A stretch of DNA of 56,749 nt, the filler included, from Porpidia crustulata (taxonomy: Eukaryota): the NCBI GenBank assembly GCA_964255105.1. It is 2 parts of 2 records of this genome, joined end to end, with 100 filler letters (N's around TTAATTAATTAA, not from the genome) between each part and the next. Parts side by side here need not be neighbours in the genome. Positions count along the whole stretch, not along the records: positions 28,673 to 56,749 come from CAXUWE010000030.1; 1 more part is not named here. The stretch is one strand, 5' to 3'. The notes under the pieces are model-generated. The model had not been told where the DNA came from. It ran no database searches and was given only the letters and a program-made list of their open reading frames with translations. Positions within the stretch are counted from its first letter, which is position 1. Every line of letters starts with the position of its first letter. Below, piece by piece: positions 1 to 56,749 of the stretch. Both the position numbers and the translations under genes were made by a program.

Positions 1-367
1 GGTCAGGAGGAGGACGCGGAGAGGGTTGAGGATGGGGGGAGGAGATGTGGGCATTACTCAAGATTTCAAAGTGGACAAATCTGTAAAGTCCGCAGGATGC
101 CGGGTTCTGTGTCGCGGAAATATATGTAGACTGAGGCTCGGCTAGCGAAAAGTCCCACTCTGACAGCAAAAAGGCACAGAAGCGAATGGTCGAGCATATC
201 CAGTCGCTGGGTATCTATTTGCTGTCTGAGATCTCATGCCCGCTTCTCCCATTGCCAATGGGGCTACGCTCTTCGTAGCACCCTTTGGCTTGCTTTTAGA
301 TGTACACAGACGAAGTCTCCAATAGCCGTCTCTATCCGTTGCTTCAATCTCCCACAACTTTTTATCA

Positions 368-979
368 TCATCTACCCCTTGGTGGGCCCCTTTGCCCTCT
401 TGCCCTGTTTACCGTCGCCCTTCCTCTCGCCAGTCCCACTCCTCGCCCTCTCGTGCCTCGTGATCGAAACATGGGTGCGTTTCTACGGACAACAGCATCG
501 GTGTTAGCACCTTCGCTCACGAGTTTTCTGTCAAACGAGACGTATATCCTGGCTCTCAAGAGCTTACCGTAACATATCCGGCACAATAAAAAACCTCACA
601 TGGCTTCCTCGGATGTAAACTTGGTCTAGATGGCTGACTCGACCGTCACGGGCTGTAACGGTTATGTCCTTGAGTTGAACGTTCATATTGTCTTCGGCTA
701 CATGATCGCAAAACGGGTTAGCATTTATTCCAGCAGGCTGGCATGGCGGAAATGCAGAATTTGCGGTGGAAATGGCTTGCGCCCCGCTCATAGTTGCATA
801 CCTTCTATTAGCTTTCCCCGGTAGACCTGACCAGATGTAATCTCAAGTGTTATGACATGATTCTAGAAGAATAGTCAGCGCTTGTACGTTTCCAATGCTA
901 GGAAATCGTTGGGAAGCTGGAGATGTTTTACCTGAGCTTCATTCAAAAGCTTGATGGGGATACCAATGGTACTCGTCAT
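368..979 (-). CDS. SMD3: Small nuclear ribonucleoprotein Sm D3 (4 exons)
   Basis: Exons 979-932, 862-802, 697-568 and 482-368 join in frame across GT-AG introns. Product [23 protein letters not shown]...[16 protein letters not shown]...[22 protein letters not shown] has an RG-rich tail, typical of SmD3. Confidence 0.96.
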
Positions 980-1210
980 ACCGATATCTTGTGGGTAGCA
1001 AACAAAAAGCAGCCTGTAATCGTAGAACAGAAACAGGATATATTGTTGACCGTTTCCGCTGCTCTCAGAACATGAATTTGGCTCGATAGTGAAGATCTTC
1101 CGAGCGGACACTGATATTTTAACAGGGAATGCCAAGCCTTTTGTACTGGCCTCAATCACCAACCTTTATTTACATCACTTTCTATTCCTCAGCACTCTCA
1201 ACTGTCTTCG

Positions 1211-2059
1211 ATGAATGTCTCTGCTATTCTGAAAGCTTTCCGAGTTCTGCGCAGTCCCTCGCTGTGTTTGCCGCATGTCACCGTTTCTAATTTCAACCAA
1301 CTACCAATTCCTATTTCTCAAGCGTTTACGCCAGCGAATGGAGGACAGATAGTTGATATTCGAGCTATTGTACTTGATAAGGACAATTGCTTTGCAATTC
1401 CAAAGGAAAATGAGATTTACAAACCATACGAGGTGAGTGTTTTCAAAGCGTCTTTATATTATCTAGACTTCTCAAATGTCTATCTTTTGGTACATATTAT
1501 TACAGTCTCCTGTCGTCTAAATACATGTTAGATATTGCGCTCTTGACCGGACACTACAACATCATATTCGCTCATGTTTTGTACGTTCTTAATTGATCAT
1601 TGTTGCAGGAGAAATTCAAAAGTCTCCGCGCAGCTTATCCAGGCTCAAAGCTTCTGATAGTCAGCAATTCCGCTGGTACTTGGAATGATATTGGCGATAT
1701 AGAAGCAGATATGCTGCAAGATGCGACCGGCGTACACGTACTTCGGCACTCAAATAAGAAGCCAGGCTGCGGAGCCGAGATCATGAAATATTTCACCAAC
1801 GCACCTGATAGTACTGTGACAAAGCCAAGTCAGGTCGCCATCGTCGGAGACAGACTTTTCACAGACATCCTGATGGCAAACTTGATGGGCTCTTGGTCCA
1901 TCTGGGTCAAGGATGGAGTGGTTCAAGAAAAGAGCCTCGTTAGTGTCATAAAGACTCGAATATGTAAAGCTGATGCTGAAGGTGATCCAGTTCTTGAACT
2001 TAGAGAGTCGATTGCCAAAATTCTTGCATCGGTATAATCTGAGTCCTCCACGACCATGA
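1211..2059 (+). CDS. GEP4: Mitochondrial phosphatidylglycerophosphatase, HAD IIIA family (3 exons)
   Basis: Motifs VLDKDNCF, IVSNSAG, KKPGC and VGDRLFTDILMAN. Introns 1433-1608 and 1939-1990. The start codon is uncertain. Confidence 0.9.
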
Positions 2060-4503
2060 AATATGTAATAGAAGAAACATTACACAACGAAATTCTTGTT
2101 GCCCCCCGGCTGGTCAACCATGAAAGATAAATCTACCGCGGTACCTCACAGCACTAAGTTTTGTGAATGCTCGCGTATCAGACTGATGCCACGACTGAAG
2201 CACGTATAGTAGATTATGTAGCACACTATCCTTGACGTCCTCAGCAATCACTAAGCTTTGTCGAGAGGCACATGAACCTTTCGATGATTCTGCTAATAGT
2301 AGAAGCCAGATTGATACTCAGCTAGGGGGGGATAAACGTGTGATATTCATGGGCCGGGGCTTGTGAGAGATTGAGAAAGACATAAGGAACTGTTGGGGCA
2401 AGAGTCGTGGAGATTTCGTGGAGACGGAAGACCAGTGCAGAGAGCGGAATTCCTACGTCGCCTATTCTACCCAATCCGGTAGGACTATGATACCCTCTCA
2501 CCCTCTTTAGTGAAAGGACAATTTAGGGCTTATCGCATCCTTGTAACGGAAGGGTAGACACGTGAAATGATGTTATAGTGCCAACTGTCAACGTTGTCGA
2601 TCGTCCGACACCTCCGAGTGTCGACCAGGGTTACCGGAATCGTCATGCGAGCGCCAAGAATCTGCACACCCATCAGAAGTTACGAGAGGCAGAACATAAG
2701 GTCGTGAAGGGTTCTGCGACGGTACGGAGTGTCAAAGAGCATGAGGGTGAGATGCCTGAGCAAGTGCTATCCTACCTCTCACCTACCTTAGTGTACTCGT
2801 TTAGACCAAGTAGATGTTTTGCCCTTCCCAAGTCCATGGTGAAGAAGTGCTGCCAGACCGTTTGAGTCCCTACACTTGCACCAACACTACCGTCCAAGAC
2901 CGAGGGCTGAGATGGAGTGATGGAGAACCTAGTAGCAGCTGGGCGCTGGCGGCACGACTTTCTATTCATGCGAGCCACAGCCCACGGTCTTAGGCCCCAA
3001 ATCGTATCGCGCCGACGAAGTGTGTAGTGTATCATTGGTCCGAGTGCTGGAATCCGATTCTACAACGATAGAAGAAAGTATGTTGAAGGAGGTATACTGT
3101 ACTTCGTGTTCTACTACTTCTCTCTTGGCTACTTATGCAGAAGTCCTAGCTCTTGCGCTTCGGTGTGCTGTTCCAGTGAGACTTGCTGTTCTTGTAGGCC
3201 CGTGGCTGATGTTGCACAACAGGGCGCGTACCTGACTTAGTGCGTTTCAACCCTCAATCCACAATGAGCTAAACCTGTTCCTGTCCTCGATTTTCTGCAG
3301 TCTAGATGCAGCTAGGGGAAGCTTGCTTGTTGCCTTTTCCCTTTTCTTCTCCCTGTGCGTCCCCTCGGCCTCCCCAACATCCACTCACCCTCCCACGCTA
3401 CGACTTGCATCGCACAACCCTCAATATACTCACCGACCAGAACTTCAGACGAATCATTACTGCAATCCTGACTCGTTGCGGTTGTTGCGGCTGTAACATT
3501 GTAGAGAGTCTGCAGAACCAGGGTTCCTCGACCGTGACCGTTTGATGAGCAACTCATGCAATGCGTTGCCAAAATTGAGACTGCCTTGAATAATCCATCG
3601 GGTAAGGTAGATCAGTGGCAAAATCAGCCTTCTTTATGGTCAGCACCGGGTCATCCTCCACTCCACACGGACAACAATCAACGCTTGTTGACGGCGCAGT
3701 GTGAGCCTTGCTGTTTTCAGACAGCCCTGTCGTGAAAGAATTCGTTGCTCATTATCCAGCAAGACGGATACATGATGTAGGACAATGAAGCAGACTGCCC
3801 CTAATAGCTAGATAGCGATGCACAGGATCCATTTTACCTAGCAATGATCTGCATGATTCCCCATCTTCGTGCTGCGTGATAGAATAACAACAATGATAAC
3901 GACTAAAAGTTCTAAATTTATATGCGAAATCGAGTTGTGCCCGCGCTTCTGCTTTCTGCCGAGATCCCTGCCTAGTTCGGTGATCCAGGGGCAGTTTTCT
4001 TCCCCTCCTGCCTGCGCATCCGTTTTCTTTCTCTTGGTCGTTCATCACCATCAACAATCCATTGTTGTCGTCGTGTTCACCAGACTTACCACATTCCTTT
4101 TATTTCGCTGCTTCAGATTTTGCCTCACGGATACCGTCACTCTTTTCGGATCCATACCACTCCTTTGGCTGCCTTCTTACTATTCTGTCTTTACGATCGC
4201 ACATTTTTTCTTCATTATCTAAGCCCCCACAAGTCAAACATCTCAGCATCCTGTCCTGCTCCGGTATAGCATCAGATAGCCAATACAAAGTACAAGAAAC
4301 CAACATCCTCAGCCAGTTCTGAGGAGTACTACTGTCATTCGACTTTGACTTTATTCATCCGGGTTCCCAGCGAATTCGATACAAAGTCCTTTAACAACTT
4401 TCACGGTCCTAAGACTTGAGCTGTTCTCGACCGCAAATTCCTTCCCTCATTCACTAGCAGCCAAGGTCGAGCTGTACTGTTTATCTTTTGCGACAGCGGC
4501 CCG

Positions 4504-6411
4504 ATGATGCAATCACCCACCACTCTCGACATTATGTCAACCTCAACTCCATCACCGACCAACTCTGCCAGTGCCAGTACGAGTAATTCTCGCCGACCAC
4601 CACGGAAAAGTACCCTCACCCAACAGCAAAAAAATCAAAAACGCCAGAGAGCCACACAAGACCAATTGGTGACGCTGGAAGTCGAGTTCAACAAGAACCC
4701 AACACCTACTGCGGCAGTACGTGAATGTATAGCGCAAGACATTAGCATGACCGAACGCTCTGTTCAGATATGGTTCCAAAACAGGTGCGTACATGGAGGG
4801 CCGAAGGGAGAGAGCTGGTGGCTAATAACGCAATCTAGACGCGCGAAAATCAAGTTACTTGCTAAGAAAAGTATCGAGACTGGTGAGGACTGTGATGCAA
4901 TTCCGGAAAGCATGCGTCAATACCTTGCTCTACAAGCTATGGAAAGCGGAAAGCCACTGGGGAGAGAGTTTCTAGGTCGCTCTACTACGATGAACGCTTA
5001 CGGTGGCAGTGGAGTACTCTTGAACGCAGAGTCTAGTAACCCAGGAAAAGTCGGTGCGTAGTTTGTGCAGTTCATATGGATCTTAGAACACACTAATGGC
5101 GATGTAGTTATTCACCACTTCACTTGCAAGTCTTTGAGTATAGGCACCTGGCGCCGGGTAGGCCAGAATGCCATGGATCTTGTAATCTTCTACGCACCCG
5201 ACAAAGCTTGCCTAACCTACTACATAAACAATGACTCAGCTGGCTACAAAATCGAATACCCGTTTGCTTACGTCAAGAACATAAGTCTAGAGAACGGTGA
5301 TCCATCTGACGATGGCAGTGGAATGCCCTCGAGGCCTCGTGGGCTTCTGGTAGAGCTTAACCGACCACCCAATTTCTTCATGGAATCGTCCGGTACTGGC
5401 GGCTTTCATCAATGCGGCGATTTCACAGAAGACCAACAAGCCTCCCAAATCATGGTACATCACCTTGGCGGTCACCCAAGAGTGCTAAGTGGACAACTTG
5501 CCAAGCTCGTCTCGCTGCAGTCATTTCAGAATAGGCACAGCCCGTACGATCCACACTCGCTGGCAATAGCTGCCCCGATTTCGCCGGTCATCCCTCGGCC
5601 GGCCTCGCAACCAAACCAAATGCCGCATCCACACCTTGCAATGTTTCAAGAGAACCCGTTCGGTACCAATATGCATTCGGTTCCGCGTGGCCACAAGCGT
5701 ACTCGTAGCAGATCAGTCCCAGCTGCAATCGACTTTTCAATGTTCGGATCGCCAATGCCATCGTTCCACATCCAACATCCGTCAACCAACATGACTGATG
5801 CAAGTATCTACGCACCGGTGCCACAGCATCGCAACAACAATCTTGGCCCTCTCGGCCCCAACTTGCACATTGACACGACCTCCGGCTACGGTATGGACTA
5901 TCGACATTACCCTCTATCTGCAGCAACCACAACATCACCATCGGACTACGCTAGCCCGTCATTCTACGCATCCGGTCCACATGTAGATGCCATGCCTGCC
6001 CACAATTACAACGCGCCGTACAGCCTACCTTTCCTTTCACCTATGCCGGAGCACCCGAACATGATCCATCCTTCCGTTTCACCATTGTCTGCTTTCTCGG
6101 GTCACCATGGTGATCCTATAATTGCCGACCAATCTCCGCCCATGAACAACATGCACCGAAGCCCGTCCGCTGAATTTCTCTCGATAACGCAAGACCAGCA
6201 TTCAACAATGTCTGACGACGGATACATGCTCAGCGAAATGTACTCAAAGCAAAACTTGAACCTGCCTATGCACTCACCTGGCGTCGAGGAGCAAGGTACG
6301 AGAATGCACGTGCACGAGGAGTCTTCGAGTGAGGAAATGGACATGCACAACATGGTTTCTTTTGGCACAATCGACCCGTCGAGTCTTGGCCCTGAAAATG
6401 TGGTCATATAG
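4504..6411 (+). CDS. Homeobox transcription factor, Pah1/Phx1/Hoy1-like (3 exons)
   Basis: Homeodomain [23 protein letters not shown]...[14 protein letters not shown] is completed across intron 4785-4838. Second intron 5054-5107. Downstream block SLSIGTWRR...YKIEYPF, then a P/S/H-rich tail. Confidence 0.93.
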
Positions 6412-7267
6412 CCTACACAGTCAACGTTCGCTTTCTTCACGCTTTCTTCAAATTTTCGCAAGATATGGGGTATATCGGAGGTACGGGGCGTCTGTGGAAA
6501 ATGTCACCAGGCAATACAGGGTAGATATCCCAAGGGGTCCAGGTGGGGAGGCCGGAGGGGACATTGATTTTTCAACGAAGGGGTTTTGATTGCTCGTCGC
6601 TTCGGACTTGCCCTTACTCGCGCTTAATCGAGACTTTCATGCTTTAACGCCGGCGTCTGGGAAACGGTTCATCTGCATACTTCCCGTCTGGTTAGGCCGT
6701 CATGTGTACGATAAAGAAGATCGGAGGCGTTTTCTTTTGCTACCTATCTAGCCCACAAGGCCTTTTCTGCTAATTTTCAAAAGACCCACAATTTCTGGAT
6801 AATCTACGTTAACTATCTGCAATAATCGTCGAGCGAATCTCTCAATCTCTGAAAACATGATGTGTTACGTATAGGGTCAATTGTAGCTACAAGACTCATC
6901 AGCAATAGTGTAGGGCTGCGTCCAAGCGTCATGTGACTTTGCCCTGACATTAGGTCCTTTACTATCCATGTCGGATTGTGGACCGAAGCGTCAGCGGTGT
7001 CTAAACATAGAACTCTGCAACAAAGACAACCGAAGAGAGTATGAAGCGTGGAAGCTTACTTCAGCGAGTCAGGCAAGATTCCATACAGATTCGCAAACTC
7101 GCTCAGTAGCTTCATGCCTATTACTGCCCATTCTCATGCCTCGGAATAAATGTTAGAGCTTGAATGATATTCAGAGTCCACCAAAAGCTCTAACGAGGGC
7201 CTTTTTCCAACAATTAGACCGCTAATTGAGCAAGTTGCATATCCGATGAGGCCACGTCTGACAGAGG

Positions 7268-10200
7268 ATGTCCGCGAGTGATCGTGATTGGCCTCATAAT
7301 GATAGTCGCGGCGATATCGGGAGAAGGCTAGGCGCACAGCTCGACAGAGCTGCATCTATAATTGAGGATGGCACTCAACATGACATGGAGGATTTACGGA
7401 GTGAAGCAGTGACGTCAGATGCCATTGCTCCATCCACTACCGTCTTAGCCAGCAATGATTCGGCACTTGAGAAGAGCGTAGGGTTTCCCCCAAGGACGGA
7501 TGAAGGAACCCCACGGACAGAATCTGTGGAGCCTGGAAATCGAGCTTTTGGCGATGGGCATAAGACTGGATTCTCAACAACTCAAAACCTGTCACTCAAC
7601 GTTGGTGCAACTACGGGTGAGCCAAGCGCCAGAGTTGGAAGCCCCTCAAGATCCATAGCTTTCACCTCTCTAGTCTCACGAGGAACAGCGCCCCCGATTG
7701 TACCAAGTCCCCAATCGCCTAGATCAGCAAGATCTAAAGACTTTGCCTTTTCACCCCACAGATCGCTGCTTGCACGGGGCGTCCATGGGGGATCTCCTGG
7801 CGGTGATTCTGATCCGCACTTTCAACCAACGACCCACGCCTCCTCGACGCAATATTCAGTATCATCTGCAACTGATATTCCTAGAACTAGAGAAAAGGCA
7901 GAGGTAGCGGTGATGACATCTCCCATAGTACATGGATTTGATAACAAAGGCCTACCTCCCAATTCAGCGAAAAAGGAACAAGGGGCTACATCACTACCAA
8001 ATTATGAGAGATGGCTGAAGGACCAAGCGGCTCATAGTAATCTTTTAGCGAAAATAACGACCCCTTTTCGAGAAGTACGGAAGAAGATCCTTCGAATACA
8101 CGAGATACCGCCTACAAGGGATGGACGACATATAGATATAAATGCGAGCCGAAGCAACGTACTCGTGGATGAGCGAACCGGGATACCGTATATTGATAAC
8201 AAGATACGTTCGAGTCGATATACATTGTGGAACTTTCTGCCCCGCCAATTGTATGCCCAATTCTCTAAGTTGGCCAATTTCTACTTCCTTTGCGTTTCCA
8301 TACTTCAAATGATACCCGGTCTGAGTACCACAGGTACATATACCACAATTGTGCCTTTACTATTTTTTGTTACCCTGTCCATGGCCAAGGAGGGTTACGA
8401 CGATCTGCGACGGTACAAGTTAGACAAAAGTGAAAACAAGAGTATTGCTTCTGTTCTGGATGCCAATAAACCCGATTTTGTGGGCTCTGGCGACAGCAGC
8501 GAGATCTCATCGGTTGATTCTGATCCCTGGAAGTGGAAAAAAACTGAATGGAAGGATGTTCGCGTAGGTGATGTCATAAAGCTACAACGCGATGAAGCTG
8601 CCCCAGCAGACCTTATCATTTTACAAGCTAAAGACCCAAACGGCATTGCATACATTGAGACTATGGCTCTCGATGGCGAAACAAATTTGAAAAGCAAGCA
8701 AGCTTCGCCGCCTTTAGCGAGGACTTGCACTTCCGCTGATAGCATCGCCCGAAACAATACTCATCTGGTCGTTGAGGATCCTAATCTTAACCTCTATAGC
8801 TTCGAGGGAAAGGTTACTGCCGATAGTGAGACACTTCCGCTAACAAATAGCGAGGTCATCTACAGGAGCAGCGTAGTAAGAAATACGTCTGAAGTGTATG
8901 GGGTAGTCATATATACTGGAGAAGAATGCAAAATCCGGATGAACGCGACAAAAAATCCTCGTATTAAAGCACCAGCTCTACAGAGTGTGGTCAACAAGGT
9001 TGTCGTCATTATTGTCATATTCGTTCTTCTCCTCGCGATCTTCAATACCGCGGCGTACAAGATCTGGCAAGAAGAGACTGAAGAAAAGTCTTGGTACATT
9101 GTCAACGCCAAAGTCGCCTTCTTCCCCATCTTAACTTCATTCATCATCCTATTCAATACGATGATTCCTCTCTCGCTCTATGTAAGTCTCGAAATTGTGA
9201 AACTCTTTCAAATCTTCCTCATGAATGATATCGATATGTATGATGAGGCTTCGAATACGCCAATGGAACCAAGGACGTCAACTATCAATGAAGAATTAGG
9301 CCAGGTCAGCTACATCTTTTCCGACAAGACTGGTACCTTAACGGACAATTCCATGCAATTCCGTAAATTGAGTGTTGCTGGAACTTCTTGGTTTCATGGC
9401 CCAGATTTGCAGGAAGAAGCCATCAGAGAGGCAGCCAGCCAAAATCTGCCTCGAGAAAAGCCGAGCAAAGGGAAAAGGCCTATGAAACGCAAAAGCAGGA
9501 TTTCCACAAGCAGCAGAGCGCGTACTACATCCGACGCCCATTCTCCACTCGGAGAATCGTTCCCAGGATCCCCTTTGGATGTGACAATCTCCAACAATCT
9601 ACAAGGAAAATCATCTGCTTGGCTGGAAAGATCTCGTCCAGCCCTCCGAACGGGACAACTACTACACTACATAGACCGCAAACCACACACATTCTTCGCC
9701 CGTAAGGTCCGGTTTTTCTTGCTTTCCATAGCCTTGTGCCACACCTGTTACCCAGAGAAGAGTGGTAATGGAGATATCAAATACCAAGCTGCATCACCTG
9801 ATGAGCAAGCCTTAGTGCGGGCCGCTCAAGAGCTTGGATACATCGTACTCGACAGACAGAATTCAACAATAACAATCAAAATCGGCCTGTCTGGCCATGA
9901 TGCGGATCCGTTGTTCGAGAAGTACCAAATCCTCGACGTTTTAGAATTCTCAAGCGGTAGGAAAAGGATGTCTATCATAGTCAGAATGCCAGATCAGCGC
10001 ATTTGCGTTTTCTGCAAAGGAGCAGACTCTACCGTCTTGCAACTCCTCAGGCTTTCCAGTCTTGCGTTAGAGAAGGCTGTGCAAGTTGAGCGTAGTGTCA
10101 ATAGGAGACAAAGTTTAGAAGCACAGGAAGCCATTCGGCGTGACAGCGAGCATAAGAGTCGAAGAAATAGCGGGCTCAGGACCAGTTTTAGCCTTGGTCG

Positions 10201-12370
10201 CAGAAGCGTAGGCGGCGTCGCGCGCCCAAGTATGACTGGCAAGAGACTTCAGCCGATCCGGGATGAAGTCGATGGTTGGCTCAAGGACCGAGAGATGGAT
10301 GTAGATATGTCTCCCAGGGACTCTCGGAGTGGTTACTATTCCCCTCGCCTGTCGGCGCACATTAGTATCAGAAGTCCAGGCGAATTCAATAGCAGTCTTT
10401 CCTTCCAGAGTGACGATAGAGAAGAATTAATTGATGAGACCTTGGTCATGGATGAGTCTTCGGTATTTGAAGGATGTTTCCAACACATCAATGACTTCGC
10501 TACAGAAGGTCTAAGAACTTTACTCTATGGCTATAGATTTATGGAAGAAGATGAGTATACTGCATGGAAGAAGATCTACATCGAAGCTTCGACGAGTCTC
10601 GTCGATCGACAAGCGTCAATTGAAAGGACAGGAGAAATGATCGAGAAGGACTTGGAACTTGCAGGTGCGACGGCTATTGAAGATAAATTACAGAAGGGAG
10701 TGCCAGAAGCTATTGACAAGCTCCGACGTGCCAAGATCAAATTATGGATGTTGACAGGGGACAAACTTCAGACAGCCGTGAACATAGGGCACTCTTGTCG
10801 TCTAATCAAAGACTACTCATCGATCACGGTTCTTGATCGTTCGGCTGAGGACATTGAACATAGAATTGCTGCTGCGACCCTTGAGATCACCAACGGCCAT
10901 GTTGCGCACTCCGTAGTTGTGATTAACGGTCAGACACTGGCTGTCATCGAAGCTGACGAATTGATTCGAAAACTTTTTGTGGACCTTGCGATCCTCGTTG
11001 ACTCTGTAATCTGCTGCCGAGCATCTCCGAGTCAAAAGGCATATCTCGTTCGTGTCATTCGAAGAAAAGTCAAATCTGCCGTCACCCTGGCAATCGGAGA
11101 TGGGGCAAACGACATCGCCATGATTCAAGAAGCGCACGTCGGTATTGGTATCACCGGCAAAGAGGGACTACAAGCAGCGCGTACTTCGGACTATTCCATA
11201 GCACAGTTTCGGTTCCTCTTGAAGCTCCTTCTCGTCCATGGCCACTGGAACTATATCCGCACCTGTAAATACACTCTAAGCACTTTCTGGAAGGAGATGC
11301 TCTTCTACCTCACTCAGGCTCTCTTTCAGCGCTATGCAGGCTACACTGGTACGTCCCTGTACGAGTCATGGTCCCTCTCAATGTTCAACACGCTCTTCAC
11401 CTCCCTCCCCGTGATCTTCATGGGTATCTTCGAGAAAGATCTTGCTGCAAGTACCCTCCTCGCTGTACCGGAGCTATACACCATCGGCCACCGCAACGGT
11501 GCATTCAACCTCTCCATCTACGCTTTCTGGGTCTTCATGGCAAGCACCGAAGCCGTTGTGGTATTTTTCATCATGCTAGGTCTCTATGGTCAAGCACTCT
11601 TCACCACTGACAACGATTTATTCTCCATGGGCGCCTTAACATTCACAGCCTGTGTTATCATCATAGCCACCAAGATCCAGTTCCTGGAGCTTCACAATAA
11701 GAGCATAACGTGTGCCTTGGCTATGATCCTCAGTATAGGCGGCTGGTTCCTATGGAATATCATCCTTAGCGCCGTCTACAAAAACAATACCATTTACGAT
11801 GTTAAACAAGGCTTCCTTGAGCGCTTTGGCCGGAATGCTTTGTGGTGGTCAACACTGATCCTCGTCGTTACCGCGTGCTGGGCTTTCGAAATTGCCGCCA
11901 AGTCCACTCGTGTTGCATGGGCGCCTAGCGATACGGACATCTTCCAGGAACTGGAAAAGGACCAAGTCATCCGAGAACGCTTCGAAAAAGCCGCAGCTGG
12001 GGAGATGCCATCCCAGAGTCTTCGAAACGCGACAAGACTACAAGAGCAGCAAGCTCTCGAAGAAGAAGACCGCCGCGAAGCAGAGATCCAAGAGATCCTA
12101 GATCGGCCACGTGTCATGAACAGGCTTAGTGTGGATGGCGCTCATCTCCGCAAGCGAGAACGTTCTGGATCGTCGGATATGGGAAAGACCGAGTTTCAAG
12201 AGCTTGAAATGATGGATTTGAAGGACGATGATGATCAGAACGGGAAGGTGAAGTTTGCCATGCAGGATACAGATGCGATGAAGAGGCGGCAGAGCACGGA
12301 TGTGCACTCGCTTTTGAGAAGAGGTTTTGGGGCAGTGAGGCAAAGTCTGGACAAGGGCCATAACGAGTGA
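7268..12370 (+). CDS. DNF3: P4-type ATPase phospholipid flippase, Dnf3-like (single exon)
   Basis: 1700-aa ORF with LDGETNLK, IPLSLYVSLE, DKTGTLT, MLTGDK and AIGDGANDIAM, plus C-terminal TM segments. Confidence 0.93.
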   Translation: MSASDRDWPHNDSRGDIGRRLGAQLDRAASIIEDGTQHDMEDLRSEAVTSDAIAPSTTVLASNDSALEKSVGFPPRTDEGTPRTESVEPGNRAFGDGHKTGFSTTQNLSLNVGATTGEPSARVGSPSRSIAFTSLVSRGTAPPIVPSPQSPRSARSKDFAFSPHRSLLARGVHGGSPGGDSDPHFQPTTHASSTQYSVSSATDIPRTREKAEVAVMTSPIVHGFDNKGLPPNSAKKEQGATSLPNYERWLKDQAAHSNLLAKITTPFREVRKKILRIHEIPPTRDGRHIDINASRSNVLVDERTGIPYIDNKIRSSRYTLWNFLPRQLYAQFSKLANFYFLCVSILQMIPGLSTTGTYTTIVPLLFFVTLSMAKEGYDDLRRYKLDKSENKSIASVLDANKPDFVGSGDSSEISSVDSDPWKWKKTEWKDVRVGDVIKLQRDEAAPADLIILQAKDPNGIAYIETMALDGETNLKSKQASPPLARTCTSADSIARNNTHLVVEDPNLNLYSFEGKVTADSETLPLTNSEVIYRSSVVRNTSEVYGVVIYTGEECKIRMNATKNPRIKAPALQSVVNKVVVIIVIFVLLLAIFNTAAYKIWQEETEEKSWYIVNAKVAFFPILTSFIILFNTMIPLSLYVSLEIVKLFQIFLMNDIDMYDEASNTPMEPRTSTINEELGQVSYIFSDKTGTLTDNSMQFRKLSVAGTSWFHGPDLQEEAIREAASQNLPREKPSKGKRPMKRKSRISTSSRARTTSDAHSPLGESFPGSPLDVTISNNLQGKSSAWLERSRPALRTGQLLHYIDRKPHTFFARKVRFFLLSIALCHTCYPEKSGNGDIKYQAASPDEQALVRAAQELGYIVLDRQNSTITIKIGLSGHDADPLFEKYQILDVLEFSSGRKRMSIIVRMPDQRICVFCKGADSTVLQLLRLSSLALEKAVQVERSVNRRQSLEAQEAIRRDSEHKSRRNSGLRTSFSLGRRSVGGVARPSMTGKRLQPIRDEVDGWLKDREMDVDMSPRDSRSGYYSPRLSAHISIRSPGEFNSSLSFQSDDREELIDETLVMDESSVFEGCFQHINDFATEGLRTLLYGYRFMEEDEYTAWKKIYIEASTSLVDRQASIERTGEMIEKDLELAGATAIEDKLQKGVPEAIDKLRRAKIKLWMLTGDKLQTAVNIGHSCRLIKDYSSITVLDRSAEDIEHRIAAATLEITNGHVAHSVVVINGQTLAVIEADELIRKLFVDLAILVDSVICCRASPSQKAYLVRVIRRKVKSAVTLAIGDGANDIAMIQEAHVGIGITGKEGLQAARTSDYSIAQFRFLLKLLLVHGHWNYIRTCKYTLSTFWKEMLFYLTQALFQRYAGYTGTSLYESWSLSMFNTLFTSLPVIFMGIFEKDLAASTLLAVPELYTIGHRNGAFNLSIYAFWVFMASTEAVVVFFIMLGLYGQALFTTDNDLFSMGALTFTACVIIIATKIQFLELHNKSITCALAMILSIGGWFLWNIILSAVYKNNTIYDVKQGFLERFGRNALWWSTLILVVTACWAFEIAAKSTRVAWAPSDTDIFQELEKDQVIRERFEKAAAGEMPSQSLRNATRLQEQQALEEEDRREAEIQEILDRPRVMNRLSVDGAHLRKRERSGSSDMGKTEFQELEMMDLKDDDDQNGKVKFAMQDTDAMKRRQSTDVHSLLRRGFGAVRQSLDKGHNE

Positions 12371-13892
12371 CGGAGTGGATATATGGCCTGTATGACATCG
12401 TATGTAGTTTTGGGTATCGGCACATGGGGTCTGGTGTCCTGGTGGAGTTGGGAAGCCAGGGAGGGCATTGGGAAGGTGGCGTTGGCCAAGATATACCAGA
12501 ATTCAGATTAGGATGGTGAACATGTGGATCAGACTTCTACATAAAATCCCAATGTTCAAGAAATTAGATATTTAATCTCTTGAATACCATGTTTCGCCTG
12601 ACAGCTGCATTCGCATACAAACGTTCCCTCGTGGACATGGTATCTAGCCCATCGACCCAAGCATCCAGGAGCTCTTTCACAATAGAGAAGCGCTTACAGC
12701 TCCTAGCAATCTTTGCCACTTGCCAACGAGGAGCTTTTGTAATATCCAGGATCAAACGGCGTTATATAAGACCACCGGACGTTGTTCTATATGTGCTGCG
12801 GCTCGGAAAACGGCATGGGAGAAGTGAGGGAGAAAGAAAACGGCGAAAGTCGATATTCCATCCCAGCGGTGTGACTTATTGAACAGGGATGCATGACCAG
12901 CACTGTCATCAACCCACCATGTCCTTTTACTCCTACGTCAAAACGCAATCCCCACGGTGTCGCATCCCCAGCTTTTCGCGTCCGAAAGATCTGGGACACC
13001 ACCGTCTCCGCTGCTCCTGGACTTGTGGTCGGGAATGGTGGATCATTGGTATTGGAGCATGATACTTGCCGAGCAGATTTATGGCGGTAATTTGCGGGCT
13101 TTGTACATGATATGAAGCGCGGAATCTAGGCAAGCAGAAGTTGATTATTGGAGTGACGGTGTGCCGCTTAGACAGAAGTGAGATACGATCATTCTCGAAA
13201 AACGAAGTGCCGGATCTGGCGCTCAAGGGGAACACCAGCGGCGTGTAAAAAGGACAGCGACTGGTTTGTGCTCGAGAATCCGACTTTGATCTTTGTTGTG
13301 AAGCTAGGCTTTCGTTTTCGGTTTTGTAGGTGTAGTTGATGAGTGGCTCGATTGGGATATGGCGGCACGACGACGGCTATTGCGGTTGAAGGAGGAAGCA
13401 AACGAAAAGAGAATGTGGGTGTTCAATGGAAAAGATAGCAGCTGTCGTAAGGGGAAATTTCATAGGCGATACTATTGAGCCGAGGGGTGAGGTAGCTACA
13501 GCTGACTTGATGAATGAGTAAAAGCGAGGCCTTTGTTGATCGTGCGCATTGTTGACATGCCGTATCTTTGGAAAAAGAAATCGGAGATTGAAGTGGACAT
13601 GGAATGAAAGCCTTGGTGGCAGTCGTTAATATAAGGGCAGCAAGAGCGTCATTGGAAATGAGGAAAAGGCTTGGAATCGTGCTGAACAATGAGTTTTATG
13701 CTAATGTCTCTCAGGCCTACACGCGCATATATCAGAAAGTAAAGAAATTCATTTGAATGCCCGAAGGAAAGACTTCCTCACGCCATATTTTTTTCTATTG
13801 AACACCGTCCTGCGAACATGCGGATAACGAAGCGAAGCTCAACTTAACCGCTTTTCCTCATTACCTACGCTCTCATCCCCTAAGACCCTCTG

Positions 13893-14721
13893 CTAGGTTG
13901 TAGCCCTATTCCGCCTTTCTGGCCCCTTTCCTCTCATCGTTTTCCTCCTTTGCGCAATCATGTGCGAATATAGAACATAGCTCCCTGCCTCGAATTAGCC
14001 AAAATACGCGTCATATCTGGCCCTACTGAATCGGAATTGGAAACCTCCAGAACTTACCCGGAACATAGGCCCCCAGAATTCCCCACAGCGTCCACCCATA
14101 CCAAGCAGGCGCCACCCCACTCGCCAACCAAATCAACCAACACTCGCTTCCAATACCCAGCGGATACATGACATAGAACGCGTTATACCGTAACCACATG
14201 AGGAAATCAGGAACCCAGCCCCGTAAGTTCAGCACAAAATATGAGTAGCGGATAACTTCGGTAACGGACCAGGCGAGTAGCATAGTGCTATAGAATGAGG
14301 ACGTCGAGGTATGTTCGGGAAAAGGATTGACAACGCCCCAGATGAGGAGCATGCGGGAGGATACTTGCATTAGAGTTGTTGGGAGAGGTGAGCGGACGAG
14401 GCCTAGATGACGATCATGTTGTTAGCAGTTCGCTTTTCGGAATCAAGAGACTTTTCAAGGTTCAGCCAAAGCTTTCCCATATTTAAAGCGTCATGATGAA
14501 GAAGCGTTGACCCCACCCAAGGCCGAGTGTACAGCCTCCAGCACCGCTAGCGTCTGCGTCCATTTCGCAAACTCGCCGACGCCGCCATGAACGCCCTGGA
14601 AGCCGACGAGCGGAACAAGCAGTAAGATGCGACCGAGAACGGCGACCCAGAGAGCAGCGCTCACGAGGTTGTATCCGATTAGGTATTGGGTCTTGAGGGA
14701 ACGGGGCGCGCTGGAGTCCAT
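13893..14721 (-). CDS. PHS1: Very-long-chain 3-hydroxyacyl-CoA dehydratase (PTPLA family, 3 exons)
   Basis: Exons 14721-14517, 14402-14058 and 13984-13893. Motifs YLIGYN, MQVSSR, AWSVTEVIRYSYF, WLRYNAFYVMYPLG and YSHMIAQRRK. Confidence 0.93.
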
Positions 14722-14966
14722 GGCGACTCGATAAGGTTAATCCTGATTCAGGAAGTCGGTATATCAGAGAAGGGAGGAGGTAGTATAAGCTCAGCTAAGC
14801 CTAGATGAGAGGAAGTGGTGGGATCGCTGTGAGATGTACATCCAGTCCCACCTACTCAAAATTGTTGAGGAATCTTACGGGAATTCTAAATTAGGAAAGG
14901 ATTTGGTGAGGTGTAGGGCGGCTGTCTTATCTTAGCGTTAGGAACTAAGATAAACGCCACAAGCTA

Positions 14967-15160
14967 TCCTTTCAGCTGGCAGTGGGGGTGCCACCAGGAC
15001 TATCGGGCACCACACCCAGACGGGACGTCACTACACCTATATCAGCTACTCTTATCGACGGAGGCTTGAGCTTCTTAGGTGCAGTCTTAGGGCTAGGGTA
15101 AGCCTGTATAGGTATGGTGCCCGATAATCCTGGTGGCACACTGACTGCCAGCTGAAAGGG
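14967..15160. mobile_element. MITE-like non-autonomous DNA transposon, 194 bp
   Basis: 50-bp terminal inverted repeats (14967-15016 and 15111-15160; 44/50 matches by manual alignment), flanked by TA on both sides (14965-14966, 15161-15162). No recognisable coding capacity. Confidence 0.78.
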
Positions 15161-15578
15161 TATATACAAGCCAGGGTGTGAGTGTTATAGAGAGAGCCTT
15201 GTGTATTGGGTATAGAAGCTGGAGCAATTCTCTTCAAGTTTCGAAAGAGTGCACAGTTGATTGAGCAGATTCCAAGAACTACGACGAATCTAGACATTTG
15301 AGATCCTTGAGCTAGAACATTCCATATGGAAAGTACTCTGAATAAATGATCTTCCCTATCGAGCGACCTAGCTCAACCCCGGGCTAGGGCATAAGAATGC
15401 CCTCTTTAAAGTGTCGCAGCCCCTGATCCTCCTCTGAAAGCGGGCGCCAAAAAGCCCTACCGTTTTCACCAGTAATCATGCTTGAAACGCCGTTTTCTTT
15501 GGTCGAGAAAGGTAAGTGAAACCGCCAACGCCATGTGCTATGCTGAATACTTGACGAAGAGACATGACTGAATACTCG

Positions 15579-16827
15579 TTACATGTACATCTGGAATAGA
15601 CTCTTCACATTGGTGATGCTCTTGTCGCCACATCCGTCAACAATGCATTTACTAAAGGGCTTGGTCCTTGATTTCACTTTTGATTTGTTCTTGAACCGAT
15701 TCTTCGTGCATTCTCCACAATAGATCTAGCCTCCATTAGTATCGATGACATAGGCCGGTGATGATCTGACATACATGGCCGCAGCTTTTGATGACCCAGA
15801 CCTGCCTCTTCGATTCGTCGTCACCCGTTCCTAACTCTTCCTCGCAGTTAGGACAAATGAGGACATCATCTTCCCTTGGCGATCTCGTGAACCCCTCACG
15901 CGGAGCGCAAGGCGCATCATAGGTCGGCGGAGGTGGCGGCGGGCGTGGTACATCACCCATAGTGAAACCCTGGGTGCTGAAGTCGAGGTCTCCTGGAAGG
16001 ACCATGTTGTTGCCGGTGTTCACGAATATAGTGTCGATGTCGACATCTGAGAAATGGCTGTGCGGCGGCGTTTGGGCTGAGTCATCTCGGTGGAGGAGCG
16101 CATTCAAGGGATGCAGGCCGGGAGGATTTCGGAGTGACTGCTGCACTCTCGCCACTTGCCTGCCCAGATCTAGCCATACTGGTGTTGGCCGGTCATGGTG
16201 ACTTTGCTGCGGCCTCGTGCGATAGATTGACTCCGGATTCCTCCGTCCACGATGGTGCCCAGATGATTGAGAACGGTTCTGTACCGTTGATGGAAGAGGC
16301 CGGGAAGAAACAAATTCAATCTCAGGGCTATCGTCTCTTACGGCAATCATACTTGAACCATCTTCTGATTCTTCCAAATCAATAATATTTCGCGGAAAGT
16401 GTGGCGGCCGCGTCGCGCGTGGCGATGTAGAAATTAGGACGGGACCTGAGACTAAATTGTTCCTATCTTGTACTGGGCTGGAATCTTCTGTGAGATCTAT
16501 GACGTTTTGCGGCGGTCCAGACATAACAGGCCTTCTAAATTCAAGGCCGTCGCCAGGAAATCTTAGAGCCTCCGGGTTGAAAAATAATGAGTTGAACGAA
16601 GCAGGCGGGTTGGAACTGGAACTGTGGGTAGAAGATTCTGGTTGATTGAAAATCCAGGGCGATTCGTGGTTACTGGAGGTGCAGGTCATCTGATCGTAGG
16701 CCCCCTTCAACGCCAGTGAAATGTCAGACAGATAGTATAATGCATCTGCTTGATTACATACCGTGCGGCCCTGGATGTCTTGGAGGGGGAAAGGCGAGAG
16801 TGACGCCACGGAGAACTGGGCATCCAT
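15579..16827 (-). CDS. SIM-containing RING-finger protein, Slx5/Rfp1-like SUMO-targeted ubiquitin ligase subunit (2 exons)
   Basis: SIM-like motifs VIDLTED, IIDLEE and EIEFVSS. The C-terminal RING-like CPNC...CGH|IYCGEC...CIVDGC is joined across intron 15774-15726. The true start may be downstream (MSGPPQNVIDL). Confidence 0.75.
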
Positions 16828-17919
16828 GATATCCCCATGAGCAAACGTAGTTAGGCTATGCTTTGTGATCGCTCCTCAAGTAAAGGCAAAGTGCGTTCAA
16901 GTGTAAGCGTGAGGTACAATGCAGGGAGTTGTTGTATAAGGCCGAGTTTTGTGAGTGGCGCACGAGTTGAAGTCCGAGGAGCAGCGACACTCCGCAGCTT
17001 TGTGCACCGTCGCCCTAGCCCAATTGCAGTGTTCACAACAGCTTCACCCCATAACTAACCTTCACGATGGATACAAGTAGGAGCTTTCCGCCACATATTT
17101 AGATCTCCTCGCGTCACGTTCTAGTCACTATCATAATATCACTCTCTGTTTTCGTCTCGTAGCGCCTCATGCTCATCCTCGGGCAATTCCCACGACTCTT
17201 CTCTTCACCACGATTGGGACTACACTGACTGTTTGTACCGTTGTCTCATTTATGACAGCCGCTAGCATCTATGGCTTCGAGCTAGAGTATTCTTATGACT
17301 CCCATACATCCCAGATAATAGAGCTCTTCGATTTGTCCCGGTTTATTTTTGACAGCCGAAATCTCGCTATTAGATGGACAGTCTCTGCCCTTCATTGGCA
17401 GGAAGTTTCCGAACTGTCGATGTCTTTCTACTCTGCCTTATGCTAACAGGAGCCCTTAATATAGCAGCGGCAGGTCTGTGGGAAGTGGACAGGAAAGCTT
17501 GGCTGTAGCCAATGGGGATTGCGGTTTTAGGCTTTTCTGGGTGGGGACTGGTGGTGTGAGGTGAAGAGTTGGATAGTTTGGGGACCCCTCCGCAGAAGCA
17601 CTTATTTCACAATGAATGCCATCGTCTTGTTCTGGGCTGCCCATCCTGGCGAGCAATGGTACGCTGTATCAGAACAACCCCGACGCGACGCATTGTGGGT
17701 AAAGGCTTTGGGGTGATTGGGGTGCCGTCGAAAGTTTAGCACAGCCCCAACAGAAAGACTATGAGACATGCACGAGTAGACCGTTACAGGGTCATCTCGT
17801 AGCTGACAAGCATCGGATGATATTATAGTGCTCATAGAAGGATACACATTACTAGGATCACAAGGAGCATATAGTACAGAGCAAAGTCGCATGCTAAATG
17901 ACCAGGCGTCAACCTTCTT

Positions 17920-19556
17920 TTATTTTGATCCTATTACCGTCACGGTCTCGTCCCTACCCAATAGAACAAGGCTATGTGCGTTGAGACCCCATTCGACAGC
18001 TACAGTCGGTATAGCGCTTCTCAGGGGTTCTGACCATTCTTTTGTAGATTTCGAATATTGTTGGACAGTAAGACCGCTGGGCCCTGCCGTAGCTAGGAAT
18101 TGGCCGGTGTAGTCCCATTTAATGCACTCAAGTTGACCACCGATCTCCAATTTATTCATACAGGCCGCCTTTCGCAAATCCCATATCGAGACACTCGTTG
18201 ATTTGTTTGTAATAGCTGCCAGCCAAGTGCCGTTTTCCGAGAAAGACAGAGCTTTGATGGGACCTGTTTCATCGAAATTGGCGGCGTTATCGCCAGACTT
18301 TACGTCATACACTTTGATTTGACCATCTGCACCGCCTGCGGCGAACAAATGTCCATCGGGGTGGAATTGGGCAGATGTTAGTGCTGCTACTGTGTTAGCC
18401 CGTGATTCAGGTAGACTGAGAGACACTTACCAGAATCGGTGAAAACATGGAGAACTTGTTTGAAAGACGAAAGGTCGTAGTAGACGTAACTCTTATCGAC
18501 GCCCACGGAAGCTAGGATATCCCCACTAGGATGTAGCGCGAGGGCTGTCACACGCCCTGAATGACTAGACAAATTTGCAACTTCAATCCCCTTGTCAAAG
18601 ACCTTAACAGTGCCAGCACTTGTGGCAAAGATGGCTCGATCACCAGCCCACGTAGCATCCGTAACAGCTCCAGATCCCACCTCAAGCTCTTGTACTACCT
18701 TATTCTGAGATATTGAATAGATGCCGCCACGTCCGTCCACCCCACCGAATAGCGCTCGGTCACCATTCGTGTCTAGCATTAGAGATCGAGCATCGGGATA
18801 GAGTGCTTCTGACTTGTTTAGTGAAGCAAAGGACTGCACCACTTCAGACGTTGCCCAGTCACTTGGAATGGCGCGCTTTCGTCGAGTCTTGAACAATCTA
18901 CAGGAGCCGGTAAGCCCAATACATCGAACAGACTTGGAGTGGTAATCAATTTCTTCGCCATACTTTTCTCGTGTAGCCTCCACTCTGGCGACAAGAGCAT
19001 CTGGGAGTTCTTGTCCATCGACCTGCATGGCTTCCCCGTTGCTCACAACACCACTGTTTACGGTGACTTTAGAAATTGCATCTCGAGCTTCATCCCTCTC
19101 TCGAGTCAATCTTGCGATTACTCTGACAGCAGCATCATGCTGGTATAATGCGGTACTGAGCTCTTGCCTTGTTTGTGTCAAATGTTGCCTTAATGTGTAA
19201 GTCTCGAGCGCAAGAGCATCCCATTCATTCTGGAAGACGGAGAGGAGTGAAGGGATTGACGTCAAGGTTGGAGGTCGAGGTCGAACAATCCGGGCTGATT
19301 TGAGATCTACCAGATCGTCTATCGTTAACTCTTCATTTGTCACTGGATCCTTCCCATTCTCTGAGATGTAAGCCTCTATGAGGCGCTTCTCGAACACGTA
19401 GCCTATATATTTGAGCACAGTTTGGTTTCTTATGGTAAGTTCTACTTACCACTTTTACTAGAAGCAACCGGAAGTTGAGGAGCCTCGCCAGAGACTGGGG
19501 TACGTTAGCTCCAGCGACTTTGCAGTAGGGAACAGTTACGTACTTGCGCAAAGCAT
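17920..19556 (-). CDS. PRP19: Pre-mRNA splicing factor Prp19 (U-box, coiled coil, WD40; 5 exons)
   Basis: MLCA|ISGEAP...VFEKRLIEAYI...DPVT, then PRPPTLTSIPSLLSVFQNEWDALALE and RQELSTALYQHDAAVRVIARL, followed by WD40 repeats. Confidence 0.97.
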
Positions 19557-20063
19557 TTTTTCCAGGCCACGAAGACTTTACAAACTTCATTCGTGGGCCA
19601 GAATTTATTGGAGCTGAATGCGCACAGTGAAGGTTGGATCCTGGGGTAGGTAGTTCAGTCGTGTGAAGAAACATATACTAGGTGCGGAGTACGGAAAGCT
19701 CGAGATCATCTCCTTGCAATATCACGTGATCAGGTGTAAGATGGACGGTCTAACAAAGGTTTATGGGAGGTGCCTCTAGTAGGTACCACGCTTCGAAAGG
19801 TTCTTTCGAGACCGATGGAGAGAGAGAATATCCTGATTACAAGGGTTCAAAAATGCGAAACGTTTCTTGTGTCTCAGATATCTGTCGCTGGTCTCTCACA
19901 GAAATCTAATGACTGCATTGGCACTTATGAGGCGAAACGCATGGCAGGTCCAGGGGAAGCGGAACAGCTGCCATGCTCGACTACACCGGGTTGAAGCAAT
20001 CGATCTGGGTCTTCCCAAAGTCGAGTAAATCTACGCCATAGCGAAATTCCGAAAAAGGTAACC

Positions 20064-20651
20064 TTACATTAAATCGCTTATTACCTTCTCAGTTGATTCA
20101 TCATTGAACGACAGCTTTTTCCTTTCACCCTTCTTCAACTTCAGCCTTTTCCTACCAACGGGCCAGTCTGTATTATGCGGGCTGCCTTCTGCATCGTCAT
20201 CTTTCCCGACGACCTTGGCAAATCGTCTCTTTCTGATAGCTCCAACTCTAGCTAGTTGCTGCTTGGAAGGCGCTTGATCCTGATTAGGTTTGACCATTTC
20301 TAATAGAGGCTCTTCCAGATTATCATTCGATGTCGCCCGAGAGGCTGATAGCTGCCTCTCCTGGTCCTTGACTTTCAGGCCGTTGACTAGTGCATCGTAC
20401 TCGATTCTAGAGATGGTTTCCTGGCTGTCTTCCTGCACGTAAGTAGGCCCCTCGTCTTCATCGTCGCCAATTTTTTTCTTCGTCGGCCTCGCTAGAGGAC
20501 GTTCATGCCGTGAATTCTCTCCTCGGTATTCTCCTCTAAGTTTACGCAAGAATTTTGGCTCATTGGAGTCTGCAGTCTGTAAGCATTCCTGAAATTAAAG
20601 ATTTTAAACACATAACTTGCCGTAAGTGAGATTCTTGGCATTGAAGCTCAT
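20064..20651 (-). CDS. Small charged conserved protein, DUF4604-like (2 exons)
   Basis: Begins MSFNAKNLTY|DSNEPKFLRKLRGE, contains EDEGPTYV, and ends with a KKLSFNDE motif. The model requires the GC-AG intron 20620-20570. Confidence 0.8.
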
Positions 20652-21642
20652 GATTGCAGTCATTCTCTGCTGTACCTCGATATCTTGTATATTTTAACAA
20701 AATAGCTTCCACTACTTCAAACCTATCAAACACTAGGGATTAGCAGTAACGGAACCCATAGCAAGTTTGAAATTGCAATCTATGAGCTTTGTGAACTATG
20801 TCCAAAGAATAAAGTAACACTTTTCACGAAGGAAGTGCTTTCCACAAAATATATTGATGTCGACTCTTCGTCAATAATGGACTTTCTTAGATATGCTTAG
20901 GGTTGATAATCGCGCAGGCAAAGTCAATCACAAGGCTTTCGTGGCGAAACCTGTGCTATTTTGGTTCTCGAAGAATTAAAAGCGCTAAGCTTTATAGAGT
21001 ATAGGTAGTAAAGTGTGAAAAGGCTAGGAAAGACGACATACGGATGAGTTTCGTGAGCCTGTGTGCACGCACCGATCACTCGAATTATAGTCTTTCACGC
21101 GCGGTCTGCTGTTGCTCCAGCAGCTTTACAACCCTCTAAATGATAAATGTACTTGATTTCCCCACCATCACTCGTCTCCAAATTCGCTTAAACCTACTGA
21201 ACGCTACGCTCAGATCGGCAACCGTTTATCGGCTGTAGATCCTTACCTTCGAACCAGGAGCCCCAACCTCCTATCGCTGTCTCTCCACGACGACAATACC
21301 TCCATACCCCATTGACACAGCTTCGGATGCATCCGTCATGACATACGTTGCGCAGGTAGCAATACTAGGGACGCTAGAAGCACGACTATCTGCACAAGAT
21401 TCGGATCCTTGAGGGACACGTTCCCTAGTCGCTCGTTACCTCCCATCGCAAGTCTCCTCGAGGATATCAACGCACATTCACGACGCTTATACGACTCCCG
21501 GTCTAGAACTTACTCGTCACTCCTCTTTCTGTTTGACACCTCCTCCTCTGCTGCGCTTCCTACCCAATCTGGAGGCCCAAAACCTGGTCCTCGATCCCGT
21601 ACCACATACCACCAGAGTGTTGCTCTTTGGGGCGCCATAAGC

Positions 21643-23386
21643 ATGGGGGTTGTTCAAAACCTTGTGAAGCGAATACCTTCTTCGCCTAGCCTTCCCTCTC
21701 TCGAAGGTGTCTCTCGCCACACAGAACGAATCACGCCGAGATTAGCCTTCTTCCGACGGCGAATACGCTTGAAAGGCAATTCGAAGATTTCTATTCCTCT
21801 TGGTGCTGTACTTCTATTTCCATGTATTGTTATAATATTAATACTCGTTCTTGTGGTCCGACATCCTTCGTCTACGGGAAGGATACTAATGCCTGCTGGT
21901 GCTCCCCCATCAATAAGGTAGGTCATATATAACGGAGCTTTCCCACGGCTGTTGCTGTAGCCTAAGCTGATACAAATGCGCACGCAGAAAAATTAGTGAG
22001 AGACATGATAAGGTCTTTGTGACTGGCTGCCTTGAGCCTCAAACAAACGGACCCCGAGCGAACGCTGCTTTGGTGGTTTTGGCAAGGAACCAAGAGTTGG
22101 AAGGAGTGGTCCAGTCCATAAAGTCGATGGAAAGGCATTTCAACAGGTGGTTCAATTACCCATACGTCTTTCTTAATGACGGTGATTTCAATTCTACGTT
22201 CAAAGAAACCATTCGGAACCACACAAGCTCGCCGGTCGAGTTCGGCAAAATCGATCCTTCAATGTGGGGATACCCCGACTGGGTTAACCACGAGGTTGCA
22301 AAGGAAGGAATCAGGAAGCAGGGGGATGCAGCAATCATGTATGGGGGCATGGAGAGTTATCACCATATGTGCAGGTTCTACTCGGGGTTAGTCATACATC
22401 GTGAATGCTTTGAATATGCTAACCTTTACAGTTTCTTCTACAAGCATGAGCTTCTTGCGAAATACGATTGGTATTGGCGAGTCGAGCCAGAAATCAAATA
22501 CTTCTGTGACATTACCTAGTAAGCTTTAATTCTTTGAATTGTCGGTACTTCACGGCACTGACTGCATAAAGCGACCCATTCATACATATGGCGCGCGCAA
22601 ATAAGACTTACGGGTTCACAATTGCTGTGAAGGAACTAAAAGAAACAGTACCAAATATATTCCGCTATGCATCAGCATACAAGCGTGTCAACAACCTTAC
22701 ATCCAAGGGATTATGGGAGATGTTTGCAGAGCCTGCTGTGGAGGATGACACTACCCTCACGACGGACAACCCGAAGTACAAGGCACCTTTGCCAGAGGAG
22801 ATCCTCAGTACAGAGCCTGGGCAGGGGGGGTTGCCAGACGTCGACCCGGAAGCAATGGATGGTGAAAAGTACAACATGTGTCACTTTTGGAGTAATTTCG
22901 AAATTGCCCGACTGGATTGGTTCAGAAGTAAAGAATACAACGACTTCTTCGAGATGATGGACAAAAGCGGCGGTTTCTGGATGGAAAGAGTAAGTCGTCA
23001 ACCATAAGTTCCAGTATCGAAGAATCTGACAGGTATTTCAGTGGGGTGACGCTCCTATTCACTCGCTAGCGGCAGGCGCACTCTTGGCTCCAAAAGACAT
23101 ACATTACTTCCGGGACATAGGATATAGACACACCACAATACAGCACTGCCCAGCAAACGCACCTGGTAACCGGCAGCTCGCAAGGCCTCCTTTCTTAGAA
23201 AAGACCACTAGAGACGAGAAAAAGCGAGCAGAAGAAGACGAGTACTGGGAATCCTGGGACGCTGTGAAGGAAAATGGTGTTGGGTGCAGATGCAAGTGCG
23301 ATACTGATATCGTAGATGTGGAGGGTAAGCAAGGTAGCTGCATGGCTGAATGGGTTGCTGTGGCAGGTGGATGGGCGTCCGCATAG
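21643..23386 (+). CDS. Alpha-1,2-mannosyltransferase, GT15 KRE2/KTR family (Ktr5/Ktr7-like; 5 exons)
   Basis: Type II TM anchor, then LARN, YPYVFLND, SYHHMCRFYSG, WYWRVEP, CHFWSNFEIA and ERWGDAP. Introns 21918-21987, 22387-22431, 22519-22571 and 22990-23041. Confidence 0.93.
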
Positions 23387-24496
23387 CTATCACTCCCAAC
23401 GCCTTAGCGCTGTCCTCGAAAGTCTTACAATGTCTGACGCATGTCCCCGCTGGCATTGACAGCATACGAGCCCGGCAGTCCTCATCTTCTCATCTTCATT
23501 GAGCATCCAGTGGTGTTATCGGCGCTATGGTGTAGACGATGTACGAGGTACAATCCAATTTGGACGGTTGCGAGATTCAATGTTATCAGCGGGAATCTAC
23601 CAATTGGTCCATGTTTGTTCAACCCGTGTCATCCACGTGGTGGGCGGCATAGTAGGCGCTTGAGCATTTGAGAAGAACAATACGGGGGTCTTGCCAAGCT
23701 CTTTGAGAGCACTGCATATGGAACTAGAGGAACACGTCTGTGGTGATCATTGGTGAGCTTTCGCCATAACCTCAAGTATCAAGTGATACGTTCCCTGAGG
23801 GCTACGATGCGCTCTGTAAACGAAATATTCACGCTATTCAAGACATCTTCGTAAAATAATCAATAGCGTTAAGGACTCGGAATGCCTTAAACGCTTTTTC
23901 GGAAGAAATTAAGGTACCTTATTCCATTACTCCATTCTCCACTTCGATCGTAGTAAAGTCTTATCGTAGAACCTACTAGTCCAACACGAGGTCTAGTGCG
24001 GGCGAGGTATCGACAACCAACGGAAGTGCCCCTCCTCCCCCATGATACCTTCATTGCTGCCTCCTACATGATCACTACCTACTCACCCAGCCTGGCCATA
24101 TATCCTGTCAAGATTACTGTGCTGTACTAAGGGCTTTCTCTTTGCTGTATATGACACGCCCTCCATCACCGGCTGAAATAACCCAGTGACCGCTTCCAAC
24201 ACCACCGGAAGAGTCATAAGGCTGCCTCGAGGAGTCTAGTTCCGACCCACTCCAGACGGTAACAACTAAGCGTGAACTACTTATCAGGTATGTTGTTCAC
24301 CAGGAAACTATTACTGTTCTGCGTATACACTGTTACAGAGCTTCCTCCCTCATGCCAAAAGCTCTCCAACGCTGACTTCATGCAGCGGCCAGTGCGAAGG
24401 TGCACGAAAGAGCCTGCAAAGTTCATTCTCCAGTACCCAACAATAGCTGTACATGGTACACCTGAGAGCTGGATATCACATTCCCAACTGATCACG

Positions 24497-26944
24497 ATGA
24501 CATCAAATCATGACGATGGCTCGTTCGAAGATACCACCAGTTCCTTAGGAGACAGCTCCTACGACTTCATTGACGATCGAAGCCTCGCAACTTCTGACGA
24601 TGAGGAAACCCGGAGTGCCATGACACAATCGACCTCGAGTGACGAGCATTATAATTACCAGAACAATACCCATTCCCAAGATCCATCGGCTCCCAGCAAC
24701 AACATTGGAGTCGGCCAGCTTTCCAACATTTCATTAGACTCAGTCTCTGTGGACCGAGAAAATCCGTTGCAGTCTGAATCTCAGGTGACAGACCGGGCTA
24801 TCGGCCCCCACGATGATTGCACTATCAAAGATTCTCTCCATAACGGTCAGTCCAAAGGTCAGGAGGAGGATACACACTCATTCATCAAATTAAGAGAGGC
24901 TACACAACCGGATTCACAGGGTATAATTGATGGTTCCGACCCTCTTAGGGCGTATAGAGGATCAAACACTGCTCAGGTTTGGCCTACAAATTCCCCCAAT
25001 TGCTCCTCGGAGAAGATTACCGTCGAGATTGAGCAGACCCTGCTCAGCCAAGGATTACTTCTCGAAAAGCCCTACAAAGTGTTATACGTGGGAGATCATG
25101 AAGTCAAAGATTTGATTATTCAAAAAGTAGGGGCTGCTCTAGCTGCCACCCCCAGAATCGACGAGGTCAGGCCATCTAAATTCAGCATTGTGCCGATCTC
25201 TTCTTTCGGTGATACTGCGTCTCCGGATGTAGTCTTGATTGATTCCTCTGGCCTCGAGCTGATCGTTGATGAATGTACCTCTGCTACGTTTGTCAGTGGA
25301 GATGAAGGCAACGATACCATTTGCATGACTTTGTCTGACGGTATGCTCGTTCAATCTTCCTGGTCGGGATCCAATTTCCGGGTATCGGGCCATTGGACGC
25401 TCCCCCATGTGGCCATTTTTTACCTATCATCAAAAAACACTATATTGGCCAAACAAACCGAACGCTTTGCTCGGGCTTTCATGAATCGCCATAGCGTGCC
25501 AGCGATTGTAATTTCCGACCTGGAGTTCGAAAAAAGCGGGACAGGGACTAATGCAATTGACATACGAACACCGCATCTCCTTCTTGAGTCTTGTGGTCCC
25601 TTTCCAAGCACCGAATATTTGCCAATCAATCTTCCGACATTCCTACACCTCGACGCCGGTCAACTAAGCAGGAATTTATTGTATCTTGCCCACGATGCAA
25701 CCTCCGCAACAACTATTAGGGGAAGTGATACGGTCAACAAGATTGATCGAGGAGGAGGCCGAGCACTTGCCGAGACTGACCGCCAATTTGATGGAATGAT
25801 TGACGGATTCTGCAAATTTCTACCGATGACAGTAGTTCTTCTCCTCTCTACGCTGCTTTTTCACTTGATCATGTCCAACACTATTCGCCAATATTGGACG
25901 TCGGAGCCCAACAGTCATTGGGGAATGCCCATACAAGCTATCACGACACTCTCACTGACTTCGCCACAGCCGACATCGATTGTTCCTACCTCAGCCCTCA
26001 GTCACTACTCGGTAGCTTCGAATGGAGTGACTTCTCTTTCTCAACCAGTCCAAATTCCAAAAGGTATATCAACAGTACACGAAAATACCGATATCACATC
26101 TTATCTCGCTTCCTTTCTGACTGAGGGCCACTCGCCTTCGACCAATAATTCCGACAAGTTCAAGGTGCACGTTATCGGAGATCGTCATATTGTTCTACGG
26201 CCACCATACTGGTTTACACGTGCAAGGAAAGCCCCTAAGTTGCTATTTAAGATCACGCGAGACGGTACCATACTAGAACACGAGGTTTCACCTCTTTTTG
26301 ATGGAGTATACGCACTAAAACTTCGCCGCGCTGACGCTTACGGCGTGCTCTCTGTCTCCGTTTGGACAACATCCAAACCCAAGATTCACGAAAATTTTCA
26401 GGTGGCCTTGAAATCCTCATGGCTAAATATGGGCGGCTGGAAGAAATTTGCAGGCGGCATGATCAGTGGCGTTTGGGGGGATCTATCCAGCATCCGCAGT
26501 GATCTGGTAGTTTCCTGTACCCATACAAGTAATGGATTTCGATCGCTCTTGCAGAGCACATTCATCAAAGCTGCCAACTGCCAAAAAGGAGCCGCTAGGC
26601 TCAAGGCGGCATCACATCAATTCTCAGAGAAATGGCAAAATCGCAGTAACACCGTCACAGGACATATATCACAACACATGCAAAGGCTAGGCCGAAAATT
26701 GGCTTTTTGTGTCGACAATCGAAGGGCTATGATTCTCGAGCATGCAGCCAGTGTAACGTGGAAAATCAAAGCTGCTGCGGACAAAGTTAGTAGGCTCAGA
26801 GAAAATCACTTAAGGAGAACGCAGAAGGGCGTGCTAAAAGCATGGTGGAGCGTTCGTGGTTTGCCCTTGCAGAGGTCTGGGAGGGAGACCGAGGGCACTC
26901 TGCGCAAACACACTGTGGGTGTTAAGAGTAGAATTAGTCGATGA
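24497..26944 (+). CDS. Uncharacterised single-pass membrane protein (~815 aa)
   Basis: Long ORF with an acidic/Ser-rich N-terminus, a globular-looking middle and one hydrophobic segment (~25817-25876). The upstream in-frame ATGs fall in a probable 5'UTR intron (24288-24385; GTATGT...GCTGAC...CAG). Confidence 0.8.
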   Translation: MTSNHDDGSFEDTTSSLGDSSYDFIDDRSLATSDDEETRSAMTQSTSSDEHYNYQNNTHSQDPSAPSNNIGVGQLSNISLDSVSVDRENPLQSESQVTDRAIGPHDDCTIKDSLHNGQSKGQEEDTHSFIKLREATQPDSQGIIDGSDPLRAYRGSNTAQVWPTNSPNCSSEKITVEIEQTLLSQGLLLEKPYKVLYVGDHEVKDLIIQKVGAALAATPRIDEVRPSKFSIVPISSFGDTASPDVVLIDSSGLELIVDECTSATFVSGDEGNDTICMTLSDGMLVQSSWSGSNFRVSGHWTLPHVAIFYLSSKNTILAKQTERFARAFMNRHSVPAIVISDLEFEKSGTGTNAIDIRTPHLLLESCGPFPSTEYLPINLPTFLHLDAGQLSRNLLYLAHDATSATTIRGSDTVNKIDRGGGRALAETDRQFDGMIDGFCKFLPMTVVLLLSTLLFHLIMSNTIRQYWTSEPNSHWGMPIQAITTLSLTSPQPTSIVPTSALSHYSVASNGVTSLSQPVQIPKGISTVHENTDITSYLASFLTEGHSPSTNNSDKFKVHVIGDRHIVLRPPYWFTRARKAPKLLFKITRDGTILEHEVSPLFDGVYALKLRRADAYGVLSVSVWTTSKPKIHENFQVALKSSWLNMGGWKKFAGGMISGVWGDLSSIRSDLVVSCTHTSNGFRSLLQSTFIKAANCQKGAARLKAASHQFSEKWQNRSNTVTGHISQHMQRLGRKLAFCVDNRRAMILEHAASVTWKIKAAADKVSRLRENHLRRTQKGVLKAWWSVRGLPLQRSGRETEGTLRKHTVGVKSRISR

Positions 26945-27405
26945 AGGTTCTTCTAGGTTTCTCTGATGCAATGGCGTAAGGTAGGGAGGATATGGGTCTG
27001 GTTGAATCTTCAGGATGGAATTAGAGATCAGGGCCATATTCAAGCTATCACATTTGCAGGCGCTCTGATGGCGTTTGGCAATCACACGGCTGCGTTTTGC
27101 TACCATCAGTCGTGTAAACATTCACGAATTCCAGTTACCTTAATCCTGTGTTGTATGAAATAGAACAAAACACCGCATCGATTTGATGGGGATTTCAAAG
27201 AACGATAAGATATGATGTTGAAATATGAATCAGCCAATGACAAAACTTCACTCAGAATGATTATTTCTGCGCTAGTATAAAGTAACAGCGAGATTCTTTA
27301 TGCGGCCTACTCTAGCTAGCATGGTTGATACAACCACGGTCAACAAATCTCTACAGGATATTACAAACTGATTCAACTTTGCCTATCTGGTAGACATCTC
27401 TCACA

Positions 27406-28370
27406 ATGTCTGCAGATACAGACACAAAGCTCGATCTCAGCGAGGACCAAACTACTTCGAGCAAACCCAGGTCCGCGGAGCACGAGGCTAAGACCACCGA
27501 AGAAGATGCGGGCAAGACCACTTACACTGGTATGGCGACCTCTGCTGCTGCAAGTGCCGCTACGACGGCAACCGCTACCGCTGCTGGAGTAAAGGACAAT
27601 GTTTTCTCCATGTTTGGCGGTGGGGCCAAAAAGGAAAAGAAAGAAGATCCAGATGAACCTGAGGATAGGTCTGGATCATTGAAATCAAAGAAAGAAGCGG
27701 AGGTAGTAGAAGCCGAGGCGGACGCCGGGGTACTTTCCAATCCACTTGGAATATACGAGTTGGTGGGTTTACTAACCATGTGCTCCGCTCGTAGGGAGAC
27801 GATGCCCCCGAGTCTCCTGACGTACACTTTGAGCCAGTTGTGCATCTTACCGAGAGAGTTGAAACCAAGACCAATGAGGAGTTGGAGGAGCAGACTTTCA
27901 AGATGCGCGCCAAGCTCTTCAAGTTCGATCGAGATAGTAGAGAATGGAAGGAGCGAGGCACAGGTGATGTTAGGCTACTGAAGCACAAGGATAACGGCAA
28001 AACAAGGCTGGTCATGAGGAGGGACAAAACTCTGAAGGTCTGCGCCAATCACTACGGTATGCTATGAATAAGGTTTAATGAGGGTGAACATTCTGTATTG
28101 ACAATATTACAGTTGTCCCGGATATGAAATTATCGCCCAACGTTGGCAGCGACCGGAGCTGGGTATGGAACGCAGCGGCAGACGTTAGTGAAGGGGAGCC
28201 AGAACCTCAAACCCTTGCCATTCGGTTCGCCAATAGCGAAAGTAGGACGCATCCCGCTCTTCCAATCTTCTATGGGAACGTACTAATCATCTTCTCTAGA
28301 TGCTAATCTATTCAAAGAGGCCTTTATCAAGGCGCAGCAAGAGAATGAAGCTCTGTTCAAGGAGGAATAA
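27406..28370 (+). CDS. YRB1: Ran-specific GTPase-activating protein / RanBP1 (4 exons)
   Basis: Motifs [42 protein letters not shown] and RSWVW. Introns 27730-27794, 28057-28112 and 28242-28299. Confidence 0.96.
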
Positions 28371-28572
28371 AGAGTTGGCTACCAGGACTAGCTATGCAGA
28401 ATAAAACATGCTCGATTTAGTCATGCGGAATCTGCTCAAGACTAGAGTGCGTGCATACTTGAGATTTAATTCTAACTCGACTTCCATCTTCACCTCTTAT
28501 CCTAGATTTGATCAAGGCGAAATGGGGGTTGCGCACGCCAGCGGATTGCTGCAATCCTTTCAAGCCTATATG

Positions 28573-28672
28573 NNNNNNNNNNNNNNNNNNNNNNNNNNNN
28601 NNNNNNNNNNNNNNNNTTAATTAATTAANNNNNNNNNNNNNNNNNNNNNNNNNNNNNNNNNNNNNNNNNNNN
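28573..28672. other. Artificial assembly spacer (N44-TTAATTAATTAA-N44)
   Basis: Exactly 100 bp of Ns with a centred palindrome that gives stop codons in all six frames. Confidence 0.97.
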
Positions 28673-29101
28673 TTCGTTTTCGCTAAATTCAAAAATCGGC
28701 CATACCAATTTGCACACAGCGATATATTTATTTATAGCAAATTTAAGCTTAAACTTATCATTTAGTGCCAAGCCTTTTGAAGATCCAACAGGAAACGTTG
28801 AAACCCTTAAACGGTCTTCAGTTCCTCAGGTCCATTCGTTGTGTCTGTTTCGATATTTTACTGCTGTTAAATTGGCGTCTTCTGGTCTCTACTGTTGAAT
28901 TAACAATATCTCGACAGTCATTCTCGTAATCATCCTTTCCACTCACTAGAACACATAGCTTCAATATCCTGAAGTGTCCTGAGTCTACTCACCGATCAAG
29001 CACGAGCCACAGCTTTGCGTGCCATGAATGGAGCAAAAGTATATCATACGAACAAGTCTTAGCTCCTTTGCGGGTGGAGAGCGGGCATCTCCACCTAGAC
29101 T

Positions 29102-32100
29102 ATGACCGCCAATGTACAGATAGATGGTTCGCACCCCACTGCCGAAGCGGCTAACAAAGTCGGTTCTACGCCTACTTCGGACGTCTTGGATGGACTGAAG
29201 ACTTCTTCACTTCCTCAATCAGCAAGCCATACTCAACTACCAACAATTCCAATTCTCCACGCTACGCCCGAGAGCAATGGTATCAAACGTACTTTCTCTG
29301 AGAGTGTCCTGGCAAATCCAGCAGAAAGGACTTTCCAGCAATCAATCAGCAGGCAAGAGTCAGAAGAGGATAGAAATATACAAGAACATACAAGTGGCAA
29401 GACGTTTCTTCAGAGAAAATCAAGTCGCTCTTTGATCAGTCCCAAAATCGCTGTCTCAAAATTCGCGTTAGGACCACGTGGGGATACTGGTGACCGCACG
29501 CGGGAGTCAAGAAATGGGAGCCTGAAGGAGACACTTGATCTAGAAACAAAACGCCGCTCTGTCACAGGATCTCTATCTAGCTTCGCTAGAAAATCGTGGA
29601 TTTCAGCTTCAAGATCTCCGTCGCCTAAAAATAGAAAATTTCGAACAGATGTGCCCATTGGGAATGAATCATATACCATTAGCAGAAAGCTCTCATCAAG
29701 GTCTAATACTTTCAACCGAAACGATGACGAAAGGAAAGACACCAATGGCCATTCTAATACGCCGGAGAAGAGAAGTACCACGACACCTAGGAAGTCAAGG
29801 CGACCCTTAAGTGCGTTCCTCGGAAAAGGGTCTTCCGAAGCGGGCGTTCCGTCTGTACCTTCGATTCCGAAGTCTTATTCGACTGATAAATTGCCATCCC
29901 TAAATCATGATAATTCATTATCAGACAAACCTCCTGCTCTTCCCAGGTCCATGTCATCTGACAGACTACAAGCGCTAGGGACGGAATCACCGCGAAAGAA
30001 AGATGACTTGTGGGGAGCATTCCGAGCACTTGATGGAGACTTTCAAAAGTGAGTTTAAACCCTGTTCCGACTATTGAAGCCGCTTTTGTAAATGTAACTA
30101 CAGATTCCAGACGCGAACAAGCACTCTCAAAACTGTAATTATCCGTTCCGCTCTTCTCCCTTTTCTGAGAAGCTACGCCGAGCATCCCTCCAATACGCAT
30201 TTGAGACCGGAAGATCTCGACAGACGCGTGAACATCCTCAACAAGTGGTGGACAGCCCTACTGGAAATGCTCAATGGTAGGAATGGTGAGTCAGTGTCAG
30301 GCAACGATAGACCTACCATACTTGAAGCTGTCACTGCTCTTATGACTAGGCCTGAATGGACTTTACATCCAACACCCTTCGCGTTTCGTGTAGACAAAAT
30401 GTTGCGACCATCTCTCAAATCCCGGTCAACCACCTCCCTCGGATCAACAGCTTCCGATTTTCTCTCCGATTCTGTGCTTCATAATATTAGAAATACATAT
30501 GTCCAGAATCTCTTAGCACAGATGGCGTTCGTGGTCGACAGAATGTCAATGCGGAATGTAGCTGCCAGCGTTGTGGCGTTCTGTGGAAAGGCCATCGCAT
30601 ATGCTTTCTTTTACTGCGATGGTATAGCCGAGATCTTGGTCCGCCTTTGGGCAAGATCTCCGGAAATCTTAAGACGAGTTCTTACTCAGAATGGGGTCCA
30701 ACGAGCCACAGACCTGGGGGCTGCCTCTGCACGGGTCGCTATCAAGTTTCCACCATGCGTGCACAATTTGGCGTTCCGCTCCTTCAGCTCCATGATGAAA
30801 AATCTTCGTCATCGACCTCAGGTACCTATCGCCACTGCATTTATACCCTGGCACGGTCCTTGGGTAGGGAGGTGGGCTGGGAGAGATAGTGACCTTTTCT
30901 TCGTTTTCGCTAAGAACTACTACGATCTGACTTGTCGGTTTCTTCCGAACGATAGTAGTCGAGAAGAGAGAACATGTGCGCCCGGCTACGTTTTGGTACA
31001 AGCGCAAATGCTAACCGTCCTGGATGCAACAATCCAACGTGTTATTGGCCAGCCTTCAGACCATTACATTGGCCCTCTGTCTGCAAATTTTGATGACATG
31101 CTTGGCGAGGCAGACGCGTCTGCGACTTTGCTCCCGTTGCCTCCAAGCGGTATCAATCGCTCAATGGCTGAGAACCGCCTGATCATGATGTTGAGAGACT
31201 GCCTATCAGGGTCATCTACTATGTCAGCTAAGGCCCAGAGAAATTTTGCCGAATCTTTTGGCGACCTTCTTAAATCTGCTACTCGGAATATATCACTATT
31301 TGACCACAACGCATGCTTCACGCTGTGTGATTTCATGGAAGAAGCCATCACCATCTTAGATCGATATCATCAAACATCGAATCAGGAGCTGCCTATCCTT
31401 GACTGGGCGTTCTGGCTGGACGTCTGTAACCATATGTTGCGAAGTCAGAATACTATGACTGAGATACGACTTTGTGCGTTTCTTTACAGTCTTTGGAGCA
31501 CCATCATCAATGATGAAGGCAGGAAGCGTGAACTGTGTTTGGAGTGGCTCCTTGATGAGACTACCTTTGAGACGATGTTCAATCATTGGTGTCCAATGGT
31601 ACGGTCATATTACATGCGTCTTCTCTGTTGGAAGGTTGCGCGATTAGCCGGCTCGAAGTCTGAAATTGATATGTAAGTCCTCTAATGCACAACTCTCAAG
31701 CCACTTGACCAACTCGTCTCCAGAACGATACTAGAAACTCTTTCTCTTCGCTTGAATCGTGTGTGGTGCTATTTTCTGTATCTTCAACGGCACGCTGAAG
31801 CCCATGGTCTCGTGGCCCCTTCGACAGCGCCTTGTAGTCCAGCCCCGGGACGTCGCCTTCTCATTATGAGGAATGACGTCCAAGCTGCACCGGGCGGAAT
31901 CTTTCTGTCCTTCGACGGCATTCTAGCCTCTACCTCATCTTCAATGACTCAACCAACTGCCTATGAAAGGCATAGTTCATTGGACACTTTAACTCAGGCA
32001 ACAGCATCACAGCTCTCGTTAGCTAGAGAGGATGTGAAGAGCTCTTCTCACACCGGCAAGAAGCGCTGGGGTCTATTCAAAACCATCATGCCCTTCTCCG

Positions 32101-32552
32101 GCTTTCCTGATGATCGCTCCAAGTCGCATGCGGCCACATTAACTTCTAGACCATTAACCGGGAATGAACCTGCTACACAGAACGAGCTTACCACAGCTAA
32201 GACAACACCATCATACCCGTCCTTTCGTCCATACTCTTTCAAATTCTCGCTTGAATGGGCTGACAGGGACATCGACCCTGCTGGAAAGGAAAGGCCTTTG
32301 TACCCTCCCAGACTTCCCTTGCCTGCTCAAACGATCCTTCAATCAGTGCAAGTTCACAATTCTAGTTTTGAGCCTACTAAACCAGAAGGGTCGGCCATTC
32401 AGTCCAGCAAATACGCTGGCAGGGCTCTTGCAGAATGGGCCATACTGATCCTTGAGTGTCAAACCTTCTTTGAAAGACGAAAGAATGAGGGCGTTCCGAG
32501 TAATGAGCAAGTTGAAACGCCAACGCTGGGTGTGGAGACCTTTCGCAGATGA
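29102..32552 (+). CDS. DUF1765-like conserved fungal protein (3 exons)
   Basis: Ser/basic disordered N-terminus, then ILNKWWTALL, AFCGKAIAYAFF, LFDHNACF, FNHWCPMVRSYYMRLLCW and KYAGRALAEW. Introns 30049-30103 and 31673-31723. Confidence 0.85.
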
Positions 32553-32958
32553 GCTGTTTGATATCTACATTCCCGGTACCAGTTTTGTCGATAAATGGTA
32601 GTGATTTATAAGGGGTCATGGCGTAGCTTCGTGACGGCGTTAGTGTGATAATGAATTGCGCACATTTTCTTGGCCTAGGGTCTTTACAAGGTGTCTATGG
32701 TCCAGTTTGGGTATGGGTATGATCCTAATATCAATTTTCTCCTATATAACACATCTACCTGGATGGCTCTGGATTGATCATAGTGCGCGCCAGCACAGCA
32801 GGGCAAACTGAGCCCCAGCGTCAGAAGAGAAATTTGGAGGGTATCTCGAACTATAGAAATACAGACGTAATAAGCATCAAATCACGATCCCAACGCGAAA
32901 CCAGAAAACTTATCGCACCTTACCTTAGCAAACGCTTGAAAGAAGCTCTGGAGATAGA

Positions 32959-34242
32959 TCATGAGTCTACTTCGCCTTCCTCAATGCCATTGTCTAGTTC
33001 TCCGCCGTCCGTAGCAGTAGGCTCAGCCACACTGTCGGAATGGGTAACTACGCCGTTTGTGTGGACAGTATTACCATTGACCTTTTGCCTTTTCCGAGGA
33101 CTGCAACGGGAATGATGACCGTTTGCTACGTCGCCATTGGTCCTCTGGCTAAGACTGTTACCATTTTGACCGACATATCCGTTCGCAGTGACGCTATGCT
33201 CCAAGCTTTCTTTCTCATCCCTTACCCTTTTTGCGCCATTATCTTGCATACCTAGGGGCTCGGACGGTGGGCTACCTCTTTGACTAGGCTTCTGCAATGT
33301 AAAATCGGCATGCTCGTCAATCTTCTCCCGCATAGCCCTTGTCTTCGCGGTCGCCTCGTCGCCGTCTTCCGGTGTGCGCTCGTGTGTTACAGCCTCTCTT
33401 GATGTTTTGAAAGGAATGGTTTCGTACATGATAGCCATGATATTACATGCTCTTCGTATGCTCCTCAATTGCACCCCAATAGTCTCCCACCATGGTCTCC
33501 CATGTACATCGTCCGGTAAACAAAGCCCGCAATGCTTCGCCGCCGCATATAGTGAACTCGCTGCAATAGTCCTACTCGGGAACAGGAGACACAGCATTGT
33601 CATACAACTGTCATTAACAAATGCCCAGGCTGCGTTTCTTAGCCTCTTGTTGTCTTGCTCCCCGAAGAACATCAACAATTCGAACATGGTCTTGTGCGGC
33701 GGTTCCAAGCTCAAGTCGAAGCAAATAGCTTCAAGCAGCAGATCTTCGTTATGCAGAATATTGTCTTTCCACCTCCAATACTCCTTATCCTGCTCGTCCA
33801 CCACCTTGCCCGGATCTTTCTGCGCCACCCTAACACATGCAATCACCAAATCCTTCATTTTCCTACAGTCCTCTTCAACCTTCGTCGCTAAGAACAGACT
33901 TGTCGCGGCCATGGAGTAGTAGTGAAAACCCGGCCTTCCAGGTACATCGACCATGGAATGGCGCATGTAAAACCGGTGTAGGAAGACATTAGCGGTAGCG
34001 AGAGTGATTTGGGGGAGCTTAAGCATGATGCCAACTTGGAGAATAAAGTTGACACCCTTGCTACGGTTTTCGCGCTCTTTTTCAGGCGAGAGGCCGTCGA
34101 GTACAGAAGGCGTACTGAGGAGTTCGGTCTCGGTGAAGAGCCATTGGGATTCAGCGAGGAGGAGAAGTTCGCTTGGGAGTGCTGGAGGTTGGCGCAAAGG
34201 AGACATAGGTGTAGAGTTTTGACTCAAAGATGCGACAGGCAT
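32959..34242 (-). CDS. Transcriptional cyclin (cyclin T/K type, Pch1/Bur2-like)
   Basis: Cyclin box QWLFTETELLSTPS...KGVNFILQVGIMLKLPQITLATANVFLHRFYM...LFLATKVEE. The C-terminus ends in EEGEV. Confidence 0.92.
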   Translation of the reverse strand: MPVASLSQNSTPMSPLRQPPALPSELLLLAESQWLFTETELLSTPSVLDGLSPEKERENRSKGVNFILQVGIMLKLPQITLATANVFLHRFYMRHSMVDVPGRPGFHYYSMAATSLFLATKVEEDCRKMKDLVIACVRVAQKDPGKVVDEQDKEYWRWKDNILHNEDLLLEAICFDLSLEPPHKTMFELLMFFGEQDNKRLRNAAWAFVNDSCMTMLCLLFPSRTIAASSLYAAAKHCGLCLPDDVHGRPWWETIGVQLRSIRRACNIMAIMYETIPFKTSREAVTHERTPEDGDEATAKTRAMREKIDEHADFTLQKPSQRGSPPSEPLGMQDNGAKRVRDEKESLEHSVTANGYVGQNGNSLSQRTNGDVANGHHSRCSPRKRQKVNGNTVHTNGVVTHSDSVAEPTATDGGELDNGIEEGEVDS

Positions 34243-34708
34243 GTCAACAACCTTAAACCGTATGCTGTACTATCAGAGCAAGGTCGAGAGAAGATTAATC
34301 AATGAGACTGCATATTCGGAGTTAATCTGCTAATCGCTTTGAAGATCAGAAAGTACGATAGGTCGAATCCACTAGGGGCTAGACTGTCAAAAGCCAATGG
34401 AGCAGTTCAGTTTACGGTGTCTCGCTTAAGCACTCCAGTAATTTTTGGGGTATCCTAGTGCAGTGAGTGTGTACTACCTATGTAGGTATGGTGTCATTGA
34501 TTTCATACGTTATCATCGTACGGCTTGTAATCAATTGCCATGTAATTCGCTGCAAGTGACTTGGAATTCTGCAATCATATCTTGATCATTGATTTTTACA
34601 AGACAAATCTTGAGATCATTCAGCATTTGTATCTTCAATAATACCTACAGTATTCGTTGACAAATTATCAAAATCCTAACAATTCATTCCATCTAAAATA
34701 AAACAGAG

Positions 34709-35927
34709 ATGTCTCCCCGCAATGATTGTTACTTGTCTCTTTGTCTTGAGCAAGCTGCTTTATCTCCTTTGCACTACCGCCATGGTTGCGTCGTTGTTCG
34801 TGGCGGGAAAGTCATTGGCCAAGGCTACAATGACCACCGATCTCAGTTCGATGGGAGGTCCGAGAGATTAGCATCGTCCAGCGCGTACAACAGCCCCGCT
34901 TTTGCGGCTCTGAAGCAGAGGAAAAATCGAAGCAGTAAGACTGCCATTGAAGAGTGTGAAACCTCGGAAGAGATGGAACAAAAACCAAACACGTATCCTG
35001 CTTATGGCGGCTCGAATGGACACTCCGTCGCGAATGCTCCGCTCTCAATGCATTCGGAGATGATGGCGATTCACTCAGCTCTTTTGTCGTCGAATATTAT
35101 GGCTCCTCGCACGTCTAAACGATCCACTCAGTGGTTACAAAAACCACACTACAAATTATCGTGCCGTGGTAAACGAGACTTACCTTTACAGAACCTTGAA
35201 GCCTACGTCAGCCGAGCAATCGCAGAGGGTACCGTTACACGAGAGAAAGCACATGCTGGCCAGCAATGCGGTGGCGTGTCCCAGGCTCAAGAGTCGCAAT
35301 TTGGAACGTATTCATCTCAACGCGGTCGAGGAGGAGGAGAAGGAGTATCAGAACCGGGAGCACGGGTACGAGAACCACAAGAAGAAGAAAAAGGAACCCA
35401 ATTATAGTGGCAAAGATCGCTGTGGAAGACAATCAATGAGGCCAGAGCTTCAGCTGGAAGCTACAGGTCAACCCCATACCGTTATTGACCGCATGAAGAA
35501 CTCTCGAGTGCGTGGCTCCGATCTCTACGTAGCGAGGCTCAGCTGGATCAAGAAGAAGACTGACACTGTCGCTCATCTCCTTGACCACAAGGCCAAAGAG
35601 GCTACCCCCAAATCCAACAAAACTCCCGCCTCTCTCCACGATGAACTCCGCCAACTCCCCTTGTCGAATATTCAACCTTCTCAGATGCCAAAGACCGCCG
35701 AATGTGCGAAAGCAACGCAGTCGCGCCCCTGTTACCGCTGTATCTACTATATGCATTCTGCCGGGGTCAAACGTGTTTTTTGGACAAATAACCAGGGCGA
35801 ATGGGAGGGCGCCAAGGTAAGGGATCTGGTAGATGCACTGGATGGAAAGAGGGGGCCGGGGAATAGCGAAGAGATTTTTGTAACGAAGCATGAGGTGCTC
35901 CGGCTAAGGGGTATGCTAGGGCTATAA
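34709..35927 (+). CDS. Zinc-dependent CMP/dCMP (cytidine deaminase-fold) deaminase encoded in two overlapping frames
   Basis: ORF1 (34709-35407) carries HGCVVVRGGKVIGQGYN and MHSEMMAI. ORF2 (ending 35927, +1 frame) carries GSDLYVAR and SRPCYRC...GVKRVFWT. How the two are joined is unresolved. Confidence 0.85.
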
Positions 35928-37507
35928 ACGTGTTTTTGGCCTTTGAGAGGTAGGTACAGAGGAAGAAGCTACCTAGGTTCAACGGGGAGGCAAGGATTGA
36001 ACAAGGCGAGGGTTAAATGTGGCGAGGAGAAGCGTAGCGGTGGGCCTGCGAGGTGGGTTTGAGAGGGTGAAGTAGACTCAATCAATATAACATTCTTGCG
36101 TTATCTTATTACAAAACTTCACGTTGTGAAGATGATACTCAACTTTACTACGAGACACATCACATCATGAACAGAAGATTTTGCAGCCCGCTCTTCCTGG
36201 CAAAAGTATCTTATCAAAGTAGAGCCACACGTGTGGCATGGCGTTGACACTAAAACCAGTCGACTACCAACTTGACCTGTTATCAATCAATCCGATCTTT
36301 GGACATAGGAGTTGAGAAGATACAAGCCTTTGATACGATATCTTTAGGCGTTTTGGTGTGAGGCTTCTGGGCGAAATCTATGCAAATTCATGTATCCATA
36401 TAAATCACGAAAGGGCCAAGATTCACACTCCGAAAGCGGGCTGCAAAACGTTCCTACCAAGAAAGACTTCACGCCACTGAAAGCCGAGATGAGGAATATA
36501 GACAGCCGGATTGATGCAAGCAGAGTCTGATGAAGAATCTAATGTTCGAGAATTGCAAACGACAAAGAGAGTAATTGGGAAGAGTGGAAAGGTCCATTAG
36601 ATATGGGGCAAACCACTCGTCAATTTTTGTTGAAGAGCAGTTTGGAATATCACGCGGGGATTAGATTTATTTTCATTCCCGAATCCGGCACCTATCAAAT
36701 CCCCTCCAAAACTTCCGTGGTCAACGTTCCACAATGAATTGTTTTTTAATCTTGCCGTTCTGTGGACTAATTACAATTTGATGGCTTCATATGACAATCC
36801 GCCACCTTCATGGCCTCACCATTCTAGGCGAATTGCTGGCTAATATTCGTCTCATCAAGCTCCGCCGAGTTCCACTGGCCAAACGAGTGCACGCTTTGAG
36901 GGGAAAAATAAAATGGTGCTTTTCCGTCGTCGCTGCCAACGCGTTGGGGATGTTCTAGTAGAAAAGTAAAGGAGTGCCGGAGCCCATGCAAAAAACCGTA
37001 AAATATCACTAGTCCCAGTGGTTCCTAATGCCGAGGAATTTTTCCGCCTAAAATCAAGACAACGCCTGATGCCATTTTTGTGAATGTGTAGTGACTCCCC
37101 AAGATCTCCAAGCCTTAAAGAAAAGTCTATCGGAATATGCGTAGTTGCAAGAGGAAATTTGTGTCGTGACCTTTTGAGAAATAGAAACAAGAATGCGAGG
37201 CCGTTACGCGAAAGGATTGGAAAATAAGGCAGGACGCTGTCGTTCTAGTTCTAGTTGGCGAAGGAATCGAGCCCAGAGCCGAATTAGTACGCTCGGTCCT
37301 GCTGAACCGTTACAATACTAAGCTCCGTATCGTCTAAAAGCTTGATGGTGGTCACCAAGTGTAGGTCGAGTGAGCCGAGTCGTATTAGCGATACCCAAAT
37401 CGTATTAAACCTGCAAGCGGGAGAATTGAACAATTCACACTTCCTAGAGTCGAATTGCTATGGTCGAAATCGACAATCAATTCCAAGTAGATACCTGGGT
37501 TTCAAAT

Positions 37508-38938
37508 CTAGCCAGCAACAGGCTGGGGCCCATATCCTGGAGCCATGGAGTAGCGGTCATGATGAGGCATACAGTGACCGCAGCTACAATGACCGCTATG
37601 AGGATTCCAAGGGCCTGCGTTATACTGCTGAGAGAACAATGTGTGATATGCTGGTTGAGGGATCTGTGACGGCAAAATATCTGATGGCGGAGGAATCGTC
37701 CTCAGAGGGTAAGCCTGCTGTCCCTGCCCAAACCCAAGGGCACTCAGCCTGCCATACCATTCAGGTGTATTTGGGCCAGTTTCAGGCGCAGATGGAGGCG
37801 AGTAATCGCTCTTCGATCGCATAGGTGGCCGCTGGTCATATCGAGGTGTTTTCCACTGAGAGCGCGACTGGTCACTTACACAAGTATTCAACGTCTGCGC
37901 GTTGTGCGAGGGTTGGTATGCAGGGGTAGCGGAATAACGCTTAGCCGTGGAACGTTGGCCCGACAAATTTGTGTCCACGGGTGCTAGCTTGAGCGACTCC
38001 AGAGACTTTTCAATAGCTTTCCTATCCTGGTACCCCTCCCATTGTTCTTGCCACAACATGAAGCCTTGAGGATCGTCGACATTGACATGCATGTCCCACT
38101 TGATGGCCAAAAGCCATTCAATCTCAAGCACATTCAGCTCGGCCACGGGAATATTACTGACCTCGGACCAGGAGCGATTCTGAAAAGTGTTGTCGTCCAA
38201 GAACTTCGAACCAAGCAGGAGCGACGTGGTGAGCATTCGATAGACTTGACCACTTCCAGTAGCATACCTACCGCTAGCCGAAAGCATCGTCATTCGCGTA
38301 GACAGATAGTACAACCCCAGAAGAATGGTTGTGCGCGGTAAGCGGGTCGAGGAGAGGACTTGAGAAACGTATTTCCGAAACGCAGGTGAAATCGCAGTCT
38401 TAGGGTTAATACTTCGAGCAATGTCAATATCTGCGAGGCAGATTCGGGAGTCATAGAGATCATACATTCCCTGCGCCGTCTCGGCCACGAAGTCAGCCAT
38501 CTGATCCATCTCGTAGTCCAAGTATGCCGCAACACCACCGATCGCCATTTCTTCCTTGGGCTGGGCCGTAGATTGAGTTCGCTTGATGCGTAGCGTCTGG
38601 TAATCATCTGTACTAGGATCTGGAACTCGAATTGGGGGTAGCAACGGCGCGCTTATGGGCCCATAACGTTTCGTTGGGAGTTGAGATGGAGCACTGATGT
38701 AGCTGGAAATTGCCTGACGATTATTCTCTCGACAGTAGAACGGATGCGACGGAGGCCCTGTAGGATACTGTGGAATGTATTCTCGTCCGGATCCTCCAAT
38801 CTGCAGCTTAGTGTTGTAGGTTCCAGGATGCACTGCTGGGTGTTGCAAGGTGGCAGAATGTTCGGAGTACACCCCATATTGGTCTGGTGGAGTCAGGGGC
38901 ATCGACTGAGGGAATGTGCTTGGGTAGAAAGAAGGCAT
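37508..38938 (-). CDS. Pho85-type cyclin-like protein, Clg1-like
   Basis: Cyclin N domain GGVAAYLDYEM, FRKYVSQVLSSTRLP, LLLGSKFLDDNTFQNRSWSEVSNI and LEIEWL, with P/Q/Y-rich flanks. Confidence 0.88.
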   Translation of the reverse strand: MPSFYPSTFPQSMPLTPPDQYGVYSEHSATLQHPAVHPGTYNTKLQIGGSGREYIPQYPTGPPSHPFYCRENNRQAISSYISAPSQLPTKRYGPISAPLLPPIRVPDPSTDDYQTLRIKRTQSTAQPKEEMAIGGVAAYLDYEMDQMADFVAETAQGMYDLYDSRICLADIDIARSINPKTAISPAFRKYVSQVLSSTRLPRTTILLGLYYLSTRMTMLSASGRYATGSGQVYRMLTTSLLLGSKFLDDNTFQNRSWSEVSNIPVAELNVLEIEWLLAIKWDMHVNVDDPQGFMLWQEQWEGYQDRKAIEKSLESLKLAPVDTNLSGQRSTAKRYSATPAYQPSHNAQTLNTCVSDQSRSQWKTPRYDQRPPMRSKSDYSPPSAPETGPNTPEWYGRLSALGFGQGQQAYPLRTIPPPSDILPSQIPQPAYHTLFSQQYNAGPWNPHSGHCSCGHCMPHHDRYSMAPGYGPQPVAG

Positions 38939-41277
38939 GACTTGAAAGTAGTCTTAACCGCAATGCTTCCCCAAGTGGCGAGTACAGCCAAGGCGCGATA
39001 ACTCTTGAACTATGGCGGAGTCAGCTCCCTTGCCTAGAGTATTTACTTAGAGTGTAGGCTCACAGTGATCACGGCCGTCTGGTCCCCGCTCCCAAGAGCC
39101 TAGGATGCCTCGGCAAGCGAGACGTCTGTGACGATGTCGAGAGACCGAAAGGAGCAGTCAGAGTTTCATGAATGACGGAAGAGTCTGTTCCTTTTTTATT
39201 TTGGTTCCCTTGAATACGGTTGCGATATATGAGAGTCGTGGCACAAAAAATAAGGTCGTGACGCTGAAAGAACAGGATCGCTAAGGTAAAACAAACAGAT
39301 GTCCGTACAGAAGGAAATGGTAAATATGCCACAGGGTCTTTCTACAACAGGTCGTGACTGCGGCTAAGTGCAGGTGAATGCTGGTGTTGAGGGCCTGCGA
39401 GTGTTGTCTTGTCCGTTTGACAAAGATGAGCAGACCAGCCGAACTCTTGCGAAGTGTTGAGGGATCAGGGTGAAAGCGTCGTGTACCAAGAGATCCCAAG
39501 TCTTAGTTAAAAGCTCTGTCAGCTCGGTGTCGACCCAAAAAAAGGTGTGCTGTTGGTGATGAATGGTGGGAAGGAAGTAAAGCCCTGAGGGATCCTATAC
39601 GTTTGAAGCCATGGAATGTGGTTTCTAGTGAAGAAAGGGGCAGCGAAAGCAAATGAGTGAGCGACAAGGAGCAAGCTGGTAAGCGTACTGCCGAGCGGAC
39701 ACACGATGCCGCAAAGTGTTGCTCTGTCTTTCAAATCACCTGGGTGTAGTATTCCCAATGAAGGCTGACTGTGCTGATCAATGATGATTGGTATCGCCTG
39801 CGGTGTTGCTGGACAGAGGTCGAAGTAATGTACAACGACGTAGACCCTTTTGTTGATCACCGAAAGTGAGAAAAAAGTCTTTGGTGGAGTATCGAAAGCC
39901 GAGACTTGACGGTGGCAGTGGTCGGTTTACGACGGATCGAGCTGGCTGGGGGTTACAAACGGTTTTACAATTTTATCGCGGGAAATTATTGCAATTTCTC
40001 CATCTGCTCCAACAGATTATCCACTGTGGCGGTGGAGGCAGGGAAAAGACCGACAATTAACAGAGCAATGAACCACGCGATGAGCGGAGAGGTAGGTAGA
40101 TAGATGGTTAGGTAGGTAGTATGGGGAGGTCGATGATGGAGACCCTAGGGGAGGTGTCGAAAAAGAAGTCGAAGGAAGTATTTGAAGTTTGATGACGAAG
40201 AACGCTGGACGTCAAGATGTGTGGGTGGTGGGTGGTGGGATGATGGTACGGATTATTTTGACGGGCCTAGCAGGCGGCAGGACAGGCTTCAAGACTCAAG
40301 AGTCATGGAAAGACCATGGTTCACCAGTCGTTGTCCCGTCCTTTGGTCAGCAGTGGGCAAACGAGCGAGGTGATTTTTTCCCCCTTCTTCCTCGGCGGGG
40401 CGTTCGGGACTTTCGTTAGCATATGAATTTTCAGTGGGTGACTCTAACACTAAAGTAGTTACTAGGGTACTAGGTACCCACTACTTACAACCAAGAGGAC
40501 CCGTGAATTGAAATCTATTAAGGTGATGAGTCAGGTACCTATATATGTGAATGCCTAAAGTACCATGCCACACGCGAATGATGGGTTTCGCTGTGATTTC
40601 CGACTTCGGCGAGATCAGTCACATTTTACTCTTCAACCATCACCACATGTGCTTGCTTACTGATAATTACGGGAGTAAGATATCTTACCTATGATAGGTA
40701 GATAAGGTGCTTACTCGCAAATTCAAATCACTCGCTGAAACCTTACAGTGTCTGACCATACGTTGATGTAATATTGAAGTGTGAATTAGGTCTTGTTCTA
40801 CCTTGATTGAACATCATTGGTGCTTGTTGACTCGGCACACAGTTGTGGACATGTCGGACAGTCTCCCGTCACATGGTCACACAGGCACCTACTTGGTTGC
40901 TTTTTTGGATAGCTCGAGCGATTCAATCACTTGGCCATTGAACTAAAGACTGCGGTTATTCTGCAATTGCAGCTTGCTTGTTCAGGTAGGCTTCGGACAA
41001 AAAGGTAAGGTAGCCACATCATCAATCAAGAGACCCGAAAGGGCAAGGCAGTAGTGTATCGTTGTCTTCGACTACGAAGGCCATAGCTATGTTCCAGACA
41101 TGCGGAGCTGTGCTTCCTGTGGCGCCTGTGCACGCATGTAGGGTTTCCGAAGCAAATCTCTGTTCCTTCTGTGCACTTCGTCAATGACGGGGTATCACAG
41201 GTCCAACGCCTAGCTGCGACGCCAATTTCGAGAGACGATGCCTTGTGCTGTCTCAGCTACCAATTACTGCTCATAGC

Positions 41278-42991
41278 TTAGGAATTGTAGCTTATGCGTA
41301 ACTTGGCCCGTGCTTGGTCGTCGTCCTGGCCGCCCCAGCTCTGCTTCCAGATAACTTCCTCAGTCATCATCTCTTCGTAGGCTTGCCGGTTCTGATCAGG
41401 CAAATTGTCGATGACGTTCTGTGGCACGTCTGTCAATCCGCAAGGTCCGACGTCCATCGTCTGTCCGTCCGGTCCAGGGATTCCCAACCCCGAGTATGGT
41501 GGATTGACGTAATACGTATCCGTAATGGTATAATTGCGAATGAATACTGGCGCAATATCTGGGAATATGGAATTGATTACAGGAACATCGTGCGTTATCT
41601 CGCGCTGGTTGTATGGTAGTGGGGTCGACGATGCTGGCCCAGGTGGCAGCTGTTCCCATCGACCGTGCGTTGGTTGCATGATCTTGGGGTATTGCATCAC
41701 ATTGGTGTGAGGATCGTAAATACCTTCGAGGTTCTGGCGGCGCATCACGGCTAATTTGGAGTTGAAAGAACTACTCTGATAAGCGGAGCAAGATGCGAAA
41801 GCGAAGACGTTGACCTACCTAGCCGCTTGTGCATGTTCAAACATCCAATTGTCACCCGTGACCATGACCCTCCTCTTCTTGCCGTCTGGAACCTTGCCGT
41901 TGGGTAGTGGTACGCTTGGTACTCCTGAGTGGTAAACACTGCTTGCCCCGTGCCATGCTACATACCGGTTCTTGTCGTAGGTGTCGCCACTGCCGGGAGC
42001 CTTGTCCTCAGGTACTGCGACTTCACCCTCAACGTCACCACGGGCTCTAGCCTCTGTTACCTGGTAGTCGTCCATCACTTTATGGCCCCCGATTACTATT
42101 TGAGCTCCAAATTCTCGGAAGACTGAGCGGGCGGTGACAACTCCGATAGCGCGGCCTTTGTATGAATGCGGAATCAAATTGCGCTCTATCAAGTCACGCT
42201 TTGCCTCATCGGCGAGAATTATCTTGTAGAGCGATCGGTGCTTCTGAAAGAACAAATAGCTGTCCCGGAATCCGATGCATCTAGCGGGCTCAGTGGACAG
42301 CATATATAGCCGGTCACCTTTGCCGCTAATGGTAAACACGCGTACTCGATACTCTCGATCTCCTTGCAAACGCCCCATCTTATCAACTTTTTTCTCGCCC
42401 TCAGGATCCTCGGGCAATTCCACTTCATCGTCTTTGACATTGGCCATGTTACCTTCTTTGTCTAAAGGGACCTGGGTAACATGTGACGGTCCTCCTCTAG
42501 ACTTTCCCCATCTGCCTACACCTGATCCACGAACCCCACCGCGCCACCCACCCCACTTGCGCGGAGTCCCAGTATCTGAGGCCGCATCTCGGGATTCTTC
42601 CCCGTCTCGATTGAGTCGATTTTTTGCAGGTCTACCAGCGCGCCGCTTTTGGGGAATCGTCAATCTCCCCCGAGCCGGAGTGGATGGTTGTGAAACTTCT
42701 TCCGAATCATGCCCAGATCCTTCTTCCGAATCTCCATCGGCCGGCTGTATTTCGGCGTGCTCGTCGCCATCAATATCTATAGGAGTTACCGCATCCTCTT
42801 GCACAGCATCAGCCATCTCCTCATCAGAATCGTCAGCTACCTCAGGAGTTGATTTGCCTGTGATGAGCTTCAGCTGCTGAAATTCGACGTCTAACGCGCG
42901 AGCGCGTCATCGTAAGGGGACAAGACATGGACGTACTAGCAAGCAATGCAGCAGCAGCTTGCGCTGCAGCCACTCTTGATCTTCTAGCCAT
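41278..42991 (-). CDS. NPL6: Chromatin remodelling complex subunit Rsc7/Npl6/Swp82 family (3 exons)
   Basis: Motifs DPEGEKKVD...GDREYRVRVF, YMLSTEPAR, FRDSYLFF and VTARSVFREFGA. Introns 42936-42858 and 41818-41771. Confidence 0.88.
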
Positions 42992-43263
42992 GACTTCCAC
43001 CGAGCGCGTCGATAAGGCCTGTCATCGCCGACACATGCAGAAACACATCAAATTCTCTACTGTATATATTAAGATATTAAATAATTGATTGATTGCCTGA
43101 TGCAGATAACGGAGCTAATGACCAGTGAGAAACTAAGGTAGGTACTTATTGGACAGCGGGACGGAACATCCACGATACCGGCGCTATTCTGTAGGAGGGC
43201 TAATCACGAGGGCGGTCTCAGCCTTATGAAGAGATATCACACTCAGACAGTACTTTAGTAGAA

Positions 43264-43283
43264 GTAGGTAGGTAGGTAGGTAG
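43264..43283. repeat. (GTAG)5 microsatellite
   Basis: gtaggtaggtaggtaggtag read directly from the sequence. Confidence 0.85.
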
Positions 43284-44172
43284 ATATTAGGTATCTACAT
43301 AATATGTAGAACGAGGTTATGGAAGAAAAAACGGCCTCCATGGGGTGCTCAGATGAAGAGGCAGATTAACGACTTAGTTGGAATTTGACTATCCCATCGA
43401 TAAGGTAAGCGAGGGTACACTAGTCTTTTTGTGATTGATTTGGACGTTATGGCTACCGACTTCGGTACCACTGCCTACAACTACCTCACGTGCTCACCAC
43501 CTCACCTTGCTTAGGTACTTGTTGAGCTTAGCACAGAATACCACTTTGCACCAAAACTACCACATCAAGTGTATTCCGGCCGAGTGGAAGGGTCTTCATC
43601 ATGTCATCCATCATCGTCAGAAAGTCCGCCCGAACAAGGTGGGTGGGTGGTAACGAAGGTGAGAAAAATTATTTGCGTAAAATTATAATGATCTATTAAC
43701 TCCTAAGCCCTGAACACCTGGGATAGTTGTAAAATTACTAGGTAGAAGGTAGAGAGTCAAAATATTCAGTTGGTGGGCTACTTGTTGTGGTGGATTTAAG
43801 CGCAACTCTCATACTCATCGTCTGTGGGAAAGCGACGCCCTGCCCAAATTAGTTACTGAAGCCGCCAAGTGGAAATCCCACCCACTTACCGCACTACTCA
43901 TTGTAGGTGCGTAGGTACATTGCTGCAGAAGTACCCTCCAGCTACCTGCCATCATTGCTTGCCTTACTCGACCAGTCAGGAGCACCGACGACTTTCAGCA
44001 TCAATCCGGCAAACGGTCTAGAGGCCAACGGATCAGGAAGACGGGTTAATATCACAATCCCATCCCCGCAATCATACATCATTGCCCGCGCCGTCAACTG
44101 CCTTACCATCTTCACCACTCTCCGCCGGCTTCTTCAGCAATTACTTATCAGCTCCTGGAAACCCGTGTAATC

Positions 44173-47100
44173 ATGACTGTTCAACAGCATGATGGCATTA
44201 ATCCCCATACCGCGGCAGATCTGTTGAGGAAAGCAATGCTACAGAGGTAAGCAATAGTATCCATATCAGCATTTCTTTGCGCACGTTCTCTATCCATCGC
44301 GACGCCTTTGCCGGGAAACGTTTCGGTCCGCAGGTCAGCCTCTTCCCTTACCCTCTCGCCAGCTCAGTCTACGCAGCACGAGCAGGTAAGCGAGTACGCA
44401 AGGATGAGCTGGCTTACAGATGCATGAACCTGAGCCAGAGGTCAACAAGGTCTGTGTCTCTCGTGCCCTCGCCATTCGCGGTCCACCAGCACTGGCTTGG
44501 ACGACAGCACGGCTCAGGGGAGAGTCGTACTGTTTTCTAACACCGCTTGCGCCTTCACTTTCACATGCTCCGTGGGTCGATTGCTCTACATCTATATATT
44601 ACCATCTTAATCGTGGATGAGACGGAAGACTTGCTTTCTAGTCTAAAGATCTCGGCCCGGGTAAACTTCGAGTTCTTCATTTGCGGAAATCTGGGTCTCC
44701 CCAGATAGCCGACGACTTTGACACACTGTACAAAATTTTCACCTCAGAGCAGACTAATCATCGGCCATTTGTACCTTGAGTTTTGCAGGCTCTCCTGCTC
44801 CCCGTCTATTGTTCCATACCCAAGTCTTCCCTTTCGACCTTGGGCATGTCATTTTCTTGAGGTGGCAAAGATTCAGCCGAACCCTGTCTGCGGGGCCCTT
44901 ATCATGTCGCATTTATTACCCAGAGTTCCACAAGTAGAAAATGACAGTAGCTAACGGGCAGCACGAACCCAGCCGATCAGACGACGATGGTCATGATCAG
45001 ATTCCATCCGCAAGCACCACTCCTTCTGGCGTCGCGACACCGCGTCCAGACCCAGCCGATAAACGTCTACCAGGTATAATACATAGCTATTTTGGACAGG
45101 TTCGTTCAAGATCTTCTACAAGTCACAGTTCGAAGAATTTGTCGCCGCTCGCCACTCCCATACCAGATATGAGGATCCCAGACTACATTCAGACAGCCTT
45201 CCACGAAGGTCCATCCGGTACCTTGCCTACAGCACCAAGCTCACCCGGTACGCAATGTGGCAAGTCAGAAAGCCTGACTCCCCCTCTGCTACCACTCGAT
45301 TCTCGGCAGCAAGGGCTTTTTCCTAGCCCTGCCAACTTTGCACTATACCCTACACCGCCCATCTCATCACCGTCGTCAATACACAAGGGGGGTGATGGTT
45401 GCTCTGATACAGAAGGGATTCATCATGAACGTGAGGTTCCCTGTCTCAGCCGGCCAAGCTTGGGAAGAAACACACCTGGAGCCGAAGCCATACCTCTACG
45501 CACGCGTCGCCATACCGGTGGCTTGAACCCTCTTTCTAATATTATGACAAGTTCTTCTGTTTATGCTGCGCACATATCGAATCCCACCTCCCCATCTTCG
45601 TCCACTGTTCCCAGCTTACCTTACAAGGACTCTCGTACAATTTCTGCACATTCTTCTTTGATTTCTTATCTTGGGCAGGCAAAGCTGACTCCTGGCGTGG
45701 CGGCTCCGCCGCGGACTAAGAACACACCTCCGCTCACACCAAGAGCGTTGTCAAACGATGGAGTGGATGGCGCCTCAAAGGTACCCTCAACTTCATATTC
45801 TGGTTCAGGAGACGGAGCGCGTCTTGGAAAACCAGATCCAAATGCCTCAAACATCCAACCAAAATCGACCCCCTCGCCGCCTGTGGGTCCACCTAAAGGT
45901 AAATTACAAGTGAGAATTTCTGGAGCACGTGGATTAAGGCCGAGCTATGATCCTTATGTAGTGTGCGTCTTCGAATGGAATGAATCAATTGCGAGTGGGA
46001 AGCAGACAGACTCAAATATCGAACGGGATGATTCACAAGGCAAAGACGATCTTCTCGCGGGTATACCGATCAAGCGATCGGGCAGCGACATGGGCAGGTC
46101 GATGGCAATTCCAATGAAGAGTCGACAAAGCAGTACAACTAGTCTCTCTGATCAGAAGAAATTCAAAGCCGGGAGGCAAGTCACTGACCCAATTTGGAAC
46201 CACGAAGCAATATTGTAGGAATGCCAGATATTCGAGTTCTTGCTTATAGCTAACTTTTTCAAGCGATGTACTCGGAGGGCATTCGGATATCGACCTCTAT
46301 GTATATGACCGAGCTGATCAAGAGGCTTTCCTGGGCCATGTCAAGGTTTCGCCCAATGTGAGTGATGAAGGTTCCAGAATTGAAGGATGGTACAGATTGG
46401 AAGCGCGAGATCCGGAGACAGACCATGTGTCTGGCGAAATCCATCTTGAATATCTGTACCAGAAAATAGACAAGAAGCAATATGGACCTGAAGACTTCCA
46501 GATCTTAAAGCTCATTGGAAAAGGTTGACAACGTATCTATTCCTCGAGTATTGCTCGGCTGATTCATGGTTGCAGGTACTTTTGGCCAGGTATACTTGGT
46601 CCGGAAGAAGGATACCCAACGGGTTTACGCCATGAAAGTCCTATCGAAAAAGGTCATTGTGCAGAAGAAAGAGATTGCTCACACCCTGGGTGAACGCAAC
46701 ATCTTGGTTCGAACTGCAATGGCAGATTCTCCATTCATTGTTGGCCTCAAGTTCTCGTTCCAAACAGCAACGGATTTGTATTTGGTCACCGGTTACATGT
46801 CTGGTGGAGAGTTATTCTGGCATCTTCAAAAGGCTGGCAGATTTAACGAAGCACGTGCCAAATTCTACATTGCCGAGCTCATACTGGCCTTACAACACTT
46901 GCACTCATATGACATCGTCTACCGGGATCTCAAACCAGAGAACATCCTCTTAGACGCCAACGGTCACATCGCGCTCTGCGACTTCGGTCTTTCCAAAGCT
47001 AACCTTACCAAGGACGACACTACAAATACGTTCTGCGGTACTACAGAATACCTAGCCCCTGAAGTGCTCCTCGACGAACAAGGTTATACCACTATGGTGG

Positions 47101-47741
47101 ATTTCTGGTCTCTGGGAGTTTTAGTATTTGAGATGTGCTGTGGTTGGAGTCCGTTTTATGCCGACGATACACAGCAGATGTATAAAAACATTGCCTTTGG
47201 AAAGGTTCGTTTTCCACGTGATGCTTTGAGCACCGAAGGCAGAAATTTTGTTAAAGGTTTATTGAACCGCAATCCCAAACACCGGCTAGGTGCCATCAAC
47301 GATGCCGAAGACCTAAAAGCCCACCCATTCTTTGCCGATATGGATTGGGATGCTTTGATGAACAAGATGGTTGTGCCCCCATTCAAACCCAAACTCAAGT
47401 CTGTACTTGATACGTCCAACTTTGATCCCGAATTCACCAATGCGCTACAGAATTCTTCGTCACTGAACGCGCGCGCCGCTGCCTTGACCTCGGGGAACAT
47501 TCCTGCTTCAACGCCTTTGTCACCTGGGGTGCAAGCTAACTTCAAAGGCTTCACTTTCGTCGACGAAAGCACCATGGACGAACAATTCCGGGGCAATGAC
47601 CTGGAGAAAATGGAGGAAGACGATGAAGATGATGAGGAGCATTTGGACTCCAAGGATGGTAGTGATAACCGTATGAGTGGCATCATCAAGACGGCCGACG
47701 CCGAGGAAGGAATTTTCAACAACAGCCACTTTGATATATGA
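44173..47741 (+). CDS. SCH9: AGC Ser/Thr kinase Sch9 (C2 domain plus kinase)
   Basis: Kinase motifs GKGTFGQV, YRDLKPEN, DFGLSK and TFCGTTEYLAPE, hydrophobic motif FKGFTF, and C2 segment PYVVCVFEWNE. Proposed first exon 44173-44246 spliced to 44973; later introns 46215-46263 and 46524-46575. Confidence 0.93.
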
Positions 47742-48314
47742 TACGCCACGATGAACGACAACTATTATTCGTCTGTCCATATCTCGAGTTGAAGCGTCTC
47801 AGCGTCTCTCTTGCACATAATCATTTACCAATTACCACAACGGATGGCGGCTTCAGAAATCGGATTATCTCATTATTTCTCTGGGTTGGGCGTGGCGTAG
47901 AAGGGGCTTGAATGAATGGAGTTCGTAGCATTGGAGTTTCTACATGCCACACGCCTTTTCTGATATACCTCCGTGGACTCACAGCGGAGATAAGGACTTA
48001 TGGCTTCGGATGATTATTGCTATTACGCGTCATGCTTGCTATTGCAGGGAGGTAATTTACTTCAGCCAAGGCTGGGTGAAAAATTCGAAAGCACTTTCAC
48101 GTCGATCGGCGCAAAAAGTTCGCATAGATAGCGATTCATTCGGGCTTTTGCATCGGGATAGCAGTGTGCTCTACCAGTGTACATTTCATGAAGCCTACAT
48201 AGGGCGCTTCGTGAGTCAGTTGATCACCATTGCTCCAAACGTCCAACCTAAGTCCATGTGCCTGATGTGAATCTAATGCCATTCAGAAGAATGAAAGAAC
48301 GCCTTCGCCTCACT

Positions 48315-48444
48315 GCTACCCTCAGGGTCCCGTACCACACCCTCGGTTGGACAGCGAGCAGGTGGTGGCGTCCGCTTCGGGTGCCCCTGACCCTGTAGCT
48401 ACGAACAATGCCATGGGCTTTGTTCACGATCGACGGTTTTGTGA
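48315..48444 (+). ncRNA. Candidate structured RNA element of unknown class
   Basis: GC-rich intergenic island with nested complementary segments forming a three-way junction plus following hairpins (see findings). No known family recognised. Confidence 0.35.
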
Positions 48445-48856
48445 CATATGGATTCCTTCTACGTCGTATCGCTTGCTCCTTATTCTTCCCTTGAGTTCAT
48501 CGTTACTTGGATATCTTTAATGAAGTGATTATAGAAGCGAGAAATGACGAGACCCATTTCGTGAATCACCACAGCATATAGACCGATGGGAGAACCATTG
48601 CCAGGCACCCAGACTGGTGCATGTTTTCGGATGATAGCATCCGGATGTCTCCATAGTGTCGAGCCATCATGTGTACACCATACTTTTTCGAGAGGCATGG
48701 TCGAATCGGCAGTATACTTAGCCTATGTACTATCTCAATATGTATAGATTTACAAACATAGAATCACGGGTGGAAGATGCTTCCAACATGTACAGACAAC
48801 ACTAGTATGTCCCATGTTCCCAGGCACCACGGCAAACAGAGGCCAATCGATGACCG

Positions 48857-50744
48857 TCAGAAGAACCTACTCAACTCCAATGGCTGATACCGACACCGTT
48901 CCTCATGCTCCCACCACTTCTTCCCTCCATGGTCCGATGCATTCCAGAGCCCCCTACATCCGTGATCCCGCTTGACCGTCGCTTCCGCCTTCCCACTCGT
49001 CAGATCCATAAAATCAATCACGGCCTCGTCGCTGCCTGGCACATCTGGATCAAGACTGTAGGCGATCTTCGAACCAATAGTGCCCATGAATCCGTTGAAG
49101 TCGTAGATCTGCCCTACCACACCGTCGGCTTCGATGATGACTTTGAACGCAACAGTCTTCTGCGCTTCTTCAATGCGCTGCTGCGCTTGCTTGCGAGCAT
49201 CCACCAGATTTCGCTTGAGAGGGTCTAGGGCGGCAGACAGGCCAGGCCGCTGGGAACCACGGTATTTGTCTCTGGGATATTCGAGTTGGGCCCTTGGTTT
49301 GCAGAGTGCTTGGAGGAGCCCGTGATGATCGGAGGGTACTCTGATGGCGCGGAGCTGAGGGAAGCCTTCTGCCCGGATAGAACTTGCTAGATTCTCGTTT
49401 GCGGACCCAGGCTGTAGAATATCCCAATGTAAGGTTCTGAGCTGTTGAGAGGCGATGATGGGTTGGAACACAAGCTCCCCAGGGGCAACTTCGGGAGAAC
49501 TCTCTTGAACCAATGTGAATCGTTCCATGCGGTTCAGATGGAGCAGCAAATTTGAAACAGCCGACAAATACGTGATATCCAAGTTTATCAGGGAAAGGCG
49601 TTGGATGCCCTGCGCAGCTATGGTGCGAGAGAATTCGGACAGCCCCCAAAAGGTAACACCTTCGAGATCTTGAAGCCGCAGGGATTCAAGTGGCGGTAAC
49701 CTTTGCAGTATGCCATCATCGAAATCGTCCATGTGAAATGAGGAGACACATAGATGTTTGAGTGATGGCAGTAGATGGAGAGTCTCAATCAGAACCTCAC
49801 GTTCAAGAATCCCTTGGTTGTGTGAATGTAGAAACAATGTTGTCAACGATGTCCAGCTGATGTGGCTCATCAGGAATCCCTCGACTTGCTCTTCAGCCAT
49901 GAGACCTGGTGGTAGTTGCTTTGTTGACCGCTGCATAATGTCCTTATTTTCCCCGATAATCCAGGCGTGCTCCTTCAATTTCCTCCGAGTCGACAAAGCA
50001 TGTGTCAATCGGTCAAATTCGTGCCCATAGACCGGGTAGAATCCAACAATTTTCTCTAGATTAGGACAAGCCATAACTATTGATGCAGCAATATCGATGA
50101 TATCCTTTCGAACGGGCTCTTCATCCGGCTGCGTTCGAGGAAATTTTATTTCATGCACATACTGCGCCAATACTCTCCGCTCCCGTAAAGTTCTCCTTAA
50201 AAGCTTCAGCCGCACCCCAAATTTCAACTTCAGTTTCTTCATCTGGTCCTTGTGATCAACTCCCACAATATAAATCCGCTCATACCTATGTTAAATACAT
50301 GATCAGCTCCATTGGAACGGACTGGAGATGTGCGTCCATCACTTACAACCTCACCCTTACGGCCTTATCCCACGCTCTACTGGTGAGGGCAAGCGAGCAT
50401 AGATCCCTAAGATAGCATGTCTGGCAACTGAGTGCCGACGGATTTTCATGGAAATTTCTCAGTTGTTGTAGGATACAATCATATACTTCTGGCGGTAAGC
50501 GCTGAAAGACCGGCGGTGGTGGAGCGGTGGACCGTAACTTCTGTTGCGTTGTGTAGGAAGAGCGCTGAGACGGTAGGAATCCTGGATGAACTTGATATGT
50601 AGAATTGATAGATTGCGCAGTCATGAAACTCTCGTACGAGGAGATTGAAGATCGCAGCGAGTTCACATCATGGGACGAAGAGTCCCACGACATAGAGCTG
50701 GATGACGAGCCGGTTGACCCCATCCTCTGCGGCCTGAAGGCCAT
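48857..50744 (-). CDS. F-box-like protein with RNI/LRR-like C-terminal region (2 exons)
   Basis: F-box-like FQRLPPEVYDCILQQL...RDLCSLALTSRAWDKAV, followed by LxxLxL repeats. Intron 50346-50286. Start taken at MAFRPQRM. Confidence 0.8.
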
Positions 50745-52321
50745 GATAGCAGGATCGTAAACCTGGCCGGATCTGCATGTGTGTGAAGTAAGCCTCGAGT
50801 GTAAAATAAAGTATACATCCTTGCCAGGAAAGACAAACCGAGTAGTCAGCGCATCGCTGGGGTCCAGCAACGCCCTCGTCCTCCGATAAGGCTCCATTTG
50901 GTCGTTCAAGCACAAACCAGTCGCATGGAGGGGCACGATTCAATCAACATAAACGGGTAAAGCAGAATGGTAATTGACATTTGGAATGAAACTGGCACAT
51001 ATGTACGGCGCAAACCATGTACGAAAACACAGAAACCACAGACTGTCGAAAGTTGGGGAAATAAAGGTAGGGATGAAAGTTCTTCACAGCCACCTCACGG
51101 ACATTAATTACCCGGACATCAGCCACAGTGAGTGTAATAAGGTAAGGTACCTTTGTTGGCCATAAATTACCAGTAAATTACCTATCTATATGATCATACA
51201 CTAGATCGTAAAGTAGGTATTGAAGGCTTTAACTTCACGATATTCATCATCCAGAATTCATCGTCATTATATGGCCAATTCGATGAGTTTCTATTAATCC
51301 ATGGTTGCTTCATATCATCGTGTTGGCATCAAAGCAACGTCTATCATATGCAAAGTGCAAAAGTCTTGCAGTTCCGATTTCGGAAAACCCAGGTTGTACA
51401 AACATCATCAAGAACGATGTCGATCAATCTCATCATTCATTCTTGATATTCTCTACATTGGATGCGTTGCCAAGAGGCACTGCGTCGCTTGCGACGAAGA
51501 CTCATCTGCATCAAGGCAGACAATAATCAGTTCGATATTCCGCAATGCTCAATTAGCCAGGTGCTCATTTGAAGCTGATAGAAAGACCTCATGCATGCTA
51601 TTGCGACCTAAGATTGCAGCTGAGAAAACAACAAGCTGCAGAGCCCACGTCTGCTCATAGCCGACTTTCGCGATCATGTCCTCAATATTCCCTTTCCTCA
51701 AGAGACGCCAGTATCTACCTACTATTATCTCCAATCACTAGGTGAGAGATACTATAATCCGTAGTCTCTCTCCTCTGGATCCCTTGGTTACTCACTCCAT
51801 CACGCATGAGGACAAAGTAGACCATGAAAATCACGCAAGTGGGAGATTACCGCCAAACCACCGCCCTTAACAGTGTCATGAGCTCCGACGTGGCGCTGAA
51901 CCCGCATCAAAGCCGCAGATGGAACTGAGAAGAGCCTAGCTCTACACTGAACAATTACCAAATGTCCAGTCTGCCATTTTCGGCGTACAATCACGCCGAT
52001 ACGAACCGATTATAGAGTAAATTGTTTTTGGAGCTCCGGTCTGCTACGCTTCTAGTACTTTCATCGGGGAGACATAATTGCCATATTTCAAGATCATTTG
52101 GAGATACGCATCCATTCAACCTCCGGGGATCAAAATCAGGCTAAGAGGACCTTCCTAAGACTTGCAGACATGGAAGGTTCGGTTCGTAAAATTCTGAAAA
52201 GACTAAAACATTCAAACGCACTCCTCATATTCTTGTCTCTGTCAGAGCACTTTGATGGGATGGGATACTTGTTTTCCCCTTTGAGTAGCCATACACATCT
52301 CTGGCCCTGCTGAATCTGTCG

Positions 52322-54308
52322 TCAATGTGCAAACCGGAAATCGAGCCTCCAAGTTTGCGTTCATCAGCCAGCTGTACAATGCTGCACCAGAGTCTAGCAA
52401 AGGGTGTGTCAACAAACCTTTTATTTCCTCGATCCTGTGTAGTCTCAAGATACGATTGTTTTTCTTGATCAGACATCGCGTTCCACTTTCGTTGGCGCGA
52501 CCTATATTGATTTCAGCAACTGGGTCCTTCATAACAGGGGTGTCTTTGATGGGTGAGATCACATACCTGTTTTTTTCCAAATAAAATAGTTTGGCGCCAA
52601 GAAAGAGAGCCATATTGTAAACGCAAATTGCGATAAGTATCTTGTTTCCAGTCTTATACAGAGGTTTGTCTTCGTCTCGATATATCTGTTGCCCCGGTAC
52701 AGCGGTCAGCACTGTTTCTCATTGACCGAATCTTCTCTTGGACTACCTTTCGAAGTGTGCTGAAACAAAGAGTGCTAAACAAGAGGACATCACAAAAATA
52801 CATACATTGGAGCCAATGACGCTACTAGCCTGTACAGTCATATTGTAAAGAGCCGACGCAACAGTCCGAGTTCTCACCGATCCAGCGTTACGGCTCGTGA
52901 TTGCAACTATAATGGCATGGACGTACGGAGCGCCCACTAAGAGCGTGCTTAGCGCCCACTTGACCCACATTCCAGTTGAGCGCGTCGCAGTCTCTAGTGC
53001 ACCAAGGATAGGAAGAGCCCAGATCTGAGAGACAAGCCCCGTGAGAAATCGCTGGTTTGTCTTTTCGGAAACCCAGGTCCACCATAAAAGCTGAGCTATG
53101 AAGAGCACGTAAGCTGGAATGGTGAGAAGATTGGTCTCGAAAGTACTTAATCCGCTAGCTCTGAGCTGCAAGGTAAGATACTGTGTCATCGGGTTAGTCG
53201 GTATCAGCCAGGAGAGGCCTATCAGATAGATGGGCCACATGTCGTAGTCACTAAGACTATACCAGAGCGCACGAGGGGAAAGAGCTTGTCTGTTATGCAT
53301 GTCGCCTTTGCTCGGGTCGTCTCTCAAAATTCGATTCACCATGATCGATTCTTCACGTTCGCTGAACCAACCGTCTTTACCCCGGAACCAACTCTTGGTC
53401 TGCGTGGGTGACGGGGGTAAATAAAGGAAAGAGACGAATCCAATTAAACCTGTGAGGAGGCCCTCCAGCGCAAATAGCCATCTCCATCCAGCGAGGCCAT
53501 GATAGCCTCGTAGATGAAGAATGCCAAATGCTAGGAAGGCGGAGACAATGCTAGTACTTTGATAAGAGACCCAGAAGAAGCTAAGACGGATCGGGAGCTC
53601 AACACTGGTGTAGAAATAACTCAGGTAGAGGATGTTATCTGGAATGAAACCACCTTCAAGCACTCCTAGCAGTGCTCGACACACAAAGAAAGAACTTTTT
53701 CCTTGGAGGCACGCTTGCAAACTGGCGACAAGACTCCAAGAGATCATCTGGATAGGAATCCATCGGTCTGGACCAAGTTTCTTCGAAATGAGCTGCGATG
53801 GCAACTCTGCGCAAAGGAAGCAGATGTAAAAGATTGTTTGACCGGTGTTATAATCGTTGGTATTAATTTTTAGATCATCGAGCATGTTGTCGGACAAGGC
53901 TTGCGAGATGTTACCTCGATCGAGTTGAAGGGCGAAGAACATGAGGCATACCCACGAGCATATTTTGAGATCCAACTGTTGTTGCGGTCAGCAGAAAAAA
54001 ATCTAGTTGGAAACGTATGGCTTTGCATTCTACGCCGAATCAATTACCTTTCGTACCAACCTTATTTCTTCCTTCGACTCCCATTGGAAGTTTGGATCGT
54101 ATCGATGCTTGCCTTCGTAGCTCTTAATCGGACTATAGAAAGATACATCACCAATCGTTTCGAAGGTTCCTTTGTGCTCTGCATAATTGATGTTTGAGGT
54201 GCCTCTTGGCTCGGCGTTGTCCCCTGGGCTGAGCTGTTTCTTGTCGCGATCTGTCTCGAGGGTGTGGAGAGAGGGCATGATGGGTTTTTTAGAAGGGGAG
54301 GAAGCCAT
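52322..54308 (-). CDS. MFS transporter, allantoate permease (Dal5/ACS) family, alternative sulfate/sulfonate transporter-like (5 exons)
   Basis: Motifs LQLDRGNISQAL, ELPSQLISKKLGP, GWRWLFALEG and terminal KRLDFRFAH. Exons 54308-54048, 53975-52806, 52685-52567, 52501-52418 and 52346-52322. Confidence 0.9.
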
Positions 54309-54527
54309 AATAAGGATTTCCAAAGGTTTTCGCGCGGATCCAGATTTGCCTTTCTGCTTGGCTCTGCTTGCGCTTTGCTTAGGCAAATCTAGGATCTCCT
54401 CGAGCAGCTATTAGCCGATACTTGAAAGATCTCTCCTGGAAATCTTTGGATGGGAATCTTAGCTCGTCTATATGCACATTTCTGGGGCCCCACTGCGGAC
54501 GTAGGCATACGAAATGCAACGGGAAGG

Positions 54528-54815
54528 TTGCGCAATGGGATGTTGTCATTCAAGACTGATGCCATTGACCATACACAGTGTTCCGAGCTTGGAGTTCCAT
54601 ACAAGGTTCAGTCGAGCCCATCACCACAAGGTCGCTGGATATGCAACCGAATCAAGCACGCCATTCGCTAACGATATCTGTATTGAGATCGCCCAACATG
54701 CATCGCGGGATCTTCATACAACAGCCATGAGCACCCAAGAAGTACATAAAATCACGTCTTTGGAGATTATGCAGCATGAAATCATACCATTAGTTGCTTA
54801 TGGAAGCACGTGCTT
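54528..54815. promoter_or_regulatory. Candidate bZIP/bHLH sites in the divergent MFS-TauD promoter
   Basis: TTGCGCAA palindrome at 54528-54535, ATGTTGTCAT at 54540-54549 (one mismatch to the CYS-3 consensus ATGRYRYCAT), and AAGCACGTGCTT palindrome at 54804-54815. Confidence 0.4.
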
Positions 54816-54961
54816 AAAGAGGTCAAATGGCCCGCCCCCCCTTCTCTGGTATTGACACGCCGACCAACTCCCGTTCAGTGTATTCATCCTTCATATTCTC
54901 ACGCAACTCTCTTCCCAGGACTACTTGACTCCATCTTCCAATACTTCCATTTAGGTTCGCA

Positions 54962-56448
54962 ATGGCTCCTGGGCTTACAGACTCTCCTGCCGCCGTTGTG
55001 TCCAAAGCACCAGTCGGGCCTAAGGAAATATTCATTGGCAGCCCGAAAGCTTTCAACAAGAAAGCAGAAGAGGAAGGAACAGATAGTCAACCTGCTGCAA
55101 CTCACCCCGAGTATCTCCCAATCTGGGACGCTGGCGAAAAGTAATCCAGTATGTATCCCATAAGTCCGGGCATGATTGACTTTTTCGACAGATACGAACC
55201 GCTCGAACCTTTCACGCACTACGAGCATGGGAAGGATGCTGAACCTACCTTCAAAACCCTTTTTAAAGGTGCGACCTCGATCGCTGAGATTACGCCATTG
55301 ATTGGTAGCGAAATACATGGTATCCAATTGAGCGCTCTCAGCAATAGAGGCAAGGATGAGCTCGCACTGTTCACAGCCCAAAGAAGGGTCGTTGGTCCGT
55401 CTCCCTACTCATAGGCGCCACGCCTAAGGGTTGACCATACCTCGCATAGTTTTCCGTGACCAAGATTTCGCCGATCTTCCGATCGACAAGGCCCTCGAAT
55501 TTGGCAGGTATTTCGGCCGCCCGCACATCCACCCCACTAGCGGCGCTCCTCTAGGTCACCCCGAAGTCCATCTCGTACATCGTGGCGCGGAGGACAACAG
55601 CGCCCGGGATCTCCTCGAAACGAGAACCAACACCATTACCTGGCACTCTGATGTGACGTATGAGAAACAACCTCCGGGAACGACGTTCCTCTACATCCTC
55701 GATACGCCTGATCAGGGTGGCGACACGTTGTTCTCGAGCCAGGTGGAGGCTTATAATCGTCTCTCGCCTGAATTTCAGAAGAGGTTGCACGGGCTTACTG
55801 CGCTGCACTCTGGTATCTTTCCAAGAAGCTCCTATCATAAATTCGCATGACTGACATTGCGATGTCGTACTATAGGCCATGAGCAAGCGTACAATAGCAA
55901 GCTTCGTGGCGGGATCGTGCGTCGTGAGCCTATCACATCCATTCACCCGGTGATCAGAACACATCCGGTAAGGACTATGTATTCACTGTCACAACTCAAC
56001 TTCCTCCACTGAATTATCCACGCTACAGGCCACTGGTGAAAGAGCTCTTTACGTGAACCCACAGTGTAAGTCTCTATCAGGCAGGTAGGCAAGGAAAGGA
56101 CAACCAAATTAACCAATCCCGTGCCTCAGTCACTCGCAACATCATAGGATACAAACAGGAAGAGAGTGACAATCTCCTTAAATTCCTCTACGACCACATC
56201 GCCCTAGGTCAAGATTTCCAAATGAGAGTAAAATGGGTTCCTCGCACTGTGGTTGTGTGGGATGTAAGCAGTACCTATCATACCACCGAAATTCGACGCA
56301 CATTCAAGACTAATTTGATCTTTTAATTCTACAGAATAGGCTTACAGCGCATTCGGCTACGCTTGACTGGAACAATGGGCAGCGCCGACATCTAGCGCGG
56401 ATTACTCCTCAGGCGGAGCGGCCGGAGGAGTCGCTCTTAACCGCATAA
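54962..56448 (+). CDS. TauD/TfdA-family alpha-ketoglutarate-dependent sulfonate dioxygenase, Jlp1-like (7 exons)
   Basis: Motifs VVVFRDQD, WHSDVTYEKQPP, GGDTLF, HPVIRTHP, LYVNPQF and VWDNRLTAH...RHLARIT. Six GT-AG introns join in frame. Confidence 0.93.
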
Positions 56449-56749
56449 GCAAAGGAGAAGAAGATTACGAAGAAAAGTGCTGATGATTCTTGAAGTGTTA
56501 GAACTTGAGACGCGAGAGATAATTAATGTTTAATTAAATTTACTTTACTTTCTTATTCGATTACATGTAATAATTTTTTAATTTTTTTTTATTTCTTTAT
56601 ATTTACGTGCTTATGCAGCCTAGGGCTATGAAGCACGGTGCTATCGAATAATAGATAACACACTTTTCTGTATATCTGTGAATTTAAAGAAATCCACCAA
56701 ATTCGACGCTTTATATCTTCCCATTAATCAATCAGACCGATAATTGGCG

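Follow-up and report, generated by a model that had tools for sequence, protein, structure and literature searches.

To our knowledge, conserved frameshifting in chromosomal genes is rare in eukaryotes. In the yeast +1 shifts of Ty1, ABP140 (TRM140) and EST3, a shift-prone tRNA in the P site is combined with a slowly decoded codon in the A site. The conserved cases known to us, including those in the available text of PMC5009743, are antizyme, a few yeast genes and, in filamentous fungi, PaYIP3. This last gene encodes a Rab-GDI displacement factor in Podospora anserina and other Pezizomycotina, according to the available text of PMC3777964. Its mRNA is reported to be neither spliced nor edited and to yield both a short product and a long trans-frame product; the gene has reportedly kept this arrangement over hundreds of millions of years, and in the Capnodiales and Ophiostomatales it takes a +1 configuration with no conserved slippery site (PMC3777964; PMC5009743). 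In the open-access literature that we searched, frameshifting was not described for any fungal deaminase.

Our study concerns a gene of Porpidia crustulata (assembly GCA_964255105.1, record CAXUWE010000030.1) in which the two halves of a putative zinc deaminase lie in overlapping frames, 0 and +1. The window is the whole stretch of DNA that was analyzed (56,749 nt, filler included), and all positions count along it. The gene has the following parts:

34709..35407, plus strand: ORF1 in frame 0, from ATG 34709 to TAG 35405-35407 (232 aa), which holds the N-terminal half of a CDA-fold deaminase, followed by a linker and an unconstrained tail up to the TAG
34772..34831, plus strand: beta1-beta2, HYRHGCVVVRGGKVIGQGYN, which lies within ORF1 together with the HxE helix
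35051..35059, plus strand: HSE (CAT TCG GAG), the HxE motif with the zinc ligand and catalytic Glu, in frame 0
35064..35927, plus strand: the +1 frame with the C-terminal deaminase half, 287 codons, stop-free until TAA 35925-35927
35280..35327, plus strand: PRLKSRNLERIHLNAV, a motif conserved in the +1 reading only (family form RFKS.VL...HLN.V)
35328..35471, plus strand: a +1 linker rich in K/E/N/H/Y, far shorter in the window than in relatives
35481..35546, plus strand: VIDRMKNSRVRGSDLYVARLSW, a conserved strand (beta3) ahead of the PCxxC helix
35721..35741, plus strand: SRPCYRC in the +1 frame, which carries the zinc ligands of PCxxC (PCYRC at 35727-35741)
35763..35924, plus strand: GVKRVFWTN..WEGAKV..FVTKHEVLRLRGMLGL, corresponding to beta4, beta5 and the C-terminal helix

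Upstream, the ATGATG of E-M-M creates a TGA at 35061-35063 that closes the +1 frame, and from there both frames are open over 35064-35404, about 340 nt. This long overlap directly after HxE had been described in a preliminary description of the locus, and its positions for HSE, TAG, PCYRC, the +1 opening and the +1-frame ATGs at 35253, 35436 and 35493 were all reproduced; further ATGs in this frame lie at 35685, 35751 and 35913. The distance from HxE to PC is 673 nt in the window and 865-1201 nt in relatives. A search of sequencing runs for this stretch listed X1 alone and no RNA run. A comparison of 34600-36000 with a Logan contig re-assembled from run X1 (6520 nt, depth about 10) showed 0 differences and 0 gaps, and hence no indel, this being a check by re-assembly and not independent DNA, as the run may be the genome's own source. 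A scan of 35000-35500 for promoters and terminators of bacterial type, which is not relevant to a fungus, gave no match.

The same arrangement was found in an orthologue set of 54 distinct loci, made up of 53 loci from metagenome contigs and the window locus, whose counts are not independent events since the loci share a phylogeny. The C-terminal half continues in the +1 frame in all 54, and both frames are open through the overlap in 52 of them. In one of the two exceptions, L027, the +1 frame is interrupted between the KP codon and HxE+330, the overlap containing two +1 stops; this locus has an inverted C-terminal half but keeps the frame-0 peptide. The other, L041, has an early frame-0 stop and is a decayed locus (PYYRC). 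Among 79 loci, 53 carry the FKS..HLN motif in the +1 frame, and none carries it in frame 0 or +2. Distances from YV to HLN are 70, 82, 85, 88, 91, 94, 97, 100, 103, 121 and 124 nt, all of them 3n+1, and spacer lengths vary across loci by multiples of 3 only. Just upstream of KP, +1 stops are present in 14 loci, and in the intact loci every +1 stop in this part lies upstream of the K codon of KP, the closest at -8 nt (L057). An orthologue with one continuous ORF was looked for among the 38 loci that hold both HxE and PCxxC, and none was found; all 38 require a frame or intron event. The total offset between HxE and PCxxC is 0 in 12 loci, 1 in 18 (window included) and 2 in 9, and it varies because some loci contain a second, downstream intron according to the stop maps; the first step is always 0 -> +1, and the same maps show frame +2 to be full of stops. 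The check proposed in the preliminary description thus came out positive, the family having retained the +1 offset as well as the long overlap that is open in both frames. Because the identical 0/+1 arrangement recurs in the orthologues, the two-frame layout, as read from sequence, exceeds chance, and two ORFs in frames 0 and +1 whose offset is conserved in orthologues are what is expected of a programmed +1 frameshift.

The frame-0 stops are found at variable positions, from +306 to +690 nt from HxE, far downstream of the zone where the frame would switch, and an antizyme-type shift, with the stop of ORF1 inside the shift site, was rejected for this gene on these distances. Antizyme, in the available text of PMC1874602, also has a conserved eukaryotic +1 shift, one that is needed for the functional protein and controls dosage; it differs in that antizyme shifts at the codon before the ORF1 stop, whereas the frame-0 stop of the deaminase gene is 200 nt or more downstream (PMC1874602).

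Constraint on both frames is concentrated in a short part of the overlap, where the following elements, all on the plus strand, can be distinguished:

35138..35222, plus strand: overlap constrained in both frames, QKPHYKLSCRGKRDLPLQNLEAYV.. in frame 0 and YKNHTTNYRAVVNETYLYRT.. in +1, both conserved in the family
35138..35146, plus strand: candidate shift site 1, CAA AAA CCA with the A-run CAAAAACC, where the +1 frame opens family-wide
35153..35161, plus strand: candidate shift site 2, AAA TTA TCG, in which Lys precedes a rare Leu codon of the NTA type, and for which a Ty1-like logic is suggested
35222..35279, plus strand: variable spacer and alternative 'late' switch zone, with ratios of about 1 in all frames

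About 85 nt (35138-35222) show protein-like constraint in both frames, with alignment columns conserved solely in frame 0 interleaved with columns conserved solely in +1. The suppression of synonymous variation that the preliminary description proposed to test for in the overlap was observed: frame-0 pS falls from 0.69-0.72 in the core to 0.49-0.53 at 35135-35222. The pN/pS-like ratio of frame 0 is 0.17-0.19 in the core of ORF1; at 35135-35177 the constraint ratios are 0.56 (frame 0) and 0.75 (+1), and in the PRLKSRNLERIHLNAV region they are 0.65 in +1 versus 0.99 in frame 0. In the constraint bin at -30, frame 0 has 42 synonymous and 23 non-synonymous changes, and +1 has 4 and 61. Codon choice in frame 0 also departs from that of the N-terminal part of the same genes, with Lys AAA at 88% in the overlap versus 21%, Leu CTA+TTA at 65% versus 8%, Arg CGA at 42% versus 8%, and Pro CCG at 70% versus 28%. 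Synonymous shuffling would be expected to yield about 23.6 stops in the +1 frame, and 3 were observed; the +1 Tyr at the AAA TTA TCG site is kept in 29 of 30 aligned loci. Substitution ratios and invariant columns show that both halves of the deaminase are under purifying selection. Like PaYIP3 as reported, the deaminase gene is chromosomal, belongs to filamentous ascomycetes and combines two overlapping ORFs that are both conserved. It differs from PaYIP3 in that its shift would always be +1, with no RNA structure found, in that the shift would fall inside one catalytic domain, leaving the unshifted product without half of the fold, and in having about 85 nt that appear constrained in both frames.

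The reading of the two halves as one enzyme rests on their motifs and on the predicted fold. In a CDA-fold deaminase, both halves of a single domain contribute strands and zinc ligands. The His and Glu of the H(A/C/S)xE motif, which in this superfamily lies on helix 2, show no variation in the 30 aligned loci, and P, C, Y, R and C of PCYRC are invariant in the family alignments (A3, A4). The premise of the preliminary description, that HxE and PCxxC are required jointly and are split over frames 0 and +1, is supported. The presence of PCYRC in the same chain as HSE depends on a putative recoding event. Compared with Pfam PF00383 (dCMP_cyt_deam_1), ORF1 of the window reaches E 4.6e-4 and 20.5 bits, below the 25-bit cut-off, and the +1 ORF of the window has no Pfam match; four full-length gene models of relatives reach 27.4-31.5 bits against the same cut-off of 25. 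AlphaFold models of relatives have mean pLDDT of 57.9 and 62.7. In the P0366 model, the block matching the VIDRMKNSRVRGSDLYVARLSW strand has pLDDT 95, the block of beta4, beta5 and the C-terminal helix 86-94, and a frame-0-encoded helix '..YVERVC..' 64-81; the P0264 model, in which the linker is read in +1, cannot identify a structured reading of the linker because its pLDDT is below 50 throughout the linker. Fold comparisons, made to look for the five-stranded beta-sheet of the deaminase fold, gave weak matches, mostly to zinc deaminases of the CDA superfamily: in the VIA fold search the best Z was 3.9 for blasticidin-S deaminase (C-terminal half only), tied with CBS domains, and in Foldseek the best E was 0.12 for human dCMP deaminase. 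With phmmer, none of the solved structures represented among PDB sequences was matched significantly. The family shares the HxE and PCxxC motifs with the members of the CDA superfamily (dCMP deaminase, cytidine and blasticidin-S deaminase, RibD, TadA), and differs from them by an insert of roughly 150-250 residues, modeled with low confidence, between the HxE helix and beta3 and by a second insert ahead of PCxxC.

We propose that a programmed +1 (formally also -2) ribosomal frameshift joins the two halves of what would be a single-exon gene, a reading to which we give about an even chance on the comparative evidence. Translation would begin at ATG 34709 in frame 0 and produce the first half of the CDA-fold domain with HxE; somewhere in 35138-35280 the ribosome would move from 0 to +1 on the unspliced mRNA, as a complete, zinc-binding enzyme would require; and from the +1 frame would then come the conserved motif of the linker, the strand with DLYVARL, PCYRC and the strands at the C terminus, for a full-length protein of about 40 kDa. 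Ribosomes staying in frame 0 would stop at TAG 35405 and release a truncated product of about 25 kDa without PCxxC. A +1/-2 shift was among the mechanisms put forward in the preliminary description, and comparison of the orthologues makes it the best-supported reading. From these patterns we infer the translational nature of the shift, its position and efficiency, and the limit it would set on the dose of a potentially mutagenic enzyme; a regulatory role of the locus as a 'switch' may likewise be suggested.

The most likely positions for the shift are the A-run at 35138-46 or AAA-UUA-U at 35153-61, although the ribosome may shift later, in the variable spacer 35222-35279. No shift heptamer is universal among the 54 distinct loci: 43 of them contain AAAAACC, and an in-frame AAA-NTA within 10 codons of KP occurs in 39/54 and AAR-NTA in 44/54. 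The gene would share with Ty1, ABP140 (TRM140) and EST3 a +1 shift without a stop at the site, and its candidate AAA-(C/U)UA-Y follows the same logic; the yeast heptamers, in contrast, are CUU-AGG-C or CUU-AGU-U, the deaminase candidate is putative and limited to those 39 loci, and the overlap of the deaminase gene is far longer. Frame-0 constraint continues downstream of the early candidate sites, as in the bin at -30; this persistence and the frame-0 helix of the P0366 model agree more with a late shift than with an early one. The early (35138-35161) and late (35222-35279) sites each explain part of the constraint pattern. RNAalifold found 0 conserved pairs in 35121-35270 and, in 35253-35382, a single trivial 4-bp hairpin with no covariation, that is, no conserved stimulatory structure.

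The halves could also be joined by splicing of a 3n+1-nt intron or 'exitron' that is short, weak or confined to particular lineages and whose retention would keep frame 0 open; we consider this unlikely. The window contains a candidate at 35086-35131 (46 nt, with a GTCGTC donor, a CTAAAC-like branch and a CAG acceptor) and a second GT..AG candidate of 43 nt in the linker, sizes to be seen beside the genuine introns of the family, which are short (44-57 nt). Nevertheless, the linker measures 72-93 nt and in 20 of 30 loci holds no 3n+1 GT..AG pair, and only 3 of 30 loci contain an intron with strict canonical signals in their switch zone, at non-homologous places, versus 12 of 23 for a control, the downstream intron B, whose candidates have the family's length of 44-57 nt and which is absent from the window. 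The signals at a homologous position and the free length expected of an ordinary spliceosomal intron at the frame switch were not found; instead the offset is constantly +1, spacer indels are solely multiples of 3, and both frames are stop-free through the switch zone in all but two of the 54 loci. Many NCBI gene models do put an intron within the overlap, and some pipelines may use RNA evidence, but these models contradict each other: they cross the frames at many mutually inconsistent points, and even two annotations of one species (P0284, P0334) disagree on the frame bridge. Because the frames are bridged at inconsistent places, the public gene models examined for this deaminase family are probably wrong in the linker. 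A separate candidate, a conserved donor 'CAG|GTTCAAG', was rejected: its GT is GC in the window and AT in several lineages, and the codons after it show +1 coding signatures.

Independent translation of ORF1 and the +1 ORF, by internal AUG or non-AUG initiation, reinitiation or an internal transcript, with the halves assembling or one of them being functional, is in our view improbable. The early +1 ATGs of the window (35253, 35436, 35493) would serve it, frame-0 constraint well past HxE suits an ORF1 product that is useful by itself, and L027 retains its frame-0 peptide with the +1 frame closed and the C-terminal half inverted. On the other hand, in the closest relatives (L001-L006) the +1 ORF is free of ATG up to its last few codons, which makes two polypeptides with an internal ATG, as the preliminary description had it, unlikely as a mechanism of the family; +1 constraint starts about 140 nt upstream of the first +1 ATG of the window; and CDA folds draw strands and zinc ligands from both halves of one domain. 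A non-spliceosomal correction of the RNA, by transcriptional slippage on the A-run 35139-35143, another form of editing or unconventional excision, appears slightly more improbable. AAAAACC does stand exactly where the +1 frame opens in 43/54 loci, but the run is just 5 A long, reaching 6-7 in a few loci, and 11/54 loci lack it, while the transcriptional slippage sites that we know of need runs longer than 5 A; conserved stem-loops that could mark an unconventional intron were not found by RNAalifold in 35121-35382.

A recent pseudogene or an assembly error is effectively refuted: a frameshifted gene is the usual mark of decay, and the relative L041 has truly decayed, but the identical offset is present in 53 other distinct loci from separate assemblies, purifying selection and invariant columns mark both halves, and the re-assembled contig is identical. 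Practically no chance is left for removal of an intron at 35366-35498 (GTACGA .. AAG), suggested in the preliminary description and refuted here, since, although its 133 nt (3n+1) and phase are correct, it would delete a family-conserved K/E-rich stretch of the +1 frame along with P.L.L...TG and V.DR.K, which stand just before DLYVARL, its GTACGA forms codons of a conserved G-Y-E in +1, AAG is a poor acceptor, and no orthologue has an intron at this position.

Beyond the frameshift itself, we tentatively propose, at somewhat less than even chances, a fuller account, in which a deaminase family of the Pezizomycotina would be expressed only via a conserved +1 frameshift inside the catalytic domain. 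The signal would consist of about 30 dual-coded codons and clusters of rare codons (AAA-CUA-C, CGA-CUA-CGA); most ribosomes would produce an inactive N-terminal fragment, the shifted fraction would produce an active, potentially mutagenic enzyme, and annotations would hide the shift behind invented small introns. If true, the conservation of this gene across several fungal classes would provide a new model for programming +1 shifts, one in which neither a stop codon nor an RNA structure marks the site and a long overlap is constrained in both frames, and it would be a case in which recoding is used to throttle a nucleic-acid or nucleotide deaminase. Orthologues include SNOG_08042 of Parastagonospora nodorum and genes of Zymoseptoria tritici and Xanthoria parietina. 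Judged by sequence matches, the family is present in Dothideo-, Leotio-, Lecanoro- and Sordariomycetes (Pezizomycotina), where its members are annotated as 'CMP/dCMP-type deaminase domain-containing / hypothetical protein', and 265 library proteins match 35406-35924 at E<=1e-3.

All the coordinates of the preliminary description, which had reported a zinc deaminase split between two overlapping reading frames, were found again in the sequence, and the observation is confirmed. The gene is laid out as follows.

34709 to 35405-35407, plus strand: ORF1, from ATG to TAG, frame 0, 232 aa
35051-35059, plus strand: HSE, the HxE motif, inside ORF1
35061-35063, plus strand: TGA closing the +1 frame, arising from ATGATG, the two Met codons after HSE
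After 35061-35063 to TAA 35925-35927, plus strand: stop-free +1 frame
35280-35327, plus strand: PRLKSRNLERIHLNAV, window form of the family motif RFKS.VL...HLN.V, +1 frame
35727-35741, plus strand: PCYRC, the PCxxC motif, +1 frame

ORF1 scores 20.5 bits against Pfam dCMP_cyt_deam_1, below the cut-off of 25, and the +1 ORF by itself has no Pfam match; four full-length models of relatives pass the cut-off with 27.4-31.5 bits. X1, the sole public sequencing run with window DNA (contigs, kind of run not on record), contains a 6520-nt contig identical to the window across 34600-36000 and may be the source run; the run search turned up no RNA data set.

With ORF1 as the query, 417 of 703 candidate proteins matched at E<=1e-3, and the 12 matches examined were all ORF1-like, with PCxxC in none of them. 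The C-terminal part (35406-35924) identified 265 proteins at E<=1e-3, and those examined included +1-frame ORFs and full-length gene models. One such model, P0131, found named proteins in Dothideomycetes, Leotiomycetes, Lecanoromycetes and Sordariomycetes, the annotation in every case being "hypothetical" or "CMP/dCMP-type deaminase domain-containing". Scanning metagenome contigs provided 80 orthologous loci with flanking DNA, and both HxE and PCxxC are invariant in the family alignments. Two NCBI models (P0217 and P0304, 790 and 840 aa) combine the deaminase with an N-terminal lactonase/YbhE-like domain (PF10282 in P0304); they may be merged neighbouring genes instead of genuine fusions. Structural comparison gives weak evidence on the fold: AlphaFold models of two relatives average pLDDT 57.9 and 62.7, confident in the core and under 50 in the linker; the best VIA scores (Z 3.9, weak, with CBS domains tying) go to blasticidin-S and cytidine deaminases for the C-terminal half; and Foldseek returned, at a weak E of 0.12 or worse, mostly dCMP, cytidine, blasticidin-S, RibD and TadA deaminases. 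No sequence match to any solved structure was found.

The +1 offset and the long overlap open in both frames, whose conservation had been proposed as a check, recur in a set of 54 distinct loci that extend 330 nt or more beyond HxE, the overlap in 52 of them. Stop maps show the +1 frame opening, at all loci mapped, directly after HxE or at most about 80 nt later and then remaining stop-free over 450 nt or more, with frame 0 open to +306 to +690 and the +2 frame rich in stops. Of 79 HxE-anchored loci, 53 carry the RFKS.VL...HLN.V motif in the +1 frame and none in frame 0 or +2. The motif's distance from the frame-0 anchor "YV" takes 11 values between 70 and 124 nt, every one 3n+1 (28 of 30 representatives could be anchored; the search pattern missed L022 and L077, which are diverged), so indels are restricted to multiples of three. 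The two of the 54 loci without the full overlap are L027, where the +1 frame meets a stop between the K codon of KP, the conserved frame-0 Lys-Pro, and HxE+330, and L041, where frame 0 stops early. Because its C-terminal half is inverted, L027 is rearranged or misassembled. Its 3695-nt contig retains the frame-0 peptide EKPCMKLPRGDKKKERLRRDVLKTYV with ordinary codons (CTT, CTG, AGA), has two +1 stops in the overlap and carries the inverted C-terminal deaminase half downstream; it represents an assembly error or else a rearranged copy that maintains the frame-0 product alone. L041 is a decayed paralogue or orthologue in which frame 0 is broken by several stops, ..DELRC* contains a stop, and PYYRC replaces PCYRC.

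We consider it about an even chance, arguing by elimination from sequence comparisons, that the halves are joined in translation by +1 (formally also -2) ribosomal frameshifting on unspliced mRNA, which was one of three mechanisms proposed in the preliminary description and is the best reading of them. Two assembling polypeptides, the second starting at an internal +1 ATG, are unlikely: L001-L006, the closest relatives, have no ATG in the +1 ORF before its last few codons, which excludes separate AUG initiation as a general mechanism. The specific intron suggested at 35366-35498 is refuted. The HxE-to-KP linker measures 72-93 nt and in 20 of 30 loci contains no 3n+1 GT..AG pair, so the window's 46-nt candidate (35086-35131) is no family feature; strict canonical introns anywhere in the switch zone, where the frame must change, occur in 3 of 30 loci at non-homologous positions. 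Public gene models bridge the frames after HSEMMAI, KP, RLRR, YV..VC or SQVQ, or deep in the frame-0 tail, and two annotations of Parastagonospora nodorum (P0284, P0334) disagree; such scatter is expected if gene predictors must invent an intron.

Across the 38 loci with both motifs plus the window, the HxE-to-PCxxC offset is 0 in 12, 1 in 18 (window included) and 2 in 9, and none has a continuous ORF through both motifs. A single ordinary intron of variable length as the source of this variation is contradicted by the stop maps; the offset varies because a second ordinary intron, B, sits further downstream, immediately before the ..LLLP.G.TG..DR.K..RL.GADLYVARLGW exon. Under strict criteria, intron B was identified in 12 of 23 loci (44-57 nt; donors GTAAGT/GTGAGT, branch sites CTAAC/CTGAC), and it is absent from the window, L001-L006, L032/L036 and L051/52/54. 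The lack of intron B explains both the unbroken +1 ORF of the window and the short HxE-to-PC distance there, 673 nt versus 865-1201 nt in relatives. At 35328-35471 the window has lost some 200-500 nt of K/E/N/H/Y-rich linker plus intron B compared with all relatives, and its gene is the shortest version among the loci compared. In a group of about 48% identity (L008-L011, L065, L071), the +1 frame is continuous from KP through DLYVARLG and the zinc motif is interrupted, SRPC being followed by a stop and YRCISYMH lying in a different frame; this split looks like a lineage-specific intron.

Selection across the overlap was measured as uncorrected NG86-type pN/pS.

pN/pS by region and frame
N-terminal core and HxE helix: frame 0, 0.17-0.19; +1, above 1.6
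35135-35177: frame 0, 0.56; +1, 0.75
35177-35222: frame 0, 0.64; +1, 1.08
35222-35270: frame 0, about 1; +1, about 1
35270-35330: frame 0, 0.99; +1, 0.65

On this measure, frame 0 is read to at least about 35222 and the +1 frame from about 35270 at the latest; close-pair substitution counts are consistent with these ratios, and 35138-35222 shows clear +1 constraint as well. In this stretch frame-0 codon use is abnormal next to that in the N-terminal part of the same 54 genes: 88% versus 21% AAA for Lys, 65% versus 8% CTA+TTA for Leu, 42% versus 8% CGA for Arg, and 70% versus 28% CCG for Pro. In frame 0, the conserved A bases at third positions supply the second base of Tyr and Asp codons in the +1 reading. 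Conservation is confined to the +1 frame at some columns (in one, V/I in 26 of 30 loci where frame 0 varies among G, D, R and S; in another, Tyr in 29 of 30 loci) and to frame 0 at others, where Arg is kept, the four-fold site is free and the +1 residue becomes E, G, A or V. Between HxE+15 and YV in 30 loci, about 23.6 +1 stops are predicted when frame 0 is shuffled synonymously and 3 were observed, all upstream of KP, a contrast that is indicative and not a P-value because the loci are related.

In intact loci, all +1 stops end upstream of the KP codon, the nearest 8 nt away (L057), so the +1 frame opens at the A-run (35138-35146), which reads AAAAACC in 43 of 54 loci. Five codons beyond it, AAA precedes a rare Leu codon of the NTA type, and AAA-NTA is present in frame in 39 of 54 loci. 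The candidate AAA-YUA-Y presumably resembles the logic of yeast +1 sites, a shift-prone Lys tRNA with a hungry codon. No conserved RNA structure was predicted around the early or late shift zone. The shift may lie early (35138-35161) or late (35222-35279), and we favor neither placement. An early shift accounts for a +1 frame open and constrained from KP onward but demands that downstream frame 0 be translated and selected too, which would take two products or more than one shift site. A late shift suits the stronger frame-0 signal up to YV..VC and the moderately confident AlphaFold helix (pLDDT 64-81) from the frame-0 segment of the relative P0366, yet leaves the upstream +1 constraint without explanation. 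Under frameshifting, ribosomes that do not shift would terminate at TAG 35405, having made half of a deaminase fold, and the shift might restrain the dose of a hazardous enzyme.

A search of the open-access literature for frameshifting in a fungal deaminase found no report, and one on SNOG_08042 found nothing. The nearest known case is PaYIP3 of Podospora and other Pezizomycotina, where frameshifting on unspliced mRNA joins two conserved ORFs; the shift is mostly -1, and two orders have a +1 configuration (PMC3777964; PMC5009743).

Upstream of the deaminase lies a divergent neighbour on the minus strand (32959-34269), an open frame of 436 aa in which Cyclin_N is matched at E 2.1e-13 and a cyclin-T2-like domain at the C-terminus falls below threshold; an AT-rich spacer of about 440 nt (GC 0.32-0.44) lies between it and the start of the deaminase.
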